Virus record (IMG/VR): IMGVR_UViG_3300022936_000011
Span: 1-47,391 of that record
Source of the DNA: a virus
Lineage: Duplodnaviria; Caudoviricetes
Length of the DNA stretch: 47,391 nt
Strand: one strand, 5' to 3'
A program made the position numbers and the translations under genes. Position 1 is the first letter of the stretch, and each line of letters starts with the position of its first letter. The notes beneath the pieces are model-generated. The model saw nothing but the letters and a program-made list of their open reading frames with translations, did not search any database and was not told the DNA's origin. This document shows, in pieces, positions 1 to 47,391 of the stretch.

Positions 1-83
1 CCCTTTTAGAGATTTAATTCCCCTACAGCCCTTTGTGAGGGGTGTTATGCTGCCGAACATCAGAAACATCGAGGCATAACATC

Positions 84-554
84 GTGCTGAACCCGACCGA
101 CGAAAAATTCGTTGCCGCCATTGTCCGCGGCCTGAACCAGACCGAAGCGGCCATCGCCGCCGGGCTTAGTGAAAAAAGCGCCCAAGCGGCTGGTGCACGG
201 CTACGCAAAAAGAAATCCGTGGTAGACGCACTGGCCGCTATCGGGTTCTCCACCCCAGGCGCACCTATCACGATCCCAGCCAGCAAGGCGCAAGATCCTG
301 AAGCGGAAGAGGAGCCGATCGACGACCTGCCGAAAACGGAGGATTCGCTTGAGTTCCTGGAAGCCGTGGTCGCTAATCCGCGCATCCCTCTCGGCCGCCG
401 GATGGAAGCGGCAAAGACTTTGCTCCCTTTCCAGCACGCCAAGATCGGGGAAAAGGGCAAGAAAGAAACCAAGGCGGACGGCGCGAAGCAAACGGCCGGC
501 GGCGGCGATGTCTACGCGACGCGCAAACCACCCTCACTGAAGGCGGTTAACTAA
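84..554 (+). CDS. terS: terminase small subunit
   Basis: N-terminal HTH (FVAAIVRGLNQTEAAIAAGLSEKSAQAAGARL), directly upstream of TerL with TAATG overlap; GTG start at 84 after GAGG. Confidence 0.85.
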   Translation: MLNPTDEKFVAAIVRGLNQTEAAIAAGLSEKSAQAAGARLRKKKSVVDALAAIGFSTPGAPITIPASKAQDPEAEEEPIDDLPKTEDSLEFLEAVVANPRIPLGRRMEAAKTLLPFQHAKIGEKGKKETKADGAKQTAGGGDVYATRKPPSLKAVN

Positions 555-2230
555 TGGGTGCGCCGGCGTACACGACCGCCTGCCTGGATTGGGAGAACCG
601 GATCATCGAAGGGCGCAGCCTCATACCCTTCGAACCGCTGTTCCCCGAATCCGCTAACGAAGCCCGGGAATTCCGCCATAAGCTGAAGATCGTAGACGTG
701 GGCGACGGGCAACAGACGATCGGGGATATCGGTGCATCATGGGCGGAGGATGTATCGAACGCGATTTTCGGCGCCTACGACCCGGAGACCGGTATTCAGC
801 TGATCCGCGAAGCCTTCGTGCTGATCAGCAAGAAGAACGCCAAGTCGACAGAAGCCGCGAGTATCATGCTTACGGTCCTGAAGATGAACTGGCGGCAGTC
901 GGCCGAGTTCATCATCCTGGCGCCGACGAAGGAAGTGGCCGACAACGCCTACGCTCCGGCGCGTGACATGGTGAAGGCCGACCCAACGCTTGACAGCATG
1001 ATGCAGGTCCAAGACCACATACGAACCATCAAGCACTTGGGGACCGGCGCCACGTTGAAAGTCGTGGCGGCGGATACCAACACCGTCGGCGGCAAGAAGG
1101 CCGCGGTAATCCTGGTCGATGAGATCCACCTATTCGGCAAAAACCCGAACGCCGCCAAGATGCTTGTGGAAGCTACCGGCGGACTCGCCTCGCGGCCGGA
1201 AGGGTTCGTGCTTTACCTGACCACACAATCAGATGAACCGCCGGCGGGAGTCTTCGCCTCCAAGCTGATGTACGCCCGTAAGGTCCGGGATGGCGAGATC
1301 GTCGACCCGAACTTCCTACCGATCCTCTACGAGTTCCCGCAGCACTACATCGAGAACAAGCTTTACCTCGACCCGGCTAACTTCCACATGACGAACCCAA
1401 ATCTTGGTAAGTCAGCCAGTGTTGAGTTCATCGCGCGGGAACTCCGGCGAGCGGCCGAAGTTGGACCGACGGAAATGTTGATCGTACTGTCCAAATACTT
1501 GAACATCGAAGTTGGGCTGGCGCTGCGTACCGACCGATGGGCCGGCGCTGATCACTGGCTTGATACAACCGACGAGCAAGTAACCTTCGAAGCCTTGCGT
1601 GACATGTGCGAGGTGATCGACGTAGGGATCGACGGCGGCGGCCTGGACGACTTGCTCGGGCTCTCCCTGGTAGGACGGGTGACCGGCAGCGATAAGTGGG
1701 TCTCGTGGTCCCGTGCTTGGGCACACCCGTCAGCACTGCAGCGCAACCTGGCCGAGAAGTCGAAGATGGAAGACTTCGCGCAGCAAGGCGATTTGGTAAT
1801 GGTGAAGCGCATCGGCGACGACGTGACTGAGCTATGCGATCTTGTAGAACAGGTTTATGAATGGGGGCTGCTTGATCAAATCGGCGTTGACCCAGTTGGC
1901 ATCGGGGCCATCTTCGACGAACTGGTAAACCGTGAGATCCCTGAAAACAAGATCGTCGGCATTAGCCAAGGCTGGAAGCTCGGCGGCGCGATCAAGACCA
2001 CAGAACGCCGCCTCGCAGGCGGCCAGATGAGCCACGCTAAACAGGGCTTGATGGTCTGGTGCGTCTCCAACTGCCGCGTAGAGCCCCGGGCAAACTCAAT
2101 CCTGATCACCAAACAGGCTTCAGGCTCGGCTAAGATCGACCCAGTGATGGCGCTGTTTAACGCAGTAAGCCTGATGGCACTAAACCCGGCCGCCGCGCAT
2201 AAAAAGTTTCAAATGTTTACTCTAGGATGA
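554..2230 (+). CDS. terL: terminase large subunit (HK97/Terminase_1 type)
   Basis: Walker A-like ISKKNAKST, Walker B ILVDEIH, LTTQ coupling motif, nuclease GIDGGGLDDL, C-terminal KIDPVMAL. Confidence 0.95.
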   Translation: MGAPAYTTACLDWENRIIEGRSLIPFEPLFPESANEAREFRHKLKIVDVGDGQQTIGDIGASWAEDVSNAIFGAYDPETGIQLIREAFVLISKKNAKSTEAASIMLTVLKMNWRQSAEFIILAPTKEVADNAYAPARDMVKADPTLDSMMQVQDHIRTIKHLGTGATLKVVAADTNTVGGKKAAVILVDEIHLFGKNPNAAKMLVEATGGLASRPEGFVLYLTTQSDEPPAGVFASKLMYARKVRDGEIVDPNFLPILYEFPQHYIENKLYLDPANFHMTNPNLGKSASVEFIARELRRAAEVGPTEMLIVLSKYLNIEVGLALRTDRWAGADHWLDTTDEQVTFEALRDMCEVIDVGIDGGGLDDLLGLSLVGRVTGSDKWVSWSRAWAHPSALQRNLAEKSKMEDFAQQGDLVMVKRIGDDVTELCDLVEQVYEWGLLDQIGVDPVGIGAIFDELVNREIPENKIVGISQGWKLGGAIKTTERRLAGGQMSHAKQGLMVWCVSNCRVEPRANSILITKQASGSAKIDPVMALFNAVSLMALNPAAAHKKFQMFTLG

Positions 2231-2260
2231 TAAGGTGCGCGTAATTTACCGGAGCTGTAT

Positions 2261-4240
2261 ATGAACAGAGCCTACAGTTTTCTTGAGATCAAAGCGGTCG
2301 ACGACGAAGCCCGGGTACTTACGGGTATCGCTACGACGCCTCAAGTTGACCGCGCCAGTGATGTCATTGAGCCGCTCGGGGTTAAGTTTCAGAATCCGAT
2401 GCCGCTGTTGTGGCAACACGAGCACGACAAGCCTATCGGTACCGTGGTCTTCGACAAGCCGACGGCAAAAGGCGTTACCTTCACCGCGACGATTGCCAAA
2501 GTGGACGAGCCTGGCATCCTGAAGGATCGCGTCGACGAAGCCTGGCAGTCGGTTAAAGCTCAGATCGTGCGTGCGGTGTCGATCGGCTTCCGGGCTCTCG
2601 ACTTCGAGCCAATTGCTGGAACATACGGTCTGCGGTACAAATCAACGGAAGTTTACGAACTCTCGCTGGTTACGATCCCGTGCAACTCCGATTGCAAAAT
2701 TTCTACAGTCAAAAGTTTCGACATTGGTCTGCCAGCCGCGCAAGGCAAAAAGGCGATCCCTGTCGTACGTTTGAAATCCGCCGGCGCTTCGGCACCCGTT
2801 ACGAAAAAACCTCTCGTTATCCCGAAGCCCGAGGAGGGCCTAGACATGAAAACCGTTTCTGAGCAAATCGCGGAGTTCGAAGCAACTCGCGTTTCCAAGT
2901 CCGCCGAAATGTCCGCCATCATGGACAAAGCCAGCGAAGATGGCTCGACCCTGGACGCCGAGCAGTCGGAAGCTTTTGACACCCTGGAAGGTGAAGTAGG
3001 CGCGATCGACAAACATCTGTCCCGCCTGAAAGCGATGCAGAAGTCGCAAGCGCAGTCGGCCAAGCCAGTCGGCGAAACCGTGATCAAAACCCTGGACACC
3101 TCCGGTATGCCGCAAGTTCGCGCCAAGAACACCCAAAAGCTGGAACCCGGCATCGCATTCGCCCGTGCGGCGAAGTGCTTGGCTCTCGGCCACCTGGAGC
3201 ATCGCAATGCGATGGACATCGCCAAGGCGTTGTACGACGGCCAGGAAGGCGTTATCGCTGCTACCGAACGTCTCGTGACCAAGTCCGCGGTTGCCGCCGG
3301 TACCACTACCGACGCCACCTGGGCAAAACCACTGGTAGGCGAAGAGTCCAGCGTTTTCGCTGACTTCGTTACCTTCCTGCGCCCGCAGACCATCCTCGGT
3401 CGCTTCGGCAACAACGGTGTGCCATCCCTGCGCCGCGTTCCGTTCCGTACTGCACTGATCGGACAAACCTCCGGCGGCGACGGTTACTGGGTAGGTGAAG
3501 GCCAGGCCAAGCCGCTGACCAAGATCGACTTCAGCCGTACCACCATCGAGCCGTTGAAAGTAGCGAACATCGCCGTGGCGACCATGGAGCTGATCCGCGA
3601 CTCCAACCCGTCTGCCGACGCGATCATTCGCGACACCCTGGCCGACGCGCTGCGTGAGCGTCTCGATATCGACTTCATCAACCCCGCTAAGGCTGCTGTC
3701 GCCGGCATTTCGCCTGCTTCGATCCTGAACGGCGTCGCTGGCATCCCTTCCAGCGGTGACGATGCTGATGCAGTACGCGCCGACATCAAGGCACTGTTCA
3801 CCGCGTTCATCGCTGCGAACAACGCCCCGACCTCCGGCGTGTGGATCATGTCCTCGGTAACCGCTCTGGCACTGAGCCTGATGCAGAACCCTCTCGGCCA
3901 AACCGAGTTCCCGGGTATCGGCATGATGGGCGGCACTTTCTTCGGCCTGCCGGTGATCGTGTCGGAATACCTGCCATCTGATTCGTCGGGCGGTATCGTG
4001 GCCCTGGTTAACGCCAGCGACATCTACGAAGCGGACGAAGGTGGTATCGACATTTCGATGTCGACCGAGGCTTCCCTGCAGATGGATAACGCACCGGATA
4101 ACCCTACCACCGCGTCGACCGTAATGGTTTCGCTGTGGCAGCGTAACCTGGTCGGCTTCCGCGCCGAACGCACCATCAACTGGGCGCGTCGTCGTCCATC
4201 GGCTGTGGCTTACCTCACCGGTGTTAGCTGGGGTGCGTAA
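2261..4240 (+). CDS. fused prohead protease and HK97-fold major capsid protein
   Basis: N-terminal protease motifs (LLWQHEH, SIGF, ELSLVTIPCN), coiled-coil delta domain from ~2846, capsid motifs WVGEGQAKP and FRAERTINW. Confidence 0.93.
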   Translation: MNRAYSFLEIKAVDDEARVLTGIATTPQVDRASDVIEPLGVKFQNPMPLLWQHEHDKPIGTVVFDKPTAKGVTFTATIAKVDEPGILKDRVDEAWQSVKAQIVRAVSIGFRALDFEPIAGTYGLRYKSTEVYELSLVTIPCNSDCKISTVKSFDIGLPAAQGKKAIPVVRLKSAGASAPVTKKPLVIPKPEEGLDMKTVSEQIAEFEATRVSKSAEMSAIMDKASEDGSTLDAEQSEAFDTLEGEVGAIDKHLSRLKAMQKSQAQSAKPVGETVIKTLDTSGMPQVRAKNTQKLEPGIAFARAAKCLALGHLEHRNAMDIAKALYDGQEGVIAATERLVTKSAVAAGTTTDATWAKPLVGEESSVFADFVTFLRPQTILGRFGNNGVPSLRRVPFRTALIGQTSGGDGYWVGEGQAKPLTKIDFSRTTIEPLKVANIAVATMELIRDSNPSADAIIRDTLADALRERLDIDFINPAKAAVAGISPASILNGVAGIPSSGDDADAVRADIKALFTAFIAANNAPTSGVWIMSSVTALALSLMQNPLGQTEFPGIGMMGGTFFGLPVIVSEYLPSDSSGGIVALVNASDIYEADEGGIDISMSTEASLQMDNAPDNPTTASTVMVSLWQRNLVGFRAERTINWARRRPSAVAYLTGVSWGA

Positions 4241-4262
4241 CACCTCGCCGTAAGTGAATCGG

Positions 4263-4287
4263 AAAGGCCCTTCGGGGCCTTTTCTTT
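4263..4287 (+). terminator. intrinsic terminator after capsid gene
   Basis: aaaggccc-TTCG-gggcctttt followed by T tract. Confidence 0.85.
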
Positions 4288-4299
4288 AGGGGTACTTCC

Positions 4300-5673
4300 A
4301 TGATCGAGTTCATCCAGAAAATGGGTTTTATGGGCGACGACGGTGAAACCCCGACGCCACCGCTACCGGATCCTACGACTGTAAACTTCACCGCTGCGCA
4401 ATTCTCCCCCGGCCTCACTGGCTCCGTCAGCACCACAAAAAACGCAGCCCGCATCTACATGCGCGGCGCGGTAAGTCTGTGGTCCGGCTTTATTTCAGGC
4501 ACTGAAGCGAAACTGACTTCGCCGTCAGACTTTGGCGATCAGCCAGGATCTATGCAGGTTGCTATTAACGGTGGGGTTTTCACGCTGGCGCCCAATACCG
4601 GATCGGTTTACACGCTATTCACCGGTCTGCCGCACGCTACACGGTTCGTCGAGGTCCGCTATGACCCGCAAATGGCCGACGCGCCTTACGTTGCTTCCTC
4701 CGGCAACGTGCTCGAAGTGACCGGACAACCACCAACCCTGGCAACGCTTTCGAACAAAGTTCAGAACGGTGCGAACAGCACAACAGGTTTCTATTCCGGC
4801 GCGCAGGTAGCCAACGCCGCGACGTACACCCCGCCCATGCAAGCCCAGAAGGGCCAGAACTACGGCTCCAACATCGGCTCAATCAAGATTCGCGGCGCGT
4901 TCACGAAACTGGCCGTAACGGTCAACGGCTCGCGCAAAATCGCGGTAAGCAAGAATGGTGCAGCCCCGAGCTTCTACACGGTAGCAGACGAGACCGATAA
5001 CCCGATTCGGGCGATGCTGGTTCCGTGTGACGGTTCCACAGCCACTTACTACGTGTGGGACGACGGCAACGGTCGGAACAACAACGGGCACTTCGCGGTG
5101 GCCGGCGACTCGACCTTGCTAGACGTAGGTACCCGCCGCCGGATGGAGCAATACGGCGACTCAATCACCTTCGGTTCCGGGCCTAATGCCACATCGCGCG
5201 ACACTGAAACGATGCGAGTAGCGGCCGCCATGGGCTTTGTCGGTAGCACCAGCGGCGTAAGCGGCTTAACGATCGGCGGGCTTAACACACTCCTCGATAC
5301 CGTTCTACCAGCGCGCACCGTTGCTTCTACGGACGTGGCGATCCTGGCGATCGGGGGCAACAGCGCGGCCGGAGGCATTGATCCAGCGGAGCAGGCTGAA
5401 TATGCGTCGTGCATCGACAAGCTGATCGCCAAGGGCTATGGCAAAGTATTGTGCCGCGGCATCTTGCCGAACGTAGCCGCGCAACCACTGGTCGATGCGG
5501 CTAACATAACTCTGAAAAGTGTCATGGACGGCAAAGCGGACGCTAAACTGGTTTGGATCGACCCGACCACTTGGGCTTTCTCCACCGACGACGGCACTCA
5601 TCCAAACGCTGCAGGCTACGCAACTCTTGCCGGGTATGCCGTACCGGCTTATTCCGCTGCGCTAGGCTTGTGA
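4300..5673 (+). CDS. SGNH/GDSL hydrolase domain protein, probably virion-associated
   Basis: C-terminal SGNH blocks YGDSIT, GVSG, IGGNS, DGTHPN; beta-rich N-terminal region. Confidence 0.85.
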   Translation: MIEFIQKMGFMGDDGETPTPPLPDPTTVNFTAAQFSPGLTGSVSTTKNAARIYMRGAVSLWSGFISGTEAKLTSPSDFGDQPGSMQVAINGGVFTLAPNTGSVYTLFTGLPHATRFVEVRYDPQMADAPYVASSGNVLEVTGQPPTLATLSNKVQNGANSTTGFYSGAQVANAATYTPPMQAQKGQNYGSNIGSIKIRGAFTKLAVTVNGSRKIAVSKNGAAPSFYTVADETDNPIRAMLVPCDGSTATYYVWDDGNGRNNNGHFAVAGDSTLLDVGTRRRMEQYGDSITFGSGPNATSRDTETMRVAAAMGFVGSTSGVSGLTIGGLNTLLDTVLPARTVASTDVAILAIGGNSAAGGIDPAEQAEYASCIDKLIAKGYGKVLCRGILPNVAAQPLVDAANITLKSVMDGKADAKLVWIDPTTWAFSTDDGTHPNAAGYATLAGYAVPAYSAALGL

Positions 5674-5704
5674 TACACTCCCGCTAAATTTGAGGATTTT
5701 CCGC

Positions 5705-5989
5705 ATGGCCAAAGTCGAATTCATTTACAGCAAAGGCGGGAAGCGAGTTCCTATGGCTCTGCGTTATGCGGAAACCCTTCGCAAGTTGGGCCACGGCACT
5801 TACGAAACTCGTACGCTTACCGCCGGGGCGCCCGCTGCAGTTGTAGCGGAACCGCTGGTATCTGACGCGATCGCCGAGTTCGCTGCCGAAAACAATGTCG
5901 ACCTGTCGAAAGTCGTTGGTACCGGCAAAGACGGACGTATCCGCAAGTCGGATGTGGAAGCCGCTATTGACGCCCAGGATCTCGCATAA
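5705..5989 (+). CDS. small protein with C-terminal E3-binding (peripheral subunit-binding) domain
   Basis: AENNVDLSKVVGTGKDGRIRKSDVEA matches the PSBD pattern DL..V.GTG..GRI.K.DV of 2-oxoacid dehydrogenase E2 chains. Confidence 0.8.
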   Translation: MAKVEFIYSKGGKRVPMALRYAETLRKLGHGTYETRTLTAGAPAAVVAEPLVSDAIAEFAAENNVDLSKVVGTGKDGRIRKSDVEAAIDAQDLA

Positions 5990-7368
5990 TGCGCTTGTTC
6001 GGCTTTGACATCTCGCGGAAGACCTCGGCTGTCACGGTCGAGAAAACGCTGTCTAATGTTCCCGTTTCGCGCGGCTGGTGGCCGCTTGTTCGCGAGCCAT
6101 TCACAGGCGCCTGGCAACGTAATAAAGAACAACGCTTGGATACCTTGCTGAACTATCCGGCGTTGTACGCCTGTATCAATCGGATCGCATCTGATATCGG
6201 CAAGTTGCCTTTTAGCCTAAAATCCCGGAACGCGAAAGGCATCTGGTCCGAGATTGACAGCCCGGCGTTTTCCCCCGTGCTGCGCAAGCCGAACCATTAC
6301 CAGACCGGCCAGCAGTTCCGCGAATATTGGGCGTTGTCCAGGCTTACCCAAGGCAACGTGTACGTGCTCAAGGAGCGCGACAACCGCGGCGTCGTCGTCG
6401 GTATGTACATCCTCGACCCGTGCCGTGTTATGCCTCTCGTGTCGGACAGCGGCGAAGTGTTCTATCAGCTCTACACCGACAACCTGAATTTGCTTCCCGA
6501 CGGCTTTAACGAACTGGTCGTGCCGGCTTCTGAGATCATCCACGATCGCTGCATCTGCCCCTTCCATCCGTTGATCGGACTGCCACCGATTGCCGCGGCG
6601 TACCTGCCGACCCTGAAGAACATGCGGATCTTGAAGTCCTCCGCGGAGTTCTTCGGCAACAACGCGCAGCCGTCCGGCATCTTGTCAGCCCCCGGCGCGA
6701 TCAGTGACGAGACAGCTAAGCGTTTGTCCGACCACTGGAACACCAATTTCACCGGCGAGAATTCCGGCAAGGTCGCGGTTGTCGGCGATGGCCTGGCGTT
6801 TGTTGCCCTAGGTAGCAAGTCCGTAGACGCCCAAATGGTCGAGCAGCTCCGCTACTCCGATGAGCAGATCTGCCAGCCGTTCGGCATCCCACCGTTCAAG
6901 ATCGGCTTGGGCACAATCCCGTCCGGCCTCGGCGTGGACGCGATCAACCAGCTCTACTACGACGATGCGCTCCAATCGCCTATCCAGGCTATGGAAACGC
7001 TGCTGACCGAAGGGTTGAACGCCATGCCGTATAAAGTCGACATGGACGAAACGGTTCTCATGCGCATGGACGCCGGCAAGAAGGCTGACTACCATAAAAC
7101 GCTTATCGACGGTAGCATCGAGACGATCAACGAGGGTCGACTGGACTTCAACCTGCCACCTCTTGACGGTGGCGATACGGTCTATAAACAACAGCAGGAC
7201 TTCCCTCTCAGCGTCATCAAGGATAACGTTCTGCCAACGCCAAATGCCGCGCCAGCTATTGAAGCGCCCGTAGCCGATCCAGTGGTCGATGACCAAACAC
7301 AAAAGGCCCTAGCAGAATTGTTTCTGCTTAAAGCAGTTCAGGCCGCACGAATTGAGGTTACCCGATGA
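5989..7368 (+). CDS. portal protein, HK97 family
   Basis: ACINRIASDIGKLP, LRKPNHYQT, GNVYV, EIIHDR, FFGNNAQPSGIL, FGIPP, TINEGR. Confidence 0.95.
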   Translation: MRLFGFDISRKTSAVTVEKTLSNVPVSRGWWPLVREPFTGAWQRNKEQRLDTLLNYPALYACINRIASDIGKLPFSLKSRNAKGIWSEIDSPAFSPVLRKPNHYQTGQQFREYWALSRLTQGNVYVLKERDNRGVVVGMYILDPCRVMPLVSDSGEVFYQLYTDNLNLLPDGFNELVVPASEIIHDRCICPFHPLIGLPPIAAAYLPTLKNMRILKSSAEFFGNNAQPSGILSAPGAISDETAKRLSDHWNTNFTGENSGKVAVVGDGLAFVALGSKSVDAQMVEQLRYSDEQICQPFGIPPFKIGLGTIPSGLGVDAINQLYYDDALQSPIQAMETLLTEGLNAMPYKVDMDETVLMRMDAGKKADYHKTLIDGSIETINEGRLDFNLPPLDGGDTVYKQQQDFPLSVIKDNVLPTPNAAPAIEAPVADPVVDDQTQKALAELFLLKAVQAARIEVTR

Positions 7369-8198
7369 TCGACCCGGTAGAGTTCGGCAAGGCCATGGGC
7401 GCCTTGGTAAAAGAATCGACGGCGCCCCTGCTCGAGCGAATCGACCAGCTGGAAAAGCAGCTGTCGGAGATCCACATTTTTACCGCCGAGGATGCCGCTT
7501 CGCTAGTTGACGTCGAAGCATTGGCGAAGTCCGCTGCCGCGCTTGTACCGAAGGCCGAAGACGGCAAGTCGATCACCGTTGAAGACGTACGACCCCTGGT
7601 CGACGAACTGGTCTCTAAAGCCGTAGCCGCGTTGCCGGCGCCGGAGAAGGGAAAGGACGCCGACATGGATGTGCTCAAATCGCACGTCGGTGAACTGGTG
7701 AAAACAATCCAGCCCGCCACACCTTTGCCAGTGCCATCGGTCGAGGAGATCGCGGGTACGTTCGAGCGTCGTTTCTCCGACTTGACACTATCGTGGGAAC
7801 GCCAGGCGCGAGACACCTTCGAGAAGGCCGCCGACCGTATGCCGAAACCGAAGGACGGCCAAGACGCTTTGTCGCTAGAGAACTTCGACATGGTGATCGG
7901 CGACGATGGCCGCACGGTAACCGTGAAGATGCAGGCCGGTGAAACCGTGATCGAGAAGTCGGTGAAGATCGCCGCTGTCATTGATCGCGATATTTTCAAG
8001 TCGGACGGCGCCTACGAGAAAGGCGACGGCGTGTCTTACGGCGGCAGCTTCTGGATTGCCAAGTGCGATGCTCCTAAAGGCGTCCCGGGCAGTGGCGAGA
8101 CAGATTGGCGCTGCGCTGTGAAGAAAGGCCGTGATGGTAAAGACCTGCGCGACAACGCCAGCACTGTCGACCCTACCAAGGGAGTGTCGATCAAATGA
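7365..8198 (+). CDS. portal-adjacent head morphogenesis protein
   Basis: Coupled to portal; GKD-type repeats and C-terminal YEKGDGVSYGGSFW...WRCAVKKGRDGKD. Confidence 0.55.
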   Translation: MIDPVEFGKAMGALVKESTAPLLERIDQLEKQLSEIHIFTAEDAASLVDVEALAKSAAALVPKAEDGKSITVEDVRPLVDELVSKAVAALPAPEKGKDADMDVLKSHVGELVKTIQPATPLPVPSVEEIAGTFERRFSDLTLSWERQARDTFEKAADRMPKPKDGQDALSLENFDMVIGDDGRTVTVKMQAGETVIEKSVKIAAVIDRDIFKSDGAYEKGDGVSYGGSFWIAKCDAPKGVPGSGETDWRCAVKKGRDGKDLRDNASTVDPTKGVSIK

Positions 8199-8569
8199 TG
8201 TACGTGACGTTGGAACGCGGCAAGCAGCACTTGAACATGGATCACGACTCGGACGACGTGCTGATCACGGCGTACATCGGCGCGGCTTCCGGCGCGGTTA
8301 AGAACTACCTGAAGTCGGCGAGCCCGTACGAAATTGAGCGCGACAGTAACGACGATCCGATCCTTGATAGCTCCGGCGATCCTGTGTATATCGTCGACAG
8401 CTCAGGTGATAAGGTCGTCAAGTACGAAGTCCAGGCGGCAACGCTCCTGCAGCTCGGCTTTCTGTATAAAGATCGTGACGAGAACGCAGACGGGGCCTAC
8501 GACATGGGCTATCTGCCGAAACCGGTCACCGCTCTGCTCTACCCCTTGAGGATGCCGGCATGCCAGTAG
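8195..8569 (+). CDS. head-tail connector (HK97 gp6-like)
   Basis: VTLERGKQHL..D.D.DD.LI..YI.AA, ATLLQLGFLYKDR, LLYPLR. Confidence 0.88.
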   Translation: MMYVTLERGKQHLNMDHDSDDVLITAYIGAASGAVKNYLKSASPYEIERDSNDDPILDSSGDPVYIVDSSGDKVVKYEVQAATLLQLGFLYKDRDENADGAYDMGYLPKPVTALLYPLRMPACQ

Positions 8570-9279
8570 GAGACTATTTCAGGAAGATATTCGGCGGACC
8601 CCTCCGTAAGGAAACGGACATGGGCGACGGCAGCCATGCGGAGCGCGTTATAGCGGTGCCGCCGGCCGATATGCTCAGCGGTGATCGTCTCCAAGTTGCC
8701 CTGGACGAACCGATCGACGTGAACCTACCACAAGCGCTCATCACCGGCGGCGGTATCGCTGGGATCAGTCCGCGACTGCGCGTTGACGCCGGGCAAACAG
8801 GGTTTTTCGCCGGCCGCATGTTCCGATCCTATATCAACGCCGTGATCCCGGTAGCTGGACCGGCGGTGTCCTTCCGGTTCACCAGTAGCAAGGACTTCAT
8901 CCTCTGGAACCAGCACCTTGAACTAACCCAGGGAGCGCTGCAGCTTGAGGTGTTCACCGGCGCGGTAACCCCGTCGGGAACCTGGACGCAACGGCCGATC
9001 ATCGGTGTTAACCGCATGTCGGAAAGGCCGACCCCTTTCTACGTGCCGGTCATCACATTGGAAAGTGGCGGCGCATTCACCGGAGGAACCGCGGTAGACT
9101 TGATTCAGCTCCGATCATCCTCCGCGAATAACAGTGCTACCAACGTCGGGGGCGAGTGGACCGAACGAGGCTTACCGGCCGGCACCTACTACGGGCGCTT
9201 CAGCACCTTGACCGGAGGCCTGACGGTGAACGACGCCGCACAGATGCTCTATTCCCTGACGTGGGAAGAACGTTCATGA
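8560..9279 (+). CDS. hypothetical protein, possibly virion-associated
   Basis: 239-aa ORF overlapping its neighbours inside the neck module; beta-rich. Confidence 0.6.
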   Translation: MPVGDYFRKIFGGPLRKETDMGDGSHAERVIAVPPADMLSGDRLQVALDEPIDVNLPQALITGGGIAGISPRLRVDAGQTGFFAGRMFRSYINAVIPVAGPAVSFRFTSSKDFILWNQHLELTQGALQLEVFTGAVTPSGTWTQRPIIGVNRMSERPTPFYVPVITLESGGAFTGGTAVDLIQLRSSSANNSATNVGGEWTERGLPAGTYYGRFSTLTGGLTVNDAAQMLYSLTWEERS

Positions 9280-9614
9280 GCCGCGCCGGCCAGTACCGCC
9301 ACCGGGTGGACATCCAAGACTGGACCGAAGTCCGGGACGAAGAGACGGGAGGATTTACAGAAGCTTGGGTAACCGTGTTCGAGAACGTTCCGGCGCGCAT
9401 TGCTCCCGCCAGCGGCAGGGAATTCCTGGCCGCTGCGGCTATTCAGTCTGAGATCATCGCGCGCATCGTGATTCGCCAGCGCCCCGGCCTGAATGCCAAG
9501 CAACGCATTTTGCATAACGGCGATATCTACAATGTTCACGCGTGGCTGCCGGATCAGGAAAGTGGGCGCGATTACGTTTCTGCTCCGTGCAGCCGTGGCG
9601 TTAACGAGGGTTAG
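9276..9614 (+). CDS. head closure / head-tail adaptor (SPP1 gp16-like)
   Basis: RAGQYRHRVDIQ, W..V...VPA.I.P.SGRE; ATGA overlap start at 9276. Confidence 0.88.
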   Translation: MSRAGQYRHRVDIQDWTEVRDEETGGFTEAWVTVFENVPARIAPASGREFLAAAAIQSEIIARIVIRQRPGLNAKQRILHNGDIYNVHAWLPDQESGRDYVSAPCSRGVNEG

Positions 9615-9616
9615 AC

Positions 9617-9832
9617 ATGGATGGTTCGGTAATAGCTAAGCAAATTTGGGCCTCCAGTCGATCGGGCATACGGTTCGAAGTACAAGCCGTAGGCCGTCAT
9701 GCGCAAGATTGCAGTTGGCCTATGGTGGTTTACACGAATTTAGAACCTACGGAAGACGCACCCGCGGGAACAACATGGGTTCTCGATGAGCTGATATTTA
9801 TAAAACGCATGATACTCGTAGAAAACTCGTGA
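9617..9832 (+). CDS. small hypothetical protein (DUF1653-like)
   Basis: G.RFEV.AVGRH...MVVY...TWV.....F pattern. Confidence 0.5.
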   Translation: MDGSVIAKQIWASSRSGIRFEVQAVGRHAQDCSWPMVVYTNLEPTEDAPAGTTWVLDELIFIKRMILVENS

Positions 9833-10380
9833 AAACCTTCGTCTGCATCGCCTCCGGCCCAAGCCTAAACGCGCGCGACTGCGAACTCGTCCGGCTGTCA
9901 GGACTCCCCACAATCACCGTGAACAATTCCTGGCAGCTAGCCGCCTGGTGCGATCACCTTTACGCAGGTGATCTCGCGTGGTGGGATGCGAACGTCTCCC
10001 AAGTGCCAGATGGCCCTAAGCGATGGACGTGTACCCGCCAGGCGTCGGCGAAGTACGCTTTGAACCTGCACACCGCTTACGGCGAATATAACAGCGGATT
10101 ACGGGCAATCGAACTGGCCTTCCAGCTAGGCGCGGAACGCGTCTTGCTTCTTGGGTATGACTGCACGGTGCAAGGAGGTACGCACTGGCACGGCGACCAC
10201 AGCGACACAAAAAACCCGGACGAAGCGTTGTGTAGGAAATGGAATCAGCAGCATTGCCGTTTGCAGCAGCGCGATAAGGTCGTGAACTGCTCGCGTGAAA
10301 CGGCCTTGGAATGCTACCGGCTCGGACATCTCGAAAAAGAGTTGCAAAAGGTTGTTGACACTTGTGATGTGCGCGACTAA
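9829..10380 (+). CDS. putative glycosyltransferase-like protein (DUF115/MptE/sialyltransferase-like fold)
   Basis: CIASGPSL, TVNNSW, DHLYAGD, NSGLRAIELAFQLGAERVLLLGYD motifs. Confidence 0.65.
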   Translation: MKTFVCIASGPSLNARDCELVRLSGLPTITVNNSWQLAAWCDHLYAGDLAWWDANVSQVPDGPKRWTCTRQASAKYALNLHTAYGEYNSGLRAIELAFQLGAERVLLLGYDCTVQGGTHWHGDHSDTKNPDEALCRKWNQQHCRLQQRDKVVNCSRETALECYRLGHLEKELQKVVDTCDVRD

Positions 10381-10383
10381 AGT
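10355..10383 (+). promoter_or_regulatory. sigma70 promoter for the non-coding unit
   Basis: TTGACA-17 nt-TAAAGT. Confidence 0.75.
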
Positions 10384-10389
10384 TCGTTT

Positions 10390-10834
10390 TAGCAGGCGGA
10401 ATTGAAGCTGCAGCATTAGATAGGGCCTGCCGCAAACGTCCCGTATGACGTGACAGATCGGAGAGACGATCGCGCTACTAGAGCAGACTGTGGGCCAACT
10501 CGTTAAAAATGCGCCCACTTAGAATTCTGATCAACCAACGCCACTGATGCGGAAGTCGGCAGCCTTAACCGGTATAAGTTTCCGATGTACCGCCAGCTCG
10601 CACATGCGGAATAGTTGCACCAAGGAAATGCACGGGTAAGCTTAGCGGTCTAAAGCTACCGGAAACGGTGATCACTCGTTCGAATCGTGGACCGTGTATT
10701 TCCTTGGTGCAATTACGAGTCGTAGACTCAGGCTTAAATGCGAGAGGCGGCAAGCGAAGGCCAAACCGCTGTGATTGCACCTTATATTTCTCCTGTGCTG
10801 CCCTCCTCAACCCGTCGAAAGGCGGGTTCTTTTT
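10390..10834 (+). ncRNA. putative structured non-coding RNA with a tRNA-like domain
   Basis: ORF-poor ~440 nt between a promoter and a terminator; serial hairpins; 24-bp stem enclosing D-arm and T-arm motifs. Confidence 0.65.
10809..10834 (+). terminator. intrinsic terminator
   Basis: aacccgtc-GAAA-ggcgggtt-cttttt. Confidence 0.85.
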
Positions 10835-10849
10835 AACCGGAGCTTGATA

Positions 10850-11104
10850 ATGCGACGCAAGCAGAAAGTCCCCCCGCTGATTAGTGAATGCTACCCACTG
10901 ATTTTCTGGAAAAATTGTTGTGCTTGCAATTACCAATTTAGAAGGGAGCGGGGATGGCAGAAAATCGCTACTGATATCGCTTTCGAGCCTTTCCGGTATC
11001 TATGCGCTTCGTGCGCACCAGACGAAAGAACCGCAGCAGAAATTTTTAGTTCTAGGCCTTGGCGAGTTCCAATGCCAAAGGTCGCGCCGCCGAGGAAGCC
11101 TTAA
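10850..11104 (+). CDS. small Cys-rich (CxxC..CxxC) hypothetical protein
   Basis: ATG 10850 after GGAG; CCAC and CASC; stop overlaps next start. Confidence 0.55.
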   Translation: MRRKQKVPPLISECYPLIFWKNCCACNYQFRRERGWQKIATDIAFEPFRYLCASCAPDERTAAEIFSSRPWRVPMPKVAPPRKP

Positions 11105-11934
11105 TGATCATCCATGGAATGCGGGGCCTCGGCGACAACCTGTACCAGCGCGCCTTCATCAAAGCGCTGCCCAAACCGCTTTACATCGACACACCCTGGC
11201 CGGAAATTTACCAAGACATTCCCGGTGTCCATTTCCTCCGCCCGCAGACCAATCTGCGCACCCAAGCGAAGAACATCGCGCGCCACGCAACCTGGACGAT
11301 GCCGCCCACGCGTCAACCGACTCGACAGATCCGCTACGGCACCGAGGGAATTATTCCCGGGATGATTGCCAGCTTCGGCGTAATGCCTGGCGAGTTCGAC
11401 CTACCGCCGCTGCCACCTTCGCCCGAGACCGGCCCTTACGTTGTCGTGCGGCCGGCTACGGTACGTAGCGAGTGGCGCGCCGATACGCGTAACCCTACCC
11501 CCGAATATATCTATGCTGCCGCACAGGAAGCGGCGTTGCGAGGGTATAGAGTTATTAGCGTGGCGGACATAGACGACGTGAAAGAATGGTCTGTAGGCTG
11601 CTTGCCGCCCGCCGACGTGCGGTATCACAAAGGCGAACTGCCAGTCGAACAACTACTGGCCCTCGTCAAGGGTGCTGCTGCCGTGATCGGCGGTATCGGC
11701 TGGCTGGTGCCTGCTGCGCTAGCGGCCAAGGTTCCCGCGTGGATCATCTGCGGCGGCCAGGGCGGTTTCAATTCGCCGAAGCAGATCTGCCCGGACGGAA
11801 GTACAATTACCTTTGCGGTGCCGGACAACTTTTGCCGGTGCAAACTCAAGCAGCACAACTGCGACAAGAGGATTTCCAACTATGACGCCAAGCTTACCGA
11901 GTGGGCTGACCGACACCTTTTTATGGTCCCCTGA
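11104..11934 (+). CDS. glycosyltransferase family 9-like (GT-B) protein
   Basis: N-terminal GMRGLGDNL; LLALVKGAAAVIGGIGW..PAALA.KVP typical of heptosyltransferase-like C-domain. Confidence 0.7.
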   Translation: MIIHGMRGLGDNLYQRAFIKALPKPLYIDTPWPEIYQDIPGVHFLRPQTNLRTQAKNIARHATWTMPPTRQPTRQIRYGTEGIIPGMIASFGVMPGEFDLPPLPPSPETGPYVVVRPATVRSEWRADTRNPTPEYIYAAAQEAALRGYRVISVADIDDVKEWSVGCLPPADVRYHKGELPVEQLLALVKGAAAVIGGIGWLVPAALAAKVPAWIICGGQGGFNSPKQICPDGSTITFAVPDNFCRCKLKQHNCDKRISNYDAKLTEWADRHLFMVP

Positions 11935-12502
11935 GAAAGGTCAGGGTTTCCATACTCGGCCAGCGATGCTGTACGGCGGCGAGTATTTCGCTAACTACCA
12001 AAAGCTCGACGCTACCAAGATGGGCGGCCTGCTGACCAAAGCGCGGGTGGAACTGGTAAAGAAGTACATCAACCCGGCTGAAGTCGTGGACATTGGTATC
12101 GGCGGCGGCCGCTTCGTCGAGGAGTCCCAGGGCTGCGGGTATGACGTTTGCCCGGACGCGATCTCCTGGCTGCAAAGCATCTACGCGTATAAAGACCCAT
12201 ACGGCTCTGAAGAGGTTCGGGCGATTACATGCTGGGATAGCCTCGAGCACATCCCAGAACCTGAAAAGCTTCTGGAGCGCGTCAAGGAATGGCTGTTCGT
12301 CTCAATCCCGATCTGCGAGACGGCCAGTGAGTGGGTAGAGTCAAAGCACATGAAGCCCGGCGAGCACATCCACTACTTCAGTCTCCAGGGCTTTATCCGT
12401 TGGTGCGGTATCCACGGCTTCGAGTGCGTCGAAGTGAACTGGGCGGAAACCGAACTTGGCCGTGAAGGCATCGCGTCCTTTGCGTTTAAACGATTATCCT
12501 GA
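11882..12502 (+). CDS. class I SAM-dependent methyltransferase
   Basis: VVDIGIGGG motif I, GYDV, WDSLEHIPEP, EHIHYFS. Confidence 0.85.
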   Translation: MTPSLPSGLTDTFLWSPEKGQGFHTRPAMLYGGEYFANYQKLDATKMGGLLTKARVELVKKYINPAEVVDIGIGGGRFVEESQGCGYDVCPDAISWLQSIYAYKDPYGSEEVRAITCWDSLEHIPEPEKLLERVKEWLFVSIPICETASEWVESKHMKPGEHIHYFSLQGFIRWCGIHGFECVEVNWAETELGREGIASFAFKRLS

Positions 12503-12528
12503 TAACCTTTAAATCTGCCTGAAGCATT

Positions 12529-12560
12529 AAAAGCCCTGACCTAAAAACTCAGGGCTTTTT
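12529..12560 (+). terminator. intrinsic terminator, possibly bidirectional
   Basis: aaaagccctga-loop-tcagggcttttt. Confidence 0.8.
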
Positions 12561-12600
12561 CTTGCCTGTGATAAACTCCCGGCAAACCGAGGGCGATGAC

Positions 12601-13044
12601 ATGGCCGACTGGATCACGTACAAACTGAAGGGCGCTGAAGAGCTGTCACGCGTTTTCAAGACGCTGCCGCAGGAGCTACAGCGCCAAGTCGTCGTGCCGG
12701 CCGCCAAAGACGCCATGGACATCGTGCTAAAGGACGCCATCCGCAGAGCGGCAGCGATCGATGATCCGTCAACCATTCCGGACATTTCCAAAAACATTGC
12801 ACTGGTCGAAGACACCAAGTTTTTCAACGAAACCGGATCCACGAAGATTTCCGTGGGGGTGCGCAAGACCAAACGCGGTCAGCGCGGCGGCAATACGTAT
12901 TACTGGTGGTGGGTAGAACTCGGCACGTCACGCAATCGCGCGCAGCCTTTCATGCGTAACGCGCTGGGGCAGAACCAGCAGGCCGTGTTTCAAGAATTCC
13001 TTTCCTCTGCAAAATTCCAGCTCGTTAAATTGGGGCTCAACTGA
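12601..13044 (+). CDS. HK97 gp10-like neck/tail component
   Basis: YWWWVELGTS...AQPFMRNAL. Confidence 0.9.
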   Translation: MADWITYKLKGAEELSRVFKTLPQELQRQVVVPAAKDAMDIVLKDAIRRAAAIDDPSTIPDISKNIALVEDTKFFNETGSTKISVGVRKTKRGQRGGNTYYWWWVELGTSRNRAQPFMRNALGQNQQAVFQEFLSSAKFQLVKLGLN

Positions 13045-13412
13045 TGGACGTACCTTTCTACACAGTGTGCAAAGCCGATCCCGCCGTCCAAGCGTTGCTC
13101 GGCGGCACGTCCCCGCGGATCTACCCGTTCGGCGAAGCCCCGCAGACCGTAGCTAAACCCTACGTCGTCTACCAGTGGATCGGCGGTGACCCGTTCAACA
13201 TGTTGAACTGCCGCCCCGATGCGGACCGCGCAAGCCTGCAGGTGGACGTGTACGGTCTGACCACACAATCCACGACCACGGTGGCGAAAGCGATCCGCTA
13301 CGCCGTAGAACTCCAGTCCTACATCACCGGTTACCGTGGCGATATGCGCGACGAGGAAACGAAGCTGTACCGGACCAGCTTCGATCTCGACTGGCTGGTC
13401 GAACGGACCTGA
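13044..13412 (+). CDS. tail terminator (DUF3168)
   Basis: RIYPFGEAPQ, PYVVYQ, LQVDVYG, YRTSFD. Confidence 0.85.
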   Translation: MDVPFYTVCKADPAVQALLGGTSPRIYPFGEAPQTVAKPYVVYQWIGGDPFNMLNCRPDADRASLQVDVYGLTTQSTTTVAKAIRYAVELQSYITGYRGDMRDEETKLYRTSFDLDWLVERT

Positions 13413-13477
13413 TTTGCGAAACCCCCGGCGCGTGATATGCTTCCGTCGAACGTTCATTACTCCATGAGGCAACACCC

Positions 13478-13960
13478 ATGACCATCAAGAGCCAGGGAAC
13501 AGACCTGTATACCATCGACCCGGATACCGGCGCCCTGCTGGACGTGGGTTGCATCACCTCCATCGACGGTATCGACACCGCGATCGACCAAATCGAAACG
13601 ACCTGTCTGAATGACCTGTCGCGCACCTACGAAGCTGGCTTGGCCACTCCGGGTGCTGCTACCTTCGGTCTGCAGTTCGATCCGGCTGACGTGAACCACA
13701 TCCGTCTGCACCAACTGAAGACCGCCGGCGTGACCCTCCAATGGGCGATCGGGTTCTCCGATGGTACAGCAGCACCAACTACCGGCACTGACAGCAACGG
13801 CGACGACGAATTCGTTCTGCCGCCTACCCGTAGCTGGCTGACCTTTGAAGGTTACATGAACAGCTACCCATTCACCTTCGCGCTGAACACCATGGTCACC
13901 TCGACCGTTGGCATTCAAGTGTCGGGCGAACCGGTCCTCATTCCTAAGTCGTCGAGCTAA
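13478..13960 (+). CDS. major tail tube protein
   Basis: SQGTDLY, IETTCL, GLATPG, FEGY..SYPF; position in tail module. Confidence 0.88.
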   Translation: MTIKSQGTDLYTIDPDTGALLDVGCITSIDGIDTAIDQIETTCLNDLSRTYEAGLATPGAATFGLQFDPADVNHIRLHQLKTAGVTLQWAIGFSDGTAAPTTGTDSNGDDEFVLPPTRSWLTFEGYMNSYPFTFALNTMVTSTVGIQVSGEPVLIPKSSS

Positions 13961-13963
13961 TCA

Positions 13964-14341
13964 ATGTCCTTGAACCTTAAAGACCTCGTTGCTCAAGGCG
14001 CCTTCGTAAGCGAGCCTTTCGTGAAGCGCCAGATCAAATGGCACAACACGGAAGGCGAAGAGCTGACCGCAGACATCTGCGTGCGCCTGGCGTCGTACCA
14101 CACGATCACCAACACCTGGAAAGCTGCTGAAGGCAACCAGGAACACTTGGCCGCACGTATTGCGACCATGGTGTGTGACGAAGAGGGCGGCCCGATCTTT
14201 ACCGTAGCCGACATCCTTGGCAATACCGGGATCGAAGGCCGCGGTGCGATGTGCGACACGCTGTTCCTCGCACTGATCACTGCGGTTAACGAAGCGCAAT
14301 CGGCAAAGACGAAGCCCCCGAAGACCTCTGGTTCGAACTAG
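13964..14341 (+). CDS. tail assembly chaperone (gpG-like)
   Basis: Between tail tube and tape measure genes; CDEEGGPIFT motif. Confidence 0.8.
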   Translation: MSLNLKDLVAQGAFVSEPFVKRQIKWHNTEGEELTADICVRLASYHTITNTWKAAEGNQEHLAARIATMVCDEEGGPIFTVADILGNTGIEGRGAMCDTLFLALITAVNEAQSAKTKPPKTSGSN

Positions 14342-14631
14342 TCCTGAACGGTATAGGCGGTCGCACGATCGCCGAAGCCCAACAGAACTTGTCCTTGGTC
14401 GAAGCGCGGCACTGGGCTCAGTACATGCGGCGCCATGGGGGCTTGAACATTGCTGAACGCGTCGAGCAGTCCTCCGCATTGATATGCAGTACCGCCGCGC
14501 AGCTTATGGGCAACAAAAACGCAAAGGTCGCAGACTTCATTCCTAACCGGGAATCCGACGACGAACTGCGTTATGCTACGCCGGAAGATTTCTTAAAAGT
14601 TCTGCAAGCCTCTAGGAGACCGCCGCCATAG
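14308..14631 (+). CDS. tail assembly chaperone frameshift extension (gpGT-like)
   Basis: -1 frame reads EDLWFELVLNGIGGRTIAEAQQNLSLVEARHWAQY; candidate slip site GGCAAAG at 14302-14308. Confidence 0.7.
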   Translation, partial: DEAPEDLWFELVLNGIGGRTIAEAQQNLSLVEARHWAQYMRRHGGLNIAERVEQSSALICSTAAQLMGNKNAKVADFIPNRESDDELRYATPEDFLKVLQASRRPPP

Positions 14632-14633
14632 CC

Positions 14634-17411
14634 GTGCAAAGTTTGGGCCAACTTACGGTGGATCTCGTCGCAAATACCGCGGGCTTTGAGCGCGGTATGA
14701 ATCAGGCCGAGCGCGCTTTGGCTTCTGCGACCAAGGAAGCGCAGCGCCAAGGCAACGCCCTGGACAAACTGGTCGGACAGATCGACCCGACCATCGCCGC
14801 GTACTCCCGTCTCGACAAAATGGAGCAGCAGCTCAAAGCGCACCGCGATGCGGGGCGCCTTCCTGTCGACGACTATAATGCGTACCTCGCCAAGCTCAAC
14901 GAGACCCGCAAGGCCGTAGAGCAGACCGGTACCGCGATCGGTAAGAACGCCAAGCAACTAGATGCAAACGGCCTGTCGGCTAAGCAACTCGCCGCCAACT
15001 TGCGCGGCGTGCCTGCGCAGTTCACCGACATCGCCGTGTCGCTCCAAGCTGGGCAAAACCCGCTGACTGTATTCCTGCAACAGGGCGGCCAGCTCAAGGA
15101 TATGTTCGGCGGCATTGGGCCGGCGGCCCGTGCTCTCGGCGGCTACGTTCTCGGCCTCGTTAACCCGTTCACCGTAGCTGCCGCCGCTGCTGCCGTACTC
15201 GCCCTGGCCTATAAGCAAGGCAGCGACGAGACAACCGCATTCACCAAAGCGCTGATCCTGAACGGCAACGCCGCCGGCACGAACGCCGATGCGCTCGCCT
15301 CACAGGCTCAAAGCGTAAGCCAATCCGTCGGCACGGTAGGCGCCGCGGCCAGGGTCTTGGCGCAACTGGCAGCCTCCGGGAAGATCCCGGCGTCCTCGTT
15401 CGACACGATCGCCGTTGCCGCGCTGAAGATGGAAGAGGCGACCGGCAAAGCGGCCGAAGAAACGGTCAAGGACTTCGAGAAGCTGGCGAAGGATCCGGTC
15501 AAGTATTCCAAGGAGTTGAACGACTCCCTCAACTACCTGACTACTTCGACCTACGCGCAGATCGAAGCCTTGCAGCGTCAAGGCGATGCGCAGGGTGCCG
15601 CCAACCTGGCCGAATCGGCTTATGCCGAAGCGCTTACTACTCGCGCGAACAGCATCAAGGACAACCTCGGCTTTGTCGAAAGCGCTTGGCTGTCGGTGAA
15701 GAACGCTGCGAAAGACGCGTGGGACGCTTTCCTAGACATCGGCCGCGAAGGCACGATTGAGCAGAAGCTCAAAGTTCTGAACGACCGGCTCCAAGAGATC
15801 GCGAACGCTGACGCCGTGAACAACAGCCGCGGCTCTGGCGGCTTCCTCGCGCCTAGCGATGATCTGCGGAGGGAGCAGACCGAGAAGGAAATTACCGACC
15901 TGCTTGTACAGCAGGAGGAAAGCCGCAAGCGCGCGCAGGTCACCGCGAACGAAGTCGCCAAGGACAAGAAAGGGATCAACGCTGTCGCCGAGCTGAATAA
16001 AGCCCTGGACGAAACGGCGCCGAAGACCGACAAACTCGCCAAGCGCTTCGCCGAGATCGATAAGCAGGTTGCCGCAGCGGCAGCCCGCGGTGTGCAGTAC
16101 AGCGATGCTCAGATCGCCCAGCTTCGCAAGGCTGCGGAAGAACAGTACAAAGCCGCAGCATCGCCGGCCGCAAAAGCTTTCCGCGAAGACGCCGGCCAGA
16201 AGATGCTCGATACTCTGCGCCAGCAGGCCGCCGCGCTTCAGGTCCAGTCGGATACTACCGAGAAGCTCGGCGTGCAAGCCAAAGCGCTTGCCGCCTTCGA
16301 GCAGCAGATCGCCGACATCAAGTCGAAGGACATTCAGACCGCCGATCAGAAGTCGATCTTGGCTTCTGAGGATCTGTTGCGCGCACAGCTCAAGCGCAAC
16401 GTAGCACTCGAGCAGGAAGTCGCCGCACGCAAACAGGCAACCGACGAAGCCGCCAAACTGGCCGCGTTCCAAGAGAACCAAGCGTCGAAGCTGCAGCAGT
16501 CACAGGAAGGACTTGATTCTTCGCTCGCCGGCCTTGGCTCCGGCGACAAGTTGCGCGAGCGCTTGAAAGAAGACTTGGCGATTCGCAAAGAGTACCAGTC
16601 CGAAGTCGACAAGCTGAACGCGCAGTTCAACAAAGGGCAGATCAGCGAAGAGCTGTTCGACGAGCAGAACGCGATTCTTGAAGAGGCCCTGGCTACGCGC
16701 TTGGTCATGCAGCAGGACTACTACAACCAAGTCGACGCAGCTTCCGCGAATTTCTTCCTCGGCGCCTCGGAGTCGTGGAACAACTACCTGACCGAAGCGA
16801 CTGACGTAGCGGCGCAGACCCAAACGCTTTTCGATGGTGCCTTCAGCGGTTTGACCGATGCGCTGTACGGCTTCGTGACAACCGGCAAACTGTCGTTCCA
16901 AGACCTGGCCGCCAGCTTCGCGCAGACCGCTTTGAAGATGCTGATCCAGTACGCAGCGGCTCAAGCTATCGCCGCGGGCCTGAACGCGTTCACGTCCACG
17001 GCAGCTATCCCGATCATCGGCCCCCTGGCCGCACCGGCTGCCGCAGCATCGGCCCTGGCTTACGCTGGCGGCCTCTCAGCCAGTATCGCGGGAATAGCCG
17101 GTATGGCGCACGACGGTATCGATTCCGTGCCGCAAACCGGCACATGGCTCCTCCAGAAAGGGGAACGTGTGACCACGGCGCAGACCAGTGCCAAGCTTGA
17201 CAAGACCTTGAACAACATAAGCTCGCCAAGCAATATGGGTTCGACTACGGTAAACTTGATCGAAGACGCATCGCGCGCCGGACAATCCGAAGAGCGCACC
17301 GGTGATCAGGGTGAGAAAATGATCGACGTATTCGTAGCGGATCTCTTGGGCGATGGTCGTACTGCTGACGCGATGAGCCGCAAATACAACCTATCGACGG
17401 CAGGTCGCTGA
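14634..17411 (+). CDS. tail tape measure protein (lambda H-like)
   Basis: LGQLTVDL N-terminus, PAQFTDIAVSLQAGQNPLTVFLQQGGQLKDMFGG, long Ala/Gln-rich helical body, GMAHDG. Confidence 0.95.
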   Translation: MQSLGQLTVDLVANTAGFERGMNQAERALASATKEAQRQGNALDKLVGQIDPTIAAYSRLDKMEQQLKAHRDAGRLPVDDYNAYLAKLNETRKAVEQTGTAIGKNAKQLDANGLSAKQLAANLRGVPAQFTDIAVSLQAGQNPLTVFLQQGGQLKDMFGGIGPAARALGGYVLGLVNPFTVAAAAAAVLALAYKQGSDETTAFTKALILNGNAAGTNADALASQAQSVSQSVGTVGAAARVLAQLAASGKIPASSFDTIAVAALKMEEATGKAAEETVKDFEKLAKDPVKYSKELNDSLNYLTTSTYAQIEALQRQGDAQGAANLAESAYAEALTTRANSIKDNLGFVESAWLSVKNAAKDAWDAFLDIGREGTIEQKLKVLNDRLQEIANADAVNNSRGSGGFLAPSDDLRREQTEKEITDLLVQQEESRKRAQVTANEVAKDKKGINAVAELNKALDETAPKTDKLAKRFAEIDKQVAAAAARGVQYSDAQIAQLRKAAEEQYKAAASPAAKAFREDAGQKMLDTLRQQAAALQVQSDTTEKLGVQAKALAAFEQQIADIKSKDIQTADQKSILASEDLLRAQLKRNVALEQEVAARKQATDEAAKLAAFQENQASKLQQSQEGLDSSLAGLGSGDKLRERLKEDLAIRKEYQSEVDKLNAQFNKGQISEELFDEQNAILEEALATRLVMQQDYYNQVDAASANFFLGASESWNNYLTEATDVAAQTQTLFDGAFSGLTDALYGFVTTGKLSFQDLAASFAQTALKMLIQYAAAQAIAAGLNAFTSTAAIPIIGPLAAPAAAASALAYAGGLSASIAGIAGMAHDGIDSVPQTGTWLLQKGERVTTAQTSAKLDKTLNNISSPSNMGSTTVNLIEDASRAGQSEERTGDQGEKMIDVFVADLLGDGRTADAMSRKYNLSTAGR

Positions 17412-17926
17412 TGGCGATTCCTGTCTACCCGGAAGGGCTGCCCTGCCCACTGCGGGAGAACTACGGCTTCACGCCGACGAATAACATTCGGCGCACCCCG
17501 ATGGACAGCGGCCGTGCGCGGCAGCGTATTGAGTTCCCTAACGCTCCGACCATGGTGTCCTTGAGCTGGATCATGTCCGGCCCGCAAGCCATGTTGTTCG
17601 AAGCTTGGGCCGCTCAGATCGTCGGCGCAGGCTGGTTCACCATGACGCTGTTGACGCCCATGGGCTTCAACGAGCACGAAGTCCGGTTCACCGAAGTGCC
17701 GGTCGGCGGCGAGCTTACTGGGAAATTCCTGTGGCGTTACCGTGTCACCTGCGAGCTGCGCAACCGTCCACTGTTGCCGCCAGGGTGGGCGGAGCTGTTG
17801 CCGTCCTTCGTACTGAACCCGGAAATATTCGATTACGCTATGAACGACGAATGGCCTCTTAACCCTTGGCAGGTGTACATTCTCGAAACCGATCAAGCTA
17901 TCAATGAGGAGTGGCCGACGCCATGA
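17411..17926 (+). CDS. distal tail (Dit-like) protein
   Basis: Follows tape measure; RTPMDSGRARQR, GAGWF. Confidence 0.7.
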   Translation: MAIPVYPEGLPCPLRENYGFTPTNNIRRTPMDSGRARQRIEFPNAPTMVSLSWIMSGPQAMLFEAWAAQIVGAGWFTMTLLTPMGFNEHEVRFTEVPVGGELTGKFLWRYRVTCELRNRPLLPPGWAELLPSFVLNPEIFDYAMNDEWPLNPWQVYILETDQAINEEWPTP

Positions 17927-19926
17927 GTTTTTACAATACGGGCAACCCGGTCCCTTCGATCGACCCTCGCGACCTGGACGATAACGCCAAGCACATCGAC
18001 GAGCTTACGAACAGCACGTTTCCGACGTTCGTTGACCGGCTTGGCGTTACGCGCAGAACCCTGGCCGGTATTGAAGCCGACAACTCTCTACTTACTTCCC
18101 CCGGAGGGGCCGCCCTCGTTGGATTCGGTGAGAGGAATGTCGCGGATGCGCTACTAGGCGCGAAAAACGTAGATGATTTCGGGGCGATTGGCGACGGTGA
18201 CCTTCATCCTCTTCACGAGAAATACGCAACCCTCGCCGCCGCTCAGGTTGACTACCCTTTCGCAACGTCACTTTCTCAGTCTATCGACTGGGCTGCATGG
18301 CAGAAAGTAGGACTTAGCGGGTCAATTATCACCGGTTCGGATAAAGAGTATGTCCTTAGTGATCCCTTGATGCTTCTGCAAAGCAGCATAAGAATGCCCG
18401 GGGGGAAGTCTAGGCTCGTTTTCACAAACACGGGGGACGGGCTATTTTTCCAGCCAACGCTTTTTGCTACCTCTAACCGCGCCAGCGGCTTTGCATTGCT
18501 GAAGAAAGGCGTTAACGGCGGTACAGCAATCCGAACGGCCAACGATCCAGAGCAGTACTACACTCTGAAGAGTCGGTTCGCGTGGGAAGATCTAACTATC
18601 GGCGGGTATACTGCGCTCCCACCTTTGGTTGCAGCGGGGCACGAGCGCGTGGAAAGTTGGGATTGCGCGATTCATCAAATGCAATCCTTCAACACTAAAA
18701 TCTCTGCTGTCGATATTTTTGGTAATTATAATATTTCCCTGGCTGATGCAGGGCAGCAGGTCACAACTGGTTTCCGCTTCGGGGAGACTGGCATGGACGG
18801 CGTGACCGCATCGATCTATGTGAACGGCTGCACCATCGCGTCAACGAGGACGCACGTTGAATTTACAGGCGGCACATTCTGGCACATTGACAATTGCGAC
18901 TTCGCCCACGGGTTTGACGGTATTATTCAAGTCGGATCTCTCGGACCATCCGAAGTAAAAATCACCAATAGCAACCTAAACGTCCAGAGGACGGGCGTTT
19001 ACGCGGAAGGCCCTACGTCAGTTGAGTGGGATATTCTTACTATCCGCCGCCACAATAAGGGCGTTGTCAATGCTGATCACGACTGGAAAGGCATCTACTT
19101 AAACACGGGGAGCAAGGTTAAGACGGGCGGCCTTGAGATACAACCTAGCATCCAGACGGGAGTCGGCAGAACTAGTATCGGCGTACATACGGTCGGCACT
19201 TCTGCGGTATTCGTGGAGAAGGGCACGTTTGGTCTGTTTCTGGATTACGCTATCTTTGCGGATAACTGTGTTCAGCTACAAACCGGCATGTTATCCATGG
19301 CACATGTCCCCAATAGGAATGTGAAGCAGTACGCGTTTGGTCTGGTAAACAATACTCGCAACAGTGTGCTCGGTCCTACGACGTATTCGTCGAGTTACTC
19401 AGGCGGAGATATAGAGATCGACGGCACGATCGGTGCGAGTGCGTTTAAAAACTACGATAGATCGGTAAACCCGGAAGCCTCTACACCAATTTACAAATAT
19501 TACAAGCGCGATGCTCCTGCCGATCAGAAGCGTACGCAGACGGTTACGAGTGCGACCACTTGGAACCTTCAAATCGTATCCGATGATGAAACGGTAACGT
19601 CAAACGCGATCATCGTTACCCGTTCCGGCACAAGCACCGTTTCTACCGATATCCGTGGCCAGCTCATCGCCAACCAGGTAGTGCCGCGAGTTACGTCGGT
19701 TAACTCGCTTGGTACGACGCTCCTACAGTGGTCGGATGTTTTGTCTATAAAAGGGACTTTCTCCGGTCCGGTGAGACCGGGGCAGTACACTCTTGCTACA
19801 CTGCCGTCGGCGGCCGCTTTTAGCGGGTACGAAATCGACGTAACGGACGCCACCGGTGGATCGAAGCGCTGCAGATCCAACGGCTCTGTTTGGCAGATCC
19901 TCAACACAACTACGACGGTGAGCTAA
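17923..19926 (+). CDS. tailspike / receptor-binding protein 1 (beta-helix depolymerase-like)
   Basis: N-terminal anchor YNTGNPVPSIDPRDLDDNA; NVDDFGAIGDG beta-helix start; different codon style in the body. Confidence 0.8.
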   Translation: MSFYNTGNPVPSIDPRDLDDNAKHIDELTNSTFPTFVDRLGVTRRTLAGIEADNSLLTSPGGAALVGFGERNVADALLGAKNVDDFGAIGDGDLHPLHEKYATLAAAQVDYPFATSLSQSIDWAAWQKVGLSGSIITGSDKEYVLSDPLMLLQSSIRMPGGKSRLVFTNTGDGLFFQPTLFATSNRASGFALLKKGVNGGTAIRTANDPEQYYTLKSRFAWEDLTIGGYTALPPLVAAGHERVESWDCAIHQMQSFNTKISAVDIFGNYNISLADAGQQVTTGFRFGETGMDGVTASIYVNGCTIASTRTHVEFTGGTFWHIDNCDFAHGFDGIIQVGSLGPSEVKITNSNLNVQRTGVYAEGPTSVEWDILTIRRHNKGVVNADHDWKGIYLNTGSKVKTGGLEIQPSIQTGVGRTSIGVHTVGTSAVFVEKGTFGLFLDYAIFADNCVQLQTGMLSMAHVPNRNVKQYAFGLVNNTRNSVLGPTTYSSSYSGGDIEIDGTIGASAFKNYDRSVNPEASTPIYKYYKRDAPADQKRTQTVTSATTWNLQIVSDDETVTSNAIIVTRSGTSTVSTDIRGQLIANQVVPRVTSVNSLGTTLLQWSDVLSIKGTFSGPVRPGQYTLATLPSAAAFSGYEIDVTDATGGSKRCRSNGSVWQILNTTTTVS

Positions 19927-20250
19927 ATGGCGACCTTCACGAAAGAAACATCGCTCTATGAAATCCTCATCCGGGTTCGCCCTGATGGCTCGTGGGCAGC
20001 GCAATACCAAACTCTGACGGAGGTCAAGGAAGACGGCGTCGTTTTGAATACAGCAGTGGATAACGTGCTACCCCTGGACACGCAGGACGCTGCGGCTTTC
20101 GGTATCGTAGCCCAGTTGGTCGGGAATTCTGCAGCCAAAAATCTCGTAGAGCACCAGAAGCTCCTCGAGAAATCAGAGAGCGATGCGGGGCAAATCCAAA
20201 AGCTGCTGGAGCAAATCGCGGATCTTCAGTCTAAAGCCGAGGCAGAGTAA
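19927..20250 (+). CDS. small tailspike-associated protein
   Basis: Directly coupled between two tailspike genes; coiled-coil C-terminus. Confidence 0.6.
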   Translation: MATFTKETSLYEILIRVRPDGSWAAQYQTLTEVKEDGVVLNTAVDNVLPLDTQDAAAFGIVAQLVGNSAAKNLVEHQKLLEKSESDAGQIQKLLEQIADLQSKAEAE

Positions 20251-22439
20251 TGGCCAACACGTACCCAACCACGCAGTTCCCGCTAGGCTCGACCGAAGTC
20301 AAGGTGCTGTTCAACAACGCCTCGAACTTCGATGACGCGATGAACTCGGAGCTGCCATCGTTCTACGACCGCTTCAACAGGCGTCGTGAGACGTGGGCCG
20401 GCATGCAGAAGATGGTCGCCGACTTCATCGAGGCTTTCGGGTGGGAGGCTACCCACCTGGTCTACGTGGACGGCACGCCGCTTACCGTGCTGCGCCCTAC
20501 GCAGCTAATCGACCGCGCTGGCTCCGTGTACAAGGTGAAGATGCCGGCGAGCTTCCCTGTGAACCTGACGGGCAACTGGGCAACCGATCAGCTCCTATTG
20601 GTCGACGTGGGCGATGCCTCATTGCGCTCCACTCTGGCTAGCTCTGCCGGCGCCGGTATCGTAGGCTTTGACCCCTCGCTGACCTATCCCCCTGATACTG
20701 TCGGCGCCTTCCTCGCTGCCCAGGCGACGCTAGGCGTGGTCAACGTTCGCGCTTACGGTGCTATACCCGGAGGCGCGCCTGGTGCTAACGGCGTAACCAA
20801 CATCAACGCCCTTAATGCAGCGTTCGCTGTCGCCTCGACCATCGGTGTAGCTACGGGTACGCCTGTCGACGTTCTGCTTCCGCGCAGTAGCCTCGGGCCA
20901 TACGAGTTTGGCGGTCTGCTGACCGGCACGAACAAAGTAATGTGCAAGCCGATGCCCTACGTAAACTTCATCATCCAGGGCCAGATCAAGATCGCTGACG
21001 GACAGAACACCCTGGCCGGTGCGCTCGGGTATCGATTCATTTCTTACGCCGAAGACGCTGATCCAGCGACTGATTACTTCACCGTGCGCGGCTTGCCCGG
21101 CAACTACGTCGACGGCAACGCTGCTGGAAACCTGAACTTGACGATGAAGAGCAATGCGCTCGTCGCGGTTAGCAAGGGCGTAGGCTGCGGCGTGTACGAC
21201 GTGAACTTCAAAAACTGCCCCGGCTACCATGTGATCCAGTGGGGACTGAACACCTTTCCGTTCTCGATCGGCCCGGTCGAAACCATCGGCTGCACGTTCA
21301 CCGACGTGGGTGAAACGATTGCAGGCAACACAGGGATCACCGACCATTCCAGCGTCTACGGCTTCACCAGCATCAAGGGTAAAAATTGCATCGGGCGTAA
21401 CAACGGATTGCCGGCGACGATCTGCTCCATGTTCGAAGCGCACGGTGACCTGTCGGTTATCGACGGGAACGAGTATTACAACTTCCTGAACATGGTAAAC
21501 ATCGGCGGCTATGCGTCCAACGCCGGCCTGATCACCATCAGCAACAACAAATGCGTCCAAGGGCATATGCTCGTGCGCGGGTACACAAACCCGGGCTTCA
21601 CCTTAGCCAATATCCAGATCCTGAACAACCAACTGGTGACCGGCGTCGGCAAATTTGCGATGGTTGACTTCGGCGTGGCCACCTTGGCCGCAACGGTTGA
21701 TCGCGTCGACATGATCGGTAACCAACTTGAGTTCAATGGCGTCGACCATGGCGTTGGATACCCTCCGGCCGCTTGGATCGCCAACGTGAAGAACTTCCGC
21801 GCACTAGGCAACCGGATCACCGGCGTACTCGGCCCGGCGTACACGTTTGGTAATTGCCCGAATGATGCCAACTGGGTGATCGACGGCGACACGATCGAGA
21901 ACGCCAATAGCTCTGCTTACGCGAACTCCTACGCCGCAATTTTCTTGGAGAACGTCGTCGGCCGCTTCGATCTTATGGAAGTGAAGAACACAGTGTTTAC
22001 CGGAGGCAAGACGTACGCCCTTGCGACTACTGCCTTCGCCGCGATCCAGGGTGACGTGGTGTCGTTCAAAGGCAACACAGTTAACGATCTGCCGAACTTG
22101 ATCAATGTCGAAGGGACAACTTCGATTACTCGTGTCGACCTGATGCACCACGGGCGTTCGCCTGACGTGGCCTTCGAGGTGGGCAACCAGTGGACGAAGA
22201 TTAGCGTCGGGTCGGAATGGATCTGCGGCGATGTCGGCCACGTAATGCGCAAGACTGTTGCGGGCTCTACCTATTGGAACAAGTTCGGGTACGGCTCGAA
22301 CGCTCCGGCCACGGGCTCACACCAGCGCGGCGACAGGTGGACGAACACATTGCCGTCCGCTGCTGGGTTTGCGGATTTCATTTGCATAACCGCAGGAACT
22401 CCAGGCACCTGGAAAACTGCTAACCCGATTTCCGCCTGA
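20250..22439 (+). CDS. tailspike / receptor-binding protein 2 (beta-helix depolymerase-like)
   Basis: Related N-terminal anchor (NASNFD...DRF..RR.TWAG), VNVRAYGA, Asn/Gly-rich repeats, C-terminal AGTPGTWK. Confidence 0.8.
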   Translation: MANTYPTTQFPLGSTEVKVLFNNASNFDDAMNSELPSFYDRFNRRRETWAGMQKMVADFIEAFGWEATHLVYVDGTPLTVLRPTQLIDRAGSVYKVKMPASFPVNLTGNWATDQLLLVDVGDASLRSTLASSAGAGIVGFDPSLTYPPDTVGAFLAAQATLGVVNVRAYGAIPGGAPGANGVTNINALNAAFAVASTIGVATGTPVDVLLPRSSLGPYEFGGLLTGTNKVMCKPMPYVNFIIQGQIKIADGQNTLAGALGYRFISYAEDADPATDYFTVRGLPGNYVDGNAAGNLNLTMKSNALVAVSKGVGCGVYDVNFKNCPGYHVIQWGLNTFPFSIGPVETIGCTFTDVGETIAGNTGITDHSSVYGFTSIKGKNCIGRNNGLPATICSMFEAHGDLSVIDGNEYYNFLNMVNIGGYASNAGLITISNNKCVQGHMLVRGYTNPGFTLANIQILNNQLVTGVGKFAMVDFGVATLAATVDRVDMIGNQLEFNGVDHGVGYPPAAWIANVKNFRALGNRITGVLGPAYTFGNCPNDANWVIDGDTIENANSSAYANSYAAIFLENVVGRFDLMEVKNTVFTGGKTYALATTAFAAIQGDVVSFKGNTVNDLPNLINVEGTTSITRVDLMHHGRSPDVAFEVGNQWTKISVGSEWICGDVGHVMRKTVAGSTYWNKFGYGSNAPATGSHQRGDRWTNTLPSAAGFADFICITAGTPGTWKTANPISA

Positions 22440-22933
22440 TGAGTCAGATCCTAGCGGAAGTAAACGCCGGGGCTAACGAGCGTCTTGATGCGATTATCAG
22501 GACGCTTGAACTGACGTGCGCTGCATGGGCAGAGCCTGTCTTCATCTGCAATGGGTTCGATGACGTGACGGCCGAAACGGAGGACGGCCGTACAGTGACC
22601 TTCATCGCCGCGAATATCGATATCGCCCTGGCCGCAAAGAACAACAAAGGGAACCAGACTTTGGCCTTCGCCGTGGATAACACCACCGGCGAAGTGTCCA
22701 AGAAGGTCGACTTGGCGATCGAGGCGAATGCTCGCGTTACTGCCGTCTACCGAACCTACCTGAACACGAACCTCTCTGCGCCTGCTGAAAAGCCTTACGT
22801 CTTGACGGTGCTCGGCGGTACGCTGCAGGGGCAGGAAGCCCGGCTCGAGACGGGCTACTTCAACATGATCGGTGTCGCTTGGCCACGGGCGTTGTACACT
22901 GTGAACTACGCTCCTGCGCTCAGGTACATCTGA
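22439..22933 (+). CDS. tail tip protein (DUF1833-like)
   Basis: IRTLEL, GNQTLAFAVDN, YRTYL, WPRALYT...PAL. Confidence 0.8.
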   Translation: MSQILAEVNAGANERLDAIIRTLELTCAAWAEPVFICNGFDDVTAETEDGRTVTFIAANIDIALAAKNNKGNQTLAFAVDNTTGEVSKKVDLAIEANARVTAVYRTYLNTNLSAPAEKPYVLTVLGGTLQGQEARLETGYFNMIGVAWPRALYTVNYAPALRYI

Positions 22934-23328
22934 TGGAATTTGTGAATAAGTATCTCGGTTGCTCCTATGAGGATGGCGCCCGCGGGCCCGACAAACACGA
23001 CTGCTGGTCGTTAGTCAGGACTGTGCGACATTTTGAGCTTGGGCTCCGGCTTCTTCCGGAGTACGGCAGTCTGCGTAATACCGATCCTCGAGAGTTCACC
23101 CGGGCCTACGAGGAAGAGTCTTCCTGCATGGAGCGTTGCGAACCCGAGCATGGTGCTATCGCGGCGGTAATGATCGGACGCATCTGTACGCACGTAGCCC
23201 TGGTCATTGAATCCGCAGACGGCTTGCGCATTCTGGAGATCAACCCGGCGCGCGGCCCCCGCTGCATGCCGCTGCACAAGTGGCTGCGCGACCACTCTAC
23301 TGTGACCTTTCACCGAGATCGCCCATGA
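22933..23328 (+). CDS. NlpC/P60 tail assembly protein
   Basis: GARGPDKHDCWSLV and HVALV catalytic Cys/His motifs. Confidence 0.85.
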   Translation: MEFVNKYLGCSYEDGARGPDKHDCWSLVRTVRHFELGLRLLPEYGSLRNTDPREFTRAYEEESSCMERCEPEHGAIAAVMIGRICTHVALVIESADGLRILEINPARGPRCMPLHKWLRDHSTVTFHRDRP

Positions 23329-26054
23329 TCGAGATTTATGCGAGCCGCCTTTCGGACGAAGGGAAGGAAACCTATAAGATCCGCAAGCCGCAAATGGTCG
23401 CGGAGTGGCTGTACCGGCACGGCATCTCGAAACGCACGCCACTGGATAAGCTAGCGATAAGCCTGTACGTGAACGACGAAAGGCTCCTGCCTCGCCAGTG
23501 GCTGAACACGTTGATCACCGCAGAAGACCGCGTAGAGATTTACCGGGAACCGAAAGGTACGGACCCATTCTCGATTACCTTCGCTTTGGTCGCTGGCGCT
23601 AAGGCGGTGCTCGGCCTGCTGATGCCTAAACTGCCGGGGCTAAATCAGCAGTCGAGCCAACAAGGCAAAGCTCTCGACCAGTCGAGTAGTAAAGGCAATA
23701 AAGTAAAAATCAACGACGTGCGCCCTGAGCTGTTCGGCTATAACCCGCAGCGCTATCCAGACTACTTGGTACCGCCGCGTAGCTATTTCGCCGCGCCTCG
23801 CGAGATCCGCACTGAGATGTGCCTGGCCGTAGGGCAGGGCTCCTACCTGATCAACCCGAACGAAGTGAAGACCGGTGAAACACCGTTATTGAACCTCGGC
23901 GCAGACGGGTCGTTCTTCATCTATCCTCCAGGTGCGGACCTATCCGCTAACCCGGCGCATTACTTTTGGTACACAGCGCCAGAAGTGGGGGCGAGTAACA
24001 CAGGGGCCTCCGGTCTCGAGCTTACGGTAAGCACTGGCGGTCTGACTTCTAACGTCACAGCTTCCGTCATGAACTTCGCTGGGGACACCGTAACGCTTCC
24101 CGGCGGTGCCGGTACGTTCCCTGCAGACTGGACTGTAGGGCTGATCGTTAACCCTGCAGCGCCGTACAACTTCACCGTCGCAGACGGGACAGGCACGGGC
24201 GGCCGCGATGTGATCTCCGGACCTATCGCCCAGTTCAACTTCATCGCCGGTGATCAGATCCAGATCACTGGGCAGAACCAAGGTTTCTACACTGTCTTCG
24301 CGGTGACGCCTACAACGCTGCAGCTTGATTACGAAGGGGGCGCCCCGGGTACGGGCTTGGTCATCGGCCCGGTCGTTATGGCCATGTCCTACCGCGGCTT
24401 CCAGTTCCGCATTCTGGCAATCTCCACCTCGACTATGCAGGTAAAGCGGCTGCGTGCCGACGGCTCAGACGACAACTCTTGGCCGGGGTGGGACACGCTA
24501 TCGTCTAACGTGGCGCAGCTCCTACTGGACAGTTCGAACCTCGTCAGCGGATACCGCGGCCCTTTCCCCGCATGCCCTGTCGGCCAGAAGATCGTGGCTA
24601 TCGAAGTGGATATCTTCTACCCGAGCGGGATCGTGTTCCTGGACGCGAAGGGCAATTATGGAATGTTGACTGCGTACCAGTCGTGGGAGTACCGCGACAT
24701 GGCACTGGGCGGCGCGTGGATCGCTACTACGGTCCAGGCCACTGACAATACGCTCGACGCCCAGGGTTATACGTACCGAATCGATCTGCCGTACCCAATG
24801 CGTCCCGAAGTGCGCATGAAGAAGATCTTCGTCAACCAAGGGAGCGGCGACCCTGACAAGGAGCAGAACGACACGATGATGTGGAAGGCGCTTAAGGGCC
24901 TGATGTTCTACTCTTCGCCTACGTCTTACCCTGGCATGACAGTCTTGACCTGCGACATCCGCGGCGGCGATCGAATCTCCTCGCAAAGCGAAAGCCTGAT
25001 CAACCTGTCATGCACCCGCATCCTGCCGGTACTGCGTAACGGCGCGTGGCAGGCTCCTCAGCCGACCCGGGAGATCTCCGCAGCTATCGGGCACATCATC
25101 CGCAACGTTGGGTATAACGACGTTACCGACATCGACCTGGCCGAGCTGGACCGTCTTGAGTCGACTCGCTGGACGCCGCGCGGCGATACGTACGACCGGA
25201 TCGTGAACGACTCGAAGACTGTCAAGTCGAACTTGATCGATGCTTTACAGGCCGGCTTCTCCGAACTGACGATTGATCGGGGTCTGCTGGTGCCAGTGCG
25301 CGACGAGCCGCGTGGTCCTGCGTTCGACCACGTTTACAACCCTCACATCATGCTCGAGCCTTTGGCCGATAACTTCGTGATGCCCGATCAGCCGGACGAC
25401 TTCGACGGCGTGGACGTCGAGTATTACGATCACATCACCCGGCAAGATGAAACCGTAGAATGCAGACTGCCTGGAGACGCAGGCGAACGCGTAGAAAAGA
25501 TCCGCGTTGACGGCGTGGGCGTTCGGTACAAAGCGTGGCGCATTGGCATGCGTCGCCGCCGCGGTCATATCTATCGCCAGCGGCAGTACAGCTTCAAGAC
25601 TGAGCTTGACGCGTTGAACAGTGCGTATTTCGATTACGTGGCGCTCGGCGTTGCGACACCTGGATACGGGCAGAGCGCGGAAGTCGTAGACTTCTCGCCG
25701 TCGGATTACATACCCGGGAATCCTATCACCCTGGAAGTTTCGCAACCGCTCGATTGGTCTCAGCCAGGTGCGCATAAGGTCGTGGTTCGCCGCTTGGACG
25801 GCAGCGCCGCAGGCCCATACTTCGCCACGATGGTCGACGACTACACGTTTACCCTCCCGACCCTAGACTTCGTGCCGAACGTGTCGGGCAACATCGACAC
25901 ACCGCCGATCATCCAGTTCGGGCACGAATCGACGTGGGCCTTCCCCGCATTGATTACGGATGTGTCACCAAGCGGAACGCGAACCTGCAGCGTGAAAGCG
26001 GTTAACTACGATCCAAGGATGTACCTCAGCGACGACGCGTTCCCGCCGAGTTAA
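23325..26054 (+). CDS. tail tip / host specificity protein (J-like)
   Basis: Large terminal tail gene; PELFG..RYPDY, ADNF..PDDFDGVDVEY, AVNYDPRMY. Confidence 0.85.
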   Translation: MIEIYASRLSDEGKETYKIRKPQMVAEWLYRHGISKRTPLDKLAISLYVNDERLLPRQWLNTLITAEDRVEIYREPKGTDPFSITFALVAGAKAVLGLLMPKLPGLNQQSSQQGKALDQSSSKGNKVKINDVRPELFGYNPQRYPDYLVPPRSYFAAPREIRTEMCLAVGQGSYLINPNEVKTGETPLLNLGADGSFFIYPPGADLSANPAHYFWYTAPEVGASNTGASGLELTVSTGGLTSNVTASVMNFAGDTVTLPGGAGTFPADWTVGLIVNPAAPYNFTVADGTGTGGRDVISGPIAQFNFIAGDQIQITGQNQGFYTVFAVTPTTLQLDYEGGAPGTGLVIGPVVMAMSYRGFQFRILAISTSTMQVKRLRADGSDDNSWPGWDTLSSNVAQLLLDSSNLVSGYRGPFPACPVGQKIVAIEVDIFYPSGIVFLDAKGNYGMLTAYQSWEYRDMALGGAWIATTVQATDNTLDAQGYTYRIDLPYPMRPEVRMKKIFVNQGSGDPDKEQNDTMMWKALKGLMFYSSPTSYPGMTVLTCDIRGGDRISSQSESLINLSCTRILPVLRNGAWQAPQPTREISAAIGHIIRNVGYNDVTDIDLAELDRLESTRWTPRGDTYDRIVNDSKTVKSNLIDALQAGFSELTIDRGLLVPVRDEPRGPAFDHVYNPHIMLEPLADNFVMPDQPDDFDGVDVEYYDHITRQDETVECRLPGDAGERVEKIRVDGVGVRYKAWRIGMRRRRGHIYRQRQYSFKTELDALNSAYFDYVALGVATPGYGQSAEVVDFSPSDYIPGNPITLEVSQPLDWSQPGAHKVVVRRLDGSAAGPYFATMVDDYTFTLPTLDFVPNVSGNIDTPPIIQFGHESTWAFPALITDVSPSGTRTCSVKAVNYDPRMYLSDDAFPPS

Positions 26055-26095
26055 TTGTGCGTGGTATCATGGCCGAAACACATAGGGGTTAGGCC

Positions 26096-26479
26096 ATGCG
26101 GGATCAGTGCGAGACTTACGCATACCTTTGGGTTTGTGCTTTGCTAGCCGGGATGAATGGTTACGCCGCCGCCGGCGCCGCGATAGGTTGTTGCTTCTAC
26201 CTGGCCGCGCCCCGGGCCACATCCTTTAGGGAACGATTCATGCTTACCGTGTTCTCATGGGGTATGGCTTACGGCGGCGGTGTCTATTTCTATGGTGGAG
26301 GGCCGCCATACGATGAAAAAGCGTTGTTCGTATCAGGGGCCATTGGTGCGCTTATCGCGGTCGTATTTACCGCTCTAGGCTATATGGTAGAGAAAGATGG
26401 CCCAGTGCCAGAGTGGATTAAGACAATCATCGGTCTCATTCCATTTTTCAAAAGCCGGGGTGGCAACGATGGAGCTTAA
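26096..26479 (+). CDS. putative holin/antiholin
   Basis: Several hydrophobic segments; first gene of lysis cassette. Confidence 0.65.
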   Translation: MRDQCETYAYLWVCALLAGMNGYAAAGAAIGCCFYLAAPRATSFRERFMLTVFSWGMAYGGGVYFYGGGPPYDEKALFVSGAIGALIAVVFTALGYMVEKDGPVPEWIKTIIGLIPFFKSRGGNDGA

Positions 26480-26774
26480 CGTGATTCTGCTTTGGGTAGA
26501 GTGCGTCATCCATTTCGCAACCTTCCTGATTCTTTTCGTATACAACGGTTCCCACTCCCGACAACGCTGGGGCGTCTCTATGCTGGCCGTAGGGCTCGCC
26601 GCAGCTAACGTCGGACTCTTCACACTCATCCTCTTCCACATAGTAAAGCCCGGTCCGGCCATGGTTCATGGCTTGCTGATCATAGCCTTCGGCTGCGTGT
26701 TAGGTTTGTTGGTTAGGGCGAAGGGGAACGTGGCGAAGATGATCCCGCCGATTAATCCGAGGTTATTCCTATAA
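26469..26774 (+). CDS. putative holin (3 TM)
   Basis: Three TM segments and C-terminal RAKGNVAK, directly upstream of endolysin. Confidence 0.75.
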   Translation: MELNVILLWVECVIHFATFLILFVYNGSHSRQRWGVSMLAVGLAAANVGLFTLILFHIVKPGPAMVHGLLIIAFGCVLGLLVRAKGNVAKMIPPINPRLFL

Positions 26775-27304
26775 TGGACGCTGCCGAACTGATGTTGGTT
26801 ATGAACATCCCTCTAGCCCGCGCTCAGAAGTGGGCCGCAGCGCTTACCCTGGCGATGGAAGGCGGCAAGATCAATACCAGACTGCGCATTGCCGCCTTCC
26901 TCGCTCAGATCGGCCACGAGAGCGGATCCTTGGTCTATTCGAAAGAGCTGGGCGGGCCGAGCTACTTCGCCAAGTACGACGGGCGTAAAGATCTCGGCAA
27001 CACGCAACTAGGTGACGGCGCTAAGTTCTGCGGCCGCGGGCTTATTCAGGTAACCGGCCGGGCGAACTACGGTCGCGCCAGTCAAGCTCTGTTTGGTGAC
27101 GATCGTCTGTTGAAGACGCCTGAGCTTTTGGAGCAACCGGAGTGGGCCTCGAAGTCCGCCGTCTGGTACTGGACGACGCGCAACCTGAACGCACTGGCAG
27201 ATGCCGACCGGTTTACCGACATCACCCGGGCGATCAATGGCGGAACCAATGGGCTCGAAGATAGGAAGGCGCGGTACAAGTACGCGCTGACGGTGCTCAA
27301 TTGA
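26774..27304 (+). CDS. glycoside hydrolase family 19 endolysin
   Basis: AAFLAQIGHES, GRGLIQVTGRANY, INGGTNGLEDR. Confidence 0.93.
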   Translation: MDAAELMLVMNIPLARAQKWAAALTLAMEGGKINTRLRIAAFLAQIGHESGSLVYSKELGGPSYFAKYDGRKDLGNTQLGDGAKFCGRGLIQVTGRANYGRASQALFGDDRLLKTPELLEQPEWASKSAVWYWTTRNLNALADADRFTDITRAINGGTNGLEDRKARYKYALTVLN

Positions 27305-27759
27305 TGCAGGGATACGGCTACGTCGCTGCGTTCCTGATCGGCGCTGCCGGCTCGTGGTACGTCCAGGGTTTGCGATGGGATAACGACGTGCAGGCCGCCG
27401 ACTTGGTAACCGCTGCCGCGATCAGCGCGAACGTGGACGCAGTGAACCAACAACTAATCGCGTCACGCGCACAGACGGAAGCCATACGGGCGACGTTCAT
27501 CGAGTACAAGGCGGGTAAAGAAAATGAGACGAGCGCTATTGAGCGGGCTGTTGCTGATGGCACTAAGCGGTTGCGTGTCAGAGCCAGTTGTCCAGCAGTG
27601 CCCGCCGCTGGAGCCGTTCCCGGCAGAGCTATCAGCGGAACCGCAATACTTGATGCCGCTTCTGGACAAGATTATTTCGCCTTACGAAGAGCCTACGACC
27701 GGCAGTTCGGGGAATACCAGTTCTGCCGGTCGGAATTGAGGAAGCGTTCAGCGAGGTAG
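27304..27759 (+). CDS. Rz: i-spanin (Rz)
   Basis: N-terminal TM, coiled coil, GTKRLRVRASCP. Confidence 0.85.
   Translation: MQGYGYVAAFLIGAAGSWYVQGLRWDNDVQAADLVTAAAISANVDAVNQQLIASRAQTEAIRATFIEYKAGKENETSAIERAVADGTKRLRVRASCPAVPAAGAVPGRAISGTAILDAASGQDYFALRRAYDRQFGEYQFCRSELRKRSAR
27524..27739 (+). CDS. Rz1: o-spanin (Rz1) embedded in Rz
   Basis: Lipobox LSGC and Pro-rich mature region, in +1 frame inside Rz. Confidence 0.85.
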   Translation: MRRALLSGLLLMALSGCVSEPVVQQCPPLEPFPAELSAEPQYLMPLLDKIISPYEEPTTGSSGNTSSAGRN

Positions 27760-28005
27760 TCGATACTTTTTGTACTCGGTATCCCCGTTATCAATATGCA
27801 CGAGGGTGCCCATTACGCCGGTTACGAATTTCCCTTTCGGAAGGAATATACGTTCGAAATTCCCGTGCCATTCCGCGATACTCGGGTCGCAGGCTGAGCA
27901 CAATTTTCGGCCCTGACATGGATTCCCATCTTCTTCGCGAAACCAATAGCCGCTAGTTGCCGTATTCTCCCTGCAACCGCATTCCTCGCATTGGAAAAGG
28001 CTCAT
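27748..28005 (-). CDS. Cys-rich hypothetical protein
   Basis: MSLFQCEECGCRENTA...LCSAC. Confidence 0.6.
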   Translation of the reverse strand: MSLFQCEECGCRENTATSGYWFREEDGNPCQGRKLCSACDPSIAEWHGNFERIFLPKGKFVTGVMGTLVHIDNGDTEYKKYRLPR

Positions 28006-28196
28006 AGTACCTCCACCATGCGCCCTTTCAGAACTGCCGAAGAACACATCTCCTCCAACATTGAGGAAGCGTGTTCTTCAGAAATTGCGTGTAGGTAGCC
28101 CGCAAATACTCCTTCCAATGTTCGGTATTCGAAAGTAAATAGATGCCAAATTCTGCCGGCGACTTCACAGGTAATCGGTAATTTTACTTCACTCAC
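28002..28196 (-). CDS. hypothetical protein
   Basis: GTG start after GAGGAG, overlapping neighbours. Confidence 0.55.
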   Translation of the reverse strand: MSEVKLPITCEVAGRIWHLFTFEYRTLEGVFAGYLHAISEEHASSMLEEMCSSAVLKGRMVEVL

Positions 28197-28335
28197 AGTA
28201 ATACTCCTCTTCCTCAGTTGCATTTTGCGCAGCGGCTGTCGCCTGGCAGATAACCTGGGCGTCCTGCGTGAAGTACGCGGCCACTGGCACCGGGCCGAAT
28301 GGGGTGAACATGTAGAGCATGGCTAGGATTTTCAT
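28189..28335 (-). CDS. 48-aa hypothetical protein (not in ORF track)
   Basis: Hand translation MKILAMLYMFTPFGPVPVAAYF...EEEEYYCE fills the gap. Confidence 0.5.
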   Translation of the reverse strand: MKILAMLYMFTPFGPVPVAAYFTQDAQVICQATAAAQNATEEEEYYCE

Positions 28336-28345
28336 CACACGGCCC

Positions 28346-28906
28346 TCAAGGCTGGTAAGTCTTGAAGCCGTACTTCTGCGCGGCCCCTTTCACTTTGTCG
28401 TCAAGCCATCCGGCCAGTTGTGTAGGGAGCGATGCCGTCCACGCTTCTGCATCAGCCGCGTTGGCGAAGCGGTAAACGACCCAAATCTGATCGCCGATGG
28501 TCTGAGGAATCCACGCGTATTCGATCGCGTTCTTAGGCTCGAAAGGCTTGAGGATCAAAGCTGGCCGTTCTGTGCACTCGTATAAGTCGATGCGCAAAGC
28601 CTTAATAGCTGGATCTTCGATCCAAGGAATGGCGTATACCGGATCGGGTTTAGACGGCGCCAGTTTCGATTCCCATTCCGTCATTAAATCGTGCTGCGAC
28701 TTGGCGATTAAAGTCAGTTCCGACTCTTCATACCAAGAGCAGGAACCAAGACCCTTCAGTAGAACCGAATAGCTGGTCTTGCTGCCGAAGCCATACTTGT
28801 CGAAGTAGGAATACTGAACAATCGCTTCACAGCCCTTAGTGAAATGTGTTTTGTAAGGGCCGAGATCGTCAGCAATTCGAACGTGGTCTGCGCAATAAAA
28901 AGTCAT
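28346..28906 (-). CDS. hypothetical protein
   Basis: ATG 28906 after AGGAGAAGG and a promoter. Confidence 0.65.
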   Translation of the reverse strand: MTFYCADHVRIADDLGPYKTHFTKGCEAIVQYSYFDKYGFGSKTSYSVLLKGLGSCSWYEESELTLIAKSQHDLMTEWESKLAPSKPDPVYAIPWIEDPAIKALRIDLYECTERPALILKPFEPKNAIEYAWIPQTIGDQIWVVYRFANAADAEAWTASLPTQLAGWLDDKVKGAAQKYGFKTYQP

Positions 28907-28938
28907 CTTCCTTCTCCTGAACTGGTTTAAGTAACGCA

Positions 28939-28967
28939 AGGATATACAACCTTCCTCTTGTAGTCAA
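28939..28967 (-). promoter_or_regulatory. sigma70 promoter with palindromic operator
   Basis: TTGACT-17-TATCCT with TACAA-N8-TTGTA in spacer. Confidence 0.7.
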
Positions 28968-29023
28968 CTATTCCGCTTCACTCCTTTTCGCGGCCCGCAC
29001 CATGCGAGCGCCGAAGAATTTGC

Positions 29024-29377
29024 TCATTGTCCTTTCTCCTCTTCGAACTGTATCAACATGTCGATGACGTGCTTGGCTTTGCGCAAGTCCTCGATGCCGC
29101 CCTTGTCACGGAACCGGCTGATGTACTTGATCGCCGTGTGCTGGCAGGCGTCCAAGCCGTTCTTCATCGAGTATTCCATCGGCTGGATTGCCATGTCTTT
29201 GTAGTGGCCGCCGCCGACTTGCGTGTCTAGGGCTTTGGGCTGCTCAGTTCGAGGCCCAGGTTCGGACGGCACTACGCCTGCTTTCCTGCGTTTGGACGCA
29301 TTGCACCCTGGACAATCCGCAGTTCGGTCAAGCGTTCCGCCGTGCCACTTGCAGGCTTTTGTTTTGTCGATCTTCAC
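29024..29377 (-). CDS. DUF3310 / T7 gp1.7-SaV-like protein
   Basis: QVGGGHYK...IQP.E...AIKYISR...KGGIEDLRKA. Confidence 0.85.
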   Translation of the reverse strand: MKIDKTKACKWHGGTLDRTADCPGCNASKRRKAGVVPSEPGPRTEQPKALDTQVGGGHYKDMAIQPMEYSMKNGLDACQHTAIKYISRFRDKGGIEDLRKAKHVIDMLIQFEEEKGQ

Positions 29378-29378
29378 T

Positions 29379-29612
29379 TCACACCGCCTTTAGTTCAAGG
29401 CGCGCTAGGCGTTCGCGCAGGCTGTTTATCTCGTCTTGGTACTCATCCGCCAAGGTGGTTAGGTCGTTGAAATTGACCCAGTTACCGTGCTTCTCTGGAA
29501 CGCGAATTACGCTACCCTTTTCGTCTTCACCCCCTCGCCAGAAGTTGAAGCGCGGCAATTCGTGAACTTTGTCCCAAAGGTCGTAGCCTTCCCGTGTTTG
29601 AATATTTCGCAT
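29379..29612 (-). CDS. hypothetical protein
   Basis: Coupled ORF downstream of helicase. Confidence 0.6.
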   Translation of the reverse strand: MRNIQTREGYDLWDKVHELPRFNFWRGGEDEKGSVIRVPEKHGNWVNFNDLTTLADEYQDEINSLRERLARLELKAV

Positions 29613-31012
29613 TACGCTGCATCCTCTGTGATTGTTTTGAACCCACGTTCTTTCATCGCTTCCATCAAGATGTCCTGCACCTCTCGCTTGCTGTGCAGCC
29701 GCTCCAGTACCAGTTCGTCCACGGTATCCGCCGCCATGATCATGTGCATGAACACTGGGCGCTTGAACCCTGCCTGCAACTGGCGGGTAGGCCCGATGCG
29801 TTCGATAAACTGCAGGTAGTTTTCCAGCGACCAGCTATACCCGAAGAACGCCATGATGTTCGTGTGGTACTGCAGTCCGTCCACGCCGTGGCCCATCGAA
29901 GCGGGGTGGCCGAACCAAACGCGACCTTCGCCCGCCTGAGCGCGTTCCAGTCCACCTTTGGCCGACAGGTCGATGCCATCTGGGAAACGCTTCTTGAGGC
30001 GCGCCAGGTCGCTCTTGAAGTGATATGCGCACAAAACCGGCATACCGGCGGCTTCCTCGATGATTTCTTCCAGCGCGTCCAGTTTCTCATCGTGGATCTT
30101 TTCCCAATCTTGCCCGCCTTCCAAATAGGCTGCGCCGTTTGCAATTTGTAATAATTTCATAGACTTAGCAGCAGCGTTCAGTGCTTCGATCTGCTGCCCG
30201 CCTTCCAGCTCCATGAAGAACTGCTTCTCCATCTGCTTGTACATGACCTTGGCCGACGCCGGCAGCTCGACCATGATGCGGTTGATGATCGGCTCTTCCA
30301 GTGCGAACCAGTCCGCCGCGTCGATGGTGATGCACACGTCTTTAAGCGCCGCCTGGATCTCGCCTTGCGCCCGGTCGGTGGCCTCTACGCCGAACCCGGT
30401 ATGCGAAGCGCGGAACCAACGTTGTTTGAATGCGTCGAACGTTCGGCCGAGGCGATCACCCTTGTCCACGAACCACATCTGCCCCCACAGATCTTGTAAG
30501 CCGTTAGGACTGGGCGTACCAGTCAACAGGATGATGCGTTTGATCCTGGTGTGCGCGACCCGGGCAAGTGCCTTGGCGCGCTGCGTGCCCTGCCGTAAGC
30601 GGAACCCTTTCAACTTGGTCGCTTCATCCGCTACGACGGTCTTGAAAGGCCAGCGGTCGCCCAACTCCTCGACCAACCAAGGGAGTTGTTCGAAGTTGGT
30701 CGTGTAGATGTCCGCCGGAATGCGTAACGCGGCGCGACGTTCCTTCAGCGAGCCGGTGACGACAACGACGCGCAGGTGTTTAAGGTGGTTCCACTTGCGC
30801 ACCTCGTTCGGCCAGGTGGTACGGGCAACCCGGAGTGGGGCCACGATCAGCGCCGGATACACGTCCTCTACGAAGGTAAGATCTTCGAGCGCCGATAAAG
30901 TGGCGCCAGTTTTCCCCGTACCCGGACTAGACCAGACAGCACAACGCTTATTGCCAACGATGAAGCCGCCGATCAGTTCCTGATAGCGGCGAGGCACGAA
31001 GTCAATTGCCAT
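29612..31012 (-). CDS. SNF2-family (SF2) helicase
   Basis: PGTGKT, VVADEAT, LTGTPSPN, HPASMGHGVDGLQ, RIGPTRQ. Confidence 0.92.
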   Translation of the reverse strand: MAIDFVPRRYQELIGGFIVGNKRCAVWSSPGTGKTGATLSALEDLTFVEDVYPALIVAPLRVARTTWPNEVRKWNHLKHLRVVVVTGSLKERRAALRIPADIYTTNFEQLPWLVEELGDRWPFKTVVADEATKLKGFRLRQGTQRAKALARVAHTRIKRIILLTGTPSPNGLQDLWGQMWFVDKGDRLGRTFDAFKQRWFRASHTGFGVEATDRAQGEIQAALKDVCITIDAADWFALEEPIINRIMVELPASAKVMYKQMEKQFFMELEGGQQIEALNAAAKSMKLLQIANGAAYLEGGQDWEKIHDEKLDALEEIIEEAAGMPVLCAYHFKSDLARLKKRFPDGIDLSAKGGLERAQAGEGRVWFGHPASMGHGVDGLQYHTNIMAFFGYSWSLENYLQFIERIGPTRQLQAGFKRPVFMHMIMAADTVDELVLERLHSKREVQDILMEAMKERGFKTITEDAA

Positions 31013-31202
31013 CCGGAAATTCCTTCGACAGCCAATCGCGTAATGCTCGGGCCTGATCCGGCGTAAAAACAACCGAACCGACGCCTTCACCGTTTTGGTA
31101 AACCATGAGATACAGGTCGCCGTCTATATCTACCGAACCGGCTAACGTGTCCTCGGATACGGAGCACTGTCCGTAAAAGCCTTCTGTCGCGTCCATTAGC
31201 AA
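31002..31202 (-). CDS. hypothetical protein
   Basis: Overlaps both neighbours; FTPDQARALRDWL. Confidence 0.55.
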   Translation of the reverse strand: MLMDATEGFYGQCSVSEDTLAGSVDIDGDLYLMVYQNGEGVGSVVFTPDQARALRDWLSKEFPDGN

Positions 31203-31513
31203 CCCACCTCATAGTTCTCGCCGCGCAAAACACCGCGCCCTGACAAAAGATCAGATATCACCTGATCTACCTGCTGCGTACTGTCTAACCAGTACACGAG
31301 AGCACCCGCAGCACGCCGACGCTCGTGGTCGCGCACCTGAGCTTCGGTAGGCTTTTTGCCGGTCGCTTTCAGCTCAACGAACAACACGCGCCCGCCGAAC
31401 GTGATCAGCCGATCGGGCACCGAACGACGCTGGGGACTGGTGAACTTGCAGCACAGCGCGCCAATCTCTTTGCAGCGCTTGACGAGGTACGCTTCGATAT
31501 CGCGTTCTAGCAT
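31196..31513 (-). CDS. VRR-NUC domain nuclease
   Basis: ERDIE, SVPDRL, FVELKA.GKKPT.AQ. Confidence 0.9.
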   Translation of the reverse strand: MLERDIEAYLVKRCKEIGALCCKFTSPQRRSVPDRLITFGGRVLFVELKATGKKPTEAQVRDHERRRAAGALVYWLDSTQQVDQVISDLLSGRGVLRGENYEVGC

Positions 31514-31707
31514 GACTTGATCCTCTCCATACGTTCCGTGAAATCTTTCTCAGTACGCAGGAAAAGCCTACCTGTAGAAACATCACGGTATATCAACCGG
31601 TCTTCACCTCGCGATAAGCCCGCGCCGGTAGCCAGACCTAAGATCTCGTACCGCCCACCTTTGCCGATGCACGTATACAGTTTTTGGTAATCTGTTTCTT
31701 CACCCAT
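31507..31707 (-). CDS. small hypothetical protein (DUF1653-like)
   Basis: KGGRYEILG.A...IYR...G.LFLR...F. Confidence 0.55.
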   Translation of the reverse strand: MGEETDYQKLYTCIGKGGRYEILGLATGAGLSRGEDRLIYRDVSTGRLFLRTEKDFTERMERIKSC

Positions 31708-31733
31708 CAAAAACCCTCCTCTAGATGTACGCA

Positions 31734-31762
31734 AGCTTATGCAAGATTCGACTTGTAGTCAA
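31734..31762 (-). promoter_or_regulatory. sigma70 promoter with palindromic operator
   Basis: TTGACT-17-TAAGCT with TACAA-N8-TTGCA in spacer. Confidence 0.7.
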
Positions 31763-32754
31763 CCTTTCCGGTAGCGATAGGCTTCGAAGCCGGCTGCGGC
31801 GAGCGGTAAGCCTTCTGTCCAGTCGCAACCAGCGGACATCAGTTCGGCCAGGTGTTCGTGGTTATAAGATGGATCGTCCGGCGCTTCGCTGATGATCTCA
31901 TCGTGGACGGTCAGCACGATTTCGTAACCGGCGGATTCTATAGGTTTCATAGAGTGGGCGAGGACGTCGCGTGCCGCTGCTTGGCACATATTTTCACAAA
32001 GTTTCCCAGAATATGTGCGTAACCTCTCCCATTTTCGGGAATATTGATTGATACCCATGAAGGTTATTTGCCCGTCGTCCTCTACCCGCGGCGACGGATA
32101 GCAGAGATATCGGCCGCTTGGGAGCATTACACGAAGCCACGCGCCATCGCGCCGGATCTTGTGACGGCGGCAGGAGAAGGTCTGCCCGGGATTGTTGATC
32201 GCCGTTCTGCAGCTATTTTCGATATCCTTCCAGTACGTCGAGGTGTTCGGGTGCGCTTCACGCCAGAGGCGCTTAAAGCTGTCGCACACGATAAAAGCTT
32301 TGTCCGACAGCCCGAACTGGCTTTTGCCCTGGCCGAGTTGCCATTCCAGGAAGCTAGACGCTTCGTCTAGGGTATTTTTCGGGATCGCGTCAATCGCGCG
32401 TTCGGCCATCGCTTCCAGGTCAATGTTGAACGCGAGCGAGAAAGTGATGAACGCTCCCACCCCTCCGGCATATCCGAGCGCCAGTTCCATCGTCTTGCCG
32501 ATCTGCCGCATGTCCTTGTCGACGTCAGCCGGGTCGATGCCGAACGCTTTGGCGTAGGCCAATTTGTAGAGGTCGAAGCCATTACCCGCGTCGAAGTCTC
32601 GGAACGCCTGGAGCTTCCATTCCTCGCCGGCTAGCCATGCGAGCACTCGACCTTCAATATTACTGAGGTCGGCGATAACGAACTTTTTGCCCTTCGGTGC
32701 GATGAACACTCCGCGCACGGCGCTAGAGCATTTTTCCATCACTGTCGCGCTCAT
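31759..32754 (-). CDS. family A DNA polymerase, C-terminal (catalytic) fragment
   Basis: Motif A ADLSNIEGR, motif B RQIGKTMELALGY, motif C TVHDEI. Confidence 0.92.
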   Translation of the reverse strand: MSATVMEKCSSAVRGVFIAPKGKKFVIADLSNIEGRVLAWLAGEEWKLQAFRDFDAGNGFDLYKLAYAKAFGIDPADVDKDMRQIGKTMELALGYAGGVGAFITFSLAFNIDLEAMAERAIDAIPKNTLDEASSFLEWQLGQGKSQFGLSDKAFIVCDSFKRLWREAHPNTSTYWKDIENSCRTAINNPGQTFSCRRHKIRRDGAWLRVMLPSGRYLCYPSPRVEDDGQITFMGINQYSRKWERLRTYSGKLCENMCQAAARDVLAHSMKPIESAGYEIVLTVHDEIISEAPDDPSYNHEHLAELMSAGCDWTEGLPLAAAGFEAYRYRKG

Positions 32755-33272
32755 ACGAGATCCGCCGTGAGGTCGTCGAGATATAGGAAATTCGCCCTGA
32801 TGTACCTATGACTGTGCCGAGCTAATTTTGCCGCTTGTGCGATTGAGTCGTACTTGACTCCGGTTCGGGGGTCTACCATGGGTAGGGCTTGCTTGTTCAG
32901 ACGATGCGCCACGGCGTGGTAATGATTCCCGCTGCGGGTAACCCATTCTAGGTTCGAAGCCCGGTTATTGAGCTTAACGCCGTCTTTATGGTTCACCTCA
33001 GCCGTCTCGGAAAAACCATCGCAAAAAGCTTGCGCCACCAGGCGGTGGACGGTACAAGCTTTTCTCTTGTCCCCCGTACAAAGATGCACAAGTTCATACC
33101 CGCTATTCTGAATTTGTGTAGCGAGAATTTTCTCCGGCGTGAGGCGCATGCCCTCCTTCCCGGAGATCCAGTGGACGAAGCGCTTCATGGCAGCCACGGC
33201 GCGTACTCGCCCTGTGTCACTTACCTCGTAGCGATCGTTGTACCCGGGTATCAGTTTCCAGCGTTCTGTCAT
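32751..33272 (-). CDS. NUMOD4-HNH homing endonuclease
   Basis: WKLIPGY..RYEVSDTGRVR; VHRLVA, VNHKDG.KLNN..SNLEW.T.S.N..H. Confidence 0.92.
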   Translation of the reverse strand: MTERWKLIPGYNDRYEVSDTGRVRAVAAMKRFVHWISGKEGMRLTPEKILATQIQNSGYELVHLCTGDKRKACTVHRLVAQAFCDGFSETAEVNHKDGVKLNNRASNLEWVTRSGNHYHAVAHRLNKQALPMVDPRTGVKYDSIAQAAKLARHSHRYIRANFLYLDDLTADLV

Positions 33273-34339
33273 AGTAAATCCTCGGCATCCGCCAATAGTT
33301 CTTCGATAGCCCTATCTACCCCCTCCGGCGAAAGCGTACTGCGGCTGAGGTTCTGAGGTTGTAGTAGTCTACCCGCCCACCGGCCCGTGCGCAACGCGCC
33401 GCAGAACGCAAGAAGCCCCCGCAGCCTGCCGTCGGCGCTGACACCGTTCAGAACGCGTTTGTACTTCGATACTGAGGTCTTCGAACTTTGCAACCGCACG
33501 GCCAGGAGTTCGCGCAACTCCACCGGCAAATCGGGATCGTCGATGCGCCGCTCCAAGGTACTGATCTGAAGGTCAGGCAGGCCCACACCGTAAGCCTCAA
33601 GGATGTGCTCGAGCATCTTGTCGCGCTGGTTGGCACTGGTCACGGCGCCATCGGTTAAACGCACTGCATCGGCGGCGTGGATCTTCTGCGCTCGATCCGA
33701 AGCGCGGATCGCGGCATGCGCCAAGTCGAGATCCATCAGCACGCCGCGTTCGTTGATCTTCTGGTCAAGCATCCACAGTTCGCGTTCGGCTCCACGGTAG
33801 TTCCAGCGCGGCAGCTTCTTATAGATCTCCCTCATAGCCTCAATGTCCAAACCTCCATAGTCTCGGAATCGTTGCCATTCGACGGGGTGGGTTGCTTTGG
33901 TGGCGCGGCGGATCTTTCGACCTTTTGGTTGGGGCTTGCAGAAGAGAGAGATCCACGTTCTGCCTTCTTTGTCTTTGGCTTTGTCAGTAGCAACGCCGAG
34001 AATCGAGCAGAGTGTACCAAGCGAGCCAGGGAGAGAATGCGCCATGGCACAAACCATCGTGTCGAAAACCCTTTCGACGCGCAGATCAATACCAGAGTGT
34101 GACATGACGGTTCGGTCAAAAGCCGAGTTGTGTATAACCACTTCATAACTTTCATCCTCAAGCAAAGCGAGCAAGTCGCTAATATCTTCATCCCCATCGC
34201 GAATAATCACTTCCCCATCGCCGACCGCCCACTGCCACATGATGATCTCGGCGCCTTCTGCATAACGGTGCGTCCCGTTGTTGATCGGCGTTTCGCAGAA
34301 GGTTTCCGTGTCGAGGAAAACGCATTTAGATAGATCCAT
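33269..34339 (-). CDS. family A DNA polymerase, N-terminal (3'-5' exonuclease/thumb) fragment
   Basis: FLDTET, HNSAFDR, YGGLDIE, DQKINERG, TGRWAG..LQPQNL. Confidence 0.92.
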   Translation of the reverse strand: MDLSKCVFLDTETFCETPINNGTHRYAEGAEIIMWQWAVGDGEVIIRDGDEDISDLLALLEDESYEVVIHNSAFDRTVMSHSGIDLRVERVFDTMVCAMAHSLPGSLGTLCSILGVATDKAKDKEGRTWISLFCKPQPKGRKIRRATKATHPVEWQRFRDYGGLDIEAMREIYKKLPRWNYRGAERELWMLDQKINERGVLMDLDLAHAAIRASDRAQKIHAADAVRLTDGAVTSANQRDKMLEHILEAYGVGLPDLQISTLERRIDDPDLPVELRELLAVRLQSSKTSVSKYKRVLNGVSADGRLRGLLAFCGALRTGRWAGRLLQPQNLSRSTLSPEGVDRAIEELLADAEDLL

Positions 34340-34826
34340 TGGCTTTCTTCTTTCTCCTGAATTCTGGTAAGGCGCCACCGCCGATCTCGTAAACACGTTC
34401 CCAGCTCGGCCAGTTCAACGTCAGGTCGCCACGCTTTTGAGGGATCGGATGAATGCGTGGGCGCCCCGGGTGCTTGGAGTTCATTTCGACGAAAATACCG
34501 CGGTGCTCGGCAGCCCTCTTGAGTTCGTGGCCCGCTGAGTATCCGATAGTCCTGGCAGCGTACGCCCAGCTTCGCCGCTCCTTCGCCATTCGCTCTAAGG
34601 CTTCGCGCAGGTTCTCCCCAGTATCTTTCAGGTACGCAAGTGCCCGTGATGACGGCTCGAAAGGATCTTTGCTAGGGTGACGGGAAAGGAGGTGGCAAAA
34701 GCCTTGAGGTGAGTATCCCAACGCCCTGGCCGTATCGAACCGGTTAAGACCCTGGTCAGCAAAATCGGCTACCAGTTGCCAGAACTCGACACCCCATCGC
34801 GCTTCTACTAACCGTACCCCTGTCAC
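34326..34826 (-). CDS. hypothetical protein with two HTH-like repeats
   Basis: TARALGYS and AARTIGYS segments. Confidence 0.55.
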   Translation of the reverse strand: MTGVRLVEARWGVEFWQLVADFADQGLNRFDTARALGYSPQGFCHLLSRHPSKDPFEPSSRALAYLKDTGENLREALERMAKERRSWAYAARTIGYSAGHELKRAAEHRGIFVEMNSKHPGRPRIHPIPQKRGDLTLNWPSWERVYEIGGGALPEFRRKKKANGSI

Positions 34827-34920
34827 ACCCAATCCTCCGAATCCGCCCACTTGATCGCAGCGCCCGCCAGTAGCGATACGCAGACCGAGAAAAGTACAAC
34901 GCCGATCACGAAGTATCCGA

Positions 34921-35364
34921 TCATTGATTCAGCTCCCTGAGGCAGGCGTCGATCTCATCGCGGAATTCGCCGCGTGCGTAGATCCTAGCGCGAGTGAGCA
35001 GGCGGACCATGTCATCAGCTACCGGCGCTGGCGGAGAGGTGTAGAGCCATTCGACTTCGAATTGAATATGGGTAAGGTCCTTTACCTGATCAAGCTTGCT
35101 CTTGGCGTACTCAACTGTCCCGGTTGACCATTCTGTCCAGTCGTGCCAAAGGTCACGCCCACCTTGCCCCTTCCCGACATACTCCCTGAATCGCAAAATG
35201 GCGCCCTTCGGTTCTTGGCGCTCGACGACTGGATCGGCGAGCAGGGCGCGAAGTTCACGGAACGCAACCCCATGCTCCATGCCGGTCAATTGGTTGTCGC
35301 CGCCATTCAAGGCGCGCAACAGAAGCCCGGCCAGCTCCCGCGAAATATCAATTTTCCCGCTCAT
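34921..35364 (-). CDS. hypothetical protein
   Basis: ELRALLADPVVERQEP and LYTSPPAPV modules common in phage early genes. Confidence 0.6.
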   Translation of the reverse strand: MSGKIDISRELAGLLLRALNGGDNQLTGMEHGVAFRELRALLADPVVERQEPKGAILRFREYVGKGQGGRDLWHDWTEWSTGTVEYAKSKLDQVKDLTHIQFEVEWLYTSPPAPVADDMVRLLTRARIYARGEFRDEIDACLRELNQ

Positions 35365-35482
35365 TCGTCTTTTACTCCGTAGATGGAAAGGATAATTGAA
35401 ACCGCTATACGAGCCATGAAATAGCAAGCCATTGGCGTGAACGCCGCTATTACGGTGAATAGCGCTATTTTGTCTGCTACGC

Positions 35483-35872
35483 TCATTCGCTTGCTCCCGA
35501 TTCGGTGGGTCGTAGTGCGGCGCGGATGTCGTCCATCAGAGCCGGGAAGGTCACTTGTAGTCGCTCAGCGTTGTCGCCGATCACTCCGCTGAACTCATCT
35601 ATGGCAACCTGAAGAACATGGCAGTCAGCCGCAGCCATCCATTCTTTCGAGCGCATGAGCAAGTCGTGCATAACCGCATTCCGCCGCTCGGCGTCCGCAA
35701 GGCGCTGCTGGAGTGACTTGAAGTAATCGACAGTCTTCTGGCCTGTATCGGCGCTTTCCAAAACATCAGAAAGAGGAATCGTTGCGCAGATGTGGCCGAC
35801 CATGGAACGCCACTGATCGCGCTCTTCCCGCAACGCAGCCAGCTCTGCTTCGTATTCAAATGCGTTTTTCAT
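35483..35872 (-). CDS. coiled-coil hypothetical protein (Ead/Ea22-like style)
   Basis: ELAALREE, LQQRLADAERRNA. Confidence 0.6.
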   Translation of the reverse strand: MKNAFEYEAELAALREERDQWRSMVGHICATIPLSDVLESADTGQKTVDYFKSLQQRLADAERRNAVMHDLLMRSKEWMAAADCHVLQVAIDEFSGVIGDNAERLQVTFPALMDDIRAALRPTESGASE

Positions 35873-36021
35873 GTCTGCTTCTCCATCCGTGCGCGATACG
35901 CCTTGTTCCATCCCTCCGTCCAACGCTTGCAGGAGAACGAACATTTCTCTGCGTCGAATGGGTTTTCCTTGCGATCCATGCCACTCAGGAAAGCCGCGTA
36001 ACCTTGTTCAAACGCTGTCAT
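35869..36021 (-). CDS. ribosome modulation factor (RMF/CrpP)-like 50-aa protein (not in ORF track)
   Basis: MTAFEQGYAAFLSGMDRKENPF...RWTEGWNKA matches the GY.A...G...P...W..GW pattern. Confidence 0.65.
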   Translation of the reverse strand: MTAFEQGYAAFLSGMDRKENPFDAEKCSFSCKRWTEGWNKAYRARMEKQT

Positions 36022-36166
36022 TGCGCACCTCGAATTGAATTGGGCAGTACGGGGAATTGTAGTCCTCGCCGTACAGATAGACGGACTGACCTTGCGCAGC
36101 GCGCCACGGGTGAACCCACTGGACGTAACCGTTAAGAACGATCGGGGTTAACATTTTTTGATCTCC

Positions 36167-36343
36167 TTAGCGCTTTACACAGCTTAACTGTGCGGAACCG
36201 CCCGACACGCAAACTAGGCCGTATTCCGGAACTTCAAAAGCTTGATACCGGACACTGATTTTTATTTTACCCGGTGGGCCGCTAGGGCCGGCATCACAAC
36301 CCGATAGTAAAACTGCGAGAAAACTTGCTAGTAAAAATTTCAT
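36167..36343 (-). CDS. small lipoprotein (not in ORF track)
   Basis: MKFLLASFLAVLLSG-C lipobox, ATGA overlap with upstream gene. Confidence 0.7.
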   Translation of the reverse strand: MKFLLASFLAVLLSGCDAGPSGPPGKIKISVRYQAFEVPEYGLVCVSGGSAQLSCVKR

Positions 36344-36711
36344 TGCACGTTACTCACTTCGCCAGGGAGCGAGAACATATCGCCGGTCAGCGGATCGACG
36401 ATGAAGCCGGATACGACGGTGATGCAGAACCCGACCCAGTACCAAGGCGTGGTGTGCGAGTCGAGTTCGGTTGTCTTGCCGTCCTCGTACTTGACCTGGT
36501 AGGTCTGCCCATCGAAGAACCCGGCCGCTGCGTCCAGCTTGATCTGGTCTGGCGTAGTGCCGGTGTGCACACGCTTACCGTCTTCGTCCGTGATGCTGTA
36601 GCGCTGGCCAGACGGCTCAGACAGCACGCTAACGTCGGTGATGCGGTCGTTCATGATGGTAGAGCAGCCGGTAAGGGCGACGAGCAGTGCAGCGGCGATA
36701 AGGGTTTTCAT
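36340..36711 (-). CDS. lipoprotein
   Basis: MKTLIAAALLVALTG-C lipobox; C-terminal IVDPLTG. Confidence 0.8.
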   Translation of the reverse strand: MKTLIAAALLVALTGCSTIMNDRITDVSVLSEPSGQRYSITDEDGKRVHTGTTPDQIKLDAAAGFFDGQTYQVKYEDGKTTELDSHTTPWYWVGFCITVVSGFIVDPLTGDMFSLPGEVSNVQ

Positions 36712-36721
36712 GGCGGTTCTC

Positions 36722-36892
36722 CTACAACTGGCCGTTAGGAAGAGGTTTCACGCCGTCAGGGCGACGGAACTGAACAAGACCGGAGACGAACTTAACGTCG
36801 TACTCCTCAAGACAGGTGCCCTCCTTGCGCTTGGCGATAATCACAGCGATCTCGCCGCCTACTAAAACTCGTTGACCGATGAAGTACGACAT
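36722..36892 (-). CDS. small SH3-like hypothetical protein
   Basis: MSYFIGQRVLV...VKPLPNGQL after AGGA. Confidence 0.55.
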   Translation of the reverse strand: MSYFIGQRVLVGGEIAVIIAKRKEGTCLEEYDVKFVSGLVQFRRPDGVKPLPNGQL

Positions 36893-37016
36893 TTCCTTTC
36901 TCCCTACTTGATGAACGGATAACGCGATTTGTAGAACTTTGCTGCGTAGAGCGCGGCGGCGGGTTTGTAGCCCTTGGCCCGGAGCTTCTTGTAGCAATGG
37001 ATGCTGAATGCGATGT

Positions 37017-37223
37017 TCATTCTACTAACTCCCGTGGTACGAATACGTGCCAGTGGCGCCCGGAAGGCTGACTTACTTTTTCAACAGCGGAACCGTTATC
37101 CGAGATGTAACGCTCGACGGTGTTGCCGTCGCGTTGGAAAACTTCTTTGCGACCTTCACCGGCTTGGCGCTTCACTTGAGTGAAGCCGCAAACGTCCATC
37201 ATTACTCGACGTGGTTTGAACAT
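37017..37223 (-). CDS. hypothetical protein
   Basis: ATG after GGAG downstream of an operator-bearing intergenic region. Confidence 0.55.
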   Translation of the reverse strand: MFKPRRVMMDVCGFTQVKRQAGEGRKEVFQRDGNTVERYISDNGSAVEKVSQPSGRHWHVFVPRELVE

Positions 37224-37311
37224 TTCCCGTTACTCCCTGCGCTTGTTTTCGTTAAACCAAATGTACAACGGATTACTTGTATTGTCTTGCGTATCCCGAC
37301 GAGCGGTCAAC

Positions 37312-37340
37312 AAAAAGCCCGACGAGAGCCGGGCCTTCTG
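37312..37340 (-). terminator. intrinsic terminator after acb2
   Basis: On - strand ggcccggc-tctc-gtcgggc-ttttt. Confidence 0.75.
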
Positions 37341-37354
37341 GTGTTGCTCCGGCC

Positions 37355-37585
37355 TTACTGAAAAGGATCAGCCGGTCGGGCTACGGCTCGCACAAACCAC
37401 ATGAAAGCCGTTTGCAGCTCAGTACGCGCCAAGGCTAGCGAGCGCTGGTCTACGTCGTCGAGCACCTTGACTTGCTTGAACAGCTCACCAGCTTCTGCTT
37501 CCAGTGCTTTGATACGGTTCATCGCGTCGATTTCGAGTTGGGTCAGATCACGATAGCCACTGATCTTCTTGTGCTGATTGTCCAT
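37355..37585 (-). CDS. acb2: anti-CBASS cyclic-oligonucleotide sponge, Acb2 family
   Basis: MDNQHKKISGYRDLTQLEIDAMNRIK...ALARTELQTAFMWFVRAVARP closely follows Pseudomonas phage Acb2 as recalled (MDNQHKKI.GYRDL..EEID.MN..K; KT..QTG.M...RA.AQP). Confidence 0.88.
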   Translation of the reverse strand: MDNQHKKISGYRDLTQLEIDAMNRIKALEAEAGELFKQVKVLDDVDQRSLALARTELQTAFMWFVRAVARPADPFQ

Positions 37586-37633
37586 CGGTACTTCCTCTTC
37601 GGTGGTTTGCCTGGCTTTCACCGGGCGGTTGAT

Positions 37634-38170
37634 TTAGGCTAGGTCGTCCGCGTCAGCGCCGTCTTCGATCTCTTCGAAGTCGCTAGCGTCTGCCGAGGTG
37701 CCGCCACCTGAGAACGCTTCGCCGTCTTTGACGAACTGGATGCCTTGGAGCTGGGCGTTGACCTTCTTTCCGTACTGGTTGTCCTGCGCCCATACATCGA
37801 TGATCACGTTGACGTAGCAGCCGGAGTACGGCTTGCCATCGGCGGCGACCAGTGGGCTACGGTCGCGGTCAACCACGGTCGGGCGAACGGTGTTGTTGGC
37901 GTTGAAGAACAGGTTGCCTTCGTAGCCGACGTAAGACGCTTTACTGTCACCATCGTGGATCAGCAGGTTGTCGCCGGCTTTCAGCTCTTTGCCGATCTGC
38001 GCCCACTTGGCGCCCCACTTGGCTTTGCCGACTTCTTCGATCACGGCGCGCAGCGCCTTGATGCCCGGGTGATCAGTCGGAAAGATGAACGCAGCGGCGA
38101 ACTTGCCGTCTTTGTTGGCTTCGAAGATGTCCGGGAATGCGATACGGGCGTTTGCGAAAGTGTGTTTCAT
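37634..38170 (-). CDS. ssDNA-binding protein (DUF2815, T7 gp2.5-like)
   Basis: DGDSK, YSGCYVN, LQGIQFVKDGEAF, acidic tail. Confidence 0.9.
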   Translation of the reverse strand: MKHTFANARIAFPDIFEANKDGKFAAAFIFPTDHPGIKALRAVIEEVGKAKWGAKWAQIGKELKAGDNLLIHDGDSKASYVGYEGNLFFNANNTVRPTVVDRDRSPLVAADGKPYSGCYVNVIIDVWAQDNQYGKKVNAQLQGIQFVKDGEAFSGGGTSADASDFEEIEDGADADDLA

Positions 38171-38213
38171 GTGGTGAATCTCCAGTCTATTTTGAGGGTT
38201 CTATTTCTGTTGG

Positions 38214-38366
38214 TTAAACGGCGGGTTCGCCGAACTTCTGTGCGCCGCATTCGCAACGGTATACGCCGCGCTTCGAAATACGGATGGTGCTAGGGCCGCC
38301 GCTCTGAACAACACGGTTCAAAGCAAAAACCCATTTGTGACGCTTTCCGAGAGTACAAGACTTCAT
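38214..38366 (-). CDS. 50-aa Cys/His hypothetical protein (not in ORF track)
   Basis: MKSCTLGKRHKW...YRCECGA; ATGA overlap. Confidence 0.5.
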   Translation of the reverse strand: MKSCTLGKRHKWVFALNRVVQSGGPSTIRISKRGVYRCECGAQKFGEPAV

Positions 38367-39748
38367 ACCAAATCCTCGAAGTTATCAATCACAGGTTCTT
38401 CCGCCGGCAGTTCTTCGAATTGCTCGGCAATCGCCATGCTCAAAGCGGGACGCTTGTCGCTGGCCGGTGCTACGGATGGCTTGCCGTCGCTACGGCCAAT
38501 CAAAGGTTGCAGCTTGTTCCACTTACGCGGGTTGGCTTCCTTCAAGACCTTCTCAGCCGTTGTGGGGCTGATCAGCTTGAAGTCGTACATTTGGTCGACC
38601 TTCAGGCGCATCGCCTTCAGCGCGGCTTCGGCTTCCTCCTCGCTAGTCCAGCTACGCGCGCCCTGACGACCTTCGACCAGTTTGTAGCGGGCGTCGGTGA
38701 ACTTACCGGCCAGGAGTCGTCGCTCAACCTCAGCGCGTACCGCTTTGGCAAAACCTTCGATCATGTCGGCCGCGTCCATCAGCGTCGCCAAGCGCTCATC
38801 CGATGCGTCCGGCAACTTGGCCTCAGCCGCTTCGAGACTTGGACGGATGTTCGGCTTCTTGACGGTGAAGTGTGAACCTCCGTCATGCTGTTCGTAATAT
38901 TCAACCGCAGCCGGCTTCACGTCGAACGCTTGGGCCAGTAGCTTTTCAGCCTGCGGCATCTCGACTTTGATGAAGCCTTTATCGAGGTCGACGAACTCGC
39001 CAACGATCGTTTCCATGGTGAAAGCAGTTCGCTCAGGACAGGTCGCCGACGCTTTGCAGAAACGGCACTGCTTGTCACCCGGTGTTGCGGTCAAACCTTC
39101 AGGACCGGCCATGATCTTGTCGGCGATCCGACGGATCTCGATCAGCCGTTCCCGCGCTTCGCTGACCGGCAAAACCCACTGGTCGAAGTGGTTCATACGC
39201 GGCTGGTCTACGCAGAGCACCAGGGTGTCGCAGTCGCCGGCCAGGTCGAATTCGTCAAGCGCCGCGCCGCCGTACATCAAGAGCTGCTCGTTGCCCTCGG
39301 CGAATACCTGAACGCCTTTCCCGAACTTGAGATCCCTGGACGTAATCTTCGAACCCTGGACGATCACCATGTCGCTAGTGCCAGTGGCGCCCGCTTCACC
39401 GGTGAACTGCTCAATGCTCATCGTCTGTTCAGGATAGATCGTAGCGCCTTCTGCATCTTGACGCGCCAGGTCTAAGACCTTCTGGACTTCGCGAGTCATG
39501 TCAGGACCGACCGCGAAAGCGCCGGAGGTATGGAACTCCGTCTCGCCGTTCTCGACCTTGATACGCAGGCCGGTGAAGTGCGCCGCGTCCACGTTCTGAT
39601 CTAGACATTGCTCTAGCAAGTAGTGTGCTGCAGTACCCTCGTCGGCGTCGCTGCTAGAGCGGTCCGGCATGTCCTTCTCGCGCCAAACTTTCGCATGGCA
39701 ACGGGTCCATGCTGCGGCGCCACTCGGTGAAAGGAACGCGTGTGCCAT
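38363..39748 (-). CDS. DUF2800 PD-(D/E)xK (Cas4-like) exonuclease
   Basis: HAFLSPSGA..W..C, EGTAAH, GTSD, DLKFGKG, QLLMYG, QCRFCKA...C, KLVEGR. Confidence 0.9.
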   Translation of the reverse strand: MAHAFLSPSGAAAWTRCHAKVWREKDMPDRSSSDADEGTAAHYLLEQCLDQNVDAAHFTGLRIKVENGETEFHTSGAFAVGPDMTREVQKVLDLARQDAEGATIYPEQTMSIEQFTGEAGATGTSDMVIVQGSKITSRDLKFGKGVQVFAEGNEQLLMYGGAALDEFDLAGDCDTLVLCVDQPRMNHFDQWVLPVSEARERLIEIRRIADKIMAGPEGLTATPGDKQCRFCKASATCPERTAFTMETIVGEFVDLDKGFIKVEMPQAEKLLAQAFDVKPAAVEYYEQHDGGSHFTVKKPNIRPSLEAAEAKLPDASDERLATLMDAADMIEGFAKAVRAEVERRLLAGKFTDARYKLVEGRQGARSWTSEEEAEAALKAMRLKVDQMYDFKLISPTTAEKVLKEANPRKWNKLQPLIGRSDGKPSVAPASDKRPALSMAIAEQFEELPAEEPVIDNFEDLV

Positions 39749-39909
39749 TAGGTAGGCTCCTTCGCTTCAGAAACATCGCTCAGCAGTTTGAGCAATTCGT
39801 AGTTAGTAAGCGCGTTGATGTAGCGCTCTGCATAGTTGCCGGTCTGAATCTGCTCTTGGCTGGCGCCTTCCTCGACGTGCTGCACGATCTCTTCGAGCGC
39901 AGTCATGGC

Positions 39910-40359
39910 TTAGCCCTCAAGCGCTTGCAGATCGGCGTACACGGCTCCCAGCTTCGCTTGGTCGTTCACGGTGCTGAAGTCGTCTTCTTTATCCAGTAAC
40001 ACTTTTAGGTTCGCAATACCGTGCTTGGCGTTCAGCGCCTTGATCGCGTCACGCTGCGTTGGGGCCAGTTTGAGCACCAGTGCGCGGACGGTTTCGTACG
40101 GCACTGCATCATGCACTTCTGATTTCGGGTCGCTTGCTTCGTCAAAATCAGTATCGATTCCGCCTTTGGCCTCTTCCACCATCTTTTCTTCGATGTCCTT
40201 CTTGTCAGCAGGCTTTGCGGACTCTACAGCGGTCTTGCCTTTGCCCTTGGATTCAGCGGTAGGCGTACGGCCGGCGAGTGAGAGGGTCAACAGCTTGACG
40301 GCTTCGGTATTCGCGAGCAGCGCTTCGGTATGGGCTTGGATCAGGGCTTCGATCGACAT
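39910..40359 (-). CDS. hypothetical replication-module protein
   Basis: First gene after promoter 40395-40423; helical N-terminus, charged linker. Confidence 0.65.
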   Translation of the reverse strand: MSIEALIQAHTEALLANTEAVKLLTLSLAGRTPTAESKGKGKTAVESAKPADKKDIEEKMVEEAKGGIDTDFDEASDPKSEVHDAVPYETVRALVLKLAPTQRDAIKALNAKHGIANLKVLLDKEDDFSTVNDQAKLGAVYADLQALEG

Positions 40360-40394
40360 GTTGCAAGTTCCTTTTCAGTTAAGGTGTGCCGCCG

Positions 40395-40423
40395 ATGGTA
40401 GAGAGCGGCACAAGGTATGTCAA
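40395..40423 (-). promoter_or_regulatory. sigma70 promoter overlapped by inverted repeat
   Basis: TTGACA-17-TACCAT; GTGCCGC...GCGGCAC straddles the -10. Confidence 0.75.
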
Positions 40424-40448
40424 GTGGTTTAGTTGCTAATACTTGTAG

Positions 40449-40733
40449 CTATTCCGTTTCTTTTATCAGTTCAGTACGCAGGATGAGCACGTCACGCGGC
40501 GCGGTGAAATTCAGCTTTGCATGGCCTTTGGCGAGGTCAACGACGCAAACACTTACCCCCTCTGCAATTTGCATGGAGTCGCGGAACCGGACTCGTTCTA
40601 CCTGGAGGGTGGACAGCAAACGGAATTTGCAGAAGCCGCCGGTCACATCGAGGATCTCGACGTATTCCGTTTTGTCGCCAATCAGAAGGCGAACGGACTG
40701 GCCGGCTTTACGGGTCAACACGAGATTGGTCAT
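40449..40733 (-). CDS. CsrA/RsmA-like protein with internal duplication
   Basis: LVLTRKAGQSV..IGD at N-terminus and F.APRDV.ILR.EL at C-terminus, with a second DSMQIAEGVSV.V unit. Confidence 0.75.
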   Translation of the reverse strand: MTNLVLTRKAGQSVRLLIGDKTEYVEILDVTGGFCKFRLLSTLQVERVRFRDSMQIAEGVSVCVVDLAKGHAKLNFTAPRDVLILRTELIKETE

Positions 40734-40900
40734 TTTTCACTCCGTACGAAAAAGTGCCAGATCATCAGAACGAAACAAACTGTACCGATCAGGAAGCTAG
40801 AAACGTTGGTTATCGAGTTCCACAGCGTCGGACTGTCGTAGTGCTTTACCGTCGACATCCAGATCATGCCGAACACCCAATACTTTTCGAACTTTGTCAT
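40730..40900 (-). CDS. small membrane protein
   Basis: Hydrophobic 56-aa ORF with ATGA overlaps. Confidence 0.5.
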   Translation of the reverse strand: MTKFEKYWVFGMIWMSTVKHYDSPTLWNSITNVSSFLIGTVCFVLMIWHFFVRSEK

Positions 40901-41247
40901 ACGTCTTCCTCGACGATTTCGAATTTGCGGTAGCCTTCCGCCGCTAGCACGGTGGCGAGCTGCCGAATAGAGTCGCCGGATATTCCGCAACGCTTGGCGG
41001 CCAGGTCGATTATTTCTTGGCGGGTTTGCAAGATCGGATCCGCAGGCCGAGGGATAAGCTCAGCGCAGCGCCGCTCTAAAAACCCTTGGCTACTGCGATC
41101 CACCGAAGAGTGCACCGCGTTGTCCGCATTCCATTTACCATCCGCCCACCACTTCCAGTTCTCCCCTGATAGATCACGCCAAGGGGTACTACCGCGGGTG
41201 TAGTAATGCGTCGCGCCTTCCGGTGCCTTGCTCCAATCAATATTCAT
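40897..41247 (-). CDS. hypothetical protein
   Basis: NIDWSKAPEGATHY motif common in phage early genes. Confidence 0.7.
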   Translation of the reverse strand: MNIDWSKAPEGATHYYTRGSTPWRDLSGENWKWWADGKWNADNAVHSSVDRSSQGFLERRCAELIPRPADPILQTRQEIIDLAAKRCGISGDSIRQLATVLAAEGYRKFEIVEEDV

Positions 41248-43729
41248 TCGCCCATCACCCTTTCAATTATCAAATCGACTTCGAACACGCTGGCTTGCAT
41301 GTCCATGCGTCGCTCTGGTACACGTTTCGTTCCCGCAATCAAGTCCTTTTCGTTCAACGCATACCCGGTCTGCGTGATCCAGTGCCCGGGGCGCCACGGC
41401 GCTAGGTCTGATACTGGCGGCTGAAGCATGGCGCACCTCCTAGGAGAAATAGAACGCGATAAGCATCAAGGCAACGATGGTCAGGAACATGAAGTCGGCG
41501 TCGTCCATGCTAGGTCTCCTGCTTTGGGATCAGCGCGTTGACAGCTAAGCGGATAGCCATTGGCTTCAGGCCTTCTTCAATCTCGAATTGACAGGAAGAA
41601 CCGGGGCCGTAGCTGATAAGCTCCTCCCCGTCATAGCCTCCTAGGAATTGGAGACCTGTGCGCTCGCACGCTTCCAGCGACTCGGCCAGGGTCAGTAACG
41701 CTTCAGCCTGTGCGCGGGTGATCATTTGAAAGTGCTCCGGTAGCCCGCTATCTTTAGAATCTGTTCGCATTCTTCCGCCGCTTCCTCTGAATATTCATAC
41801 GACACTTTCGACAGCCACTCGGCGGTAGCTTGGTTCTGCTCCTGCGTCTTAGCAGGGCGCAGTAAACGCGACAGGATGCATTGGCATTTACCGTGGGCAT
41901 CCTGCATGGCTACGATCGTCTGATCTTCACAGTTAACAAATACGGCGAGGACTTCGAAGGTGGTAGTAAGCCGTTCGTCTTCCGGCTCAAAACGCCCCGG
42001 TTCGTTGATCACGTCAACCATTTCGCCTACGGATGGAACGAAATAATCTCTCACGGCTTGCGTACTCCTAGCAGTTGTTCGGGGACGACGCGCATGGTGG
42101 TAAGCCCTACGGACACGTCGTAGCTCTTCTGACCGACCTTCACGACACGCGCCAGGCACTTGTGGTACTCGCTCTGCGTGTCGTTAATGCGAACGGTCTG
42201 ATTGGGTTTGAAGCGATTCATCGAGACAGGACTTCAACGGTGCGCGCTGCGAAACCGCCCCAGCTCAAGAAGCACGACACGAAGTAATTGGTCATGCTGG
42301 TGCCCTTCGCTACTAACAGACACAGGGCGCCCGATGCGAAGAAACCATAGAGGTAGACTTGGATTGCGACTTTCATGTTGCCCTTCTCCTATTCATTTAC
42401 TGTGTAACGCGACTATACAACACGAAACTTGCGATTGCTTGTAGGTCCGACGAACGGTTAGGGTTTCTGGCCTTTGCTATCCTTGATAGCAGCCATTCTG
42501 CATTCGATGTCGTAGCCGAGCGATACGGCGTCCGGTTGCCCTTCCATCGTCGCTTCGATATCCAGTAGTAGCTGGTCGCGCTCGGCCAGTTCGTCGATCA
42601 GATACTGAAGAAGGTCTGTATTTATCAACCGACGATTATTAGGAAGGGTGATCTTGGCTACCGTCTCGCAGCCGCCCGGGCAATCCGGTGTAGCGTCGAG
42701 GTACCCTGTAGTAAGCTCGAGGTACCGAGACGTGCCGTACTCAATTCGCTCTTCAAAAGTCATTTCTTCCGATCTCCTCTATTACTTCCAATCAAAGGCT
42801 TCTGGCCGTCCTTCAACGGCCAGGGTGATTCGGTATGGCAATCCGGGCAGTGGATAATGCGTAGGCTGCTCATGCGTATCACGTCCGGGTTACCGCACTT
42901 TGGGCATGGCGTGGTCATTTGCCGAAGCACTTCGGACAGGTTGGTCGGCTGCCGCCCCAAAGCTCTTCCGGCGTATAGCCGCCTTCTGCTAAGAGCTTCA
43001 GCTCATCCGCGGTTGGCGTACAGCATTCCGCGACCTCTACCCACTTGGCGCCTTTTGGAAGATGGCCGCAGCGCCCCTCGACCATTGACGCGACTACTTG
43101 GCCGCCGTGTTCATCCATAAAATAAACTAGGTTGCCGTCCTGCTTATGTGGCTCGTATTCGGTGCCGAGGGTGAGGTACCCGCAGTGGTCGTCCAGTTCT
43201 TGCTGTGTGCATCCTTCAATTCGTACTTTCACGCTATAAATCCTCCTGGCATGGTTTTCACGTATCGCTGCGCGGCGGGCTCGTGCATTTGACCTTTGGC
43301 GCAGTCGCTGGTGTTGACTTTGGGCATCTTGGGTTTCTTAGGCTTGGGCATCAGAACTCCTGAGCATCGTCGAGAGTGGTTCTAGATCGCCGAGCCTCGT
43401 AGCATCGAGCGCGGCCCTGATTTCTTCCTTACCTATTCCTTTCTGTTCAAGGTAGCGCTTTACACACAGCTCAAGACGGAAAACCCGATTGGACTGTGTG
43501 CAGAGCTGGCGAACCAGCTCCTTACGTTGATCTATAGCGCGCTGACTAGTCACGCGGGACGCTTCAAGTACTTTTTGCCTGGGATCGAAGCGATCTTCAC
43601 TACAGCTTCGTCGTAAGTCCCTTCGTGGAAGAGGTTGCACCGTACCTTCTCGAAAGTCGTTTTGCTCCAACCGATAAGCCAAAGATTTTCACGGAATTTG
43701 TGAGGCTTCGTGTAGATGACGGTGACCAT
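41244..43729 (-). other. cluster of small early genes
   Basis: Closely spaced, often overlap-coupled ORFs, e.g. 41244-41429, 41510-41725, 41722-42054, 42051-42221, 42218-42376, 42458-42763, 42760-42918 (Zn ribbon), 42915-43232, 43338-43553, 43550-43729. Confidence 0.6.
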
Positions 43730-43767
43730 TTTCGTATTCCCTTTGGTTGTTTGCTTTCGATGGGTTC

Positions 43768-43871
43768 AATATACGGTCTTATAGTTGCCATGTCTAGCAC
43801 TCTGTTGCATTCTTTTCATCGCTTACGACAAACGGCGCTTTGTTGCGCTTTGTTGCTATACGGGTTAAGGT
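43768..43871. promoter_or_regulatory. divergent promoter region
   Basis: Leftward TAGACA-17-TATATT (43796-43768); rightward TTGCGC-17-TAAGGT (43843-43871); tandem GCTTTGTTGC repeat. Confidence 0.65.
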
Positions 43872-43906
43872 GCGCTCACGTTATCCCACCCGAAAGAGAA
43901 TTACCG

Positions 43907-44221
43907 ATGGACAAGAAACTTTCCACACTGCGCGATCAACTGGTCAACGGCGGCGCTCCTGCCCACCTCCTGAACACCGTCATGGCCGCCGACAAGTACA
44001 CGGGCATCCTTAAAGCCGTTTCATGTGCCGGCGGTATCACCCACCTGGCTAAGCAGCTCGGCGTTTCCCACCAGTGCGCCCAGCAGTGGCTCAAGCGTGG
44101 CTTTGTGCCGCTGGCGCGTATCCCGGAGATCGAGACGCTTTACGGCGTGCCGCGTAATGAACTGATGAACCCGAAGTACGCTGCTGCCCTTGCCGAGCCT
44201 AACTTCTCGTCCGACGTATAA
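43907..44221 (+). CDS. Cro/YdaS-like HTH regulator
   Basis: AVSCAGGITHLAKQLGVSHQCAQQWLKRGFVP.R...IE..YGVPR.EL. Confidence 0.8.
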   Translation: MDKKLSTLRDQLVNGGAPAHLLNTVMAADKYTGILKAVSCAGGITHLAKQLGVSHQCAQQWLKRGFVPLARIPEIETLYGVPRNELMNPKYAAALAEPNFSSDV

Positions 44222-44239
44222 GCCGTGGGAGCCGCGAAG

Positions 44240-46234
44240 ATGGCCAAGGCATTAGAGAGTCTGCAGGCGCCTGCCGCCTTGCGGGAATTGAAACAATGGT
44301 TGGTATGGAAGTTCGAACCCAACCCTAAACCGGGAAAGAAAGACCTCAAGGTTCCTTATTACGCCAAGTCAGGAACGAAGCGCGGATGGATGCCCGGCGT
44401 TCGCAGTAAGAAGGTCGGCCAGGGTTCAACAGAAGAACTGCCCTTGCTGGTGACGTTCGACGAAGCCCTGGCAGCAGCGCAAGAGCGCGGCATGACCGGC
44501 ATTGGCCTTGCCATGGTTCCAGGGCAACCAGTGACCGCCTTGGACTTCGACCACTGTGTAGTTGACGGCGCAATAGATCCCGCTGTTGAAGCGTTGATCG
44601 TTGGGACGTATTCCGAGATCAGCCCATCGGGTACTGGCGTCCGTGCTTTCGTGCTCGGCGACCTGGGAGACCGCAGTGACGCGCACCCGGAGGATGGCGC
44701 GTTCGGCTTTGAGACGTACACCACATCGCGTTTCGTGACCTTTACAGGTGACGTGACCGAGATCGCAGAACTAACCGGCAGCGAGAACACCGTCGCCGAG
44801 CCGTCGCAACTGCTGCTCGATACCTGCGAGAAGCGTTTCGGCCCGCGCGTGATCCGTCAAATCTCCGTGGGCAAGAGCGACAAGGAGCGTGTAGGGCTTA
44901 CCGACGCACAAATAGCCGAAGTCCTGAAGTGGGTAGCCGTCGGCGACCATAACCGCTGGATGGCAGTAGGCATGGCTATTCACCACGAGACCGAAGGCGA
45001 AGGCCAGTGGTTGTGGGACGAGTGGTCGCAGCTTGGCGCCGACTATGAAGGCCCGGACGAGATTCAGTACAAGTGGTCGACCATCGGCAACTACACCGGC
45101 AACGAGAAGACCTTCTGGTCGGTTCTGCGTGAAGCTCAGGCCCAAGGGTGCCCGGTAGACGTCGATACAGCGTCGCCGGATGAGTTCGAGGCCCTACCTA
45201 TGCCAGTCGGCGGCAAATTCAATATCCGTTCACAGGGTGAGTTCGCCCGCCAGGTCAAGCCGATCTCGTGGCTGGTGAAGAACTTCCTCCCTAAAGCGAC
45301 CCTAGGCGTGCTGTTCGGTGAATCAGGCTCGGGTAAGTCGTTCCTAACCTACGACCTGTGCGCGGCGATCGCCCGCGGCCTGGACGAATGGAACGGCAAG
45401 AAGGTCAAGAAGGGTCGTGTGATGTACGTGGTGGCCGAAGGCGAAGCGGGCTTCGTGAACCGCATTCACGCCTACTGCCATCAGCAGGGCATTTCGCCGG
45501 ACGACTTCGAGATCGACTACATCAGCGATCTAGTGCCAAACCTGATGGAAGCGGCCCTGATCACCGATCTGATAAAGGAAATCAAGGCGCGCGGCCATTA
45601 CGATCTGATCGTGATGGATACGTTCGCCCAGGTGATGGCAGGCGCCAACGAGAACAGCGGTGAAGACGTAGGTAAAGCCCTAGCCGAGTGCCGTCGTATC
45701 CACCGCCACACGGGCGCTATGGTGCTGCTCGTCCACCACAGCGGCAAAGATGCCAGTAAGGGTTCGCGCGGCTGGTCGGGCCTTAAGGGCGCTTGCGACG
45801 TTGAGCTCGAGGTGTCCCGTAGCGACGATGACCGCGCCGTGTCCGCCTCTAAGCTAAAGGACGGCCGCGACGGTATACAGATAGGCTTCAAGCTGCACAC
45901 AGTCGTGCTAGGGGAAGATGAGGACGGCGACGACATCACGAGCTGTATCGTCGAGTACGGCGATGTCTCGGCCCGTATGAAGGCCGGCAAGGGTCCGAAG
46001 GGTGCTGTACAGAAGCTGGCCTTCAATAAGGCTCATGATCTGATTGGCCTGGCAGCCGATAGCGGAGAGATCAGCACCGAAGAATTGATTGCGCTTATGG
46101 TGCCTGAAATGGTGATCAAAGACGGTGAACGCGACCAACGCAAAGGGGTAGCGGCCAGGTCGATCACGTCGCTCATAAAGGCCGAACATCTGATCGAAAT
46201 CGCACCCGGCAAGCTGGCGCTGCCTGAAGAATGA
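44240..46234 (+). CDS. primase-helicase (primase, PriCT-2, AAA_25 helicase)
   Basis: QWLVW, LDFDHC, YSEISPSGTG; W..VGMAIH...WDEWS; GESGSGKS, IVMDT, VHHSGKD..KG.RG.S. Confidence 0.9.
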   Translation: MAKALESLQAPAALRELKQWLVWKFEPNPKPGKKDLKVPYYAKSGTKRGWMPGVRSKKVGQGSTEELPLLVTFDEALAAAQERGMTGIGLAMVPGQPVTALDFDHCVVDGAIDPAVEALIVGTYSEISPSGTGVRAFVLGDLGDRSDAHPEDGAFGFETYTTSRFVTFTGDVTEIAELTGSENTVAEPSQLLLDTCEKRFGPRVIRQISVGKSDKERVGLTDAQIAEVLKWVAVGDHNRWMAVGMAIHHETEGEGQWLWDEWSQLGADYEGPDEIQYKWSTIGNYTGNEKTFWSVLREAQAQGCPVDVDTASPDEFEALPMPVGGKFNIRSQGEFARQVKPISWLVKNFLPKATLGVLFGESGSGKSFLTYDLCAAIARGLDEWNGKKVKKGRVMYVVAEGEAGFVNRIHAYCHQQGISPDDFEIDYISDLVPNLMEAALITDLIKEIKARGHYDLIVMDTFAQVMAGANENSGEDVGKALAECRRIHRHTGAMVLLVHHSGKDASKGSRGWSGLKGACDVELEVSRSDDDRAVSASKLKDGRDGIQIGFKLHTVVLGEDEDGDDITSCIVEYGDVSARMKAGKGPKGAVQKLAFNKAHDLIGLAADSGEISTEELIALMVPEMVIKDGERDQRKGVAARSITSLIKAEHLIEIAPGKLALPEE

Positions 46235-46249
46235 AATATGCAGGAAATG

Positions 46250-46415
46250 CGAATCCGCAAAGATTGCTGCTACAAATGCTACAAATGCTACTTTTAGATA
46301 TTTGTAGTTGTAGCGGAAGGTGCTAAGGCTTCTGCTACACTACTACAAACACCCCGTAGGGGTGTAGTAGTGTAGCAAGTGTAGCAACCGGGAAAATGCA
46401 ACAATTGCGGATTCG
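46250..46415. repeat. putative replication origin (CTACA iterons, nested inverted repeats)
   Basis: Repeated GCTACA/TGTAGC in both orientations, hairpin 46333-46377, flanking 11-bp inverted repeat. Confidence 0.65.
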
Positions 46416-46534
46416 AAGGAAAGGAGTAAACCCGCAAGAATTGCGCGTAATGCAGATCACGACCCTGGTCGAGACGCCTACCCCATTTCGCGGTTTACGG
46501 GTACGCTGATCACTCACCACATGGAGCGGAACCC

Positions 46535-46705
46535 ATGGCATGTTCCGGATGCGCTCGACGTCGGGCGAAACTCAAAAAACTATTGGACTTAGCCAATGAA
46601 CGATTCGAAGAACTCAAGCAAAGGATTACTGGTGCTGAAGTTGAAAGGCGCCGCGACAGCGGACCTGATCGACAGCCTTCTGGAAGTGATCACGCCGACG
46701 GCTGA
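46535..46705 (+). CDS. small basic protein (not in ORF track)
   Basis: MACSGCARRRAKLKKLL... after GGAG/GGA; overlaps next ORF in another frame. Confidence 0.45.
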   Translation: MACSGCARRRAKLKKLLDLANERFEELKQRITGAEVERRRDSGPDRQPSGSDHADG

Positions 46706-46904
46706 AGCACTGGGCGTTGAACCCCTGGTTCTGCCGGCAGGTGTCGACGTGGAGCTGCAGACAGGCCACCACGCTTTGCTGGAGCGTGTATGCGCGGCGC
46801 TAGAGGAGATTGCACAGCAAGGCAGGGCTCCTGAGCTTAGCGAGCCTCAGATCGCACCACAGGCGCTCAACGCTAGGCCGACAGGGTTGAACGCTGATGG
46901 CTAA
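46596..46904 (+). CDS. hypothetical protein
   Basis: 102-aa ORF overlapping the HNH start. Confidence 0.6.
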   Translation: MNDSKNSSKGLLVLKLKGAATADLIDSLLEVITPTAEALGVEPLVLPAGVDVELQTGHHALLERVCAALEEIAQQGRAPELSEPQIAPQALNARPTGLNADG

Positions 46905-47250
46905 GTCAAGGGTCACCATGCAGCCCACACGAGCGCGTGAGGTCAGTACGCAGCCCGTGCAGATGCTGAACCCTGATGCCTGGCGTGAAGGGCTGACCAC
47001 AGCGCAGCGTGGGTACGGTGGGAAGTGGCAGCGTGCTCGCCTCGCCTACCTGGCTAAGCATCCGCTATGCAGGATGTGTGCGGCACAGGGCAAGGTGACA
47101 GCGGCTAACGTGGTAGACCACATCGTCGATCATCGAGGCGACATGAAGCTGTTCTGGGATTCAGAGGGAAACTGGCAGCCGCTGTGCACCCCACATCACT
47201 CGGAGAAAACTGCGAAGGATGGAGGCATTGGCGATTACCGAAAGGGTTAA
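46897..47250 (+). CDS. packaging-associated HNH endonuclease (HK97 gp74-like)
   Basis: RGYGGKWQRAR..YL..HPLC..C, VVDHI..H.GD..LFWD..NWQPLC..HH..KT; precedes terS across the junction. Confidence 0.9.
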   Translation: MAKSRVTMQPTRAREVSTQPVQMLNPDAWREGLTTAQRGYGGKWQRARLAYLAKHPLCRMCAAQGKVTAANVVDHIVDHRGDMKLFWDSEGNWQPLCTPHHSEKTAKDGGIGDYRKG

Positions 47251-47268
47251 ACCAAATGAAAAAGCATA

Positions 47269-47294
47269 AGGCCTCGATCAATTCGGGGCTTTTT
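47269..47294 (+). terminator. intrinsic terminator
   Basis: gcctcga-loop-tcggggc-ttttt. Confidence 0.7.
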
Positions 47295-47344
47295 ATCGCG
47301 TGCGAAAAGGCGCAGGAAATACGCGTTCAACCGCTCTAGATCGG

Positions 47345-47391
47345 GCATCCGGGGGGTGGTGTAAACCCGCAGACCATGCGCCCTCCCTGAT
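47345..47391. other. probable cos region
   Basis: Non-coding GGGGGG...GCGCCCTCCC between HNH and terS, where HK97-like phages have 3' cohesive ends. Confidence 0.5.

Follow-up and report, generated by a model that had tools for sequence, protein, structure and literature searches.

A hypervariable cassette of putative small-RNA modules at the junction of two glycosyltransferase-like genes in siphophage-like viruses

The window (the whole stretch of 47,391 nt that was analysed, a 47 kb virus record with siphophage-like gene order) carries a promoter-to-terminator unit at positions 10355 to 10834, which very probably is a modular cassette of structured RNA elements. Judged from the sequence comparisons, it is nearly an even chance that this hypervariable cassette is transcribed from a host sigma70 promoter as a precursor of about 445 nt and is cut into small RNAs that would replace or decoy tRNAs against host defences. 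An earlier note on this DNA had described the region as a self-contained, structured, non-coding transcription unit. The non-coding, structured unit reaching from promoter to terminator is well supported by conservation and covariation. The reading as one single ncRNA is unsupported, since phages exchange the parts independently of one another, and the second option of the note, a precursor of several small RNAs, would fit best.

The unit is flanked upstream by GT1 (9829..10380, + strand), a sialyltransferase-like gene (PHROG 4603) related to P1 PmgO and P7 HdmB, the last codons of which overlap the promoter. Downstream lies the putative glycosyltransferase gene GT2 (11104..11934, + strand; PHROG 6804), whose homologues are annotated as GT9/GTB-type glycosyltransferases, followed by a methyltransferase gene. 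GT1, GT2 and the methyltransferase gene (9829-12502) appear to be a virion-modification set that is common to PAJU2, D3, and P1/P7. In PAJU2 and IME307 GT1 and GT2 directly abut, so this junction can be regarded as the empty state of the cassette site. In the window the terminator and GT2 are separated by an 84-aa ORF (10850..11104, + strand), which is Cys-rich and has no family match. It occupies a second variable, protein-coding slot 3' of the terminator, in which either HNH-like genes or ORFs of roughly 40-85 aa are found, the latter unrelated to one another and equipped with strong ribosome-binding sites. Elsewhere in the window, the DNA polymerase is split into two pieces by an HNH gene (31759-34396), a portal-like match is spread over two ORFs (5989-8198), and an ORF with a GDSL-hydrolase domain is situated 3' of the capsid gene (4300-5673). 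The nearest cultured proteins are those of Pseudomonas phages; since the closest cultured terminase is just 61% identical, Pseudomonas is only the likely host, and no cultured close relative was found. Neither an integrase nor an RNA polymerase was matched among the 69 ORFs scanned against PHROGs, and the lack of a phage RNA polymerase among these ORFs speaks for transcription by the host polymerase.

The promoter, the stems, and the terminator named in the earlier note were all found in place. The sigma70-type promoter TTGACA-17-TAAAGT lies on the + strand at 10355..10383 (TTGACA starts at 10355, TAAAGT ends at 10383) with a predicted start near 10390-10391, and the intrinsic terminator comprises 10809..10834 (+ strand; terminator match at 10809-10828). 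Taken alone, such matches occur at chance level in 11 kb (4 promoter-like matches found, 4.0 expected; 8 terminator-like matches found, 12 expected), and the weight of promoter and terminator therefore rests on their conservation. The -35 box and the terminator served as selection criteria for collecting related cassettes, but the -10 box did not: its A2 and T6 are kept in 45/45 cassettes at fixed spacing with 22 different spacers. The unit also fills what had been called the largest ORF-free gap of the late arm, which is correct among the selected late-arm ORFs (10381-10849, 469 nt; the next largest gap has 65 nt).

The stems could be confirmed as 10392-97/10425-30, 10436-40/10447-51, 10456-60/10467-71, 10490-95/10513-18, 10570-76/10586-92, 10717-21/10725-29, and the 24-bp stem 10612-35/10692-715. 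The region as a whole folds with a z score of -4.0 against 100 dinucleotide shuffles and of -5.0 against mononucleotide shuffles, for which 18 other 450-nt windows gave -3.1 to +2.3. This signal originates in 10612-10715 (z -7.5) and 10706-10785 (z -5.0), but 10391-10481 (z -1.1) and 10540-10612 (z -0.3) fold like shuffles, and the first hairpin (10392-10430) has a pair probability of about zero in the whole-transcript ensemble. The list of hairpins moreover omitted a tRNA-like cloverleaf borne by the 24-bp stem, a pair of pseudoknots, and the alternative pairing of three elements A, B, and C. The suggestion that G-U pairs favour the + strand is a weak argument: in the window the + strand has -162.9 and the - strand -157.5 kcal/mol, the + strand is the better one in only 16/45 cassettes, and a strand call from folding energy was dropped as uninformative. 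We take the + orientation from promoter and terminator, together with the tRNAs that relatives encode on the + strand, and not from the G-U pairs.

Relatives were collected by a GT1 search (46 viral loci, 77-94% identity), a GT2 search (109 loci, 80 kept), and a promoter-pattern search (29 metagenome loci). Duplicates, three self copies, and 7 loci without terminator call were left out; five of the latter end within 250 nt of the promoter, and L040 and L080 are one contig with a variant terminator. The resulting set consists of 45 distinct cassettes of 148-687 nt including the window, a number that overstates independence because some cassettes are near-copies. All are situated at the GT1/GT2 junction. 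They have the sigma70-type promoter, the terminator, and short linkers in common and differ in their contents, which comprise true tRNAs, tRNA-like RNAs, hammerhead-type cores, and pseudoknots with compensatory changes. At least five distinct close relatives (L012, L039, L041, L051, L058) are without cassette and have an HNH-like gene there instead. A conserved G-rich motif of about 50 nt, maybe another structured RNA, precedes the HNH-like gene; it is found right after GT1 in these five loci and after the terminator in L007, L021, and L145.

In the window the cassette starts with a weakly supported 5' hairpin module (10392..10430, + strand), whose loop sequence is common to L003 and L042. It is followed by a three-way junction with a GAGAGA-loop hairpin (10431..10475, + strand). 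The stem of this hairpin is maintained by other base pairs in L003, L042, L173, and L174, the last two of which were found by pattern alone. The next module is an H-type pseudoknot, PK1 (10481..10518, + strand), with S1 at 10481-83/10499-501, S2 at 10490-95/10513-18, and an A-rich loop 3, so that the 10490/10513 stem makes up half of this pseudoknot. In the window S1 has only 3 bp. The PK1 family has 13 members. In nine relatives, with the subgroup of the window left out, 99% of the cells are paired and 5/12 pairs show a two-sided change; 0/500 shuffles reach this value and slid controls gave 24-55%. A model built without the window found 10475-10521 as sole match in the 47 kb (17 bits, E 0.03), and a scan with the exact PK1 pattern gave no match. 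Another family of compact H-type pseudoknots, which also shows compensatory changes, was observed in 12/40 tree cassettes directly before the terminator (e.g. L001, L003, L021).

Downstream of PK1 an AU-rich site and a conserved CA-rich linker are located (10522..10542, + strand; CA-rich linker in 35/45 cassettes). A slot B module (10543..10596, + strand), for which no homologue was found, and a conserved small hairpin linker (10598..10609, + strand; 24/45) separate it from slot C (10612..10715, + strand), where the 24-bp carrier stem bears a tRNA-like head. All these linkers are single copy in the genome of the window. Elements A (10613-22) and B (10705-14) form the base of the carrier stem, and A, B, and C co-occur in the same 19/45 cassettes. 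The A:B stem has 17-26 bp with a median of 22. Its outer 10 bp are paired in 17/17 distinct arm pairs; the inner 10 positions are widely variable, with a mean of 8.8 paired versus 5.3 for mismatched arms from different phages. Compensatory changes are seen in both PK1 and the carrier stem. At a 70% cut the 19 carrier stems hold 14 unrelated cargo types and the slot between B and C holds 13. In the window this slot D (10706..10781, + strand) is closed by the B:C stem (C at 10774-81) and contains a hairpin and a predicted pseudoknot, PK2, with stems 10731-35/10758-62 and 10746-50/10766-70. PK2 is 100% paired in four sequences and shows 2 two-sided changes; the evidence is weak, as 17/500 shuffles reach it.

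Exchange of modules is indicated by an independent contig, which comes from two runs of one study and is probably DNA. It shares the promoter and 10613-10714 with the window, the latter with 1 difference in 102 nt. The shared segment starts at A and ends at B, other sequences take the place of the stretches on either side, and GT2 differs at 28 of 172 nt. Similarly, L144 is 95% identical to the window over 10705-10813 and only 81% in GT1. PK2 occupies slot D in the window, L034, and L144, and lies beside the promoter in L021, L026, and L145. On a GT1 tree of 40/45 rows, in which only 9/37 branches are well supported, the 5 rows with PK2 require 4 changes (mean of shuffles 4.7) and module labels do not cluster. 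Ends of shared segments lie within 6 nt of a linker in 129/201 cases versus 48 ± 6 at random, an enrichment that is partly circular because the linkers were picked by eye from the same data. An antisense role was considered and rejected, as the only second matches in the genome are the stem's own arms and the linkers are single copy.

The cargo of the carrier stem in the window is a putative anticodon-less tRNA mimic (10636..10691, + strand). A D arm occupies 10640-56 and a T arm 10672-90, the latter with a canonical loop and a stem bulged by 2 nt; between the two arms lies a GAAA hairpin of 4 bp (10658-69). The cloverleaf arises unprompted in the minimum-energy fold; the head alone folds like shuffles (z +0.3) and the probability of the T stem is only 0.44. 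With canonical tRNA (RF00005) and the tmRNA domain (RF00023) it has in common the paired D and T arms and the invariant loop bases (D-loop AG..GG..A, T-loop TTCGAAT). It differs from both by its 12-nt GAAA hairpin in place of a 17-nt anticodon arm with 5-bp stem and 7-nt loop, by the bulged T stem, by the absence of CCA 3' of the T arm, where the stem continues to 24 bp unless processing sets other ends, and by the lack of G3-U70; the only G-U near the head is the seventh pair out, and RF00023 gave no hit. Neither RF00005 nor ARAGORN gave a call or score on the head, and a scan with its exact pattern found no match. The D-arm/T-arm pattern, which was written after inspecting the head, occurs in 1/5000 shuffles and nowhere else in the genome. 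It is present in 11/45 cassettes (6 of them tRNA-Trp) versus 0 in 20 shuffled sets. T-loop hairpins are found in 5/19 slot C cargos and are absent from 14/19, and tRNA mimicry can therefore not account for the whole cassette. L015, L016, and L181 were considered as further anticodon-less mimics; they also fit a tRNA-Phe(GAA) with C33 and are not counted as clean ones. GAAA-capped tRNA-like RNAs were also seen around position 600 in L178 and L181, which are other viral contigs; ARAGORN gave no call for the former and Phe for the latter.

Among the related loci scanned, Rfam tRNA hits above cut-off were obtained in 10/40, and at a relaxed threshold ARAGORN named tRNAs for Trp, Gln, Gly, Met, Asp, and Ser, among others. 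Hammerhead cores below the Rfam cut-offs are present in L001 and L017. At L001:3834-3878, L017:3552-3599, and L176:2001-2167 a type I hammerhead was seen whose stems differ and which precedes a conserved module of about 120 nt. The hammerhead-associated module also precedes tRNA-Met in Pectobacterium phage Pappous, where it is annotated as hypothetical protein, and the tRNA cluster of phage TPWB-08 has a match in part of L083; from these two matches we infer that the modules come from a pool common to other phage tRNA regions. In slot A of L001, L010, and L033 and in slot D of L009 and L030 we observed a module that has two T-arm hairpins, and tRNA-like RNAs whose anticodon loop contains an inserted hairpin. 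The occurrence of true tRNAs and tRNA-like RNAs in the same cassette of relatives lends circumstantial support to the suggestion of the earlier note that the RNA could act as a decoy.

RNase E cleaves at AU-rich sites and RNase III cuts stems of two helical turns. In the reading that we prefer, the host sigma70 RNA polymerase would transcribe the unit from about 10391 to 10834, the AU-rich linkers would be cut by an RNase E-type enzyme, and the two-turn carrier stem by an RNase III-type enzyme. The cut in the carrier stem would release the cargo and free B, and B:C would then close the next module. Such processing into separate folded RNAs is somewhat probable. Modules would be exchanged by recombination at the linkers of 9-12 nt, and the AU-rich site with the CA-rich linker at 10522..10542 is likely to be a point of both cleavage and recombination. 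The released tRNA elbow might bind host proteins that recognise tRNA, for example defence nucleases or sensors, and would lack both an anticodon loop that could be cut and a CCA that could be charged. The turnover of modules would then follow from changes in the host defences. For a counter-defence role of the cassette RNAs we see a chance just short of even.

RNA anti-CRISPRs are solitary repeat units; no CRISPR-DR family was found at E<=10 over 10200-11100. The Rfam cmscan proposed in the earlier note returned no family at cut-off on the window and only chance hits at E<=10. BLASTN of the unit against 50,697 phage records and a search of 185,579 prokaryote genomes with the exact pattern of the A linker gave no match. 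No account of a linker-delimited RNA cassette or an A/B/C carrier was found in the literature covered, which was mostly open access. A catalogue of 10,006 candidate viral RNAs, mostly from IMG/VR, is described in the available part of PMC10690425; two motifs and two dataset ids had no match in six of its supplement files, and single modules may already be listed in its other files.

The closest precedent of the cassette is the tRNA region of T4 and T5, likewise a phage locus with tRNAs plus small RNAs of unexplained role. According to the accessible parts of the sources, the T4 region yields RNAC and RNAD, whose role is unexplained (PMC3014915, PMC9697503), and the tRNA-rich region of T5 is dispensable and holds counter-defence tRNAs (PMC3014915, PMC9697503, PMC11464382, bioRxiv 2023.03.15.532788). 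In contrast to T4 and T5, the genome here has 47 kb, the unit 150-700 nt, most versions lack a tRNA, and the exchange of modules takes place within a constant frame of linkers and carrier stem. tRNA genes like those of the T4/T5 regions are absent from the unit of the window and present in 10/40 related loci. Phage tRNAs neutralise PARIS and retron Ec78, in the available text by supplying a resistant functional tRNA and not by decoys (PMC11464382; bioRxiv 2023.03.15.532788). By its sequence features, the cassette appears to be an undescribed modular RNA locus of the phage tRNA-region type whose scaffold could not be matched to any known system.

We considered several alternatives to the processed, tRNA-decoying precursor. 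Ordinary tRNA supply, in which the locus would be a small cluster of phage tRNAs, with the remaining modules, including the head, as processing signals or stabilising clamps, is rather improbable. It is in agreement with the true tRNAs of the ten loci, with the hammerhead cores of L001 and L017 and the position of their module just upstream of tRNA-Met in Pappous, and with theta ribozymes, which are proposed in the available part of PMC10879173 to process phage tRNAs. Theta ribozymes are likewise small ribozyme-type RNAs beside phage tRNA genes, but the relatives here carry hammerhead cores and no ribozyme was recognised in the window, including a hammerhead CUGANGA/GAAA core with three stems. 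Against ordinary tRNA supply, the window is without any tRNA gene (no RF00005 hit across the whole genome), 30/40 loci are without Rfam tRNA hit, 14 cargos on one scaffold exceed the needs of a cut signal, and the acceptor end of the head is sealed inside the 24-bp stem.

The pseudoknots and junctions could also be a library of sponges or aptamers that bind CsrA/RsmA, Hfq, Ro60, or small immune-signal nucleotides, a reading that we regard as improbable. The pseudoknots are compact with invariant loop bases, and the phage encodes a CsrA-family protein (40449-40733), but GGA, which a CsrB/RsmZ-type sponge would have many times in its loops, occurs 7 times in 449 nt, the level expected by chance, and no Rfam riboswitch or Rsm match was obtained. 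The long stem with tRNA-like head resembles the layout of the D. radiodurans Y RNA Yrn1; in the accessible part of PMC4201824 the Y RNAs YrlA and Yrn1 have a long terminal stem with a tRNA-like D/T domain, and the model of Yrn1 places a short anticodon-like arm between D and T. In contrast to these Y RNAs, the stem lacks the Ro60-binding motif GNCGAAN0-1G expected close to the 5' end, the sole GNCGAA being in the terminator loop (10814-19), and the head has neither the T-AS-D order of YrlA nor an Rfam hit. TROVE/Ro60, whose gene would be expected within 4 kb of a Y RNA, was not matched among the phage ORFs scanned.

Quite improbable is a cis-acting switch in which A:B versus B:C, or the whole nascent RNA, tunes terminator read-through into GT2, the methyltransferase, and tail genes. 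The terminator sits within the structural operon, and B can pair with A or C, which are mutually exclusive (predicted probability of A:B 1.0 in the full RNA; of B:C 0.998 in a 3' fragment starting at 10701). However, 26/45 cassettes do without A/B/C and have the terminator unchanged, C does not overlap the terminator, which pairs with a probability of 1.0 in the full RNA, and the cargos are unrelated.

It is highly improbable that the cassette is neutral or selfish RNA debris at an insertion hotspot, even though the junction also takes HNH-like genes and unrelated small ORFs and some relatives are without cassette; compensatory changes, the fixed spacer length, the fixed -10 bases, the ordered slots, and near-identical modules in phages about 20% diverged argue against it. 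A translated small ORF can hardly account for the region: + strand ORFs of 26-59 codons exist, and in a few relatives (slot A of L002, L009, L034, L035) micro-ORFs of 4-17 codons with a ribosome-binding site were seen by eye, but the cassette of the window has no SD-plus-start and no supported ORF, as the earlier note had held, the longest ORFs across the 45 cassettes are shorter than in shuffles (median 36 versus 38-50 codons), and the overlapping ORFs scanned, minus-strand ones included, match no family.

The modular cassette of putative processed RNAs would in itself be a natural library of dozens of covarying RNA folds of about 40-140 nt each in one standard frame, which could easily be expressed and tested against defences, and the carrier stem may serve as a ready scaffold for stable RNA display. 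The locus is also relevant to T4 RNAC and RNAD, RNAs of a phage tRNA region which have been unexplained for decades. A further-reaching reading, which for the present seems somewhat unlikely, is a plug-and-play RNA expression system in which promoter, linkers, and A/B/C carrier are fixed and are turned into stable products by host nucleases, tRNA decoys and aptamer-like RNAs rotate, and the elbow acts as an uncleavable inhibitor of immunity directed at tRNA. If true, such a cassette would correspond at the RNA level to a hotspot of anti-defence proteins. Should the anticodon-less mimic protect the phage, tRNA-based counter-defence would extend from supplying tRNA to decoying the attackers.
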